From Mayamaea pseudoterrestris (Eukaryota): 64,000 nucleotides of DNA. The notes beneath the pieces were generated by a model, which made no database searches, was not told where the DNA came from, and saw nothing but the letters and a program-made list of their open reading frames with translations. Each line of letters opens with the position of its first letter. Positions within the stretch are counted from its first letter, which is position 1. The DNA is taken from positions 1,488,001 to 1,552,000 of the forward strand of contig BROI01000001.1 of assembly GCA_027923505.1 (NCBI GenBank), written 5' to 3'. Below, piece by piece: positions 1 to 64,000 of this stretch. Made by a program: the position numbers and the translations under genes.

Positions 1-75
1 AAACGTTTTTCAAGTCTCTCTCGCTTTGTGGAAAACCCAGCATTTTAACACTTTACGAATTACACTCTTATCATC

Positions 76-2996
76 ATGGCTTCCAAGTGGCACCAAAAGA
101 AGAATAAATTAGCTGAAATACAGTTTGAAAAGGATCTGCTCAGTCGGCCAGGTGAGTGGGTGAATGAATGTTACAATATTGCTTTCATGCAACTATATTC
201 GTAATAATGGCAGCAAATATCAAGTCGAAATAACATGAGATGAAACACCTATTTACTCACCATACATTATATAGACGACACGACGCAGGAGGTGCGAGGC
301 TTGAACGACGGCGAGTCGGAGCTCTTTGAGCGCAAGCAAAGCAAGGAGGAAAAAAAGGCGGCGGCCAAGGCGGCCCGAGAAGCCAAGCGCAAGGCCAAGC
401 AGGCGAGTGATGATAATGATAATGACAATGATAATGACAATTCGCAGCAGCAAGCCAACGTTAATCTGCATGACGCTGCGTCACTCGCACTCGAGCAAAC
501 CAAGCAACTCGCCGCCGCAACAACCTCACTGGCCGCCGACGACGGCTTGAACCACGACGCGTCCGACGCGTTGGCTGCCAGCGGCACCATTTGCACGTTT
601 GCGTCATCGGCGCGACTCGTCGACGCCCGGAGCCGCGACGTGTGCGTCCGCAACGTGACGCTGCAGCACTGCGGCGCCGTTTTGCTGCACGAGACGGATG
701 TTACTTTGAACCACGGCAATCGCTACGGACTCATTGGCCGCAACGGTTGCGGCAAGAGTACACTGCTCAAAGTGCTTGGTGCGAGGGCGTTGCCGATTCC
801 GCGCGGCATTGATATATTCTTTCTGTCCGAGGAAGTGGAACCGTCCAGTACATTGACGGCGCTCGATGCCGTCATGTCGGTGGATGAGGAGCGACTGGCG
901 CTGGAGCGTCAGGCGGAGGATTTGAACCATATATTGGCGGAACTGGCCAACAAGGAGGCGGACGGCGAAAACGTGGAGGACGGTGACGGCAAGACGTTTG
1001 AGGAACAAACGGAGGAAATCATGGAGTCGCTCAACATGGTGTACGAGCGACTGGATGCCATGGATGCGTCGACTGCCGAAGTGCGGGCCCGGTCGATTCT
1101 TCGTGGTTTGGGGTTTACGCATGAAATGCAGGGCAAGCTGACCAAGGACTTTTCGGGTGGTTGGAGAATGCGTGTCAGCTTGGCGAGGGCCTTGTTCATT
1201 CAACCGGTTTGTTTGCTACTTGATGAACGTGAGTGAGAGAGTTCGGATGGATTGTGAGTGAGTGAATGCAGTCTTCATCGTACTGAAAGCTAAAACGATC
1301 TTTTGCTTGTTTCTTTCCTGATGACACAGCGACAAATCATTTGGACATGGAGGCTGTCATTTGGCTGGAAGACTACCTATCCAAGTGGAACCGTATTCTC
1401 TTGTTGGTATCTCATTCACAAGATTTTCTCAATGGCGTTTGTACCCACATGATTGACATTCACCAAAAGAAGCTCCAATACTATGACGGCAATTACGATT
1501 CGTACGTCAAGACACGAGACGAAAAGCTAGAGAACCAATGGAAACAATACAAGTGGGAGCAAGAGCAAATGAAGAGCATGAAGGATTACATTGCAAGGTT
1601 TGGGCACGGAACGTCAAAGAATGCCAAGCAGGTATGTACCATACTTGACTCGTATCGATTCTTGTATCGCAGGCTATGCTCTAGCTAACCCCATCCGCCC
1701 ATGGACTCGTCTTCACAGGCTCAAAGCAAGGAGAAGGTGCTGCAAAAGATGGTGAGAGCAGGTCTTACGGAGAAGCCAAGCGAGGAGAAGCCATTGAACT
1801 TCAAGTTTGCTGATCCCGGACACTTGCCACCTCCGGTGCTTGCGTTTCACGACGTTTCGTTCGCCTATTCAAACTGCGAGCCGCTGTATACGCGCGTGAA
1901 CCTTGGCATCGACTTGGATTCGCGCGTGGCTCTCGTCGGACCGAATGGAGCTGGAAAGGTACGCACGTTCCATGGATTGGTGTATTCGCTCGCTGATGGT
2001 AATGTAACATCATGTCGCTAACTATGATTTTGGACTTGTACTATTTGGCAGACAACCTTGATCAAGCTCATGGCTGGAGAATTGCTTCCATCAATGGGCG
2101 ACATTCGACCTCACGGACACTTAAAGCTGGGTCGATTTACGCAGCACTTTGTGGACGTTTTAGACATGACCTTGACACCGCTCGAGTTTTTCGAAAGCTA
2201 CTATCCGGAGGACAGCCGCGAAGATTTGCGCAAGTACCTTGGCCGGTTTGGCGTTTCGGGACAAATGCAGGTGCGCAAAATGGAGGAAATGTCCGATGGA
2301 CAAAAGTCTCGGGTTGTGTTTGCCAAGCTCGGAAGAGACTGTCCTCATATATTGCTACTGGATGAGGTAAGAGATAAAATGACGATTTGAGATTGCTTTA
2401 CCGGTAGAGTTGTTCGTGCTTGAATGCTCACCAACATATCGCTACATTGACAGCCAACGAATCATTTGGACATGGAGTCCATCGACGCCTTGGCTGCCGC
2501 CGTCAACGACTTTTCCGGTGGCATGATATTGGTGAGCCACGACATGCGTCTCATTTCGCAAGTGGCCAAGGAGATTTGGATCTGCGACAATCGATGCATC
2601 ACCAAGTTCAAGGGCGACATTCAGCAATTCAAAATGACCATGCGTGATCAGTTGGAGAAGGATCATGACAAGGACGCTGGTAAGCTACGAGGAGATGCAA
2701 GTACGCTGACGAAATCGCAAGACGCAAAGGCAGTCAAGCCAAAAGTGACAAAGCCTGCTTCAACGCCGGCGCAGCTGCCACCAAAGACGCCGCAAGTGGC
2801 GCAGCAAGAGCCTTCGACAGTCGCCATTGAAACGTTAAAGATAGATGATGACGCTGCCACGGCAACGACGGTAGGCGCGTCTTCCACTGGTTCCTACGTG
2901 CCGCCGCACTTACGAAACGTTACATCCAGTGGCGGCGGCGGAGCCTACGTTCCTCCGCATTTGCGACGAAAGGCGCTGCAGGAGCAACAGTCGTAA
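76..2996 (+). CDS. ABC-F family ATPase (ABCF2/ARB1-like), 6 exons: 76-151, 275-1228, 1330-1631, 1719-1958, 2052-2366, 2454-2996
   Basis: Two NBDs ([50 protein letters not shown]) and no TM segments. GT-AG introns join all ORF pieces in frame; both DE|PTNH motifs are split by introns. Confidence 0.93.
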
Positions 2997-3063
2997 CATA
3001 ATAAAACGAAATCCTTAATAGACTAATCATGCTACTATTATCTACTTTTTTTATTTTTAGTAT

Positions 3064-3424
3064 TTACTTTTTGATGCGCTCATAGGTGGATCCCCACGCC
3101 ACGCCCACTCCAGTGGCCATGGACGCCGCCCGCATGCCTCCGCCGGACTTGAATAGGACGACACCCACCAAACCTCCAACGGCGGCGCCAATGGTGGTGT
3201 ATATCAAACCTAAATGACGACATGATGAAATGAAATAATAATAATATTGAGAATACTATGACATAGTCATGACAAGCATTGTATCCATTCATACGCAGCA
3301 ACGCACCAGTCGTCAAATGGTCCTCAATGCCGTCGGGAAGCTTCCACGATCGAGGCGCTGCAGCAGCAGGAGGAGAAGTTGGAGTCGATGATTTTGTGTC
3401 GTCGTCGTCCGGCATGCTTGACAA
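3064..3424 (-). CDS. MICOS subunit MIC10-like small membrane protein, 2 exons (3424-3307, 3209-3064)
   Basis: Splicing the GTGCGT...TTTAG intron gives ...DHLTTGLIYTTIGAAVGGLVGVVLFKSGGGMRAASMATGVGVAWGSTYERIKK*: two Gly-rich TM segments as in MIC10/DUF543. Confidence 0.7.
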
Positions 3425-3658
3425 TGTATAAAGAATTTAAATATAGAGAGACGAGAGAATGGAAGAAAGCGTTTGTTGTGATCGTGTTGGTGCGGAAATC
3501 GGATGTCGCGTCGCATCGTTACACACTATGAACCGTTGCGACATATTTGATCGTCACGTTGCTATTGGCGCGCCATTTTCACCATGGGATTTTGAGCGCA
3601 GCTCCTTCCATCGCAAGTCTTCTAAATCACATAATCTTTTAGCTACAGTGCACGCAGA

Positions 3659-4537
3659 ATGGATGTTGAAGCAATAGACTTTAAGAAACTATTGCGAGAA
3701 GAAAGGAGAAAAGCTCGCTTGGAGCTGCAGCAGCAAGCAAAGGCGAAACAAGTTAGCGAAGCATCAGCTGCCACCTCGCAACAGAATCTCAACAACATTC
3801 AGATTGATCCATTGCAAAAAACTCTACCGCCTTGGAACCATGGTTCCATTCCTCCTCTACCAGTTTTAGATGATGTTGAGCATTGCATACTACGCGATCC
3901 GCCGTTAATTCACTACGTGGCCGACTTTTTGCCGCTAAGCTATCAGGAGCAACTCGTCCATTGGCTATTGCAGCTACCGTACGCACCATTCAATGCAGCA
4001 GCATCCAGTAATACGACAAACGAACGCAATGCGGTGAATCGCTGGACCACTTTGCAGCATGCCAAGCGACGCGTCGCCTTGTTCACGCGCACTGCCGACA
4101 CTTCATTTCCCGAACCACTCGAGGAACTAGCCAATGCATTGGAAATGGCAATTTTTAATGACGCGACGAACACATTGCGATTCAACCACGTGTTGGTCAA
4201 CGAGTATCAAGCCAACCAAGGCATTCTGGCGCACACGGATGGACCAGCCTACGAAAGCTTGACGGCCACGTTGAGCATTGGATCCAGCGTGTTGCTGCAG
4301 CTGCAGTCGCGACAACATGATGACACAACAATGTCACGTTATGCGGTGCTGCTGCAAGGCGGTTCGCTCGTGGTGTTTCGCGATGGCATTTACAAAGACT
4401 ACTTGCACTCGATTGCGCAAAATGTGGAAGAGGAAGTTGCGGATGCGGCGAGCAACTGTCTCAATGTTCCGGGGAACGAAACGAAAACCATCCAGCGAGG
4501 CTTTCGCATCAGTCTCACGTTTCGATGCAAACGGTAA
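3659..4537 (+). CDS. 2OG-Fe(II) dioxygenase, ALKBH6-like
   Basis: NHVLVNEY..NQGILAHTDGPAY (HxD), YLHSI (distal His), RGFRISLTFR (RxxxxxR); single-exon 292 aa ORF. Confidence 0.85.
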   Translation: MDVEAIDFKKLLREERRKARLELQQQAKAKQVSEASAATSQQNLNNIQIDPLQKTLPPWNHGSIPPLPVLDDVEHCILRDPPLIHYVADFLPLSYQEQLVHWLLQLPYAPFNAAASSNTTNERNAVNRWTTLQHAKRRVALFTRTADTSFPEPLEELANALEMAIFNDATNTLRFNHVLVNEYQANQGILAHTDGPAYESLTATLSIGSSVLLQLQSRQHDDTTMSRYAVLLQGGSLVVFRDGIYKDYLHSIAQNVEEEVADAASNCLNVPGNETKTIQRGFRISLTFRCKR

Positions 4538-4708
4538 TGGATGAGTTGGAGGAGCTGTGATGCGGTTCTAGATTGTCGGCGTTTACGTTGACAGATTATA
4601 CTTGTCAGTTACTCGAATGCATTCTACACTATTACTACACGTTACACATTCATCATGGCTCCTAATTCTCAGCCACCACATTCATCATGCATAATGTTCC
4701 CACGTCAA

Positions 4709-4966
4709 CTAATCGCGAAACTTGGTGGCGCCGCGACGAAACATTTGCGTCTCAACGTTGTATCCTTGAATGTTGATTGGTTCGCCGCGTTCGAGCTGGC
4801 GATGGTAGGCCCGCAAAAAGTCGGGGTCGTAGCCGCCTACCCAGTCGTTGGAGCGGACGCTGGCGGAGTTTGATCCAATGATCATGGTTTCCTTGGTTTG
4901 TGGAGATGCGGTAAGGTTTGGTTTTTTGAGAGTCTCGGGAGAAACGGGTGGTGTCGTGTATGTCAT
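4709..4966 (-). CDS. small hypothetical protein (85 aa)
   Basis: ATG-started ORF with protein-like composition between AT-richer spacers; no recognisable domain. Confidence 0.4.
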   Translation of the reverse strand: MTYTTPPVSPETLKKPNLTASPQTKETMIIGSNSASVRSNDWVGGYDPDFLRAYHRQLERGEPINIQGYNVETQMFRRGATKFRD

Positions 4967-5430
4967 GATGGACGTAAAAGTGCAGATGCGATGGACTTGA
5001 TAGTACTTTTGCGATGCAAATCTAGAATAGTCCGTTTAAAGATTGTTGCGGGGAGTCTATGTTTATACTTGTAATGGTACTTTCGTGACCGGAGTTAGAA
5101 ATCATCTTCCGACCCGCGATCTACTGGTAGTCTTGGCGAGTCGTGGTGAGGAGGCATTGATATTCCCGGGCCATGCGACTGCAGTCGTGGCAGTGGCTTC
5201 ATGAATTCTAATTCTACATATCGACTTAACATCTTGGGCAAGACACTCTTCTGAGCTTATAAGCAATATGTAAACTGTCTTGCTTGCATCTTGGTGCGGA
5301 GAAACAAAAATGTGGAGGTAGGGAGCTACGAAACACTTCAGGAACGTTTGCTAACCTATGTAACTGCGAGACTGCGAGTCGATACAAAATCTAGCTTATG
5401 TTTACACTTACAAACAAAAATCACGTCATC

Positions 5431-6522
5431 TTAAAATGCAATGACAGTCCCAACGTACTCGTCAATCTCATTGTCTTCCTCGTCACTCTCATAGTGCAAG
5501 GCTGCCAAGCTTTCGCCGAGTCCCTTGATGAGCTGCGATCGCCCCATGTTTCGAAAGGACTCGTGGCCGGCAAGCTCCGCGAACGACTGCATCTCGTCTT
5601 GCTGCTGCGTCGTCGTTAAAAACTCGTCGGCCTTGACGGAAACGTTTAGTAAATCTGGCGACAGCTTGCCGCTCGACCGCGCCTGCTCGAGCGAACGCAC
5701 CATGTTAATAATGGTGTCCACATACTTCATCTTGGCAGAATGTTCCACTTGGCAGTACTCGTCGCGCGTCTCGAGTTCAGTCTGCAGCAACTCGACCGCG
5801 TGCTTGTAGTCGGGAATGATTCTGTGCAAATGCTCATTGGTGCGCCGCATTTCCGCCAGTCGCTCGGTTAGTTCGTCGAAGAGTTCGTTGCAGTTTGTTT
5901 GCGCCGATGCAATGCGCTCATTCTGATGCTTCAAATGCATACAAGCTTCCGCTAGCTTTTCATTCTTGACGCGCAGCGTTTCATTCTCATGGCGCAAGTA
6001 GCGAATCGTTTGCTTGGCTTTGAGGTACGTTGCGTTGACTTGCCGCTCGCGCTGGCGTTCCACTTGGTAGCGCTTGGTGAGCCGTTGCTTCAATTGGAGT
6101 TTGCGGTCGTTCAAATCGCGACGAATCTCGTCAAGATCGGCTTGTTTGCGTTGCTCGATTGTATCAATGCGATGCTGCAAATACAGTATACGAAACTTGG
6201 GTCGCTGAAGAAACCCGCGGACGATGCGCTGAATGCAAGTGGCGGCGTCCCGATTGCGTTTCGATGGGCCTGGCCTCGACTCAAATTTGCGGAGAGCCAT
6301 GCGCTCAATATCAGAGAGTATTGTTTGGGATGCTGGCTGCTTGATTGGTTTAGATCGAAAGACATTACAGCTGCTTGACGAATTTGTTACCGGAGTGGTG
6401 GAATTGTGAGCCGCGAAACGAAAGGTTGAACGACTATGCACCGGAGAGCTTGCCTCGCCATGGCTCATGGCAAGAGGCCGCTCGTTGAAGGACGAAGGGT
6501 TCATCATCATCATGGTAGTCAT
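5431..6522 (-). CDS. IQ-motif / coiled-coil hypothetical protein
   Basis: AATCIQRIVRGFLQR fits the IQ calmodulin-binding motif; long heptad-rich region follows. First ATG at about 6522. Confidence 0.7.
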   Translation of the reverse strand: MTTMMMMNPSSFNERPLAMSHGEASSPVHSRSTFRFAAHNSTTPVTNSSSSCNVFRSKPIKQPASQTILSDIERMALRKFESRPGPSKRNRDAATCIQRIVRGFLQRPKFRILYLQHRIDTIEQRKQADLDEIRRDLNDRKLQLKQRLTKRYQVERQRERQVNATYLKAKQTIRYLRHENETLRVKNEKLAEACMHLKHQNERIASAQTNCNELFDELTERLAEMRRTNEHLHRIIPDYKHAVELLQTELETRDEYCQVEHSAKMKYVDTIINMVRSLEQARSSGKLSPDLLNVSVKADEFLTTTQQQDEMQSFAELAGHESFRNMGRSQLIKGLGESLAALHYESDEEDNEIDEYVGTVIAF

Positions 6523-7001
6523 GTTGAATCCTTGTATTCGAAAAGGTGCGAGACGCGAGACGACGATTTGTTGAACTCGCACGTTTCGTCGCCTAAGGAG
6601 CTGACGTCACATTTTTTGGCGATGCAAATAGTTTTCACAATTCAGTCTTGCCCAGTCTTGTCAATGTCTCAGGGCAATTCTAACCAAGCAACGTCACTTC
6701 TCTTTCTGAGTCATTATGTGACACGTTTGCAGAATAAATGTCGGGGAATATCTATTTTACTATTGCCTTGATAGATTGGAGTCACTGGGACTTTTATTGG
6801 CGCCAGTAGATCATTGCCCTGAGGTCACGTTTCGATCGAATACGGACCGCGACAAGAGAAAACCGCCGCGCCTTTGACACGGGCGCACGCAAGGCCAAAC
6901 ACCAACTCCACACTTCCTTATCTGCCCGAAAGCCAGTAGTGATTCAACAAAAGCACTCGCTCCCGCGAATATTTAAGGACAAAGGCCTTTATTACCAAAT
7001 C

Positions 7002-7325
7002 ATGTCGTCTTCATCTTCATCCTCCTCCAATCTCAACCACAAGCACAATGAGTCACTCAGCGTCCTCGACCTGCAGGAGGCAAAGGGCGACTCGGTGAGC
7101 ACCAATAACAATCATCAGGATGGCGACGACGACGAAAGCGACTGCCTCAAGACTGGCATTGGCTACTACAGCATGACATCCTTTGACGAGCAGATGCGAC
7201 TGGCCAAGAAGCGGGAGGAGCTGCGACGCAAAAAGGAAATGGAAGCCAAGCTGGGAGGCTCGCGCGTTTCCATCAAGGATCGATTGAAAATGTTTGAAAA
7301 GAATTCAGCGTCAGCGTCGGGTTGA
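7002..7325 (+). CDS. small hypothetical protein ending in SIKDRLKMFEK
   Basis: ATG at 7002 (MSSSSSS...), charged helix, C-terminal motif shared with the ORF at 31400-32551. Confidence 0.6.
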   Translation: MSSSSSSSSNLNHKHNESLSVLDLQEAKGDSVSTNNNHQDGDDDESDCLKTGIGYYSMTSFDEQMRLAKKREELRRKKEMEAKLGGSRVSIKDRLKMFEKNSASASG

Positions 7326-7713
7326 GTAAGAAGTGCTGTGGTGGATGATGGAAAGGAGGCAAGAAGGACGGACGAGTTTGATGAGTGGCGGAGGAAGGAG
7401 ATGCGAGGTTAGTAATTAGTAGTGTATATAAACTAGGAATCGGTTTCGACAATTTCTTGTATCGGATAGTTTACTGCATGTCAACTGTGCATAGTTAGAT
7501 GCACGTATTGATTACCAGCACTTGAGCATTAGCATTGACTGGGTGCCATACGCCGTTCTACGCAAGCTTCGCACAATTCCTATAAAGAAACTGCAATGGA
7601 AACGTTGCATAAAGAGCGACGCAAACTTGATGCAAGCCTACATGTCGCAGCACTTGTTAGTGTACGAGAAATGGTGCAAGCATATACAGTATTAACTTGG
7701 TGCAATTTCCATT

Positions 7714-10700
7714 CTACGCTTTTGTCAACAATGTAAACGAGCCCGTTCCATGAGTCACAGGACGTCCCAAGACAATGTTTCCACTTGGGCTCGTCAGGTC
7801 GTCGCTCTCGTGCGCCATGGCGGCATTCTTCAAAAAGTGACATGTTGTTTCGTAACTCATGCGCAAAAAGGGCGAACTCGACTGCTCCATGCCAATGCGG
7901 TTCATGGCCTTGTAGCCGCCGTCAAATGTCATGTAATCAGCAATCAACGAAAGGTGACGAGGATCAACTTCAATACCATATGCCCCGAACACATTCTTGA
8001 TTTGTTGAACAATGCTCATGCGGGCAGCCTCTACTCCATAGGCACATCGCATGGCCCAAACATGGTTCGAAACCAAGCGGTCGTGGTCAACGCAGTCCAA
8101 TTTCCATATTTCCTCGAAATTGACACCCGCCATTTGCAAACACTTTCCGCGACCGCCATCCTCATCGTTACAAAAGGCTTCATCAATGTTCTTTCGAAAG
8201 CGAACCAGCGTCTTGGCGGCAGTCTGTTCGACAATGCCAACCATGAGCAGTGGAGGAGCTTCCGGTTCCACCTGGAGTGCCTGCAAGGCAATGGAAGTCT
8301 CGTTAATAGTAACTGAATCGGCATCATCGTCATACATGCCCATGTCCGAAGCATCGTCGTCGTCAGCAGCTGCTGTAACGCGTCGTTCAGCAGTGCCACC
8401 GCCTCCAGTTTCATCCGCGCCATCCTCGCCAGCATCCTTGTCGTAGTCGTACGTGGAACTTGCCGCTCGCCGCTTGTACTTTTCACGGTCAGCTCCATCC
8501 TCCTCCGCGTCAACATCCTTGTCGTCGTCAACGTCGTCGTCGGCGTCTTCATCGTTGAGTTCGTCAGAATTAGCGTTGGCTCGCTTGGACTTTGCTTTAT
8601 TGTCACCTTCATCGTCATCGTCGGCACCTCCTCCGCCGCCGCCGTGAACTTCTGACACTTCACCGCCAATAATGTCAAAGTTTTCGCCAGATCGCTTGAT
8701 TTCCAGCTTCATGTTGCGCGAGAGCGCTGGAATGAACCGCTTTGTTACAACCTTGGCAATATCACTCAGTGACAAGCCAAAGGCCTCGCGAATTCGCTCC
8801 GTCGGGTAAAAGCGCAGCGTGACGTAGTAGTTACGCATCCATTCGCCGGCGTCGCCCTGCTGCAAGCACTCTCGGACCGTGACTCCACGCTTCCCAGCCA
8901 AGAGCTCCATTAACGTGAGCTTGGAAAAGTCGCGCGTCAAACGAAGTGCCTGACGGTCCGTAACGCTTTCCAGCAAGGGCACTGACATGGTGGGTGTCTT
9001 TGGTTCGCGCGACGCAGTCATGATGATTTCGCGCAAACGGGGAATACCCAGTGTCACGTTTGCTCCAGCTCCGGCAAGATGAAACGTGTTCAATGTCATT
9101 TGCGTCGAAGGTTCACCAACCGACTGGGCGGCGATACTTCCGACAGCTTCGCCGGGAGCGCAGAGTGCTGACGCGTACTTGGCAGCGACTAACGAGGACA
9201 AGTCATGATTAGTGACTTTACTCTGGTCCAAGGCTGACTTCACTTGTCGCGACTCCATGGCGCGACAGGCAGCCGATGCAACCTTCTCCGATACGCAGGC
9301 GCCGCTAGTGCCCACACGATGCCCTCTCGTGGGGAGTAAAATCGGGTCAGGCGCTGCCAGACGAATCATGGTTGCAATATTCGTCTGGGCGCTTGTCTTT
9401 CTTGTCCCACAGTTTCCTAACTCCAACTCGATTGGTACGCGCTTCGATACAACTCCGTCGCTTTCATATTGGAGATCGTAGCTTCCTTTCTTATGCACTT
9501 TCAAGACCTTTGCGCTGAACCAGCCCTGAGCAAGACATCCATGCTTCCACTCGCTGCCCGACTTGAGTCGCCGCGCTTGGACAATATCGCTGACCTTTAT
9601 GATTTGATCCATTCCTTGCTGCAATTGACTTCGTAGCTCTGCATCTCCCGCTGCAACATCGAGTGTAGACCCATCCAATCCGCTGTTTCGGAGCTTGAGC
9701 GAGTCAAAATTACGAGCCATATACTCAAAGGAACTTGTCGAGCAGTCCAGATACGGCGCTTGCGTCGGATCGAGGCCATCCTCACCGTATAAGAACTGAA
9801 CAACTCCACCCTCGGCATTTCGAACAGTGTAATCATAACAAATTTTGAGTTCCTCCAAATGTTTGACCAGACATCGCTGTAAATATCCAGATCTCGACGT
9901 CTTGACTGCAGTATCGACAAGACCTTCGCGACCCGCCATGCAATGGAAGTAGTATTCTTGCGGACGGCATCCGGTGAGAAACCTATCCATGACAAAGCCA
10001 TCTGCTCGAGGATTCGGATCATAAGGAGCGAAGGATGGTAGTGTACGCCCACTGCTCAATCTAGGAACTCGGCGACCTTCCAAAGCTTGCTGTCCCAGCG
10101 CGCAAGTGACTTGAGATTGATTGACAATAGAACCTTTCGCACCAGTCGTTGTCATGACACCAAACGTATTGTGTGGAAATGGAACGACCAATCCACGAGG
10201 TAGGCACTTCTTTACAATTTGCGACGCCAACGGATTAAGCTGTCCCTGCATGAAGCTATCCAACGCGGCAAAGTTCTCCTTTCCTTCATTACCGGACAAT
10301 AGCTGACCAATCTTTGCTGATGCAGCGGCCGCTTCCACAGGCTTTAATGGCTTTGCCGTGCCATCTGCCTCTGCAATTGGTAGAATTGGCACCTTGCCAC
10401 CTTCAGAATCAGCCCAAGCCTTCGCAGCACGTGAACCAAGGTTGTATGCTTGTTGAACAAGCGTTGCTCGCTCTTCGTCGGCTTCCTTCGTCAGCATTAA
10501 ATCTTCAACTCGACAAGAGTGGCCAGCGTAATTCTGAATGTAAGCGGTGAACAGTCTCCCAAGCGCATTGAGCAGTAGACCAGCCTTTTCTGGACCATAT
10601 GCTTCGTAAATGGCATGCACAAGCGAAAACTCTGTAGCACCAAACGCGTTCTTATCCAGCACACCGCGAAGCAGCTCCCCATCTCGAATTAAGACCAAAT

Positions 10701-13331
10701 TTTCGCCTTGTCCTGCGGCAATCTCCGGCGTCTTTGCTTTACGTTCCATTGAAAGGCCAGGGCAGTCAGCATCGCCCTTCTCTGCGCCTTTTCTCAGGTG
10801 CAACAAGAGTGTAGAAATGACTTGCTTTCCAGTCCAAAGTTCCCGAGGTTTGATAATAGCAGGTGGCAAAAGCTCAATCGCCATGTCGGCGCGAATGACC
10901 TCCAATCCGGGCAAACTCGCCAGTGCGGCAAAGACTAGTTGCTGATACATCCACTTTTCAAAGAACGTGTCTTTTTTCGTTATCATGACACCTCCAACAA
11001 CATGATCTTGAATCAAACCACGAAGCGGCGAGCCATCGGTCGGAACAATGTACTGCAAATCAGTCTTGGCGATGAACTGAGCCTCCGCTCGCGCAAGATC
11101 ACTTTGCGGGAAATGGCAATTCATTTCATCACCGTCATAATCGGCGTTGTACGTGTTACAGTTGGCGTAGTGCATTCTAATAGTCTTTTGCGTAGGGTTA
11201 TGCAGTAGTCGTACCCTGTGTGCCATGATACCAGGCTTGTGCAGCGTTGGCTATTGCGACAATGAAGTGGTGTGAGATCGGGTTGTTAACAAGAACACGA
11301 GCAACACAAAGTAGCTTCCTCAGAACAGTCAACAAGGCGACTCCTTTCGGAGACACTAAGCAACTGGTGTATGGTCATAATCCTTCATTCGTTTCGGAGT
11401 GGTGCATGACAAAGAGCTCATCCACGGAAGCACAAACAGCAATATTCGTCTCAACGACATGTTTCGTACCTGTCGATTCATCAAAACGTAATCACCATCG
11501 CGCAGCTGCCGCCCAACCAAGGCAGGCATTCCTCCCTTCTTTACATGCACCAAAAGCTGCGCCGCGATCGCTTCTCGCTTGTGCTGCTTCATTTTGCTCA
11601 AGTCAACTCGCTTGCCGGCAATCTCGACCCATCGCGCACCAGGATATTCAATGCCCCGTTCCACCAGCTCTCTCATCTCCTTAATGTTCAAGTCCGTCAC
11701 TGGAGTTGGATAAGTCAAGACCGTCGCAAAGTAGCGGGGTAATCCAATCTCATTTGTTCCGACGTATGGATCCGGACTAATGACGGATCGACAAGCATAG
11801 TCAACACGCTTTCCCATCATGTTCTTACGAAACAAACCTTCCTTGCGCTCCAAAATTTGACGGATACCAGGAGCCACTTGATTCGCCGGAGTTGCTCCCG
11901 GATATTTCGACGAATCCATAAAGCAATTCACATTGGTCTGCAGTTCAATCCAGGTTGTGTACGCACGATCCTCGTCGCCAGAGGCAAACTGCGTGCGTAG
12001 CAGCTCATTTAATGATATAATCTTTGACAAATACTGTGTCTGCGAATGCTCCACCGACATGCCATTCAAATGCATGGACGGACGAAACCGACTGGGCGGA
12101 ACGGGAATGGCTCGCATCAAGTAAATCCTGTAGCCGTCAGTGTCCATGCTAGGTCCGTAGCCAAAGAGGCAGTTGCAGAGAAAGGGGTCCACCTTCCAGG
12201 TGCGCGCCAGCTGCGCCTCCACTTCGGCGGGATGCATAAACTTGTCCTGCTTGGACGATGCTGCGGATGATTGCTTGGTTTCCGACTCGGACTCGGAATC
12301 TTCGTCGCTTTCATCGTCAGCCTCCATGTCATCGTCATTTAAATTTCTCGCTCCTCGTTCATGCGCACTGTCATCCGAATCAGCAGCCGCCGCCGCATCC
12401 ATACCTTGCTTGAGTGCCGATACTAGTTTAATATTTTCCTGCGCATTGCGCTTGCGGTTCTGGTTACTGAGAGCAGCTTGAAAAATCTTGTTGGAGGCGT
12501 CCTGACGAATCTTGGGGTTATAGCAACCGCAATGCTCGCACTTTTTGGTGCGCTTGCAATCCGAAATGCAAGCTTGAATGAGTTCCTTGCGAAGCGCAAG
12601 TTCATATGAATTTAGTTTACTGTTTGCTGTTGCTGATGGAGTAGTGTCATCGTCGTTCCCATGACTTGGCTGCAAGTCGCGCAGCAACTGATCCATGGCT
12701 CGACCAGCCGCCGCTCGGTTGCTACTACTAGCCGAGGATCGCGTTGCACCACCTTCATTTCCATCACTTGCAGCCATTGACCCAGACGCCATTGACGCCG
12801 CCTGCGCCAATTCATCATCCAGTTCCAGCAGTCGCACCATGTCATGCTGATACAGCAAGTGAAACTTGGCTCGATGAATCGCCAGCGACCGCGCCGGCGC
12901 CTGCAGCTTGTGACAGTTCAAACACTTGAGTCGCAAGAGTTGCAAAATATCCATAAACAGTAGTGTGTGATAGACTGGTACTGCCAATTCAATGTGCGCA
13001 TAGTGGCCCGGGCAGTCGTTGGAAGGAAGCGCGCATGTGACGCACGACACGGCGCGATCAATGCTTCCCAAGCGTGAGTCGTACAAGCCGCCCGGTAACG
13101 CATGGCCCATGGGGTCAAATGCTTGTGATGATGTAATTTCTAATATACTGCGCTTGCGTACATCTTCGTCGGAATAGAAACTGAGTGTATGATGTGAATA
13201 TGTTCATGGAACGAGTTAGTTGATGATGATGATCAGCATGTCCTCATCGCTTCTCTTAATTTTTCTTACCCAAACTCAACCGACTGAACCTGCTTGCGAA
13301 TGACGGCATCCTTTGGATTAATGGAAATCAT
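7714..13331 (-). CDS. RPA1: DNA-directed RNA polymerase I largest subunit, 3 exons (13331-13270, 13180-11470, 11250-7714)
   Basis: GGLYDSRLG, CxxC..CPGH zinc site, KEGLFRKNMMGKRVDYACRSVISPDP, LMNRQ|PTLH across an intron, YNADYDGDEMN, AVKTSRSGYLQR, GEPSTQMTLNTFH, NVTLGIPRLREI, acidic Pol I-type expander, RHLSLIADYMT. Confidence 0.96.
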
Positions 13332-13644
13332 CTTGATGACTAGCAAATGCAAGCTACAGTTTGTTGCTCATGGTCACGTTGAAAGAATTTTGCCAAGCGA
13401 AAATCGATGGCCGTGATGCAAGTGTCGCAGTGGTTAAGTTTAGCAACGGAGCGACATTCGCTACGTATCTTCTATCCGCGAATCCTCGTTGGAGGAGTAA
13501 AAGAAATGTAGCAGACACATTGCACTATACGCTATCAATAGTATTAGTATTTCACGCTGATGTAAGTTATCTTTGATGCCTTTGCTATCTGACTTTACCA
13601 TTGATGTTACCCAGGGGAGAGTGGTCAAATGTCTGACTCAATTC

Positions 13645-14229
13645 TCACTTGTTCAAGTAGAGTGACACTGCAAAGTAGGCGCCTACCGCCAGTTGAAAAG
13701 CGACCAAGCTCACGTAGCTATCATGACTCACAAAGACATGTTTCATACTAGTTGCCGCATATATTTGCGCCGGAACCATGACAAGCAAGACAATTTGCAG
13801 AATTGTTTTGCACATTTCCAATGACGCATAGTTGGCAGCGAGACCGGCAAAGACTCCAAACAGCGTTTCGCGAATGTTGCAAAATGTCATGAAGAAGCGA
13901 ACGTGGTCGGTCAATGTTTCCTTTGGCAGACCGAGCATGTCAATGTAGTAAGTGGTGGGCATGGCAAGGGACGCAACGCCGAGTGTAAACATCAAAAAGG
14001 AGAGAACTTTGAGCGCCGTTCGAGGAGATGTCACAGAGTGCACCATGCTGGATGCGGATGATGTCGAAGCAGGTTGAACCTTGTTGCGACGAAACGCTGG
14101 CGGCGGCCTGTTGAATGTTTGCGATGGCTTGCCGGCGAGCTGCTTGGGCCGGCTCAAAGCGGCATCAGCAGGCTTCCATGATAGAGCCAAGGTTGCGATA
14201 ATTGTCAAGCAGAGGCAGGTAATTTTCAT
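13645..14229 (-). CDS. membrane hypothetical protein with signal peptide (194 aa)
   Basis: N-terminal signal peptide (MKITCLCLTIIATLALSWKPADA) and about 4 hydrophobic segments in the C-terminal half. Confidence 0.7.
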   Translation of the reverse strand: MKITCLCLTIIATLALSWKPADAALSRPKQLAGKPSQTFNRPPPAFRRNKVQPASTSSASSMVHSVTSPRTALKVLSFLMFTLGVASLAMPTTYYIDMLGLPKETLTDHVRFFMTFCNIRETLFGVFAGLAANYASLEMCKTILQIVLLVMVPAQIYAATSMKHVFVSHDSYVSLVAFQLAVGAYFAVSLYLNK

Positions 14230-14937
14230 TCTGGTGGATAAAGAATCGACAAGAACGAAGATTTGTGCGTCGAAAGATCTTGAGATTACTATGCAAAGGA
14301 TGTTGAACGTATCTTGGATTGCGTCGTCCAGCTGATTCGAGCGCCTTTGAAAACTCTACTGTGACTACCGGTAGGATCTCGACTACTCTACTGGACAACA
14401 ATCGCACTATAAAACATAACCATCATCAATCACAACTTTTCTGAAAATTGGACGTGGCTCACTGATGAATTGTTCTGGTAGCTTAGAAGTAGCTTATAGT
14501 AACTTTATGACTCCATTCTGCATGTGATAGAGTGACACTACTGCCAACGGCGAGCCTGCTGCAAAGCCTCTGGCGAACGCCAAGACCACTGCCGACGGGC
14601 AAGTGCTGCTATTAACAGCAACCTTTGCCAAGTCGTTCCTGCCCATGCGGTATAGTACAAGTAATGCAGAATTCTGTCGCCAAAGCTGGAGCGACAGCAA
14701 TCCAGAATTGAATTCTTTCGTATTACTTTCGTAGTGCAATCATGCGCAAGCATCTTACTGAAACGTACACTTATAGAGAAAACGTTGTTTCTATTCGTAC
14801 GATAAACTCTTAATTTCTGCTTGTACAGTCACCCAATTAGCGAGATCCATCACCAGTTTGTCGCAACACGTAGAACTATCACACTGTATTTGAAGCATTC
14901 TCCATCCATCTTCGGCACCATGTCGACAACCCTATGT

Positions 14938-15828
14938 TTAATCCGCCTTGAGCGCAAACAGTTGCCGACTGACCGGCTGATCCTTGCGCAGGACAATAAT
15001 CTCCACTTGATCGCCCGTGTAAATGTCGCGCTCGCCCGCGTTCAAAAAGGCATCCTTGAGAATCTCCACCACTTCCTCCACACTCAAGTCAGGCTTTGGT
15101 GTGGTACGATTGCGATTGCCAATTAAATTGTCCAACAAGGGGATAACGTAGGCTTGTCCGCTGCCATTCGCCGAGTATTGCGATCGCTCAAAGGAACCAA
15201 TCGCATCGTACGAGTAAACGGCCCCCTTGCCCTCCTGGTCCAAGCCCGCCAGCAAATTAAAGGCATAGTATGGAAAAAATCGCTTGTAGTAAAGCGTGTT
15301 GGATAGCATTTGCGCAACTGAAGGCGTTGACATGCTTTTGCGATGATTGTGCTGGTAAATCTGTTTTCATGAATGGGAGGAAATCAGGAAACAAAACGAT
15401 TGAGCGATCGTCGAGTGACACCATGAACACGAGTATTCGCAAAACTTCTCTTCTCGCTCTCTACATATCCATGATTTTACCTTTCCTCGAATGTCCAAAA
15501 CACTTCGCAGCTGATCAACATCCGTCTTGCATCCGCTGCTCGCCAAGACGCAGTTTGTCGTCACCGCATGAAGCTTGGTCGTGTCACGCGACAATATCTC
15601 GTAACCACTCGACAAACGCGTATCCGCCGCTACCACAACGTAGTCGTCTCCGGCAATCGCCGCCACGGTGCCTCCGTTGAAATCGTAGGGAGAGAAGCGA
15701 TGCTCAATGGGACGACTGGTGATGCCGTGATCGCAAGGATCTTCCTCCACGGGACCCAGACGAAACGGAACACTTCCTTCCGATGATGCCATGAGAGGTG
15801 GAAGTAATGTCATTTTGTTCATGCTCAT
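14938..15828 (-). CDS. PSMB1: 20S proteasome beta subunit (PSMB1/beta-6 type), 2 exons (15828-15481, 15360-14938)
   Basis: [55 protein letters not shown] intron restores the frame. Confidence 0.93.
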
Positions 15829-16230
15829 TGCGTCTTGCTAGGAAAGAGTCGACAGTAAGGAGCGCTTGCAATGAGACGATCTTTTTACCGATGATCATCG
15901 TCAAGCATCCTTTTCGGTCGCGACGATCGTCTGGCCGTGATCCGAGCAGCGCGAGTCTCGGTACGACTAACTCGATTCAACTCGTTCATAGTCTGCTACC
16001 CGTACCTACGTCTGGCTTTACATTTAATGTAAGTATACGGTCATGTTATAGTATTACTCCGAAGTATACATTGGCAAACACATATCTTTATATAGCTTAC
16101 TAAAGTAGCATCAATCTTTCGCTTGCGACTATGTCGGCACTGTGTTACAACCGCCAACGTTATTTCGTTTCGTCAAACACACTCGACATCGTTCCATTCC
16201 CATTTACGATTCATGCACCAATTCACCCCT

Positions 16231-17604
16231 TCATCCAACAGCACTGACGATATGGTTTGGTCCATCCGACGACTCGTCGCTACTTCCGTCACTTCCACTA
16301 CTACTACTTTCCGCGGAACCAAAGCTGGCGCTGCTCGTTTTCCGCATCAGTGGCGCCACCACCTCATTGACATGCTCCGACACATGCTGCACCTTGATCA
16401 ACACGTGCGACATGCACGAGTAAATGTTATGCTGCGACAGCTTGCGCCGCTTGAGTCGATCCATGACCGGCACCACCTTGATGCGACATGTCAACCTCGT
16501 ATCATTCTCAAACGCCAGTATGCTTTCCAAATAGTTTTGCTGCTTATCTTCCGGCGGACCAACCACTTGCGTCACTTGAAAGAAGGATTCCACGGGCCGT
16601 CCCACCATGGTGTCGGGTGTCGGAACGCAGTCACCCACACCCGCCAGTTTCAAAAAGGCGCGATTGACGTGCACCACGCAAAAGGGCGGCGTTGCCTGCG
16701 TCAGCAGTCGTGGCTCGTTTGTGACGACCATGGCGTCGTGCAAGTCAATGGCGTGGCGCATGGACATTTGCTTCGGTGCAATCAGGCCGGCGCTGCAAGT
16801 GTAGGGGTCGTAAAACTTGAGCCAGCTGCAGTCGATTCCAAATCGCTGACATGGTTCGCCCCACAGGAGTGCTCGGGCCATCCACTGGTGAAAGAGTGAA
16901 GGAGTGAAGGAGAGAAAAGTGAGACAAAATGCTAAAACGGAATCACTTGCTCGCCAATCAGGCAGCAGAACCGAACCGCTCCAACATACCTGTCCCTTTC
17001 CAAAGACGGTCGACGGAAGTGTCGTGACAAACTGCGTATCCTGGCAAGGCGTTTCCTCCACGAAACTCGCCGCGTTTACTTTCTGCACATTGGAAGTGTC
17101 AATCAACGGGTGGCTGGGATTGGGCAAACATCGCTTGCGCTTGGTCGCGGCCGCTCGTTGCTGGGGAGTCGTTAGCAGCAACAGACTGGATGGAGTATCC
17201 TCGGGACTCAATATGGAAATCAAGAATTCTCTGGCTTCCGTCCAAATGTCCTTCTCGTCGGGGTCGGAGGAGAATGACAAGTCGGATGGGGATTGGGGGC
17301 TGCTGGAGCGGTGATCGATTGTTGCTGTTGCTGTTGCGTTTCTGTTCTGCTTCTTTTTCGAAACTCCGATAGTTATTTGCTCCTTGATGGCATTCGCCGC
17401 GTTGAAGGCTTCCTCCTCTCGTAGGATTTGAAAGGCTCGCTGCAGCAAGCTTTGCTTGGCATGCAGAAAGCTAATCGTTTCGTCGATCCCTTCGTCCTCG
17501 CTGCTGCTGCCAGTGCACGATTCAAAGTCGGAGCCGCTAGTGGCTGCTACAGCTTTCAGCAAGGGTCGTGAGGAAGAGTCGTTCAATATGGAAGAGTCAA
17601 TCAT
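16231..17604 (-). CDS. PAS-like domain protein A; probable in-frame intron 16989-16885
   Basis: EPRLLTQATPPFCVVHVNRAFLKLAG...MVGRPV resembles a PAS core; GTATGT...CACCAG 105-nt intron; ends SAVG*. Confidence 0.7.
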   Translation of the reverse strand: MIDSSILNDSSSRPLLKAVAATSGSDFESCTGSSSEDEGIDETISFLHAKQSLLQRAFQILREEEAFNAANAIKEQITIGVSKKKQNRNATATATIDHRSSSPQSPSDLSFSSDPDEKDIWTEAREFLISILSPEDTPSSLLLLTTPQQRAAATKRKRCLPNPSHPLIDTSNVQKVNAASFVEETPCQDTQFVTTLPSTVFGKGQVCWSGSVLLPDWRASDSVLAFCLTFLSFTPSLFHQWMARALLWGEPCQRFGIDCSWLKFYDPYTCSAGLIAPKQMSMRHAIDLHDAMVVTNEPRLLTQATPPFCVVHVNRAFLKLAGVGDCVPTPDTMVGRPVESFFQVTQVVGPPEDKQQNYLESILAFENDTRLTCRIKVVPVMDRLKRRKLSQHNIYSCMSHVLIKVQHVSEHVNEVVAPLMRKTSSASFGSAESSSSGSDGSSDESSDGPNHIVSAVG

Positions 17605-17925
17605 AATGCTGCTATAGTTGATTTGTGTTTGATGTTAGTTTGTGATTGATTGTCATGCGGCGAAAGGCTTGCTTTCTCGGTTCCATCGATTGGCTGTTCC
17701 GCTTGTGATTGCTTTCGGCACGGTTGTTCCCTGCGCGGCGAGAAAATATCAAAGTGGGAATCTTCGGACCGACAAAGAACCGAGTGGATGCGTCATTTTG
17801 CGTTCACTTTTGACGTGTACGTATCTTTCGTAGCCGTCTTCGGAAGGGAGGGGTGTGTCAGAATGATGAGTCACCCGAAATCATCATTTTGATATTTTGC
17901 TGTTTCCGACTACATATGCCTCAGT

Positions 17926-17941
17926 TGGGTGACGCAGCCCA
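17926..17941. promoter_or_regulatory. TGGGTGACGCAGCCCA candidate bZIP-type site upstream of PAS-like gene A
   Basis: 15/16 identical to 21132-21147; TGACG core inside a TGGG/CCCA inverted flank. Confidence 0.4.
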
Positions 17942-18529
17942 CGTCATTTCTGCGTTTTCCGGATCGGAAAGGATTGACGGTTAACCTCAAAACTTCTTAG
18001 GGTTAAGAGCGCGATACATGAGGTACCAGCTGGATTCGCGCGCGCGATACCTCACGTAGCCCTACCAGCGTCGTTCCGGCACTGATTCTTCACCACAGAA
18101 ACTCGATCACGACGCACCAAGGGCAGACAGTCGAAAACGGACCATCACCATGACAAGCTGGTCATGATCCCGCCGGTCATGTTTCATATAGGTAACGCAG
18201 CAATATAGATTACATAGGCTTATACAATACAATCATCCAGTATATATGACGCTCAAATTAAGTCAATCGGAGCATGTTTGAGTATGAGAGACCCGCTGCA
18301 ATGTGAGGGATTCATTTGCGCGCTCCCTTGCCGGCGTCAAATGGAATACAATGTCTCAGAGAATGATCCAAGAAAGGAATCCAGCTAGCAACTCATTGCT
18401 CATTATATAAATAACACAGCGTTGGCGCAACATGCGGAAAAGTGTACCCTTTAAAGGTCGTAAATGGAGGCAGCAACCAGAGCGACAATTTGACGAGCTC
18501 TTCTGAGGCGAATAAACTCACCATCCAAC

Positions 18530-18612
18530 GTCGTTAAGGCCACTATTATTCATCAATTGCATCCATGGCATGTGTATGCTCGTTTTCATCCAGTAATAGT
18601 GGCCTTAACGAC
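18530..18612. repeat. foldback unit 1: perfect 19-bp inverted repeat with 45-nt spacer
   Basis: GTCGTTAAGGCCACTATTA (18530-18548) / TAATAGTGGCCTTAACGAC (18594-18612). Confidence 0.9.
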
Positions 18613-18863
18613 TCATACTTGTCTTCGTCGTTCCAGTTTTGAGACTGCGGCGTGGAACGAGCACTTGCCCAAAACTTTTATATTGACACACCAGCTGATC
18701 CTTTGACTGACGAGTCGCTAAATATGACATCTCCATGACCACTTTTGTGCATGGATGACTTTGCGCCGGTGCTGAAAGAGGTCTTTGGTTTGATTGAACC
18801 AAATTTTGCCGTGCATGCGCGAGGCAACGGAACACGGCGAGGAGAATTACTCATGATCCCTAT

Positions 18864-18946
18864 GTCGTTAAGGCAACTATTATTCATCGAATTCATCCGT
18901 GGCATATTAACGCATGTTACGGCCCAATAATAGTGGCCTCAACGCC
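18864..18946. repeat. foldback unit 2: diverged direct copy of unit 1, 334 bp downstream
   Basis: GTCGTTAAGGCAACTATTATT / AATAATAGTGGCCTCAACGCC (18/21 paired); spacer and flanks also resemble unit 1. Confidence 0.85.
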
Positions 18947-21131
18947 TCATACTGGTCTATTGTTGACTCAAGAGCAGCTCCTTGTCGAATTATCGTGTGA
19001 TTTAACACGGAGTACCGGTACGATGAGAAGCGAAGCCGTTTCAACCGGTGCGACTTTGGTAAGCTCCACGTGAGGTATGGCTGGATTCACGGTTTGGAAA
19101 CTCGTCGTAGGCCACACGTAGACCTGGTACATGCTGACCCTAACAAATTCCCGACCGTCACGCCATTTGTCACCATGGGATTTTGAATGATCATAACTAC
19201 TCATAGACCTTGAGAATAGAAGGATGAAGCTGGCAAACGCTTGTTGATACTATGGAGAAGATACGTTGAAGTTGGTCCTTCTATTTTTGAGTGAGAAGAC
19301 TTCCAAATGGGCGTTCACAATTTCGTGATGCAAATTCTGCGACGACAGAACCTTGTTTAAACTAGTAAGTGTACACTAAAACAATCTTTTCAAATCTTCC
19401 ATCCATATACTTACGTATAATGATGACGGGCGTGCAAGAAAATTGGCGATTATGTACATTAGTTTGCCCCAACTCGGAGGATTCGCTAGCCATCAACTCT
19501 CCACAGTAAATTCGCGGCAAGATCAACTCGGTCAAAGTGAACTAAACAATGAAACCTTTGCCACATTTATGCTTGCATCATACTCTGATGCACTAATTAC
19601 ACACTAAAACAAGAAAACCCATCATAATAGTATCCAAAATAGACAGGTCAACCCACCGTGGTCGATCGGTGTGATGGTTTGGAGAACCTGTGTGACCTAC
19701 GAGACATTGACAATTTTTTCTGACGAATTGATATTTTCTAGTATAACAAGAAGTGTAACTACGTAGAAAACATACCAAGACCCTACTATGATGACGTCGA
19801 AGGTGAAACCAGCCATATCACGCGCGCGAATCCAGCTTGTACCGTCAAGTTGAAAAGTCGCCCAATGTGCTTCCCCAAAATATCATTATCGCCAAAAATT
19901 AATCATTCATTATTTTTATATAAGCCGTCTCGAATAGATCCACGCATTGAAATTGTAATGAATGTGTCTTGTGGGTCCCGTAAAGGTCAACAAAGCTCCA
20001 CGTAGCCACGTAGGATGAGTACCAGACGCGCGAGCCAAGCTTTTTTGCGTGCCGTCAGAAATCCACCTTGCGCAACGCCGTCCGGCGGGACCAGTCAATC
20101 AATCAAAACCAGACAAAGTGTTCTACACCCAGCAGATATAGACGGGTGTAGTAGGCTATTCAGATTGTTTTTCTGGTAACTATTGCTATTGGTAGGCCTT
20201 GCGCAAGCTCCTCGTCATCGGACTTTTCAACTTGGGACGGTAGCTAACCACAATGCGCCTCCCAAGCCATCCGACTCACCCAGTATTTCATTCTACGTTG
20301 CAAATCAGCCAAGGAAACTTATCGTAATGCATGTCAGACCAAACAAACGAGGAATATATGTTAGAAACACAGAAGCGTGCTCAAAATGTGGACTGGTTGG
20401 TCAATGAAAGAGTGAAATTATAATTAGCGTGATTATGCTATTGATGTGGCCTCTCAAAGGCTACTCTTCCAAGTTCCAGGGGGAACCTCATCACCCAGTA
20501 TTCTAGGCGGCACTTCCACGTCATGGCAACATTTACCCCAATTTGAGGCGACGGAGTCGCGTCATGAATGATGGATTCTTACCCATCCATGAGTTTCTTG
20601 TTCTTCCTCCTCTCTAAAATTCGCTCTTCAAATATCCTCCAATGACCATGATTTAAAGGATCCAGGCCTTCACTCTCCATATAATCCATATAGGATTCGC
20701 ATGATCCTTCCAAGTAGAGATGAGCGCCTCAATCTCTTCCGCTTCGTCGATGCAAACTCCATGTAAATCCTTTATCCTTTCGCTTCAAAAGAAGACAATA
20801 CTGGTGATTCGGAGTTTTTCCTTCCCTAGCAACTTGCAGATACTTTAGATAAGAATCTTCTTTCATCGTAGACAAAGACTCCATGTCGATAACCAAATGA
20901 GTTGTTCACGTTCGACGCTGCAACAATCGTTGATGCGACGCTTTCCATCGTGGCTTCGACTTCGACAAGATCGAACAAGAAGATCGAAAACCGTTGCGAC
21001 ACAACTTTAACCCCAAGAGAATCAAACTCACATTTTAATCACCTTACGGTTTAGATCGCACGCGCATTCCTATCGAAAGTGTTCCGATGGCTGTCATTGG
21101 ACACCAATCGGAATGCACCGTCAGCGCACAA

Positions 21132-21147
21132 TGGGTGACGCAACCCA
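21132..21147. promoter_or_regulatory. TGGGTGACGCAACCCA candidate bZIP-type site upstream of PAS-like gene B
   Basis: Near-identical to 17926-17941; about 145 bp upstream of ATG 21292; CCAAT at about 21104. Confidence 0.4.
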
Positions 21148-21291
21148 AATTATATTCCGCGTTGTTAAATGACTTGTGTGAATACTCAATCCATTGATAC
21201 GCTTGCACTCGTTCGTCTTGTCGCGGGGCTCCTCCTCCGCCATGCTGCTTGCTTGCTGCCTTACAACACCGCCATCAAGGCAACCACTGTC

Positions 21292-24239
21292 ATGACGAGT
21301 ACTAGGAGTGAAGCAATAGAGACAAAGGACAACGCTTCTGGAGAGAACAATCTAGAAAGTATTAGTTGTAATACGAGTGGAGCAGCATTTCCGGCTGGCG
21401 AGACCGCATCAGAATTAGCATCAGCGTCAGCAATCAGCACCAGCAGCAACGCGAACACAAACAAGGACGCCGTGACTCTCAGCAGCGCCACCACTACCGA
21501 GTCGACGAATGCTGCAGACGACATTGACTCGTCCGACAAGGGCAGCAGCAGTCACGGCTATTCCGCCGACGGGAGTGCGTCGGATCAGTCGTCCGATTCC
21601 GGCGGATCAGCGATGAAGAAGCTTTCGGTGCATCGGCTTGATTTGTCGCAGCGAGAGTCGTCGGAAGATGAATATGATGACGATTATGAAGATTTCGAGT
21701 CTCATGCGTTCAGGAAATTGGAAAAGGATCGACGCTCCATGCGGACCATGGATGAGCGAGAATCCTTGCGAAGAATGCCGCAATGTACTGCTGCTGCTGA
21801 AAATGGGCATGGAGACAAGAATCAACCAACGAGCAGCAATGATAGGCATAGATACGAATACGAGCACGCCTATCATCAAAGGCATGTCTCATCCAGTCGC
21901 AACGACAGTCATGTGAACAATGATCAAAACGACCACTTGTATTTGGAACATTTGCTACGTTCCACCAAGCAGCTCTTTCACGACCACCTCCCGTGGCAGC
22001 TTCCAGCACTGCCGCAGTACAATGGCGTGCGACTGTCGAGCATCATGGATCCGCGCTTTTCACTCAATATGCAGCAGGCGGCGCAAACGTTGGCGCAGCA
22101 GGCGAGCATGCTGGCGGAGGGAGCAAACGTTGCCTCAGCGACGCAGCAGCAGCAGCAGCAGTCGTTTCAACATTACCTGAGACTGCTGGAGGTATGTTTT
22201 CTTATGTGTGAAGCGAGTTTTGAATGCGCACTGTCATGCTTGAGATATAAAACGTTGTACTAACCATAATACAATTCATTCTTCAGATGTGCCATCCATT
22301 CTACAGGGATCCGTTGGGACAGCCACTGGTGCACGCGCCAAACGAAGGAGGGTCCGAGCAGCTTTCGTCTGAAGGTTTTACTTCGTACTTTACCACGACG
22401 CATAGCAGCAACAATGGATCAAGCTCGGATGGAGACAAGAACAATCAGAAGAATAATGGTAGCAACGGCAGTCCAAACAACAAGAAGAGTAATGACAATG
22501 ACGCTCACAACAATCACCATGACGACGACGGAGCAAGCAGTAGCAAGAATGACTCTATGAATCAGCAGCAACAAGCTACTTCGAGCGATGCTTCCACGCG
22601 AGACTCCATGGAGCGACTGGAGGAGGCTGACTTGCATGGACAACAGCAAGCGTTGGAGGAGCAAGCCGCCGTGGACAACATGGCGGCGGCAGCGAACCAT
22701 GACAGCAGCATGTCGTCCGAGTCTTCCGGATCATCGCGCGTGGAACAACGCTTCAACACTGGTGCTCGCATGGTCACCGAGTCGTCGTCGGGCGGAGCAA
22801 ACACCAATTCAGCCTCGGGAAGCACGATGAATAATGCTAGTAGCACAAGTAATCTTGGTAGCTCGGGGAGTAACAATGACAAGGGAAGTAGCGAAGAAGG
22901 AAAGGGAACTGGGAGTAGCGAGGATGTTGCTGCCAAGGAAGGTGACGGCATAAACGATGGGTCCGATGAATTGGATCGATCTGCAAATGAAGATGATGTA
23001 GAATTACACAATTACGAGGCAGCTTCCGACCAAGATGTTGTTAGGAAAGAACAAGCCGATATGGAAACAAAGGGTGCTACGAGGGAGCGCAAGCTGCAGG
23101 ACAAGAAGCGAAAGCGCATTGAAATGCGACGCGAATACGAAGCGCAGCAGCAGTCCGAGTCGTCGGCATCCACCGCACCGTCGAGTCGAGTTGAAGACAT
23201 GTTGCGGCCTGGCCGCCCTTGTACGCTTGAGCAGGTGCTGCAATTTAGTAAAGTTGCAAGGTACGTCAATGACTTGAGTACATCCATTTTGTTGCATCTT
23301 TAATATCTTTATCTCACAAAATTAACGCTTTACTCTTACAGAATTCTTGTCCAATCACAACCTCCATTCCTTGTTGTGCATACGAATGCTGCATACACTC
23401 GGCTCACGGGCATTGACTCACATCGAATTGTTGGAAAGCCCATCAGAGAGCTGCTGTCAATCGACGTTCCTCGTGGACATCATAAAGATCACGACGCGAC
23501 TCCAAGCCAGCAACAGTTACAACAGCAGGAAGGCCAAGATACTTCCTCTATCTCAGAAAATAGCCGCGATGTTGAACGCAACCAAAAGATTGTTTGCCTT
23601 GAACGCCTAGTCGCGTCCAGCGGTTTTGGCAAGCTACATGACATTCTTGTAAATTCCGCGTCCCAACATCTTATCGGAAGCAGTGTCACATTTTATCAAA
23701 CTACAAATACGGAAGAAAATTGTGATCGCGGCAACGGGAAAGTTACAGCTGTTAGTTTTAACGGTGGACGAAGTCACTTTGTCAGGTGCACATCATCTAT
23801 TGCGCCTGTTGCCTCGACATTTGTTGCAGAAGAATCCTTTGTCGTAACTGACAGAGAAGGAGCAGCAGACGCGCACAAACCAAAGCAGATGAGACACGCT
23901 GCCGAGCAGGATCTTCGGTCCGAGCGCCAACCGTTGTCGATGGCTGCAGACAGTTCTTCACAAAGGTATTCGCATCAAACCATGTCAGCCGTCACGCATT
24001 TTGTCATACAATTGTGCGCATCTGATGGCAAGCAACATGAGACGGAGCAGTCAATGTCATCTTGCTCGACATCAGTGCAGGCTCGCCTTTTGGGATTGTC
24101 CAAGAGCATGCTCAAAGCCCAGAGGCTTGTGACAAATCAAGAGGTAGTTGGCATGGAATTGGGGAACGACGAGGCCGAAGGCGAAAACCATTCTGATTCG
24201 ACGGCGCATACGAAACAAGCACTGACGGCGGTAGGCTAG
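21292..24239 (+). CDS. PAS-like domain protein B with Ser/Asn/Gln-rich regions, 3 exons (21292-22191, 22287-23260, 23342-24239)
   Basis: Spliced TLEQVLQFSKVARILVQSQPPFLVVHTNAAYTRLTGIDSHRIVGKPI is PAS-like; canonical introns; ends TAVG*. Confidence 0.75.
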
Positions 24240-24261
24240 ATTATGAATTACTTACGTTAGA

Positions 24262-27200
24262 TTAATTCCTATTATTTAGATCGATCGATAGGCCACACTC
24301 AACCACGTCTCCTAGTTCCGGAAAAACATCCAGCCACAGCATGTCCATCAGTATATAAAAAATGCTCTTGACAACGAGACGATTTTGTAGCATCTCGTGA
24401 AGCATGTTCAAGCCGTCTCGCGTCAATTCTTTTCCGAGAACAGAACGGATTTGCTCGGGGAAGCTGCTGTGTAATGCATCCATAGCCTGGCGTGATTGAT
24501 CTCTCAGCTCTTCGGGTGATGATGGCGCGGCCTTTGAAAAGAATTCACCGTCTGGCCAAATCAGATTGAGCGCGAACGCGATCCAGTCAGCCACAGCGTC
24601 TGCGCTGAGCTTCTCGCAATGAAGGCGATATAGTGTCCTCTTGAACTCACTGCCAGTTGTCACCGCAAAGGACATGGTTTTTAGGGCTGTAAGCATCCGG
24701 TTTCGTACAAAAGAAGCATTTTCAAAACCAAAAAGATGGTGAAGAAGTTCGAATAATTGTCTTCGAACGAATGCGAGTGGAACCTTGCTGATTTTGCTTT
24801 CAATCGCGGGTATCATGTTCGACTTTCGTTCTCGATCGTCATCGTCATAATCATCAAGGAACTCATCGTCATCCTGCAGATCATCTGTATCGTCAGTCGT
24901 ATCAGCATCTCGTCGCGTACCACCACTCTTCGCCCCTAATTGTTCAACCACTGTCTGGTCCATTTTGACACTAGCAAGCCGGCTTTGAATCACCTTTCGC
25001 GACATCTCAGTACGACCTAAAGGATCTGCCACGCCAAGTACCACCTGATTCGGCAAAATCTCCGACGGTAAAGGATACACTGCACCAAGAAAGATGAGCA
25101 GCTCCGTGCACCTGTTTAACAAGTGTCGCGGAGCGAGCAAGACGTTGAGGTAACCGTCGAGAGCTTCTTTTCGCTTTTGCAAAAGCTTCTTAGCAGGTCC
25201 TAGCGACGCCTTTGAGGCCTGTCCTAGCGATGGAATCAATGCCACACGTTGTCGGCTTCTGGCAACGCCGGATGCGCCAGCTACAGCAGCACCGGCTGCA
25301 AAAGCAGCAGTTGCAGCCCCGACCAAACGAGTGCCGGCATTGCCAGACGATTCAGTGACAGCAACTTGAGCTTTCAAATGCTTATGAAATTTGTTAAAAT
25401 CGTCGTATGAACGCAGAACAACCCACTCCTCGCGCATCGTCTTGGCTATAGAGCCGTCAGGCGCTTGAAACGTCGGATCGCCTCTGAGTTCGCTACTTAG
25501 AGCGTAGATGTCAACGACTGCCTGACACCGAATCTTGTACATTGTATCTGATGCTCCAAAAAGACCATTTCCTTGACCTTTTGTAGATTCTACAACATCC
25601 TCGATCGTCGCCGTCAATTCGCGAATGACTGTCGGATATCTTGGGTCCAAAAGGCCATTGCGACGGAGCTGCTCCCTGTCAATATGATTAACCCCAACTT
25701 TCAGGTCGCGGAGAAGAACAGACTGTTTCTCTCGAATTCGACTACTAGCATATTCAAGTACTTTGGCGGTAGATTTCAAGCGCTGGTCCGTCAATACTTT
25801 CGTAGCCTTCTTGACAGACCCAGCACGAACGCAAGCAAGCAGATTTTGTAATTGCGCTTCGTGCCTCGCTGATGTGACAAGAAGAGCAGCACGAACAAAC
25901 GAGACACGATACGGCTTGATCTCAACCTGGCTATCATTCTCTGCCCTATTGAACTTCATCCAAAGAATAGGATAGCCATCTTCGCCCATCTCAACGACAT
26001 TCTTCAATGTACCGTCAGATGACTCTCCCTTGCTCCCCAGTTCATGTCCCAGTACATTTAGTGCAGCGCTTAATGTGGCATCGGACAACTCGAGCGAACT
26101 TGCCTCTGCACGATGAGTCCCAAGTGAAGACGAATCATTTACAGTGAAATGTTTGCCGCCGAGCTCAATCATGGGCCGTTCGAAAAGCGACAGTCGATAG
26201 ACGAAATCAATGGCCCTGCCTGAACGTGGCATTAGATTAAAATCAGTTGGCTCCAAAATCGAACTGGACATGATGCCTTGTGTGCGATTTGTTCCTTTGG
26301 GAGTCCATCGCTGGCAAAGGTGTCTTTCGTTTAAAAACTCGTTTGAGAGCAACGGCGCTGATCGCGACTGCCCAACCGTGATCGTGTCAGGAATTGGCCC
26401 AGTACCTCGCCGTTGGTCCAACTTGCGCGCGCTACCTTCTTGCAAAGCCACTGTTGCCGTGCGATCTATAGGGAAGTAGCGAACCAAGCAACTTCGGACA
26501 AACCTTCCGCCAGCATAATGCTCCGTTCTATTCAATGCAGGTTCATCGTAGGTAGCAGCAAAACATTTGAAGCTCTGGTCATGATTGCGTTGATCACGGT
26601 GCACTCCTACCGCATTCAATGGACGCGGCTGAGCTCTCAGCAAAAAAGAGGAATCATCATCCGGTATTTCAATCCGGCGTCGCGCGGATGATGTTTCAAC
26701 AGTCAGCAGGGAGACAGGGATGGATACTTCACTTGCCACAGACTCCGTCTGCGACGATGATTCGTCAACTTGTCTCTTGTTCCGCGCCGCATCTCGTATT
26801 GCAATCATATTTGTGCCACTGTAAAATATTCTTGCAAGGTGATGCAACTCCTTGTGAAGCGCAGCGTCTCTTTCAGATGCCTGGGCATGGCATAGCACTG
26901 GAAGCCCTTCGTTAGTCACATCGTCATCAACAACATGCTGCCAGGAACGTAATCGACGTTCGCGCTCGGCTCGGAGGCTGGCAGCAAATGATTCATTGCG
27001 ATTAAAGTCTAGATACCGAGGCGTCGAAGACGTCGTCATTTGCTGAACGCGTATAATGGAGGAGGATGTCATGGAAGTAGCTTTCGACGACGTTTGCACA
27101 GACTTCTTAACCAAGGCATTCAAATCCTCGCGATTCGTCTCATCCAACCGCGGAGCTGATAGCACCATCATCGTATCAACCAAAATTTCAACACCATCAA

Positions 27201-29913
27201 GCGCCTTCAGCTGTCGAACAAATCCATTTGCATTCGCAGCACTACGGAGAAATGCACTTTCGGCAAAGTAGGGGGCCAACACAGATGTGTGTGCTTGTAC
27301 CAAGACTGTAATCACACGATAAATTTGGCCAGTGTGCAGCCATGCAGCGATCAATGTTCTAAGAGTCGACTGCTCCGTGGCGGAAACCTTGTACTCTTCC
27401 AACTCCATTGCATCAAACCTTGCAAGTTGCTCAGCCGACTGAAATGTGTTCTCCTTTGCAACGCGTTCCTCAAAGGCATCTAAATCACTGGTAAGCTCCA
27501 TTAAAATTTGCGACAGCGAAGTAAACTCAAACTCTGGCAGGCTTAACTCAACAGCTTCTTCTGTAACTGCAACATTGTCGTCCTCGTCACTAAGATCCAC
27601 CACTCCATCGTTGATTGCCGCCTCATCAACTTCCTCCGGCGGTGCAACTGGCTTGTACGTGCACCTTCCATTCGTCAAAGTTTGTTCGACAACCAAGACT
27701 AGACGCAAAATAGCTTCCCGGCATCCAGAGTCATCCCAATCAATGTTCACAGGTTCATTCTGCGATTTCAGCAACCGAAAGTCTTCAAAGTCAACGTACT
27801 GCTGCAGGTCGATCAACGTCACGGCCAGAAGGCTATTCACCTTGTCACCAGACTCGTCCAGTGTCTGTGCAGGTGATTCGTCGACAAAGTCAACCGTCTT
27901 GTCGTCGGAATCTACGCGATGGAGTGCGGCTGACTGGTCATCGTGAGTGGCATGGTCGCCAACTGCAGCATTTCCGTCCGGTTGTGTTGCTGCGCCTTCC
28001 TCCGTTTCGACACCAGCATTGGTTTGCTCCGATTCGTTTCGCGTCAATGCAGTTTCATCAGGCGCTTCCACTCCATCGAGTGATAAACTAGCAGCAGCAA
28101 CGTTGCTTTCTACAACTGCAGCATCAACCGTCGTCGACACTGTACTACTACTCAACCCCGCCACGATCCAACTGTTCAAATACTCGGGACAAAAGCAGCT
28201 CATGAGCGGCGGCAGCACCGACTGCCCCAAAATTTCCGTCAATATGGACGACAAAATGTTGCTGCCAAAGTCGTTGCGGGCGAGCAAGGCGCGCACCATG
28301 CGATGGGCCAAGACGCGGTTGTAGTCAATCTCGCACTCGCTCAAGAGTCCTGTGCGAAACAAGCGCTCCTCGAGCAGCTTGTCTTGATCCATCTTGGAAT
28401 GAGCGTCACTACTTGTTGTTGCATTACCATCGGCACTGTTGTCATGTTCATTCGGCCATCCACACTCCTTGCCTTGTGCGTCGGCAAAGAGCAACGACGG
28501 AACATCCACACCAAAGGTAACCGCCTTGTGCAATTTCCCAGATAGCAAAAACTCCTTGGCCATTTGCATCTCCGTGGGAGCAACGTCTGGCAATAGTAAA
28601 AGAGTGGATGTGGCATGATGCGACTTGTGCTTGGTCGTTACACAGCGCCGCAGCGTCCGATAGACTTGAAACGTGTGCGTCAGCACCTTGGTCACTTTGA
28701 GCAGCAGCAGCTCCAACACATTGACATGCTCCACGCGCGTCGCCAAATTGCCAAAGACAATCGTCATGGACTGGTACAGTTGCTCCATGATAGCAACGTT
28801 GCGATATGGATTCAGTTGGTATACCATGCGACGAGCGTGTGCGGTTGGTGATGCCTCGACGTTTTGCTGCTGCTGCATGCCACCGGCATTGCATGCATCG
28901 TCGCTACTCGTGTCATTTCCATTCACCTTCACAGCCGGTTTTATCAATTTCCCCGTCTCCACATCATAAGGACTAACGCAGCCAACGTCCAACTTGCAGC
29001 ACCACGTGGCGCAAAAGTCGCGCAGCACGTAGTCCATGAGCATTCCCAATTGTCGCGAGATTGCCAGTGGCAGCATGGGATACATGGTTTGCAGCAAATT
29101 CAGCGGCTTGGCTCCGTCGTAGCTGTAATTGCTGTTGTGAGTAAAGAAGGAGTCGTTGCTCCGTAACACTTGTCCTCGTAGACAATGGTTGCGGACCGTA
29201 TCGTAGCCAGCCAGGCGCATGAGACTATCGTACGTTTGTTCGTGGTTCATGGCGATTTGCGAGTCTTTGAATGTGGAGCGCAGCAATGATGATGACTTGG
29301 CGTTACTAATACTCTTGGACATAGACGCTCGACTCGTCATGCCGCCTCCTTCTATATCATTTTTACGACGCATTTCCATGTCACGCTCCTTCCAGAGCGT
29401 CAAAGCGTCGTAAACATGCGCCGCAAAGCCAAGGCCGAGTCCCACGCCAAGAGTAACGCCGAGCGTCTGCCGCACGAGCGATAACATGGAAAAGAATAAC
29501 GAAGTGATCATGTTTGGTGGCGGATGAATAGTGCTTGTAGCTGCTGACTCGCTTGGACTTGCTCGTCTGCTGCTCCGGAATGCCATGATTATGGCTGCCG
29601 CCAGCACCAGCAGCGAAAGTGGAACCAAAACTCCATGCTTGAGTACGAGCGCATCCATTGGCGCCTGCAAATTCGCCGACTGCAGCAGCGGACGAACCGG
29701 CTGGTACCAGCCTGGCCAATTGTTACTGTCTTGGTCTTGGTCTTGGTCCTGCTGCTGCAATGGAGCTTGTTCCTCACTAGTAGGAATTTCTACTAAATCA
29801 TCCTGCGGCGGATCGTCCGTGTCATTGACGCTTGGAATATTCATTGCTTCGTCATTGTCAGTCTCCATATTGCTAGCGTCCGCGTCTACTGGCGCCTCCT
29901 CCTTCGCCGCCAT
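24262..29913 (-). CDS. PXA-PX-Nexin_C sorting nexin (SNX13/14/25, Mdm1-like)
   Basis: Two N-terminal TM segments, PXA-like LMDYVLRDFCATW, PX-like WVVLRSYDDFNKFHKHLK...RKEALDGYL, Nexin_C-like LIWPDG...LQNRLVVKSIFYILMDMLWLDVFPEL; intronless; likely ATG 29913. Confidence 0.85.
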   Translation of the reverse strand: MAAKEEAPVDADASNMETDNDEAMNIPSVNDTDDPPQDDLVEIPTSEEQAPLQQQDQDQDQDSNNWPGWYQPVRPLLQSANLQAPMDALVLKHGVLVPLSLLVLAAAIIMAFRSSRRASPSESAATSTIHPPPNMITSLFFSMLSLVRQTLGVTLGVGLGLGFAAHVYDALTLWKERDMEMRRKNDIEGGGMTSRASMSKSISNAKSSSLLRSTFKDSQIAMNHEQTYDSLMRLAGYDTVRNHCLRGQVLRSNDSFFTHNSNYSYDGAKPLNLLQTMYPMLPLAISRQLGMLMDYVLRDFCATWCCKLDVGCVSPYDVETGKLIKPAVKVNGNDTSSDDACNAGGMQQQQNVEASPTAHARRMVYQLNPYRNVAIMEQLYQSMTIVFGNLATRVEHVNVLELLLLKVTKVLTHTFQVYRTLRRCVTTKHKSHHATSTLLLLPDVAPTEMQMAKEFLLSGKLHKAVTFGVDVPSLLFADAQGKECGWPNEHDNSADGNATTSSDAHSKMDQDKLLEERLFRTGLLSECEIDYNRVLAHRMVRALLARNDFGSNILSSILTEILGQSVLPPLMSCFCPEYLNSWIVAGLSSSTVSTTVDAAVVESNVAAASLSLDGVEAPDETALTRNESEQTNAGVETEEGAATQPDGNAAVGDHATHDDQSAALHRVDSDDKTVDFVDESPAQTLDESGDKVNSLLAVTLIDLQQYVDFEDFRLLKSQNEPVNIDWDDSGCREAILRLVLVVEQTLTNGRCTYKPVAPPEEVDEAAINDGVVDLSDEDDNVAVTEEAVELSLPEFEFTSLSQILMELTSDLDAFEERVAKENTFQSAEQLARFDAMELEEYKVSATEQSTLRTLIAAWLHTGQIYRVITVLVQAHTSVLAPYFAESAFLRSAANANGFVRQLKALDGVEILVDTMMVLSAPRLDETNREDLNALVKKSVQTSSKATSMTSSSIIRVQQMTTSSTPRYLDFNRNESFAASLRAERERRLRSWQHVVDDDVTNEGLPVLCHAQASERDAALHKELHHLARIFYSGTNMIAIRDAARNKRQVDESSSQTESVASEVSIPVSLLTVETSSARRRIEIPDDDSSFLLRAQPRPLNAVGVHRDQRNHDQSFKCFAATYDEPALNRTEHYAGGRFVRSCLVRYFPIDRTATVALQEGSARKLDQRRGTGPIPDTITVGQSRSAPLLSNEFLNERHLCQRWTPKGTNRTQGIMSSSILEPTDFNLMPRSGRAIDFVYRLSLFERPMIELGGKHFTVNDSSSLGTHRAEASSLELSDATLSAALNVLGHELGSKGESSDGTLKNVVEMGEDGYPILWMKFNRAENDSQVEIKPYRVSFVRAALLVTSARHEAQLQNLLACVRAGSVKKATKVLTDQRLKSTAKVLEYASSRIREKQSVLLRDLKVGVNHIDREQLRRNGLLDPRYPTVIRELTATIEDVVESTKGQGNGLFGASDTMYKIRCQAVVDIYALSSELRGDPTFQAPDGSIAKTMREEWVVLRSYDDFNKFHKHLKAQVAVTESSGNAGTRLVGAATAAFAAGAAVAGASGVARSRQRVALIPSLGQASKASLGPAKKLLQKRKEALDGYLNVLLAPRHLLNRCTELLIFLGAVYPLPSEILPNQVVLGVADPLGRTEMSRKVIQSRLASVKMDQTVVEQLGAKSGGTRRDADTTDDTDDLQDDDEFLDDYDDDDRERKSNMIPAIESKISKVPLAFVRRQLFELLHHLFGFENASFVRNRMLTALKTMSFAVTTGSEFKRTLYRLHCEKLSADAVADWIAFALNLIWPDGEFFSKAAPSSPEELRDQSRQAMDALHSSFPEQIRSVLGKELTRDGLNMLHEMLQNRLVVKSIFYILMDMLWLDVFPELGDVVECGLSIDLNNRN

Positions 29914-30404
29914 GGTGACATGGGCCGGCGTGTTTTTGTGCGGCCACATCCAAACGACATAGTTTAGCTTCTTCGAGTACCGCTGCGACCGTTCAATATG
30001 CGCTGCGACATGGACTACTATGGCATAGTTGTAGGATGCAGAACCATGTGTACCATTGTACACACATACCGCATGATACAGTGTTTTACTTTTGGCGCAT
30101 ATAGAAAACCTTCCAGTGGATCGCTCGTCGGCGCAACAACAATCGCTGCAAGATGATATAAGTTGGCTGGTGAAACTCTCAAATCCGAAGGACCGTCGCA
30201 TGTGCTGCGAGTCACTAACATGATCTGACGTCTGTCTGACTAAAATATTCTACGAGTACAAAGGCACTTGCGCTTTAAGAGTGAGGGTGCGTTATAAAGA
30301 CACACGTTTGGATAGTTTGTAAATGTTAAGCGACAAAAGCAGTGTGCAGGGGCTACGGAGACAGCCTTTGTCGAATTCATATGTAAATAACATGTAGCAG
30401 AATG

Positions 30405-30405
<1 letters not shown>

Positions 30406-30465
<60 letters not shown>
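30406..30465 (+). repeat. (CAG)20 microsatellite
   Basis: Direct reading; lies just 3' of the minus-strand gene at 30497-30781. Confidence 0.97.
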
Positions 30466-30467
<2 letters not shown>

Positions 30468-30496
30468 TCGCCAATCACTTTAACAGCCTGTCGTCT

Positions 30497-30781
30497 CTAC
30501 CAACCATTGTCAATGGTAGTTGACGACTCCTCGCCCAAGCTCATGATTCGTTCAAATTCGTCTTCAATATCATCAACGGAACGAAAATTCTTGCGATTCT
30601 CTGTGGCAGACGGCTGCCGAGATCTATTTCTCCTCATGATTGGATTGCTGACGGATGCGTTTTGGTTCACAATGAAATCCTTGCTAACGCTGCCATGCTT
30701 TTCGTTCTCGGCAATGGTTTTTTCGAACGACGCGCGTCGCTTGGCGATGAATGAACCGAGAGACTTTTTGTTGCTTGACAT
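30497..30781 (-). CDS. small hypothetical protein (MSSNKKSLGSFIAKRRASFEK...)
   Basis: ORF conserved in the duplicate at 57732-58025 with a frame-preserving indel and synonymous changes. Confidence 0.75.
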   Translation of the reverse strand: MSSNKKSLGSFIAKRRASFEKTIAENEKHGSVSKDFIVNQNASVSNPIMRRNRSRQPSATENRKNFRSVDDIEDEFERIMSLGEESSTTIDNGW

Positions 30782-31399
30782 TCGAATACCAATAGTGGGT
30801 TGTGCAGTAGAGAGGAAGTTGCGGGGACTGAGTGTCTGAGGATTTTGAGCAAAAGCAAAATTGAGACGGTGAGATTTGTTGTGCGATCCAAGGGGCATAG
30901 CTTCGTCTGCCAATCTCAACAAGTGCTATGATTGGATCATATATCTATTGCCTCCAGTCGTGCAAGACCTGAATGTCGATCGGAGGTCATTAGATCCTTT
31001 AAGCGGTCTCCGTTACATATGCATGACATTTACTAATGCAGTCATTTGTGGTTGATTTATCTTTGAGGCAATACCCACAAATGACTTTGCTCGTGCTATG
31101 CACCTTTTAATGGCATTACAATCAACCGCGATGAACAAATAATATATGAAGGAACTTGGAAAGTCAGCTAATATAAAACTACGCTTTTGTTACGAACACC
31201 CCCAAAGTAGCTTCCCTCAACCAGGGCTTGCAAGCTTATTCAGCTTGCAAATGGAAGATTAACCGAGAGGGTTACTAAGACCCTTCTGCATGTTCACATA
31301 GTTTCTGTAAAATACAAGCTACGAGTAAGTATTATCGCATTTATACATTACAATGTCAATATCTGTTTACATTACATCAAGAAGGCACATCCAGAACAC

Positions 31400-32551
31400 T
31401 TATAATGGTGTGGAAAGTTCCGACGAGCTTCCGCTGAAAATAGCCATTCGATCCTTGATACTCATGCGCGGCGAGCTTCGAACACTTTCCAGTTCCTGCT
31501 GCAAGCGATTGCCGCTTGTTTCTGCTGTTGCCGTCCGCCGACTATTGGCAATGGCGCGTTGCTGAGACTCCCAGGATGGCATGACGCGGTCGGAGCTTTT
31601 GATGCGCTGGACCCGCCGCATGCGAGACTCGCGCTTCTCTCCAAACCCACTATCAAAGTTGGCGTAGCGTTCATCCTTGTCCATGCTTGACGTTTTGTTC
31701 GTGTGTTTGTACCGACGAACGTCAGCGGGTGCAGTGTGAACAGAAAGGTTCAAGTCGTTGATTACCAAGTTGCTGCTACAAGCCTCCACTGCAGCACTCT
31801 CATGCACCTCCTCCTCCTGGACAATTTTGGCACAATCCTTTTTGCGTCGACTATTCGCAATCGCCCTCTGCTGCGATTCCAGTGACGGCATGACACGGTC
31901 GGAGCTGTTGATGCGCTGCACCCGGTGCATGCGCGACTCGCGCTTCTCGCCAAAGCCACTGTCAAAGTTGGCGTACCGGTCGTTCCTGTCGATTGGTGTT
32001 GTTTTCTTGGGACTCATGGCGTAGCGCGAAACGCAAGCGGGCGCTGTGTGAATGGAAATGTTCAAATCGTTGTTGTTGTTGTAGCTGCCATAATGCTTAT
32101 GCGTCGGTGAACGCGTCGTTGGAAGGGGATCAGAGTCGCTCAGTTCATCCGTATGTTCGGTTTCCGTAATGTCCTCCAGCTCCAATCGCTTCAGCGAATC
32201 TTCAAAGTTCTTCTTGTTTTGAACAATCACTGGAGGAGCGATTGGCTCAACGTTCTTCTTGGGTGATTTCTTGGCGGAAGACTCCTTCTTCTTCTTGCTT
32301 GAATCGTCGTGCTGCTGCTTCTTTGGTGACTTGACAGTCTGCTGACTCTGCTTGCGCTGACTGCTGCAAAAGGCGGGAGGAGCTTCCGACATATCCGAAC
32401 CCCGACGCGTGGGTCGTTGCGGAGCAATTGAAGTCTTGTCGCTCCGCCGTAAACCAAAGGTGCTGACGGCGCGAGGATCGTCTCCAGTTTCGCAGGCGGT
32501 GCTCCAGCGATTGTCCGTGGCGTTATGAGACATGACAGCAGTTGATGGCAT
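31400..32551 (-). CDS. hypothetical protein with a two-copy ~75 aa internal repeat
   Basis: NDLN.S.HTAPA...RYANFDSGFGEKRESRM.RVQRI.SSDRVMPS.ESQQRAIANSRR twice (31844-32071, 31535-31759). Confidence 0.75.
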   Translation of the reverse strand: MPSTAVMSHNATDNRWSTACETGDDPRAVSTFGLRRSDKTSIAPQRPTRRGSDMSEAPPAFCSSQRKQSQQTVKSPKKQQHDDSSKKKKESSAKKSPKKNVEPIAPPVIVQNKKNFEDSLKRLELEDITETEHTDELSDSDPLPTTRSPTHKHYGSYNNNNDLNISIHTAPACVSRYAMSPKKTTPIDRNDRYANFDSGFGEKRESRMHRVQRINSSDRVMPSLESQQRAIANSRRKKDCAKIVQEEEVHESAAVEACSSNLVINDLNLSVHTAPADVRRYKHTNKTSSMDKDERYANFDSGFGEKRESRMRRVQRIKSSDRVMPSWESQQRAIANSRRTATAETSGNRLQQELESVRSSPRMSIKDRMAIFSGSSSELSTPL

Positions 32552-33097
32552 AATTGATGGCAAAGGATTGAGTCAGTGAGGTAGCTGCAGAATTTTTGGC
32601 AAACTAGGTCTTGTTGTGATTGAGAATGAACTATGGCCAAGTGCGGAGGCGAACATACCCAGTCGCTCGACGATGAACCAGTGAGCAGGACAAAAACGGG
32701 ACGGAGTCGCGCGCCATCGGAGTCATTCTTGGTCACAAGGCTTATTTACAACTGACACGACAACGGAGTATTGTTAGTCTCAGGCGTAAATGATATTTAA
32801 ATCAGAATGAAATGTCTGTGGGCAATACTATAGTGGGACCGGCTCGCTCGATGTAAAGCAGCTCCGCATAAAATCACCGTCGCCAAGGATTAATTTGCCG
32901 CCAGAGCAAGAATGCTATAGAAAAAGCATCTACCGCTAGCCCTACTTTGAATGGAAAAAGAAAGTCGAAAAGTCTTTAAAATTCGTCGGTTTTACTTGCC
33001 CGTATGCGGGTAGCCTAACCAATTTGATGCTGCGAACAAAACATCCTCTATTGGGCCACTGCGGAAGTTAATGCTTACGACTCGCTCACCAACAATG

Positions 33098-34864
33098 CTA
33101 CAGACTCTCTCGCATTGACGCTCGCCGACTCGACGCAACTTGCCCCTTAACTTCAGGTCGATCAACTTTGGAAGGCGACCACTGATGCTTTTGCGCATCC
33201 GTCGCTGCAATTATTGCCTCTATGCGGCGATGCAAGTCGCGATTGTCCCTGTCGTGCAGTTTGATCAGTTCGGCAAACTCGTAGACACGTCGTTCAAAGC
33301 GCGTGCGGTTCAAATGATCAATTTGGGCCTTCATAGTGTCTTTTTCAACTTGCTCCTCCAGCTCGCGCACTTCCTTTTCGTATTGCTCGTCCATGGTTTT
33401 GAGCTTGTCGTGTTCCTCGGAGACGCGCTTATGGTGAGCATCCAGCCGCTTCTTGTAGTCGTCCAACTCGACAGTCTTTTCCTCCAGTCGCGCGTTGTTG
33501 ATGCGAAGGTTTTGACAATTGGTGCGCATGGTTTGATTGTGCTCGCGTATTTGGGCATTCTCGCGTCGAAGTAAATCAGCCGCTCGCTGGTTGCTTTCAA
33601 TGTCACTGGATCTGGGCATGGGTGTACCGTTCATTTGCTGGTACTCGGCGCTAGACACGGCCTTTAGCTTGCGCATGGTTTTGGAGCGGTTCTTTTCAAT
33701 GGCGGCGAGCTCCGAATGCATTCCTTCCTCGGTTGCTTTGAGTTGCCCCTCCAACTGTTGTATGCGCAGCAAGTCCTCCTTCATTGTGTTGACAATCTTT
33801 GGAATAAACGGCTTTTGCTTCACGTAGTCACTCAGCCGTCGAGTTGGACGATTGCTGCTGAGTGGAGCAACCCCGCGATGGTGTGGCGAAGAAGTTGCAA
33901 CCAGACTGCGCAGGGACGAGCGTCCGCGATGACTTGGCGACGACTGCGACGGGCTCAGCGGATCGAAGCAATCCATGGTTTCTTCCGTCACATTTTGTCG
34001 ACGAGAGTCCGACATGACCGAAGAAGGCGATGCCATCGCAGTCAATTTGCTTTTGCTGCTGCTCTTGCCGACGGGACTCGTAAAGGGTGACGATGCAAGT
34101 TTATTGCTGCTTCCGTTGCGCTTCATCTTCTTGTCCTTCGTTTCAGACTTTTTAATCTTCTTTGACTTCTTTTCCGACGAACGTTTTCTTGGTGTCCGCA
34201 AACTGACATCATCGCCACTGTCGTTCGAGTCAAGCTCCACCAGAGTCAACGTTTCCTCGACATTGACATGGCGATACCGTGGTGTCCGCACGCAGGACTG
34301 TGGCGAGTCGTACTGAAACTGCGAGAGGCTGGCGACGCTTGTAACCAAGTGATCTTGCACCGAAACGTCATTGTCGTCATCATCTTCATCGTCCATATCG
34401 AGCGAAAGACAGCTCCTGCTTATTGAAGATGCATCCGGTCTGGTAGTTGGTGACAGTAGAGCGAGTCGCTGCAATTCATCGTCAAGCGAAAGACTGCTGC
34501 TGTTGCTGCCGTCCAGGTCGATCTTTTTTGTTTTCCGTCGCGACACTTTCGATGAACTCGAAGGTCGCCGGGACGATGGTCTACTTGCGGTACTTGTGAC
34601 TGACGAGGGCGATTGCTCCTGCTGTCCCGATGCACTCAATCGCCGCTTGGTATCCGGACTTGATGGATGATGCGCCAGCAACATTGTCAAGTCATTGTTG
34701 CTGCTACTTTTACCAGCTTGAAAGTTCTTGCCGAGGCGACCAAGAAAGCCTCCTCCAGGAGAGTTGGGGCTGTCGGGTGCTGACTCGAATTGTTCTTGGT
34801 AAAGTTTGTTGGCAATGAGGGACGGTGATGATTGATGGGAGCGACTGCGAGCAATGGATGTCAT
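33098..34864 (-). CDS. Ser-rich, C-terminal coiled-coil hypothetical protein (588 aa)
   Basis: Long ATG ORF with a disordered N-terminus and heptad-rich C-terminus. Confidence 0.75.
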   Translation of the reverse strand: MTSIARSRSHQSSPSLIANKLYQEQFESAPDSPNSPGGGFLGRLGKNFQAGKSSSNNDLTMLLAHHPSSPDTKRRLSASGQQEQSPSSVTSTASRPSSRRPSSSSKVSRRKTKKIDLDGSNSSSLSLDDELQRLALLSPTTRPDASSISRSCLSLDMDDEDDDDNDVSVQDHLVTSVASLSQFQYDSPQSCVRTPRYRHVNVEETLTLVELDSNDSGDDVSLRTPRKRSSEKKSKKIKKSETKDKKMKRNGSSNKLASSPFTSPVGKSSSKSKLTAMASPSSVMSDSRRQNVTEETMDCFDPLSPSQSSPSHRGRSSLRSLVATSSPHHRGVAPLSSNRPTRRLSDYVKQKPFIPKIVNTMKEDLLRIQQLEGQLKATEEGMHSELAAIEKNRSKTMRKLKAVSSAEYQQMNGTPMPRSSDIESNQRAADLLRRENAQIREHNQTMRTNCQNLRINNARLEEKTVELDDYKKRLDAHHKRVSEEHDKLKTMDEQYEKEVRELEEQVEKDTMKAQIDHLNRTRFERRVYEFAELIKLHDRDNRDLHRRIEAIIAATDAQKHQWSPSKVDRPEVKGQVASSRRASMRESL

Positions 34865-35190
34865 CTTTGATAGGAGGCTGAAGAGGGGATCGTCTATAGA
34901 GGCAGCTTCTCTCGTCAGTGATTCTATCTACTATCGTATACCGTGAAGGAGAGCTTAAGAAATGAATGAAGGGGATGGCTTGTCGTCGTGGCAAGACTGA
35001 CGAGTTTGCGATGCAAGCTTGCGAAGAATCGGATGGACATTTGAATGACGTCACGGTCATTCAAGTCGTTCATGCACGACCGGATTTAAAAACGGTGCGA
35101 CATGAGAATCCTCGATGGATCCATGCGTTTTTGTTCCTGATCGAAGAACAGAATATTCATCCTCAAAGAAGTGCTTTCTATACATCTACC

Positions 35191-37095
35191 ATGAGCTCCC
35201 AAGGAGGCCAACGCAACATGAACATTACACCTGGCGACTTTGTCGAGCTGACTTGCGAAGGCTATAAGGGCAAGCGCGGCTACGTGCTGGAACGTCCAGG
35301 CCCAGGCCAGAGAGTAATAAACCACGTAAGCGACGCTTCTTCTCATAGCTTATCTGTCGTGATTGACAATGATTATCCGTACTATGTCCCCTCCGAAGCA
35401 AGGGCGAATGAATATTTGAGCGTTGATCGAGAGGACTTGATTCTTTTACAAAAGGAACTGGTGAGATTTCAGGTGCGAGTGTGCGACTACAAGTCGAGCA
35501 AATTTCCATGTCTCGGCGTTGCAGCAGCGCCATCGTATTCTCGGCAAGAGATAGCATTCGACACCGAGTCAGTGTTTCGAAAGATGTATCGTCCTTCCAT
35601 TGAAGAATTACCGGGACCGCATACTGTAGAATCCGTTTTTAAAGATGTTGAGACGGAGAGCTTGTTCCGTGACATGTTCAAAGGGAACAACCTGGTTCTG
35701 ACTTGGATGCACTATTTTGAAAAGGATACAAATGATGACATAGGAGACCATTTAGAGAATTGCAGGCCGACGCTCATAACTCATGTTTACGAAGCGAAGC
35801 CGGATGGAACGCTTGTGGAATTAGGATTTGTCGGGGGTTTTCCAAAAGCGTCTCGAAACCACAGCGAGAAGGCGTATCAGACTAGATATAATTGGCTCGA
35901 CAGACGGCTAAGCGAAAACCAACTCACACTGGGACAAGCACGTGCCCTGCTCGAACGAATTTTTCATCTTCTATTTCGTTTGGTTGCTTTTGATCTCGGC
36001 AACTACAATGCGGCCGCCATAGCCCGCGGTATGGTAATGTCATACAAGGATGAAAATAGGTGGAAAGAAGCTGTGGACTTAGAAATGATCACAGGTGACT
36101 TGATGTCAGTATCACCGCGAAAAGATGCTTTGTTTTTCGAGCTTTACAAGATCAGTACCTGCCTTGATGCATGCGCCAGGTACCGTGAGGCCGGAGCCCT
36201 TTATGGTCAAGCTATTGAATGCTATCGCAATGTCCCAGACAATTATGCTACTTTCCCACCCATGGAAATCGATTCTCGTCTTCAAGAGCGTCTCTGGCTC
36301 GAAGTCATTATGCACTACCAGAAAGGGCGTGCGTACTCGAGTTGTTGCAGTGGGGAGCTTGCTGAGACTTCATTGCTTGCTAGTCTGAGAAAGCTGTTTA
36401 AAAACTTGCATGGATATCAAGCCTTTGACGAGCCCCTTTTTCAAAAACATATGCAGAGCTAATTAGTTTGCTGTATGCTTGCGTGGATTCGCTCGGTGGT
36501 GACGGAGTTGCGTCCCCGATAAACGAAGTCGCAAACCTATTGCGCGCGGCGGTGTTATCGGCTCGCTTGAAGCCAGACCAACCGGAACCACCAATATTTA
36601 TCGCAGATCGATACCGACGAGATCCACGCGCTGCCAAGAAAGCTCTCCAAAAGCTTTTCAGCAAAATCAGTCTCTTCTTTTCGATCACATGTGAGCTCTT
36701 GGAAAAAGATTGGTGCGGTGGCGAACGTTCCTCTGGACCCGGAGCTCATGTTGCAAATGTACAGGCAGGACAACGGGCCAATGAGGACGCACGCAATGCT
36801 TACCTTCGAGCAGCGCTTGTTGTACCTCCTATATACAGTTGTTGTTTCCCAGATTGCTGTAAGGCAGATGAAAACAGTAAGATGTTTAATTGCTCGCGGT
36901 GTAAATCGATTGACTACTGGTACGTCGCGGTGCAAAATGCCGCTACCGTAATATCAATTTGTCTTGACTCATCCAATTTGTTTATTTTGCAGCTCCAAGG
37001 AATGCCAGGTTGCACATTGGAAGGCGCACAAGAAGGATTGCAAGCGAATCGCTGCCCAACTTGAAGCACGACGCGCTCAGCGCAACGATGAATGA
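35191..37095 (+). CDS. MYND zinc-finger protein; at least one frameshift near 36450; intron 36920-36992
   Basis: Spliced CCFPDC...FNCSRCKSIDYC|SKECQVAHWKAHKKDCK is a canonical MYND finger; the upstream ORF breaks next to T and A runs. Confidence 0.72.
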
Positions 37096-37254
37096 GCAGC
37101 GCTCTGTAGTAAAAATTCCTATCATTTAATCGTTTTAAATCTATTGGTATATTTCTTTTAACACGCATTTACATTCATCCCTATAGTCGAGTCGTATCAT
37201 CCAGACGAACGTCTTTTGATCTCAACAGCCTTTCAACCAACCCATTACTCGCTT

Positions 37255-37789
37255 TTAATCATCCTCGCTAGCAGATGCATCCTTCTCCTTGTTGTCACTA
37301 TCCTCCGCCTCGACTCTTTCAGTTTCATTCTTATCATCACTCTGTTCCATCTTCGCTTCATACTCTTGCGACGCCTTGACTCGCTCCTCCAGCAGTTCCG
37401 TCGCATTGGCGTTTGGATTCACGTTTTTTGCCAAACGGATTGATGGGTCGCTGGTCGTGCGCAAAAGGTGGTCGATCCGTATTGTTGCCGCGCCGGGCCT
37501 GCGGGTTCCACACCTTGAGCTCCTTGGTGGGCGACGACATTTTTTTGGTGGGCATGGAGGCGCGCTTGACGGAGTATTCGGTGCTATGGAATATTTCACT
37601 GGCGCTGCTGTTTGGATTCACATTTTTACCGAGCGGGTTGATGGGTTCCTGATCCGTACTGGCAAGGTTGTTGAGGGCGTGACCCTTGCCGTGCTGGTGC
37701 TGCTGGACCTTTCGATCTTGGGGGATTCTTGTGAAACATGGCGCGGAGTGGCGGAGTCTGCTGCCGGACGTTTCTGGTTCGTCTGACAT
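37255..37789 (-). CDS. hypothetical protein with a duplicated DQ.PINP.GKNVNPN motif; +1 frameshift at 37424-37429
   Basis: Removing one base from the 6-nt homopolymer restores the second repeat copy and joins the two ORFs. Confidence 0.65.
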
Positions 37790-38062
37790 GATGTATTTTT
37801 CTTGGCTTTATCGTTGTATTTGTGTGGTAGGTGCTGCTGCCGTCGAGATTCGATGCAAGTGACGAGGCACGAGGCTCGCCGTGGCGGAGGGCGCGGCGTC
37901 GGCGTGACCTCAAGCAGTCATCAACTCGCGCGTCGTGACCGACAAAACTGTGACTCATAGTTTGGATCTCTACTTACGCACAGCTGTTTCGGGATCTTGT
38001 TTCATGTCTTAGCGCGACTAAAAAATTCTGGATCTCCATCCAACCGCACACCAAGTTCCACC

Positions 38063-38893
38063 ATGATGAAAGGCTCGCTGTCACACAGTCGCTCTCGCTC
38101 CGATTCCTCCATTTTCATTCTACCATTACTATTGACGCTCTATTTCTTGACTCGTCCGTCACTGTCACTATCTAATTCGCCCGCAATTACAACAATGTCA
38201 GCTGCCGCTGCCACCAAGCAAATACCCGGCGCCCTCATTTTTCTGCACGGCCTGGGCGACTCCCCATCCGGCTGGTCGCATTTGCAGCGGTCCTTGGCGC
38301 AGCTGCGTCCAAGACTGGCAGAATTGACGTACATATTTCCAGCGGCTCCCATGGTGGCCATTAGCATCAACGGCGGCGCCCGCATGCCGGGGTGGTTCGA
38401 TCTACTGGAGTGGCCCGTGAGTGTCGGCGATCCAGAGGATGAAGCAGGACTAAAGGCGGCCGTCACGCAGCTGCATGATGAAATAAGCAAGCTGGAAGAG
38501 TCTGGTGTTCCGAAGAGTCGCATTGTTGTCGGCGGTTTCAGTCAAGGCGCGGCCGTTGCACTACTGGCAGCCTATCACGCTAAAGTGCAGCCAGCCAACA
38601 GCGCGCCACTTGCTGGAGTCGTTGCACTCTCCGGATGGCTGACCATGACTAGTGACTTGCAAGTATCTCATAACATTGCCAAGAATACGCCATGCTGGTG
38701 GGCGCATGGAGCATATGACGACAAGGTGTTGTACGCGCAGCAAGCCTTTGGTGCAGGCAAGCTAAAGGAACACAAGGTTAATGTCTCCACGACGAGCTAT
38801 CCCATGGGCCATGAGAGCTGCGCGGAGGAAATGAACGACTTGGCCAAGTTTCTGGATGAAACACTGTTTGGAGCGGAACAATCGGAGCTATAG
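38063..38893 (+). CDS. acyl-protein thioesterase / phospholipase-carboxylesterase (LYPLA-like); alternative start 38195
   Basis: IFLHGLGDS, INGGARMPGWFD, GGFSQG nucleophile, HGAYDDKV (Asp), MGHES (His). Confidence 0.9.
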   Translation: MMKGSLSHSRSRSDSSIFILPLLLTLYFLTRPSLSLSNSPAITTMSAAAATKQIPGALIFLHGLGDSPSGWSHLQRSLAQLRPRLAELTYIFPAAPMVAISINGGARMPGWFDLLEWPVSVGDPEDEAGLKAAVTQLHDEISKLEESGVPKSRIVVGGFSQGAAVALLAAYHAKVQPANSAPLAGVVALSGWLTMTSDLQVSHNIAKNTPCWWAHGAYDDKVLYAQQAFGAGKLKEHKVNVSTTSYPMGHESCAEEMNDLAKFLDETLFGAEQSEL

Positions 38894-39054
38894 TCGAGAA
38901 GGAATGAACGAAACGTATGCATGTATGCGACGCACGGGATATGTCGTGCTCCGCTTGTGGATTATTCGTACAGTCAGCTACTAGTACGTAGTGTCAACAA
39001 TGCTATAATTACATGTAAACTACTTTACAAATATGCTAATGCAATTGACCCGCT

Positions 39055-40236
39055 CTAGTACACGACGCTACCATGCTCGCCGCCGCGACTCGCCCAGCGG
39101 GCCGATCGCGTCAATCCGCGCTTGGACAGTGACTTTTTTCGCTCCGTCGCCACCTCCAACGTCTTGCCAGTATTCTTGGTGATACTGCCACTCAATGATC
39201 CACTGCTGCTACGCAGGAAGCGGCCAAGGAACAGGGATGGACTGGCGGCTCGGCAATGGTCCAGCATGGTGGTGGAAGCAGATCGCTGCACGGCATTCTT
39301 GATGGGAGATATTACAATACTTTCGTCGTCGTCACTCGACAAACCTTCGTCATCCTCCTCCATAATAGTAAAGACGGCCGATGAACTAGTAGTGTCATTG
39401 TTGTAATCGAGACTTTTGCTGATGCGATCCGTCTTGTCGCCTTGGCGCGACTGCGCGTAAATGTTGACCAGTACGTCGCCCATTTGCAAGCTAGCTGACT
39501 TGCTGGTAGTGGTGCCTGCATGGTCGTTTGCTTTTGCAACGAGCGGTGGCGGCGCCACGTTCCGCTGGATGGTGCGGTTACAATGTTGTTGCGTTTCAAA
39601 GACGCGCTTCTTGCGAGAAAAGGCTTGACTGTGGCGCGGCGGCGAAACGTACGCCGGCGGCGTGATATTCAGTTGCTTAATTGGACTTGGAGCGCGACCG
39701 TGACTCGTGGAAATCAAGAGTGGCGGCCGCACGGGACATTTAGTGTTGGCGGTATGCGACAGCTGCTCCTTCCAATTTGCCTCCTGCTCCGGGAGAGCGT
39801 CAAAGTACATGTAGTCGCCAACGTCATTGTGCGACACTATGGTCGATGCGACGCTGCAATTTTCGTCGTCGTCCTCCATAACATCGTCCGTTGATTGCTG
39901 CTGCTGTACCTTCGTCGTCGTCGCTGCATACTGATACTCCAAGTGAACGGGAAGACTCTGCACCGACGCTGCATCGTCCTCGTCGTTACCATTTCCGGTA
40001 ATGCGATTGTACTCGGCTTCAATGTCACTGACACTTGTCAAGGATGATTGTCGTTGCCGAAAGCTGCGTCGTCGCGGCGACATTGAAACACTCCGAGCCG
40101 CAACATTGGTGAGAAAGGAGCGAGACCGTCCGTCGTTGCGTGACGCGTTGCAACGAATGGTGGCTTCGTAGTGGGCGGCGCGACTTGCAACGACTGAGGA
40201 AAATAGCGGCATGGGAGTGCCGGGACGAAAACTCAT
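39055..40236 (-). CDS. low-complexity hypothetical protein
   Basis: Long ORF, likely ATG 40236 (MSFRPG...); no recognisable domain. Confidence 0.65.
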   Translation of the reverse strand: MSFRPGTPMPLFSSVVASRAAHYEATIRCNASRNDGRSRSFLTNVAARSVSMSPRRRSFRQRQSSLTSVSDIEAEYNRITGNGNDEDDAASVQSLPVHLEYQYAATTTKVQQQQSTDDVMEDDDENCSVASTIVSHNDVGDYMYFDALPEQEANWKEQLSHTANTKCPVRPPLLISTSHGRAPSPIKQLNITPPAYVSPPRHSQAFSRKKRVFETQQHCNRTIQRNVAPPPLVAKANDHAGTTTSKSASLQMGDVLVNIYAQSRQGDKTDRISKSLDYNNDTTSSSAVFTIMEEDDEGLSSDDDESIVISPIKNAVQRSASTTMLDHCRAASPSLFLGRFLRSSSGSLSGSITKNTGKTLEVATERKKSLSKRGLTRSARWASRGGEHGSVVY

Positions 40237-40744
40237 GGTGCTGCAAATATTGTTGTTGTGTGATTGTGAGAGAGAAGTCGTCGTCGTTATGTTTGTGAGC
40301 ATCAAAAGTGACTGGGCAGGACTCGCAGTCTCTTGGATGCGGACAAAACGATGAGCACGATTCTTCGGCTTCGTTTTGCGTTCGCGAAATTCGCTCATTC
40401 GTTGCGAACACAGAAGCATCGCAACGATACTAACTGATGATAGTCACAAATCGATCGTGCGGACAGGGAATTCAAACGTGTTTACGTCGTTCCGGTTCTT
40501 AGTGGCGCGGCACGCTTTCGCTTTCCGTGGCTCACTTTTTCTTTCCAATCCAACGGCTCACTCATGCCATGTTCGATTCCTTCGACAGCCACAAAGCAAG
40601 GTTATCGTCGGAACATTCTAAAATCGAGAGCAAGCAAGAGCTGGAAAGCTTTCTTTTGTGCAGTCCTCCGCCTCGTTCCTTCCAACGAACGATATCAAAC
40701 AGCCGTTCGCTTCACTGAAATTTGACACTCTCCGAAGTTCCATC

Positions 40745-41374
40745 ATGACCACGATGACCACCAACTATGTGCTGGAAACGTCGCCGTTACACCAACCGAC
40801 AAGTTTCAAATGTTGTCGCGCGCGGCCCCCATTAAGTAGCAACGTTCTTTCGTTGCAGCATGATGAAAACAATGGCGACGACGGTGAATCATCTACACTG
40901 AGTCTCACGTATTCCATGTCGACGACGGCCAGTAGTGTCGCCGACGACGATGAGTTTTCCTTTGCCGACATGATGCAAGTCTTGGATGCTCATGACGACG
41001 GCAAACATTTGCTTCGGAAGCGACGCTCGACCAGCGATGAAACGTCCGCGAGTGGTGCAGAATCATTGGCATGCAGTACGACGGGCCATGACGTTGTGGT
41101 CGCACAAGCCACTACTGACAATGAATCAATCGCATTGCATGGCGCAGACAACTTGCATGAACAAAAGGAAGCAAAGCAACATTGTCCATCATTGTCGTCG
41201 GTAGACGCATCAAACGATGACGACAAGTCATCGTTGCCGCTGACCATGATGCACAGCAATAAGGTTCGCGATGATGAGCTTGATCAGTTGGAGGAATTGT
41301 GTCAAACATCACCATGGATGGTTTGTCTGGTGGATGCGATCAAGAATCTAACCAGTCTTGAACGTTACTATTAG
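40745..41374 (+). CDS. acidic hypothetical protein
   Basis: ATG ORF of about 209 aa, divergent from the previous gene. Confidence 0.55.
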   Translation: MTTMTTNYVLETSPLHQPTSFKCCRARPPLSSNVLSLQHDENNGDDGESSTLSLTYSMSTTASSVADDDEFSFADMMQVLDAHDDGKHLLRKRRSTSDETSASGAESLACSTTGHDVVVAQATTDNESIALHGADNLHEQKEAKQHCPSLSSVDASNDDDKSSLPLTMMHSNKVRDDELDQLEELCQTSPWMVCLVDAIKNLTSLERYY

Positions 41375-41640
41375 CTCTGCGGTCATGTGTAATTCGTCTG
41401 TTTGTTCTGCGTTTGTTCCAGTTAGCACCGGTGGAAGATCGCATGGCGGTCTTTGTAAACCGTTGTAAACGTCAAGTGAGAAAAAGTCAAAGTGGTAAAA
41501 GAGCTGGCTACTACCGGTAGTTTAAGCATTGGCGTAGCAATAGCAAGTACAGAATTAAGCATCTTTGAACTCGACTACCAGAAGTTTTACCCTCAATTTA
41601 CAAGACGTGTGTATGTAGATGAAGCATAGCATACAGCTAC

Positions 41641-44135
41641 TTAGATACGCATTACATTGCGAATGCCGAGCAGGTCAAAGCATTGTCCCATGGCCAAGGT
41701 CGAAACATGGCACAGCAACAGGCGACTCTTCATTTCCGGGCTACCCAGCACCTTGCATTGCGTCACAAAGTCGCCGACCGCAGTGGAAAGCTTGTAGACA
41801 TATTCGCAAATGTTGCACGGAAACAGCTCTTCCAATGTCTTTTCATACATGTCGGCAAAGGCCATCAAATTGAGCGCAAGGTTGCGCTCCGATGGGTGCT
41901 CAATAACAATCTCTTCTCCCGACTTGAGCAAGTCTTGAATGTCAACGTTAAACTCCGCCTTGGCCTTGGCTGCAATACTCTCTAGCCTGACACGGGCATA
42001 CAGTAGGTAGACTGCCGTATCACCCTTGGTGTCAAGCATCTGATCGTACGAAAACTTGTAATTGGAAGTAGGATTTCGGCGCAAATCGTAGTACTTGACA
42101 GCACCGTACCCCACAGCTTCCGCAACGCTCTTGACTTCATCGACCGTGATACCGGCCTTTCCTTCCGCGATCCGCTCTCGAAGCGATTGGTCCATGCGTA
42201 CGACAGCCTCGTCCAGCAAGTCGACGAGTCTGACGGTTTCGCCGGAGCGTGTCTTAAAACGTTTGCCGTCCTCGCCTGTGAAATAAAAGCACAGTGTTAA
42301 GTGATATTCCAAAAAATTGCATTATGATCATTGACAATGCGATACTCTTATACATACCTTGCACCGTTCCAAAACCAATGTGCTCAAGTCGCTGATTGCC
42401 ATCCTTGACCCAGCCAATCGCGCGACCAGCTCCATATACCATCTTGAAGTGATCAGCTTGCGTAAAGTCCGTAATGACAATGATGCGATCTGCTTTTAGC
42501 TCAAACAGCCTGTATTTAAGCGCGGCAGCATCCGTCGAGTCGTATCCGTAGCCACCGTCCGACTTTTGCAGCATGAGCGGCACCTTGAAATTATTTACGC
42601 GCACCACCTTGGCACCACCTTCCTCCGCCTCCAACATGCCAGCTTGCTCAAACTCTTGAATGACGGCTGGAATCTTGTCATTGTAAAAGGACTCGCCACA
42701 CTCGTTTAATCGCACGTCGAGTCGCTCATACACCTTTTGGAACTCGGCGCGCGACGTTACACATTTTCAATGTTGGTGCGCTCCTCGTCGCCCGCCTGCA
42801 GCGTTGCCGTTGAGCTGCGCCCGCGCCTCGAACTCCCGGGCTCTCGTCGAAGCGCTGCTTGGCCTTTTTGTAAAACTCGGTCAAGTCGGTAATCGAGGCG
42901 CCCTCCGCTCCACTATGCGACTCGCCACTACCATTATTATCATTAGTTGATTCTTGCAGTTCCTTGAGATACTGAATGAGCATGCCAAACTGCGTGCCCC
43001 AGTCGCCCACGTGGTTGACGCGATGCACCGTATGTCCCACTGCCTCCAATATGCGGCACACGGACTCTCCAATAATGGTGCTCCGCAAGTGACCCACGTG
43101 CATTTCCTTGGCAATGTTGGGTGACGAAAAGTCCACGACGCACGTTTGCGGAACAATGTTGGGAGGAAATGGCATGACTTGCTGCTGTGCGTTGCTACTA
43201 GGTGCATTTCGAACCACGTTCAATCGCTGGTTCAAGTGCGTTTGCAGAAAGCGCGGCTGAATCTTCATCATGATGAAACCAGGGCCCTGCACCGTCAAGT
43301 CTGTGACAACGGAGTGTGTTTCGCCATTGCCTGCGGCAGCAACCACTGCATCAATCATGGCTTGCGCCACTTGCTGCGGACTGCTGTATGTTGTAATGCC
43401 GCGTTGTTTAAGTGTCGCAAACACCGACATGGCGGCGTTGCACTGGTAGTCGCCGTGCTTGGGGTTTTGGCACTTTGTCACCAAATTGGTTGCCAAGTCG
43501 GTGATGGCATGGTTGGAAATGTGGCGGACGGCGGCTCCAAAGACTTGTCGCAATACGTGGGACAAGCGGGGTTCATCCATGTCAATGTCAACAGACGCAA
43601 CAGAGTTTGACGATAAGGCAACACTGTCATCAAACTCTGCAACAGCTTGCTTGGCTGCTGCAAACGCCGCAGCGTGATGCTTGACGTAGTCGGAAACAAT
43701 CTCCGGCAAGTCGGTTGTTTGCAAGTCATTCAACAAGGTCGTGACAATGCAAACGTCTGCGACAGAAACGTTACTACCCACCAAGCAGTGCATGGACGAA
43801 TGATGATGGTGCTTGCGGCGATGCTCCAGTGCTTCGATTAGCACTTGCAGTGAAAGTTTGCTGGAATGCCTTAGCTCCGTTCGCTCCCAGTCGAGCCAGT
43901 CCTCCATTTTGGCCTGATCCAAGTCGCTACATTTATTACTCGTCACGTTGAGTCGACTCAGTGCCAGAACCATGCCGTTGCCGCCGCCGCCGACAACGTC
44001 GAGTAGCTCGTCTTGCTGCAGCAGCACGAGGGCTGGATGCTGCTGCTGCAGAAAAAAGTGTGACGCACCATCGTTGGGAGCTGCCACGGCCTGCAACTCG
44101 ACGTTGTGCAGCTGCGCCGTCCGTAGCTTGATCAT
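41641..44135 (-). CDS. RARS: cytosolic arginyl-tRNA synthetase; intron 42357-42276; cluster of indels at about 42730-42840
   Basis: [74 protein letters not shown]. Confidence 0.93.
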
Positions 44136-47087
44136 GACGGAATTATTCGTGTTGTTATTGCCATGGACGAGGCCAAACTGGAAGGATGGAGTTGTGGCGG
44201 AAGCATTCGATGATGGAGCAGCGCGGTCCTTTGCTTTCGACTGCCATTTGGCGTCTCTTTAAATTCTCTTTTTCGTTTTGTAGAAGATATCTTGAGTAGT
44301 CGACTGCACAGGTTTAAGAAAGCTTGATGTTGCCAAGTCGTTAGCTTGTTGGAACGAGCCATGCTAGTGGAACGTTTCGCTCGGCCATTCGAAAACGGAT
44401 CAACGAGCGGCTCCTGTAAGAGTTGCGATGCGACGATTGACGGATGCAGGGCAGACGTTGGTTCCGTCGCTCTTCCGGTATGCCGCTTCAAGCCTTGCGA
44501 CACGCTGCGGCTCGTCGACCGTGCGCGCGACGACCGCCAGTTGCAACCGTGCTTCGCAATGGATGCAACTCGAGGAGTAGTGATACAAAATTAGCGTCTT
44601 TCAGCCTTTGGATTTTCTCCATCAAGCATTTTCCCGTCAGTGAAAAAAGCAGCAATTCTGCATTGATCCTTAAGCCTTGCCGTTCCTTTCTGGCGCTGCG
44701 CCCCGACATAAGATCAACTGAGCGGGGCGGCAGAGTTCAGTTCCATTCTGTGCGAGAACGGAGCAGCGCTGGGCGTGGCGGGGGCGTCAGGCAGCAGCGT
44801 CAACAAGGCGGCGTGAGCCGGACCGATGTGGTTCGCGCAGCGCATGGCCGAAAACACTCATTCATCGCATCAACGCGCTCCCGCTCCCAACGCGCGCTTC
44901 CCCGGAGCGCCGGCGAACATCAGATATTTAATCCCGTAATGCAACCATGTGTTTTGACCTTGGTGGTCTTCTTCTACATGCATCAGCAATGCACGATTTG
45001 TCAGAATCAATCGTCGCCACTATCCGGCAGCTGCTCTCACTTTCAAACGCTCACTTTCACAAGAAGCAAGACAGCAATGTCGCGCACGACCGGTACTCGG
45101 CAGTTGGAAGAAGTCGTTTCAGTTTCGCTCGCGGACGGATGCAAACGATGCTGGAACGCACATTGACTGCCGTTTGACGATTGGCAAGCGGCGCTGGCGA
45201 AATTGTGCTGAATTTCCCAGAGGCGGGCCACGATGGACGCGTCCCTTCTGCCGCCGCTGCGCGTAAAGTGGTTGGTCAGGGATGTCACGCATCAAGAATC
45301 GCAGCTACAAGAATAGCAAGGCGCGCACTTTTTCAAAACGACGAATCGCATGCACAATGTTCGACTGGGGCACAGAGTGGGAGGAATTATTGAAAAAGCG
45401 AAGCAACGAGCCCGCGGTGGTGCGCAGGTGTTTGTCCCCCGCGTCGGCCTTCTACCGACGCGTCCACCCTGCCTGCCGACCGACATGTTTGCCTCCCGAT
45501 CAGCCATTTACCCTCCTGCACCTCGCAGCTCATGGAAGCGTGGCCGCAGGATGAAGATTACAACTTTGAAAAGCATGGTTACATTCACGGCAACTGTGGC
45601 GCTCCCCGCGTCGAACCGGGTTGGCGCAAATGCTGCGCGACCATGAGCTTCCCCTTTAAACTGGCACAACGTTCGTCGTCAAACAGCGCCAAGGACGGGC
45701 GACGTGTTGCCAGTTTGTGTTGGTTGTTTTCTTTCGTGGACTGTTTTGCGGTTGGTGGCTAAGTGGCGCTGGCCCATTCGCCAGTGGCGTGGCGCAGGAA
45801 GTCACCCAAAGCAACTACTTTGCATTCTTCACCCCCGGCAGTGGAACGTTCATCACGCATGGGCGCCGCCGGCCGCAACAGCGACTGGACGCTTGGCAAG
45901 TGAACGCGGCACCCTAGTACGCGGATGCGGCGTCCGTTTGTGTCCCGCTTGTGTTGGCAGTGTGGTAGGAGCGTTACTCTGAACCAAGCAGAGTGGACGT
46001 TTATTGAGCATCGCGGCGCCGTCGCGCGGAGTCCGACGGCTGCACAACGTTTTTCGCCGCAGGAGCAAAAGGGCATTCAGTTGGTCGGTTCGGCGAGCGC
46101 GGCGCGTTGGCCCCTACGACGGCGGCCGCAGCGTGGTCGGCATGGTGACGGGCGCCAAGCGATACATTTGAGTCCGCCGCATCAGTGCTCCAAGCTGGGG
46201 TGTTTACGTCGAAGCAGGTCGTTATCGACACTCGTTGTTGAACTTCATCTCAAAATTGCGAATGATGCAGCGACGCAGGAACAAGCGAAAGGCATGTCGG
46301 ATGAGGGCGCGGTGGTTGGAGCGGGCAAGCAAGCGTTGTCGGTGGAAGACTGTCCTCAAGGCGGGCGAAGCATTGTATATCCCAAGGTTACATTATTTCA
46401 GTTCCAAGAGCACAGTGCAGCGACCAGGTCAGGATAAATCAGGAAATCATAACTTTCGGCAACGTCAGTGAGACACAATAGAGATGTCTTGCAGAGTAAA
46501 GTTGCAAAGGCATGGGACATTTTGGATGATGTGAAGTCTACAGCAAAAAAGCGGGCGCCCAAAAATATGCCGTAACTGTCGTTTCAATAGACTGGGAGTC
46601 CATCAATCCACTCGACAACGCGAAAATATATGACAACATCTACTGTTCTGCCCAATTCACGGAATCGGCAAGAGTTTACTCTCAGGCAAGCATTGGTCGA
46701 CTGACGTCCATTCTTTGCATCAACCTCCAACCCATTTATAACAGTATTGCGTAACCAAATAGCCATATATAAATTACATTTGTTCTTTCATACGATTCCC
46801 TTACCGTCTTATGCGTTTGCGACTCGTTGTATTTTATGGTGAAGCATAGTCATGACCGACATAGCTAACATCGCATATCGCTCCGTTTCCAAGACACGTC
46901 ATTCGAAACGTTGCGTCAGCGCGAGGCGGGCATCTGTTTTCATCGTTCTACAGCCCGTCACATTTTCGACACGCCCGACAACCATGACGTTTCGATTGCC
47001 GACCGACCGACAACTTCTCCTTCCTTCGATGGCCCAAGGACATTATTCTTGAGTAGTCGTCTTGATTGATATCAATTGCATTACAGT

Positions 47088-47697
47088 ATGAAAGCTGCAG
47101 CTCCTGTCATTGCAACTCTGCTCGCCTGCATTCCTGTATCAAATGCGTTCGGCGTCAAGCCATTGTCGAAGAATGGCCAATGCTCATCGTCGAACACAAT
47201 GACCAGCATTCACTCATCAAGAACCATGGTTGATTGGGAGATTACCAAGGCCCAGGATGAGGACATTGAGATACTAGCAACCATGCTGGAGCGCAAGCGC
47301 GAGTTTGATCGTGGTAGCAGACGGAAGACTTCAACAAGGCTTTGCAGCGACAGGGATCAGCGCTCGGCGCTATGCCGGCTTTCCGCAATGTCAAACACTT
47401 TTTATTGCTGAACAAGACTCTCCGTCAGACGATTACATTGGTTACGCCACGTACGGAACAAAGCATGAAGGCTTTGGACCACCCTATCTATGGCTCGAAG
47501 ACATTTACATTGACCCGAAACGACGAAGCGGCGGAGCCGGCACGGTCGTGATGAACCAGCTCGCCGAGGAAGCTGCCAATTTGAACTGTACGCATCTAGT
47601 TTGGATTGTGGAGCAAGGGAATCATCGTGGTATCAAGTATTACGAAAAACTTGGTGCGGAGATTGATCGTCGTGACGTTGCAAAATGGCGCGCATGA
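47088..47697 (+). CDS. GNAT acetyltransferase (SAT/diamine acetyltransferase-like) with plastid-type presequence; one frameshift near 47305-47330
   Basis: Signal peptide ending VSNA-FG; LWLEDIYIDPKRRSGGAG and NHRGIKYYEKLGA GNAT motifs. Confidence 0.75.
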
Positions 47698-47849
47698 AGT
47701 GGAATTGCCTCCAACATGGCGTCTAAGAGACGAACGGTACTATTTCTAGCAGTCGCACAAAAGTTGTAGATTGCAATTTATTTACTTGTATACGTTGACT
47801 ACGGCTTTATTGCAGTAAACGTGTGTTCATATGTAGAATAGGCGATTGA

Positions 47850-50100
47850 TATGCTCATTCATCCTCGATTGCGGCATGCTTCGATTCCGCCAAACACTTT
47901 CAAGCGGCGCGTTGGTCATTTATGCCGCTCATTCAAGTTGAAGCTGCGACTTGTTATCAGTGTAAATTTCCAAGCACTGGTACCATGTGAAGTCTTGGCC
48001 AATTTCCTCCACTGTTCTGGTGTCCAGTACCAGCCAGACATACCAAAAAACGAGTTGATGGCATCTGCACTTGGTACAGACCATCCATACTTATCGAGCT
48101 GACAAGATCTTGGTGCTTCGCCTCTCACCCAAACCCAATAAACGCTTATCAGACTGGGGCTTACCAATTGAATGATCTTTGTTGGAACTGGTTCTTTCAC
48201 CTCCCGGACATGCATGGCCTTCTTTAAGACTGTGGTATCCAGTAAAGCTAACCGGCTTACCATCCTGTATAAATTCCGACAATATCAACGACATGGATGG
48301 CGAATGTTCCGAGCCAGAAGAAGGAAATTGTCGCAGCTCGGAGGTTTGAAGAGTCAGAAAGTAACTCCGCAGGAGATGTATAATTCTTTTAAAAGTTTTC
48401 GAAGCCGGCCCCGATTGTTGAATTCAACTAGTAACTACCATCATGTCCAAACCACGACCCACATATGAATTGGCAGTTTCTACATCCTGGCAAGGCGTCG
48501 TGCTATTAAGTTGAAAAGCAGAACAGGGCTTCCCAGCCATCACCTGATTTGTCTCGTGCCGTCTTGAAGTTCATCAGCAAGTCTGCCATTCCTCTCATAA
48601 GTGCGACATAATTCTCATCTGGAAGGTCAAAGTTTTTTAGTATGTACAAGTGCGCGTATGGTGTCCAGATAATTTTCTTATTCTCCTACACTGTCACTTC
48701 GTGTTGCGAAGAAGGCTTGCAAAGGTCCTGCACCGATTGAACATTGCCAGCAAATATCGAGAGCGAAGAAGTGGCGCAAACGCATCTTCGTCGCGTCGTC
48801 AAATGCATTAAAGCGAACATTACGCTCCATCTCGTTAGTCTCTTAAAAAATATGCCCGAATTGAATTAGATAATACCAGGTATCAATATAAACATATCTC
48901 TCTCCCGTAAAATTTCATTCGGCCTTTTGCGTACGTTCGAGATCGTCGACAGTTGGAAGCGTCTGTAGCATGACTCTGCGATCGCCGTCATGGGCGGTCG
49001 AGAATGTCGCCGTGCCGAGAACGACGAAGATGCATGAGATGAAAAAATTAAGTACCTGCCCATTTCGACCATAAATTCTCCGCGTAAAAAATCGCCAAAT
49101 GCTCTGGCAACCCGCGTTCCACGGATTGGATGTTGGCCGTGGCTCGTAATAGTTGGTTCATCAAATTATTGATCAATATCGTAGTAAAGTGCTTAGTCTG
49201 GTTCAGAAGCCACTCGTAGCTGTGGATCAAAGTAATACTCTTTGCGAAAATTTGCAAACTCAGCGGTTGTTGTTGAAATTTTTCGAATAAAACAGACTCA
49301 ACGATTCGTCGGCATAGTGCTTGGATTGGGTCAGACTGTTCGTGAGCTCAGTAAATTATTATCTTGAATGAAATGTATTGGGTGCCGGTATTATCATGAT
49401 GTAACAGGCCATTTCTTGTAACGCTCGGCTTTGCGCTGCGGGAACAACTGAATACCGCCATGGGCGACACGCGTTGTCTTCGGCATCCATCAGAATCTGC
49501 GTCTTCGAGTACCTTGCCGTCTCAACGTCCAATCGGGTGGCAAATTCAGGATCGGCAGCCGCAAGGCCGGGGATAGTCTCGCAGGCTGGCCCAAAGTATC
49601 AAAAATCAGAAAGAATGATTGCATTGGTGTATTCAATGAAGTCGGTTTTCAGCTCATTGTCAGACGCTCTTGCCAGCTATTCACAATCGAGCCAAGCGTT
49701 ATGTTCCGCCATCTTCGAGTACCCCGCAGTATTGCTAAGTGAGCGCCTTCTGGGTCGATTAGAAATTTCAGCATGAAGCATGCCTGGCAATCACAGTCAA
49801 AATTACGCATCGAAAGTCGTGTTCATAGAGTGTGTCAATGATTGTAAGTTGTTTGACGATCAGTTGAGTATCGTCGACGCCGACCTTCTGAAATTCATAT
49901 CGTTTCTGCTTGGACTCGGATGCTGCAACAGCAGCGCCTCATGCGGCGATTTGCTCTGGCGGAAGTCGTTCACGATCGTCCATTCTTTTGGCTCGCTGCG
50001 GTGCGGTAGTGGCTTTCGTTGCTCCTATTCTGCGAATGATGGTGCAAAGAAGCCCAAAATGATCGTGCCATCAGAAGAAAAATGCAGGCGCATTTGTGCC
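47850..50100 (-). pseudogene. fragmented protein-like reading frames of unknown family
   Basis: Protein-like pieces (e.g. ...NELKTDFIEYTNAIILSDF*YFGPACETIPG..., ...YEWLLNQTKHF..., ...GWYWTPEQWRKL...) broken by stops and frameshifts. Confidence 0.3.
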
Positions 50101-50280
50101 GGTAGAACCAGTTGCGTCGGCGAAGCTTGCGACATCCGGTAATGATATCGAAAGTGCTATCGCACCGCCTGCGCATTGCCAATGATCTCAGGTTCTGTAT
50201 TGGAAAGAGTATTGTGTCTGGCTCAATTCCTCTACTGTAAAAACGATGATACCGCATTGCTTGGTTTTGCATCAACCCTT

Positions 50281-51501
50281 TCAATAATAAGGCTTGCACG
50301 TCATGACCATGCCGAAGCCGATATTAACCGCGTGACAACTCAATACCAGCGTGCCTGGCGGCGTCACCAGGCTCTCAATTTGGTCGGCCGTGGGCGCAGG
50401 TGCAGGAGAGCTGCTGCGCCAGAGTTGGACGACGGCGGTGAAATATGGAGCCGATAGTGGCATTTCCATACCGCCTGGTGCAGAACGTCAACCAGTAAAA
50501 CTGTTGGCTTTGAAGATATGTCGTGATCGCGACAGAATGCTTGGGTCGTAGTAAATGGTGACGAGTGAAGGCTGCGGTGAAGCAGTCGATGATCACTCAG
50601 AGGAATGTGAAGTGCATCGTTCCCCGAGACTCCACAATGCGACAGTTCTGGCGAACAACGTACGTTCGTCTCCGTCACGACGCCAACGACGGGCATTTCC
50701 ATCAGATCGATCCACACTCGTTAGTCGGGTGACGGCTGCTGCACATATTCTGACGCCGTGCATCGTCCGCCACCAAGTTGCAGGGCACCCATCCTCGATT
50801 GACCAACACGTAATTGTCATTGGATAATGTGGCGCTGCCATTTCTCGGTAAGGCTGGACTTTTGTAGTTCGAAACCACGACGTCCATTTCGAAGCAGTCT
50901 GCTTGTTTGCATCGTCATTCGCTCCATTTTGTCATGTTTGCTCCTCCAACTCATTGCAGCCGGCGTATGATAGTCCTGCGGCGCGCTACTCAAACCCTTG
51001 GCGCTCGATCCGGGCGCGTGGCCCAGCCCCCGCCGGAGGGTCCTCGAGGACCAACGAGGAATTCTTTGTGGTGCAGAAATGTGCCAGTCAACGAGTAGCC
51101 GAAAGTGGACTTCGACTGTCCTGTTAGTACTTGCAGCGATAGAATCATGATTTTCGTCGTCAAATCACTAAACTGTTTGCATAATATTTAGCGATACTAT
51201 CATTTTCTTGGCTGCTACTCTTGACGATATCTTTACCGAAGTTTCGTTACCATGGCCCAACCCAAAGGTTTCCAGCAGAGCGATCCAAAGAACAACTTTC
51301 CGGCAGCATTCAAGGCAGCAGCTGGAGGAGGAGGTACTGACATATTGTATAAGAAATGTTGATCGCGGTAAAGTAGAATAGCCTGCAGTGAGCGCCAATG
51401 TTCGTCATGGTGGAAGGCCGCGTCAGAAACGCGGGAGTCCCGCTGCGATACCAAAGTGAACCGCTCGACGCTCTGACGATCAGCCAGCTGCTTTTCACCA
51501 T
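50281..51501 (-). CDS. SURF1: SURF1 cytochrome c oxidase assembly protein, multiply frameshifted
   Basis: Pieces in different frames: Arg/Ser-rich presequence-like N-terminus, LETFGLG TM, FLVGPRG, VLVNRGWVP signature, VVGVV, QFYWL. Boundaries are approximate. Confidence 0.7.
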
Positions 51502-51595
51502 GGCGCGGAATTTGGAAGATCCATCAACATCGGCGGCAAAGCGAACCGAAGGGCCAACCTTCTTTATAAATCTTGCTTCTAGTGGTGGACGAAAT

Positions 51596-52822
51596 ATGCG
51601 ACTCTCGGCGTTAGCGCGCCTTGTTGCCTGGGGCGTTCGGGCGTTTTGTTTGTCACCAGCTCGTTCATTGTCAGCAGTTCACGACATGAAGACTCAACGC
51701 TACATCTCGCAGTCCTCCTCAAGCACCCCCGTGGCAGGCACCGACTTGGACAGACTCGCGAGTCCACTGCGCTACTCCGGGCCGTCGGCAAATTTTGCTG
51801 CAGAACGTTGGTTCGCACCGGGATACGAGCGGGCGTCCAGCGCGAGTAAAAGTTAATATGAATGTTTATATGCTTGTTTTAAATGATGAGGCGTCCAATT
51901 TTTCTGCTTGCCCCTAACCATATATGTGTCGCAGATTGACCCCCTGCGGCTCAACGCAGCGCAAGCTGCTAGCCGGAACGCAAGCCGTGGCGCGACAATT
52001 GGCCGAGACATTTTACCGTCACTGGCGCCAGCGGTCCTCCGTCGGATCCACTGTCACTGCCGCCATCCGCCAGACGATTTGCAAGGTTGGGTCCAGTGTC
52101 TTGGCCGCTATGGGCAATGCTGCGCAACTTTGAAATTTTGCAATCCGGTGTTGTTGATCCAGCCACGCGCATTCCGCCTTGTCAGCAAACGAAAGACTTG
52201 GTCAAGAGGCGCAGAATGTGCGCGCGACACCCGTTCGGTTTTGCGGACCGCCATAATTTCTCGTGGCGGAAGCTGCCGTTCCGAGATTCGCGACTACGCG
52301 GCCTACACCGTGGCCTGCACCAACATGGCGGCCGTCCAGGGCGAAAGTAACGATAATATGGGCGAAGATGTCAGCGATTCGACGAGTAGCATCACAGACG
52401 TTGGACAATCGGGTGCCGCTTTCAACTCGCTCGCCGCCTACTTGTTTGGCGCCAATGCGCAAGGCCAGTCGATGGAAATGACCACGCCCGTCACCACCAC
52501 CTTTCAGGGCGAAATGCGCTTTTATCTTGCGTCCCCGAGTGTGCCGGAACCATTGGACGCCAGCAACAGTAACAATCCATACGAGACTGGTCGCGTTTGG
52601 ATCCGAAACATTCCAGCCGCTCGACTGGCCGTGCGACGCTTCACGGGGTTTGTCACGGACGGCGAAATTGCGCGACAAAAGGAAAGTCTACTGCTGGCGC
52701 TGCAGTTGGATGGCGTTGAACTGGATGTGGCGCATGGCCAAACCGTTGGTCACGTCATCTTTCAGTACATCCCGTACACGATTCCAGTCTTGGGGCGCAA
52801 TGGGGTGCTGTTCCAGTGTTGA
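51596..52822 (+). CDS. SOUL haem-binding protein, probably plastid-targeted, frameshifted; probable intron ending 51934
   Basis: EIRDY, AFNSLAAYLFGAN, MEMTTPV, MRFYL, LAVRRFTG; N-terminal VRA-F. Exon structure is uncertain. Confidence 0.75.
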
Positions 52823-53058
52823 GGGATCTTTCGCAAAATTTGGATGATGCGTGGCAAGTGGAGACGGAGGAATGAGTTTCGGTTCGGTGAAGATGTTGCA
52901 CGGGAGCTCCATTTCTGTGCTCGCGGGTTTTACTTACCGAGTTGCTGGTTAGCGGCGATTCGCCGTTGTGTTAGTTTACTTTAGATTTACATGTATGTTT
53001 TACCCCTTTGCTTACGTGTGGCATTCATTGTCGCACTGTACATGTGTGCTTCCGCAAA

Positions 53059-54511
53059 CTAACTAATGACAGCGTAGTACGGATCACCTCCATCATACGC
53101 CGGATCGCGCTTTCGAAAGCCAGTCTCAAAATCACCCCTCTCCTCCAGTCCCGCGTGAACCATCCACGCATTCATCCCATACTTGTTCTTAATCAAACCA
53201 TGATAGTGAAACCGAAAGACACCATCCTTGATCGAAAGCAGTTCCGTACAACTCCCAAATATTTGCAGCGCCGGCTGAATCTGATCCACAATGCTAGCGT
53301 CGCACTCTCCCTTGCGCAGCGTACCCACCAGCGTTTGGTACGCTTCGTACGGCGCCCGCTCCTTGGCGTGCCAGGCTTGCGAGACGCCGGAAGGCAACCA
53401 TTCGGCGTTCTTGCTGCGCGCCAGTTCCACGGCGCGTTGGCGGGCCCGAAAGGGAGTCATTTCGTCAAAGTTGGTGGGATTGTCGGTGAAGCGATTGTTG
53501 GTGTAGTTCTTTGGCTCAAAGCCATCCGGTTCGGGATAGCCGTGCCACTTTGCCACGTGAATGGGCACGGGCAAGGTGTCTGGTAAGAAGGGATCAATGG
53601 TGGTTTCAATCACTTCCAGCGTGTTGCGAAATTGAACGACTTGTTCGTTGAGCGCCAGCTCGGGATCATGTGGGGCAAACTGCGGCTCAGCGTAACGCCG
53701 TTGTGTGAATGTCCGTCATGAAGATTTCGACTTCCAATCTATGGTGCATTGTCAATGGGTTGGAGTGTCAAAGACCGGATCCATCAACTTCGATCCTTCA
53801 TCGTCAATGGGCGCTTCGTCACAAAGCTTGCTCCAAACGCCATTTCCTTTGCACGATGCGAACGTTGGGATCCATGTTATCGTTCGTTTGCGGCGCCAGC
53901 GTTACTGTGCTCGTGGCGGACCTGCCGTCGCGCATGGTCCACGCACTAAGCGTTTCCGCGTCGAAAACGCATCGGGTCACGTCGGCGTTGACATGTTGGT
54001 TTCCTCGTCGTCAATCAGTTCACCGTAAATCGTCCGACAGCAACAATACATCCTGGGCGCTGCGCTGCGCCATCTCGTTCGGCGCGTATAGCGCGATATT
54101 GTCGCGCATCAAGGCTTGCTCCTCCGTCTCCAAAATGGCGCCAGGTCGATTCTGCGTCTCGGCTTCCAAGTAGGTCAAGTACTCGGATGGAGGTTCGCGA
54201 GGGGCGTAGTACTTGGGGCGATCAATGTCTTCGTCGGCATTGTGAACGGCAGTCTTGCTGCTGCTGCTTTTAGCGGCGTCTTTTGATTTAGCGGAAGAGC
54301 CTTTGGCTTTTGCATGTAATGCAAATAATCCTGCATGATGATTCGCTCGATGTAATTCTCTCCCTGCAAGAATAAGTGATCCTTGTCGATTCAAAGCAAA
54401 CGACGAGGAAATAGACCAGCCATCAACAGTCGTAGTCGCTGCTAGGACAATCAATATGCTTAGTTGCGATGGCGACCTTTTAAAGCTATTTGCATGACTT
54501 ATAGAAGTCAT
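53059..54511 (-). CDS. signal-peptide-bearing hypothetical protein, frameshifted around 53700-54030
   Basis: N-terminal ORF (54020-54538) and C-terminal ORF (53059-53613) are collinear with a protein-like linker broken by indels. Confidence 0.55.
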
Positions 54512-55055
54512 GTCGTTTGCAAATTCTAGAGTCTTCAAGTAGCTTCATTCACCGACGTTAGCTGATTGTCCGCATTATGGATGTCACCATGGTGATGGAT
54601 GCGGTGTGCACGCATTGTAACGGACGACCGCCAGACATGTCAGCGTGAGTAACGTTGCGACCGTCTACTGCAGCCCGGTTCGTCCACGGTCCCCGCGGTC
54701 CACGATCATCCGCACACACGCTGCGATGATGACCTCACGCTTTAATGCATTCTTATCGCATTATCTCTATCAATACTTTCACGCGTGTGCGCAGGATTGA
54801 CAACATCGTGGATGATGATTCGACGATGATTCGATGATATTACTTATGATGAGACTTATTTGCGTCGCAATGAAAAAGCTTTCGAATTACATTCAAAGAG
54901 TCCACAGGCAGCCCACCAGCTGCAGGGTCTCAATTAAAAAAGTTCTTAACAGGTTTGTTGCGGAAGTAATAAGCAACGACGCAACTGCTTGGATTCACCG
55001 TGGGCGACTGCTGAGATGGTTGCAGCTTGCTGATGGCATCAAAATAAATTATCCA

Positions 55056-57152
55056 TCAGCTGACGTTGCGGTGCAGCCCGTCCTGGACTTCCCATTGCAA
55101 TGAGTCCAGTGTCTGTGCAGGTGATTCGTCAACAAAGTCAACCGTCTTGTCATCGGAATCTACGCGATGAATGGCGGCTGACTGGTCATCCTGAGTGGCC
55201 TGGTCGCCAACTGCAGCATCTCCGCCCGGTTGTTTTGCGACGGCGCCTTCCTGCGCTTCCACACCAATATTCGTTTGCTGCGATTCGTTTCGCGTCGACT
55301 CGGTTTCAACAGGCGCTTCCAATCCATCTAGTGATAAACTAGCAGTAGCACTGCTTTCTACAACTCCACCATCATCGCTCGCCGCCACTGTGCTACTACT
55401 CAACCCCGCCACGATCCAACCGTTCAAATACTCGGGACAAAAGCAGCTCATGAGCGGCGGCAGCACCGACTGCCCCAAAATTTCCGTCAAGATGGACGAC
55501 AAAATGTTGCTCCCAAAGTCGTTGCGGGCGAGCAAGGCGCGCACCATGCGATGGGCCAGGACGCGGTTGTAGTCAATCTCGCACTCGCTCAAGAGTCCGG
55601 TGCGAAACAAGCGCTCCTCGAGTAGCTTGTCTTGATCCATTTTGGTGTGGGCGTCACTACTTGCTGCATTATTACCATCGGTACTGTTGTCATGTTCATT
55701 ACTAGGCCATCCACACTCCTTGCCTTGGGCATCGGCAAAGAGCAAGGACGGAACATCCACACCAAACGTGACCGCCTTGTGCAATTTCCCAGATAGCAAA
55801 AACTCCTTGGCCATTTGCATCTCCGTGGGAGCAACATCTGGCAATAAGAGAGTGGCAGTGGCGTGATGCGACTTGTGTTTGGTTGTTACACTGCGCCGCA
55901 GCGTCCGATAGACTTGAAACGTGTGCGTCAAAACCTTGGTCACTTTGAGCAGCAGCAGCTCCAAGATGTTGACGTGTTCGACGCGCGTCGCCAAATTGCC
56001 AAAAACAATCGTCATGGACTGATACAGTTGCTCCATGATAGCAACGTTGCGATATGGATTGAGCTGGTATACCATGCGGCGGGCGTGTGTGGTAGATGAC
56101 GGAGCATCAACGCTTTGCTGCTGCTGCTGCTGCATGCCACCGCTCACATTGTCAATACTAGTTTCACGTTCATTCACCTTTTTGACCAACAGCTTTCCCG
56201 TCTCAACATCATACGGACTAACGCAGCCAACGTCCAGCTTGCAGCACCACGTGGCGCAAAAGTCGCGCAGCACGTAATCCATGAGCATTCCCAGTTGTCG
56301 CGAGACGGCCAGTGGCAGCATGGGATACAACGATTGCAGCAACGACAGCGGCTTGGTTCCGTCGTAACTGTAACTAACATGACTAAAAAAGGAGTCGTTG
56401 CTCCGTAACACTTGGCCGCGCAAGCAATGGTTGCGGACACTGTCGTAGCCAGCCAGTCGCATGAGGCTCTCGTAGGTCTGCTCGTGGTTCATGGCGATTT
56501 GCGAATCTTTAAACGTCGATCGCAGTAGAGAGGATGACTTGGACATGCTACTTTTCGTCATGGACGCTCGACTCGTCATGCCGCCTCCTCCCTGATCATT
56601 GCGACGATTCATTTCCATGTCACGCTCCTTCCACAGCGTCAACGCGTCGTACACGTGCGCCGCAAAGCCAAGGCCGAGTCCAACGCCGAGAGTTACGCCA
56701 AGCGTCTGCCGAATAAGTGACAATACGGAAAAGATGATTGACATGATCATGTTTGGTGGCTCATGCATAATGCTTGTTGTTGTTGACTCGCTTGGACTTG
56801 CTCGTCTGCCGCTCCAGACTGCCGTAATGATGGCTGCAACGAGTACCATCAGCGAGATTGGCACCAATGCTCCATGCGTGATTACGAGCGAATCCATTGG
56901 CGCCTGCAAATTCGCCGACTGCAGCAGCGGACGAATCGACTCGTACCAGTTTGGCCAGTTGATATTGTCTTGGTCCTGCTGCTGCTGCTGCGGCTGCACT
57001 GGAGCTTGTTCCTCGTTATTATCATGAATTACTTCTAAATCATCCTGCAGCAACTCTACGGCTTCATTGAAGTTTGGATTATTCTTTTCTTCATTGTCAG
57101 TCTCCATATTGCTAGCGTCCGCGTCTACTGGCGCCTCCTCCTTCGCCGCCAT
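55056..57152 (-). pseudogene. 3'-truncated duplicate of the PXA-PX sorting nexin (TM + PXA only)
   Basis: Aligns to copy 1 up to ...SPAQTLD, then runs into unrelated SLQWEVQDGLHRNVS*; PX and Nexin_C are absent. Confidence 0.75.
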
Positions 57153-58217
57153 GGTGACATGCGGCGGCTGGTTTTTTTGTGCGGCCGTATCCAAACGACA
57201 TAGTTTAGCTTTTTTGCAGTGCCATTGCGACTTATTTGCAAGCGCTGCGACACGAGCTACCTCGGCATAGGCCAGGACGCAGAACGATACGGGTACAAGT
57301 ATGACTACTGTACACGAACACTGCAGTCTTTACTCTGGCTCGTACATGAAACACTTCAGGTGGACCGCTCGTCGGCGCATCAACAATTGCTGCAAGAGGG
57401 AGAAAATTGGCTGGTGAACTCTCAGATCCGAAGGACCGTACGAGTATGTTGCTGCTGCGAGTCACAAACATGATCTGACGTCTGTCTGACTAATGTATCT
57501 ATACGAGTACAAGGCACTTGCGCTTGTAAGAGTGAGGGTGCATTATAGAGACACACGTTTGGATAGTTTGTAAATGTGAAGCGACAAAAGCAGTGCAGCA
57601 GGGGCTACGGAGACAGTCTTTGTCGAATTCATATGTAAATAAATAACATGTAGCAGAATGACAGCAGCAGCAGCAGCAGCAGAATGACAGCAGCAGCGTC
57701 ACCAATCACTCAGTCAGCCTGTCGGCAGTCTCTACCAACCGTTGTCAATGGTCGTGGACGACTCCTCGCCCAAGCTCATGATTCGTTCAAATTCGTCTTC
57801 GATATCGACCACGGAACGAAACGTCTTGCGATTCTCCGTGGCGAATGGCTGCCGCTTTCTGTTTCTCCTCATGATTGGATCACGCAAACTGCCGACTGAT
57901 GCGTTTTGGTTCACAATGAAATCTTTGCTAACGCTTCCTCGCTTTTCGTTCTCGGCAATGGTCTTTTCGAACGACGCGCGTCGCTTGGCAATGAATGAAC
58001 CGAGAGACTTTTTGTTGCTTGACATTGGAATAACAATAGAGATTTGTGCAATAAGGAGAAGTTGCGGGGACTGAGTTTGAGGATTTGAGCAAACAGCAAA
58101 ATGAGACGGTGAGATTTGTTGTGCGATCCAAGGGGCATTGCTACCTCTGCCAATCTCAACTAGAGCTATGATTGGATCATTCATCTATTGCCTCCAGTCG
58201 TGCATGGCCTTTAATGT
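55104..58217. repeat. segmental duplication, copy 2
   Basis: Matches 27856-30975 with many synonymous substitutions and frame-preserving indels. Confidence 0.92.
57732..58025 (-). CDS. duplicate of the small hypothetical protein at 30497-30781
   Basis: Near-identical protein with a 3-aa insertion. Confidence 0.72.
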   Translation of the reverse strand: MSSNKKSLGSFIAKRRASFEKTIAENEKRGSVSKDFIVNQNASVGSLRDPIMRRNRKRQPFATENRKTFRSVVDIEDEFERIMSLGEESSTTIDNGW

Positions 58218-58529
58218 CACGACAAGCACACAAGCCAAGCTGGTATGGAACGAACACTGGACAGACGGATTGAAAGGGCTACCACTCGATTACCAACGGA
58301 CTTGCAATCTGGAGCAAATTGATGGCATTGGCAATTGAGGCCATCCAATTTGCAAGGAGACGAGAAACGATCAGTTGTTGCAAGGAAGGCTCGAACGTTG
58401 TCGACCCAGGAACCAAAAGAGATCTCTCTTGGGAGCAGCATAAAGGCTTTACTTGTTTAACACTACCAGCAGGCTTCCTGTCGTCCGTGTGATTGTACCC
58501 GCCGTACGTTACAGCTCCGCTTTTCCATC

Positions 58530-60746
58530 ATGTCGTCTCCCAGCGCCGTTGACAAGCTCAAGGCGCTCATGGCCGCCCCTCCTGCGGCGGGCTCGACTCA
58601 GCGCATCCTCGAGTCCCAGTTTTCTCGTGATGCCGAGGACCTGTCGGAGTCGGCGCGACAAGGTAAGCAAAAAGGATCCGGGGGGGTTGTGTCTCCCTCG
58701 GCGAGTGGAGTCAGTTTGATTGAAGTTTGGTTGAACCAAGATGGATTGGCGGAAGGCGTGTGCGGCGGCCGTGTGGGTGATACTCGTTTCTGTTGCGCGA
58801 CGGACACTTGCGTCGTGAAAGCCCATGAGAAGAACAAGTTTCGCTTTGAAGACAGTGACACCGCCTGCCTTTTCATCACCTCTCCTACAGGCTCCTCCCC
58901 CACCGCCTTCACCACCCAGTGGGTCCGTGTCGAAGACATCGGACCAGAAGCCCGGGCCACCATGCTCTCCACCCAGCGCTCTGTCGTCGACTGGCAGATG
59001 TTCTTCACCGCATTGCGGGATCCTCATAGTCAAAGCGATCAAGTGATGAGCGCAGCGATCGCCTCTGCCCAGTTTGCGATGGCCACGCCACGTGCAGCTC
59101 GCCGAAGCCCATTGAAGATGGAAGACTCCGACTCGCCAAGCGATTGGGTTGACGTCGCCAGTGTGACCTTTCCGACGGGCAAGGTTTCGGACGCAACGCT
59201 AAAGAGCAAAGTCGAACAAGCTGTCCCTATCCTCGCCGAAGGAGTTCGACAACTCCAGGAGGCGGCGCAAGACCAAGCCAAGCAAGTGCGTCTCAACAAG
59301 GTTGCGATTGACGATGAGCTCGACGGATTCGACGTCAGGGTCGCGCGCTTGGAGCGCTTAGTCGGTTCGCGCAGCGACGATGTAGAAGCCAGCTTGTGGA
59401 CTATGGTTGGTCGCCAATCCGCGACAGGAATCCGTGATGAAGAGCGCATGATGGCCATGCAAAAGGAAATCGACTCGCTCAAGCAAGCGCAGTCGAAGTT
59501 TGAGACGCAGCCCTTCGCGTCCAACGCGGCGAAGCAGTCCATTGGCGAGCAGGTAATCCTTCTGCTGCAGGATGGAGGAGTCATGGAAACGCTCAACATG
59601 TGTGGCGAGTACGTTAAGGAGCAGCTGCGCGTTGGGCCATCGCCAGCCGCAGCTTTGGCGAGCGGAATGTCGATTTCAGCCCAAGTCTCAGCTGCAGTCA
59701 ACGCCGCAACCTCCAAGATCATGGGCGACGTGAGAGAGCTGCTCGACGCTGGCATTGGATCGGCCGCTGGAGCAAGCGCGCTTGACGAACTCGCGTCATT
59801 GAAGGCTCGCGTGGAGCATTGTGAAGAAGCAGGATCAAGCACCCAAGTCGTGTTCGACAACATCACTTACGCGTCCCTGCTCAAGACGCTCGAAGTGGTC
59901 GACGCCCTCAAGATTGCGGCCAAGCACATGACTCTTCTCATCGACCCCTTCTCCCTGTTGCAACTGGCCTACGCCAGCAACGCCGACCCAACGTCGGTGC
60001 TTGGGAATGTGGCCAACGCCAAGAAAGCTGGTTTCGCTAGCAGCTTCCAAGCCACGATCATCGCGTCACTCAATCTGCCCCTTCCGCTCGTCTACGGCGG
60101 GACGGAGAAAGAGCAGAGCGCGCTGGGAAGCCACAAGCATCTCCTTCCTGGTCTAACCTCATGGGAAGCTTGGAACGGGACGTCGCAGCGCATCATGTCA
60201 AAGCGTATCAGATTGACTGAGCGCATCAGCCAGACCACCAAGGCCCTCAATGGACACATCCGCTCGTCAGATATGTCAGGAGGAGCAAAGCGTCTCGCCC
60301 AAGAGATGCTCGCCAAAGCCGACTCGTTCCTTACGCAGTTCTTCACGTTCAAGCTCAACTTCATGAGCGAGATGGGAGAGAACAAGGAAAGCTGGGAATT
60401 GTTGGCAGGAATGATTCACCAAATGTGGACCGACTTTCACAAGGTGCGGGCCGAGGCAGCGCTGGTCAACTATGAGGCCGACGAAGATGAACGCTCAAAC
60501 CATGTGGCGTGTTACTTGTGGAGTATGATGCAGTCGCATCAGATCGCCCAGGGTTACTTGGAGAAGGATTTCCGCAACCACCCGTCGGTGTCAAGCGTCA
60601 TGACGATTCACCTCATTGAAAACCGGGTGAGCGTCGTCAAGTTTGCGGAAGCGACGCAGAAGCTGGAGAAGGACTGTCAGTTTGCTGTCAAGACAGCCAA
60701 CGAGGCCAAGAAGCTGGCTGAGAGAGGACAAGCTCGGGGCAACTGA
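58530..60746 (+). CDS. retroelement ORF1, gag-like (738 aa)
   Basis: Cys/His cluster VCGGRVGDTRFCCATDTCVVKAH, coiled coils, position directly upstream of pol. Confidence 0.75.
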   Translation: MSSPSAVDKLKALMAAPPAAGSTQRILESQFSRDAEDLSESARQGKQKGSGGVVSPSASGVSLIEVWLNQDGLAEGVCGGRVGDTRFCCATDTCVVKAHEKNKFRFEDSDTACLFITSPTGSSPTAFTTQWVRVEDIGPEARATMLSTQRSVVDWQMFFTALRDPHSQSDQVMSAAIASAQFAMATPRAARRSPLKMEDSDSPSDWVDVASVTFPTGKVSDATLKSKVEQAVPILAEGVRQLQEAAQDQAKQVRLNKVAIDDELDGFDVRVARLERLVGSRSDDVEASLWTMVGRQSATGIRDEERMMAMQKEIDSLKQAQSKFETQPFASNAAKQSIGEQVILLLQDGGVMETLNMCGEYVKEQLRVGPSPAAALASGMSISAQVSAAVNAATSKIMGDVRELLDAGIGSAAGASALDELASLKARVEHCEEAGSSTQVVFDNITYASLLKTLEVVDALKIAAKHMTLLIDPFSLLQLAYASNADPTSVLGNVANAKKAGFASSFQATIIASLNLPLPLVYGGTEKEQSALGSHKHLLPGLTSWEAWNGTSQRIMSKRIRLTERISQTTKALNGHIRSSDMSGGAKRLAQEMLAKADSFLTQFFTFKLNFMSEMGENKESWELLAGMIHQMWTDFHKVRAEAALVNYEADEDERSNHVACYLWSMMQSHQIAQGYLEKDFRNHPSVSSVMTIHLIENRVSVVKFAEATQKLEKDCQFAVKTANEAKKLAERGQARGN

Positions 60747-61820
60747 CGGCGCGAGCCGTCGGTTGCCTCCCGCTCTGGCGAGGGGCGGCGGCGGAAGGGA
60801 GTCGAGGCGCGACAAGGTGTGGCGGAGTATGTGGAAGGCGTAACGCGCCGACTAGCAAGAGGTCGGCGGCGAATGGGAATAGTTTGCAAGACTTTTCCTT
60901 TCTGGGGATGGGTGGCCGGCTCAGGCGGAGCGGAGGTGGTGTGGATAGCAGGAGTTGAAGGTGGGCGCGAGGACGCGTTTGGAGGAATGGAGCTGGCGCA
61001 GGTGAAGTGGTGGGATAGAGCAGAGCGCCTGGAGGATTGGCTAGCGAGACAGCAGGAGGCGGATGTCGTGTGCTTTGATAACATAAGACCTGGAGCTTCG
61101 CATGCGGTATGGAAGCTCCCGGGAGTGGAATTAGTTATCTGGTTTGGTTCCTACTCTCGTGGCAATGTACCCCTAGGTTGGATTAGGACGAGTCATCTTA
61201 TTAGGCACTCCGAGTTGGGAGGCGTCACCAACGGCGAGTTCGTCGTCCACTTGGCGACAAGGAGCGACGCCCCACTCGCCAAACTTCCTCAGGAGGTTGG
61301 TGTGCGCATGTACTTGGCTTCCATTATTGACAAGACGGCAAACGGCGTGCCCTGCTCCCCTCCAACGAACGCGGAAGACGTATTGGTAGACCTTCGCCAA
61401 CTGGGAGACCGCTACGTGGTACCATCGGTATTCTCTCGCACAGGCTTCGTCCGAAGAAAACTCAGTTCAAAGGAGGTAAATCTGGTGTGGGACTTGCCTG
61501 CGACCATCACGAAGTCGTGTCCCCCTCGGCTGGTTGAGCGCCTTGTGGAGGAAGTGCGATTGCCCTTCAAGATTCGAGTGCACGCGCTCAGCGTCTTGAC
61601 TGACTTCAGCGATGCGTTGGCGACTGGCGAGCCTGCGAGAAGCGTCATTAAAGAGCAAGCAGGCGACTCGCAGCCCGGGTTGAAGTCCAAGCATGAGGAG
61701 AACGCGGGTCGAGACGCCAAAGCGACGAAGGCGGACGACGCGGAAGTGCCACGCTGGCTTTGGAATGAGCGACTGCACTTGCTAGACAAGGGAGCGAGCG
61801 AGGAGGAGGTAAAGCGAACA
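60747..61820 (+). CDS. pol N-terminal part: degenerate C5 DNA-methyltransferase-like domain, in frame with ORF1 after TGA
   Basis: No stop from 60747 in the ORF1 frame; motif order GAEVVWIA, EADVVCFD, GW..HLIRHSELGGVT..FVVH, YLASIID, RRKLSSKEVNLVWDLP. Confidence 0.6.
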
Positions 61821-64000
61821 GAGGGAGACTGCACGCGCGATGGGTGCGAAATCTGTCACGAAGCTTCTGGAGGTGGGTGTGCGTCGAGCGGACAGCGGGC
61901 CGCTTCGTTCCTCGCCAAGCAATCTCGGCAGGATTAGCCGCCATTGGACACGCTCTCAAATCCGATTGGTGGGAGTGGAAAGGCGGGTCCGCTCCTTTCT
62001 TCTGGCGCTGGCCGGCAGCCTTTCAGAAGACGATCCGTGATGGCCTGCCGCCGAGGTTTATCGATAAACCACCAGCCAACAAGAAACCTCAGCGAGTACC
62101 AAAGGATGCGGAGGAGTTGGCCCTGGTTGTCGCCAAAGTGAACAAGCTCCGGGCCAGAAAGTACATCGCGGTGGGAGAAGTGCGCTCGTTGATCAACATG
62201 TTTCCCGTTCCTAAAGGAGAGTCCGACATCCGATTGGTTTTCGATGCGACAGCGAGTGGATTGAACGAGGTTTTGTTTGCTCCATGGTTTGCGCTCCCCA
62301 CTGTCAGTCAGATGGTACGAACAGTTGCACCGCAATACTATTGCGCGGACAATGATTTTGGCGAGATGTTCTACAACTTTTGGCTGCACGAAGAGCTCCG
62401 GCCCTACACTGGGATCGACCTGACCGGCCTTTGTCCAGATGAGCGAAGCATCAGGGGAGGGCGGATATGGGAGCATTTCACGCGACCCACTATGGGACTG
62501 GGGCCTTCACCCTATCAAGCCGTCCAAGGAGCACTGCAATTCAAGGGGTTGGTACTGGGGCGAGGATCCGCGGAAGCGTCCGCGGACTCCAACGCTTTCC
62601 ACTGGGTCAGTGTTGAGCTGAACGTCCCGGGGATGCTCGCCTATGACCCCGCGCAACCATGGATCTCCAAGCGCCGAAAGGATGGTCGAGTGGCAGTAGA
62701 TATGCACTTGTTTGTTGATGACTCACGAACGACAGCACCAACGGAAGAGCTTGCTTGGCAGGGCGGCAGTAGGATCGCAAAGCTGGCCTCCTGGTATGGA
62801 CTACAAGATGCAGCGCGCAAGAGAAGGCCGCCGAGTCAAACACCTGGCGCATGGTCGGGATCTGTGGTTTCAACCACAGAGGAAGGAGTCTTTGTGTCGG
62901 TGTCAGTGGAGAGATGGGGCAAGACGAGAGCGGCGATCGCGTGGATCAAGGAGCAGCTAAGCCAGGATCCCAAGGCGATTGAGTTCAAGCAATTGGAGCG
63001 CATCCGCGGCTTTTTGGTTTACGTGGGACAAACCTACCGATCCTTGGTACCTTACCTCAAAGGCATCCACCTCACGCTTGACAGTTGGCGGGGAAACCGA
63101 GATGAAGAGGGCTGGCGGCACGGAGGAAGCAAGCGAGTGGAAGAGCAGCAGGAGGCCGCGGAAGCTCCTGCGGGCGAGGACGACGCATCCGCCCCGGCTC
63201 GTGTGCGAGTGGTAGCTAGGCTGGCGGAAGATGTGGAAGCCTTGCTTAAGCTTACCAACCATGCGACTCCACCGCTGGTGAGCGTCCGCCCCAGCCAGAG
63301 CGCCAGAGTCGTCATTGGATTTGGAGACGCATCCGGGAGCGGCTTTGGGATCTCTGAAGCAGACAACAAGGGAGACTATGAAGTAATCCAATACGTCTAC
63401 GGTGTGTGGGAAGAGCGCGTGAGCAACGAGTCATCTAACTTTCGAGAGTTGAACAACTTTGTGGTGAGGATCGAGTCGGGGCTCTCCAATGGAACCATTC
63501 AGCCCGGAACAGAGTTCTTCCTTTTCACGGACAACTTCGTGACTGAGCGTGCCTTCTACAAGGGTACAAGCAAAGCCAAAGTGCTCTTTGAACTGGTCCT
63601 GCGCTTGCGAACACTCGAGATGATTGGCAAGATCTTTCTTCACGTTATTTGGTGCTCCGGCAAGCGAATGATTGCTCAAGGGACAGATGGTCTCTCGCGG
63701 GGAGATTTAGCTAACGGAGTCCTTGTGGGCGAGTCGATGCTGGATTTCGTTCCGATACACTTGTCTCCTTTGGAACGCTCTCCCGAGCTTGAAAGGTGGA
63801 TCCGCAGCTGGTGTCCAAGGAACGCGTTGTTCCTCAAGGAAGCGGATTGGTTCGACTGCGCTCACACAGAGACGCGCCCCATGTTCTGGTTCCCAGCTCC
63901 CGCCTTGAGTGATGTAGCTCTGGAGCAACTGTGCGAGGCTTGGCACGCCAGGCCACACGTATTCCATTGCATTGTGGTGCCGAGCTTAATGACGAGTCGG
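61811..64000 (+). CDS. pol: reverse transcriptase + RNase H + start of DIRS-type MT-like domain (open to window end, absent from the ORF track)
   Basis: MFPVPKGESDIRLVFD, DNDFGEMFYNF, MGLGPSPY, LFVDD (62711-62722), PGAWSG; RNase H GDASGSGFG, SSNFREL, FTDN, TDGLSRG; then FWFPAP...CIVVP. Confidence 0.9.

Follow-up and report, generated by a model that had tools for sequence, protein, structure and literature searches.

Genetic Organization of the Element

The window analysed is a 64,000-nt stretch of Mayamaea pseudoterrestris DNA (contig BROI01000001.1, positions 1,488,001-1,552,000, forward strand). [quoted passage not shown] The 5′ end of the element was placed at about 58213-58218, where the match between the two copies of a segmental duplication (27856-30970 and 55104-58210) ends. 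In sequencing runs X1 and X2, positions 58218-58446 formed a separate contig with ∼2-fold the internal word depth (123.7 versus 59.5 and 593.3 versus 286.9, respectively, word depth in these runs not being a copy number), and loose ends at 58218 led into differing flanks. [quoted passage not shown] Of the repeats typical of DIRS-order elements (inverted with an internal complementary region, or split direct repeats of the form A-[ORFs]-B-A-B), the window thus covers the 5′ part alone. Relatives of the element were also observed in head-to-tail copies.

Table 1. Features of the element, in window coordinates
Feature	Position	Strand	Remarks
5′ terminal repeat (putative)	58218-58446	+	Word depth, loose ends, end of segmental duplication match
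ORF1	58530-60746	+	738 aa; gag-like by position only
Hairpin 1	60736-60769	+	15 bp, GCGA (GNRA) tetraloop, stop in 5′ arm
ORF1 UGA stop, proposed readthrough codon	60744-60746	+	Context AAC-UGA-CGG
Readthrough linker (putative)	60747-60872	+	42 codons, no AUG; motif G-V-A-E-Y-V-E-G-V at 60816-60842
Hairpin 2 (predicted)	60756-60794	+	3′ arm of hairpin 1 re-paired with G-rich 60778-60794
N-terminal pol domain, predicted C5 cytosine-DNA-methyltransferase fold	60864-61646	+	AlphaFold and Foldseek
22-nt deletion site	61818-61819	+	Splits pol into "ORF2" (ORF1 frame) and "ORF3" (−1 frame)
Pol continued, reverse transcriptase (RT) and RNase H	61820-64000	+	Runs past window edge; ends ∼118 codons on (C terminus of P0001)

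The C-terminal ∼300 residues of ORF1 are conserved in the family, with tblastn identities of 19-27% at 31 of 79 metagenome loci. ORF1 gave no Pfam match and no usable Atlas match, and the name Gag that it had received in the initial annotation stands as a label by position only.

Pol is interrupted in the window's copy. The contigs of X1 and X2 contain 22 additional letters at 61818/61819, present at full depth (59.5 of 59.5 and 272.5 of 272.5), and the gene-called protein P0121, which is 99% identical, continues uninterrupted across this site with 8 extra residues. What had initially been described as an ORF of >1 kb followed by a second frame is therefore a single pol ORF with a 22-nt deletion, and "ORF2" and "ORF3" overlap because of this deletion in the window's copy. 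Frameshifting to −1 between these two ORFs (61769-61937) was accordingly rejected, since neither the run contigs nor P0121 have the deletion.

Predicted Domains of Pol

Pfam searches with ORF1, ORF2, ORF3 and 10 ORFs of relatives returned no family at E values up to 0.1 (up to 10 for ORF3), and a PDB sequence search with a pol profile returned no match at E values up to 1. The AlphaFold model computed from alignment A4 had pLDDT values of >90 over most of pol residues 40-300. Foldseek matched this N-terminal domain to M.HhaI, DNMT2, M.HaeIII and DNMT3A (E values of 1e-8 to 1e-5, probability 1.00, TM scores of ∼0.45-0.5), which points, by fold only, to a DNMT-type domain within the Pol ORF. The methyltransferase catalytic motifs (FxGxG for SAM binding, the Pro-Cys nucleophile and ENV) were not conserved in A4 as read by eye; the expected positions showed FPxW and DVVxF(D/E)..P(G/x) and no conserved Cys. 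The Pfam family DNA_methylase gave no match at E values up to 0.1.

In the remainder of pol, the RT motif FVDD was located at 62711-62722 and RNase H at about 63300-63720, the motifs present being FVDD and DAS...E...TDN...DGLSR. The model of the RT region had a pLDDT of 87.9, and its closest Foldseek match was the RT of MoMLV (4mh8, E = 5.6e-17), followed by the RTs of CaMV, foamy virus, HIV-1 and Ty3 (E values to 1e-14).

Relatives possess an ORF of about 515 aa that overlaps the end of pol; in the window's element this region lies beyond base 64000. None of six such ORFs gave a Pfam match. PF00589 is found in 18-29% of the members of their nearest Atlas clusters, and the alignment of these ORFs keeps R (in LRGEE), K, RxxRR, W and Y, which were read as the recombinase catalytic set. 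The putative tyrosine recombinase ORF of the relatives probably places the element in the DIRS order, and at that level the original designation as DIRS holds.

The ORF1/Pol Junction in the Window and across the Family

Inspection of the junction confirmed the initial description of an ORF1 ending in AAC-TGA-CGG (60741-60743, 60744-60746 and 60747-60749) with its frame open for >1 kb beyond. The ORF1 frame is open from 60747 to 61937, that is, for 1191 nt past the stop, and TGA 60744 is its sole stop codon between 58530 and 61817. UGA followed by CGG, as at 60741-60749, is the context of type II readthrough signals. Off-frames were open for 40 codons past the stop in only 10 of 50 cases.

Removal of the stop by an intron was considered and rejected, there being no GT within 40 nt upstream of the TGA. 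The only joint near the site, from 60723 to 60819, was likewise rejected as an intron, since it derives from a diverged paralogue at 80% likeness and has GA..GT ends. No slippery heptamer was found in the sequence of the window's element upstream of hairpin 1.

Junctions were readable in 37 elements, comprising the window's element and 36 of the 79 metagenome loci; the 36 junction sequences formed 30 clusters at ≥70% identity. ORF1 and pol were in frame across exactly one stop in 25 of the 37 and across three stops in two (L033 and L035), overlapped in −1 in nine and were decayed in one (L015). A +1 overlap was found in none, an outcome with a probability of 3e-7 under random frames. The stops of the 27 in-frame elements comprised 24 TGA, three TAG and no TAA, those of the nine −1 elements one TGA, six TAG and two TAA (Fisher p = 4.4e-5 for stop identity between the sets). 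All three in-frame TAG codons were TAG-G. TGA-C, whose recurrence in other copies and species was proposed at the outset as a check, was present in 16 of the 27 in-frame elements. TGA-CGG was also present in L017, and TGA-CTA in L011 and L039; L021 had TAG-GGA. In L033 and L035 three in-frame TGAs fall within 60 nt, an arrangement poorly explained by simple readthrough. A search of IMG/VR viral contigs gave 101 pattern matches and no relatives.

Heptamers of the form X_XXY_YYZ were present in the ORF1 frame in seven of the nine −1 elements (A_AAA_AAC in four, A_AAA_AAG in two and G_GGA_AAC in one), and in all nine the adjacent hairpin ranked 1st to 9th within its locus. Together, the slippery heptamers and the ranked hairpins suggest that the family makes ORF1-Pol fusions by recoding.

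The initial annotation had named a sense codon or a different frame in other copies as evidence against readthrough. No sense codon was found in place of the junction stop, and the longest stop-to-stop ORF in the 79 loci was 1554 aa. Of the 150 ORF2 relatives listed, none extended by more than about 185 residues ahead of the matched region. A different frame does occur, in the nine −1 elements, but only in lineages with −1 signals.

It is extremely improbable that the stop is no signal, either because a dead copy has turned a sense codon into TGA or because UGA encodes an amino acid in the host. The window's copy does have a defect at another site, its pol being broken by the 22-nt deletion, which also counts somewhat against readthrough in this copy, and the triple TGAs of L033 and L035 would fit such an explanation. 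Against it, however, a stop occupies the same boundary in 27 of 27 in-frame elements, the same TGA is present in the contigs of both X1 and X2, and no locus has a fused ORF, for which a length of about 2000 aa would be expected. Furthermore, the ORFs of the window, some 2180 codons in all, contain no other TGA, which argues against UGA as a general sense codon.

Conservation upstream of the First Pol Methionine

The linker motif aligns with G[VM]AExVxGV in P0122, P0123, P0128 and L001 and with YxxxG[VI] in more distant loci, so that protein conservation extends upstream of ATG 60873, the first Met codon of pol. The downstream ORF is thus in frame and encodes a conserved protein without a conserved start of its own.

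Independent expression of pol, from ATG 60873 or a non-AUG start, an internal promoter, a subgenomic RNA or splicing, would make the in-frame layout incidental. This explanation is very unlikely. In its favour are the ATG 126 nt past the stop, at which gene callers begin P0121, and the minor promoter contained in the junction of the Candida albicans element Tca2 (PMC2194720). Yet Met 60873, from which pol initiation had been considered as an argument against readthrough, is not conserved and aligns with I, F or M in relatives, and coding conservation begins upstream of it. At least nine of the 27 in-frame loci either have no in-frame Met or have their first one past the conserved WPxW motif, leaving no AUG ahead of the conserved domain. 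Independent expression is also at odds with a distribution of 27 junctions in frame, nine at −1 with canonical slippery sites among them and none at +1, and would leave the UGA-C bias without a reason.

RNA Structure at the Junction

The 15-bp GCGA hairpin burying the stop, described initially from the letters, was reproduced by folding, with an energy of −29.4 kcal/mol (z = −6.85; none of 200 shuffles as stable). Positions 60736-60750 pair with 60755-60769 in 15 consecutive pairs, 13 of them Watson-Crick and two of them G·U (G60737·U60768 and U60744·G60761), and all three stop nucleotides are paired. When all 34-nt windows of the 64 kb were folded on both strands, hairpin 1 formed the sole cluster with an energy of −24 kcal/mol or lower; no window of the reverse strand reached this value. 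This strand specificity arises because of the two G·U pairs.

Hairpin 2 was also recovered in predicted folds, in agreement with the initial proposal of a second hairpin 9 nt past the stop. It pairs 60756-60773 with 60778-60794 in 16 pairs, interrupted twice by a single base, around a UCUG loop, at −23.9 kcal/mol; the only 39-nt windows of the + strand reaching this energy were those of hairpins 1 and 2. Type II signals have a stem of at least 12 bp about 7-8 nt 3′ of the stop; hairpin 2 offers 16 predicted pairs after a 9-nt spacer, but it competes with hairpin 1 and other pairings and is weak when its very G+C-rich sequence is shuffled for comparison (z = −2.0; 8 of 200 as stable). In free RNA (60720-60810), the predicted minimum free energy structure contains hairpin 1 and not hairpin 2. 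When the RNA was refolded with its 5′ side hidden up to varying end points, hairpin 2 was the minimum only with a fold start at 60756, whereas starts at 60755 and 60757-60760 gave a longer alternative stem using the same released arm (−28 to −34 kcal/mol). The folds thus predict hairpin 2 as one of several pairings of nearly equal stability that become open when the 5′ arm is hidden, its exact form depending on the assumed edge of the ribosome. A genuine two-state switch under selection would fit the geometry of the site but is unlikely.

Over 60724-60818 the main contigs of X1 and X2 show no difference from the window; these contigs may derive from the source sample. A ∼80% identical paralogue from the same genome fails to align in this interval, and runs X6 and X8, from other organisms, gave only short low-depth pieces, none spanning the junction. 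The metagenome relatives share only ∼25% protein identity at the junction, and no structure common to the junctions of distant relatives was found. Rfam returned no match within 58000-64000 on either strand at E values up to 1. Pairing of the hairpin region with the 5′ end of the element gave nothing above chance size among the matches listed.

Among 23 in-frame loci, the junction hairpin ranked first locally in two (the window and L074), within the top 10 in five, which is close to chance, and below 10th in 18. The 100 nt past the stop fell in the lowest quarter of locus folding energies at 11 of the 23 (binomial p = 0.015). L017 combines UGA-CGG and a 7-nt spacer with an extended stem-loop of ∼85 nt (−31.8 kcal/mol, z = −5.2, 0 of 200 shuffles). 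A stop buried in a long stem was not seen in any relative tested. Synonymous-site conservation in three close pairs was only partly informative: the frameshift stem was kept and the loop variable in L076/L077, a mild conservation peak lay at the stop in L079/L069, and in L035/L033 conservation was lowest in the 30 nt that directly follow the first TGA.

These data bear on whether readthrough arises from the UGA-CGG context alone, hairpin 2 being a by-product of G+C richness and hairpin 1 having no role or another, such as packaging, dimerisation, protection or pausing that lets the ORF1 protein fold. This account is doubtful, though by no means far-fetched. Long perfect stems capped by a GNRA loop commonly serve as docking modules for RNA or protein. 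Most in-frame relatives lack an outstanding junction hairpin, the paralogue cannot be aligned across the region, hairpin 2 stands at z = −2.0 against its shuffles and the released arm has several pairings open to it. Context alone does not, however, account for the exact coincidence of the proposed recoding codon with the most stable hairpin of the 64 kb, the chance of which is ∼1 in 1000 by position alone. Nor does it account for the high-ranked hairpins at the recoding site of all nine −1 sister lineages or for the strong stems that follow the stops of L017 and L074 by 7-9 nt.

Proposed Mechanism and Significance

The best overall explanation, to which we assign a probability of roughly 0.5, is that UGA 60744 is a programmed readthrough codon with a structural signal and that pol lacks a start of its own. 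Readthrough as such, as the initial annotation proposed, is probably used by the window's element, since junctions are in frame or at −1 and never at +1, UGA-C is favoured, no pol AUG is conserved and protein conservation begins upstream of ATG 60873. That local structure acts on the readthrough is more tentative, falling just short of an even bet.

In the proposed mechanism, the majority of ribosomes would terminate at UGA 60744 and release the ORF1 protein. In a minority, a near-cognate tRNA would be accepted at the UGA, giving a fusion of ORF1 with the methyltransferase-fold domain, RT and RNase H. The signal would consist of the leaky UGA-CGG context and the unusually stable G+C-rich structure. 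A ribosome with the UGA in its A site would already have unwound hairpin 1, and the freed 3′ arm (60755-60769) could re-pair with the downstream G-rich stretch, as hairpin 2 or a near-equivalent. The re-formed stem would lie ∼9 nt from the stop, the position of known readthrough and frameshift stimulators.

An extension of this mechanism, improbable on present indications, is a ribosome-actuated RNA switch in which hairpin 1 of the free RNA hides both the stop and the 5′ strand of the stimulator until the RNA is translated. The arm would then be freed only by a translating ribosome, in front of whose A site a stimulatory stem would form at 9 nt. Refolding would compete kinetically with termination, and the outcome would fix the ORF1:ORF1-Pol ratio, which might respond to ribosome speed, spacing or temperature. 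Such a switch, if genuine, would represent a readthrough signal of new layout, situated in a Pfam-invisible clade of tyrosine-recombinase retro-elements that swaps UGA-C readthrough, UAG-G readthrough and −1 frameshifting.

Readthrough and frameshifting between gag and pol are classic for retroviruses and LTR elements. For DIRS, Ngaro and PAT elements, a literature search by title and start of abstract found no treatment of gag-pol recoding, although the founding papers of Goodwin and Poulter may hold more. The available portions of PMC3266345, PMC3783388, PMC8547959 and PMC5890265 likewise do not treat it. The family represents a natural experiment in which one junction carries UGA-C, UAG-G or a slippery heptamer in about 30 independent lineages, and so lends itself to the study of how recoding signals replace one another during evolution. 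In the window's variant the stop lies within the region's strongest hairpin, which offers a testable competition between upstream and downstream structures for the same strand, and the first product after readthrough would be a degenerate domain of cytosine-methyltransferase fold.

Comparison with Known Systems

Type II readthrough signals consist of UGA-CGG or UGA-CUA followed by an extended 3′ stem-loop and are used at the alphavirus nsP3/nsP4 junction, in the replicases of tobra-, peclu-, furo- and pomoviruses and for coltivirus VP9′, as set out by Firth et al. (2011; PMC3159437). The window resembles them in its UGA-CGG, its in-frame polymerase and a stem of at least 12 bp that could form 7-9 nt past the stop, and L017 shows the full layout described there. 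Unlike those signals, the window's free RNA is predicted to pair the stop and spacer in a stronger hairpin, the candidate stimulator shares its 5′ strand with hairpin 1, and the signal is located in a cellular retro-element rather than an RNA virus.

The MuLV gag-pol junction uses UAG-G with a pseudoknot 8 nt downstream (as summarised in PMC3159437). As in gammaretroviruses, a structural protein and a polymerase share one frame across one stop, with low-rate fusion predicted here, and the three UAG members of the family are all UAG-G. By contrast, the window uses UGA-C, and its pol contains neither a protease nor a DDE integrase.

The −1 frameshifting of retroviruses and LTR elements has its counterpart in the nine sister lineages with A_AAA_AAC and similar heptamers and a strong hairpin, which mark the junction as a recoding site across the family. 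The window's element differs in being in frame and in having no slippery heptamer before hairpin 1.

Tca2 is a Ty1/copia-type LTR element. It has a gag-UGA-pol arrangement with a predicted pseudoknot, and its pol is translated from full-length RNA (PMC2194720). The window shares with it a UGA between gag-like ORF and pol and a predicted 3′ structure. In a yeast reporter, however, the flanking sequence of Tca2 alone directed no readthrough (PMC2194720), and a gag-UGA-pol layout is therefore no proof of mechanism.

Comparison with the DIRS order was based on PMC5890265, an overview of DIRS1-like elements (PMC3266345) and a description of Ngaro in Cafeteria (PMC8547959). A parallel within the order is SymbioDIRS-Dnmt3 (de Mendoza et al., 2018; PMC5890265); that study notes that the RTs of Symbiodinium DIRS elements are too divergent for Pfam. 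The window's methyltransferase fold differs in being invisible to Pfam and, by eye, in lacking the FxGxG and PC motifs, and the two are likened by gene order and fold. They have in common a Pfam-invisible RT, terminal repeats, which are putative in the window's element, and a gene order of a gag-like ORF, a Pol with a methyltransferase-type domain, RT and RNase H, and a separate tyrosine-recombinase ORF, for which the putative ORF of the relatives stands here.

Reading frames and stop codons at the ORF1-pol junction

As described in the initial annotation, ORF1 of the window ends in the context AAC-TGA-CGG; the same frame then stays open as far as 61937. No other TGA occurs in the ∼2180 codons of the window's ORFs, and UGA therefore does not serve simply as a sense codon in the host.

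A census was made of every ORF1-pol junction reached by a contig among 79 related metagenome loci, giving 37 junctions including that of the window; two loci, L002 and L005, have just 24-29 ORF1 codons on the contig. ORF1 and pol lay in the same frame with exactly one stop between them at 25 junctions and with three stops within 60 nt at two (L033 and L035). At nine, pol overlapped ORF1 in the -1 frame; the +1 frame was never used, and one junction (L015) was decayed. Under random frames, the probability of finding no +1 case among 37 junctions is 3e-7. The 36 junction sequences formed 30 clusters at ≥70% identity, so the lineages are mostly independent. The initial annotation had named a sense codon or a different frame in other copies as arguments against readthrough. 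The former was not found, there being no fused ORF1-pol ORF in the 79 loci (longest stop-to-stop ORF, 1554 aa), and a different frame was confined to the 9 of 37 junctions in the -1 frame. “ORF2” is one of the two pieces of the window's pol; among its 150 listed relatives, none had more than ∼185 residues ahead of the match.

Stop codon usage differed between the two groups (Fisher p = 4.4e-5): the 27 in-frame junctions comprised 24 TGA, 3 TAG, and no TAA, compared with 1 TGA, 6 TAG, and 2 TAA at the nine -1 overlaps. TGA-C, whose recurrence across copies had been proposed as a check, was present at 16 of the 27 in-frame junctions. The longer context TGA-CGG was shared by the window and L017, TGA-CTA was found in L011 and L039, and all three in-frame TAG codons were TAG-G.

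Independent initiation of pol at ATG 60873, the alternative raised in the initial annotation, is disfavored because this Met is aligned with I, F, or M in relatives and a conserved motif, G-V-A-E-Y-V-E-G-V, which aligns with the nearest relatives, lies upstream of it. Furthermore, among the 27 in-frame loci, at least nine contain no in-frame AUG ahead of the start of the conserved methyltransferase-fold domain of pol. Taken together, these sequence comparisons indicate that recoding gives rise to an ORF1-Pol fusion in the element family. Programmed UGA readthrough, as originally proposed, is the best reading for the window's lineage (probability of roughly 0.8), supported by the absence of +1 junctions, the bias toward TGA and TGA-C, and the AUG-less pol frames.

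The three in-frame TGAs of L033 and L035 (87% identical) are confined to the junction, with none elsewhere in the ORFs, and conservation is lowest in the stretch following the first of them. This arrangement is poorly explained by plain readthrough; readthrough of several stops, decay of a master copy, or another cause could account for it.

Lineages with a -1 overlap

Among the nine -1 junctions, seven showed a canonical slippery heptamer in the ORF1 frame: four had A_AAA_AAC, two had A_AAA_AAG, and one had G_GGA_AAC. At all nine the adjoining hairpin ranked 1st to 9th in its own locus. The two overlaps lacking a canonical heptamer, in L076 and L077, have UCA-AAC-UAG at the stop and a conserved hairpin 5-6 nt downstream, of which the stem is kept and the loop differs. 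These two may represent single-tRNA slippage at the stop.

Local RNA structure at the ORF1 stop

Folding bore out the 15-bp hairpin 1 of the initial annotation, in which every nucleotide of the stop (U, G, and A) is base-paired beneath a GCGA tetraloop. With a predicted energy of -29.4 kcal/mol (z = -6.85), it was more stable than all 200 shuffles. When every 34-nt segment of the 64 kb was folded on both strands, hairpin 1 was the sole place reaching -24 kcal/mol or below; it includes two G·U pairs, and the reverse strand consequently folds less well. Hairpin 2, the alternative pairing of the hairpin 1 3′ arm, also folded as claimed (16 pairs, -23.9 kcal/mol) with a 9-nt spacer from the stop. 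No other 39-nt segment of the plus strand matched its energy except hairpin 1, and it stands out for this reason; by the standard of its very G+C-rich sequence, it is weak (z = -2.0), 8 of 200 shuffles being as stable.

In the free RNA, hairpin 1 was the preferred fold. When its 5′ arm was withheld, a state that a ribosome on the UGA necessarily imposes, the released 3′ arm was predicted to pair with the downstream G-rich segment. Hairpin 2 was the best fold at one boundary only (60756), adjoining boundaries giving a longer alternative stem of -28 to -34 kcal/mol, and is thus one among several alternative pairings of the released arm.

A role for this structure in readthrough is plausible but tentative. 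In its favor, the strongest hairpin of the 64-kb window sits exactly on the recoding codon, and in sister lineages, too, the strongest hairpins are found at this junction. In L017, UGA-CGG is combined with an extended stem-loop (z = -5.2) across a spacer of 7 nt; in L074, an 11-bp stem lying 9 nt past the UGA ranked first in its locus; and the 100 nt after the stop fell in the most stable quarter of the locus at 11 of 23 loci (p = 0.015). Against it, the top hairpin was at the junction in only 2 of 23 in-frame loci and a top-ten hairpin in only 5 of 23, which is near chance; no relative had the stop buried in a long stem, and hairpin 2 is unexceptional given its composition and has several alternatives. 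Because a ribosome with the UGA in place must already have melted hairpin 1, some change of pairing partners is physically certain. That this exchange has been selected as a two-state switch and determines the product ratio is an attractive refinement, although an unlikely one.

Identity of the element and its boundaries

Pfam returned no match for any of the three window reading frames, and no PDB sequence matched the polymerase profile. A protein search yielded 251 relatives at E ≤ 0.001; among the 120 matches listed, most were 1000-1300 aa in length and none carried a precomputed Pfam domain. Relatives from genome assemblies, among them P0015, P0017, P0018, and P0022, have a pol that is 47-49% identical. 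The window's “ORF2” and “ORF3” form one ORF in the relatives found. A 22-nt stretch missing from the window at 61818 is present at full depth in contigs from sequencing runs X1 and X2, and a 99% identical related protein (P0121) is continuous across this point. The overlap at 61769-61937 is therefore caused by the 22-nt loss, and a frameshift signal there was ruled out; the split in pol means that either the copy is defective or the assembly is wrong at this point.

The AlphaFold model of the downstream part of pol (pLDDT 87.9) matched the reverse transcriptases of MoMLV, CaMV, foamy virus, HIV-1, and Ty3 (E 1e-17 to 1e-14), and the usual reverse transcriptase and RNase H motifs were seen. A good fold was also predicted for the 300 residues that follow the stop, and this pol N-terminal domain matched the C5 cytosine DNA methyltransferases M.HhaI, DNMT2, M.HaeIII, and DNMT3A (E 1e-8 to 1e-5, probability 1.00). 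This domain had no Pfam match, and the SAM-binding FxGxG and Pro-Cys nucleophile were not kept in the alignment as read by eye. Its invariant residues in the protein alignment A4 were H154, G159, R237, and E243. The domain may be inactive or repurposed.

Related contigs contain a third ORF, which is ∼515 aa long, has a Cys-rich N terminus, and shares 62-581 nt with the end of pol. Its frame is +1 in 42 of 43 cases (40 loci) and -1 in the exception, L021. The phage-integrase family occurs in 18-29% of members of its nearest Atlas clusters, and an R...K...RxxRR...W...Y set is kept in its alignment. From these sequence features, the third ORF is read as a putative tyrosine recombinase.

At the element's 5′ end, the match of the flank's segmental duplication ceases and run contigs break into differing flanks. 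The first 229 nt of the element formed a separate run contig at approximately twofold word depth, as expected of a terminal repeat. The duplication (∼3.1 kb; 73-100% identity in matched blocks, mostly 83-96%), whose second copy ends at the element's boundary, includes a 712-aa ORF and CAG trinucleotide runs.

Run contigs covering the junction were identical to the window and may stem from the source sample. X1 and X2 also contain a second, diverged family of the element (e.g. a 6083-nt contig), ∼80% identical to the window over 60222-60723, 62243-62419, and 63320-63462; it does not align over the junction (60724-60818). Head-to-tail copies, or ORF1 directly after the recombinase ORF, were observed in L073 and L021 (repeat periods of 8113 and 8913 nt, respectively), L006, L037, L045, L059, and L072, and represent either tandem arrays or assembled circular forms.

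Coordinates of features in the window and, where a locus is named, in related metagenome loci
Feature	Position	Strand	Remark
Element 5′ end	∼58213-58218		
ORF1	58530-60746		TGA at 60744-60746
Hairpin 1	60736-60750 with 60755-60769		holds ORF1 stop
Hairpin 2	60756-60794		
Pol N-terminal domain	60864-61646	+	C5 cytosine-DNA-methyltransferase fold, Foldseek E 1e-8
Segmental duplication	27856-30970 and 55104-58210		
712-aa ORF	55056-57194	-	in segmental duplication
CAG runs	30384-30459 and 57640-57708		in duplicated flank
-1 overlaps without canonical heptamer	L076:2433-2481; L077:2004-2040		
Triple-TGA junctions	L033:1422-1481; L035:2565-2624		
Third ORF, tyrosine-recombinase-like	L010:6219-7703; L017:6495-8051; L039:6076-7608		examples among related loci

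Comparison with known systems

The gene order, divergent reverse transcriptase, and methyltransferase-type domain in Pol recall the SymbioDIRS-Dnmt3 elements of de Mendoza et al. 2018 (PMC5890265), who note that Symbiodinium DIRS reverse transcriptases likewise escape Pfam. The ORF1-UGA-pol arrangement looks similar to the gag-UGA-pol junction of Candida Tca2; the Tca2 junction is reported to give no readthrough in a yeast reporter and to contain a minor promoter (PMC2194720), stops added upstream having served as the control for such a promoter. The stop contexts of the in-frame group are those of known readthrough signals, UGA-CGG/CUA belonging to type II and UAG-G to type III (Firth 2011, PMC3159437). 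Gag-pol readthrough is itself a known kind of system. What would be new is its occurrence beside -1 frameshifting in a Pfam-invisible family of tyrosine-recombinase retro-elements, together with the stop-in-the-stem layout.
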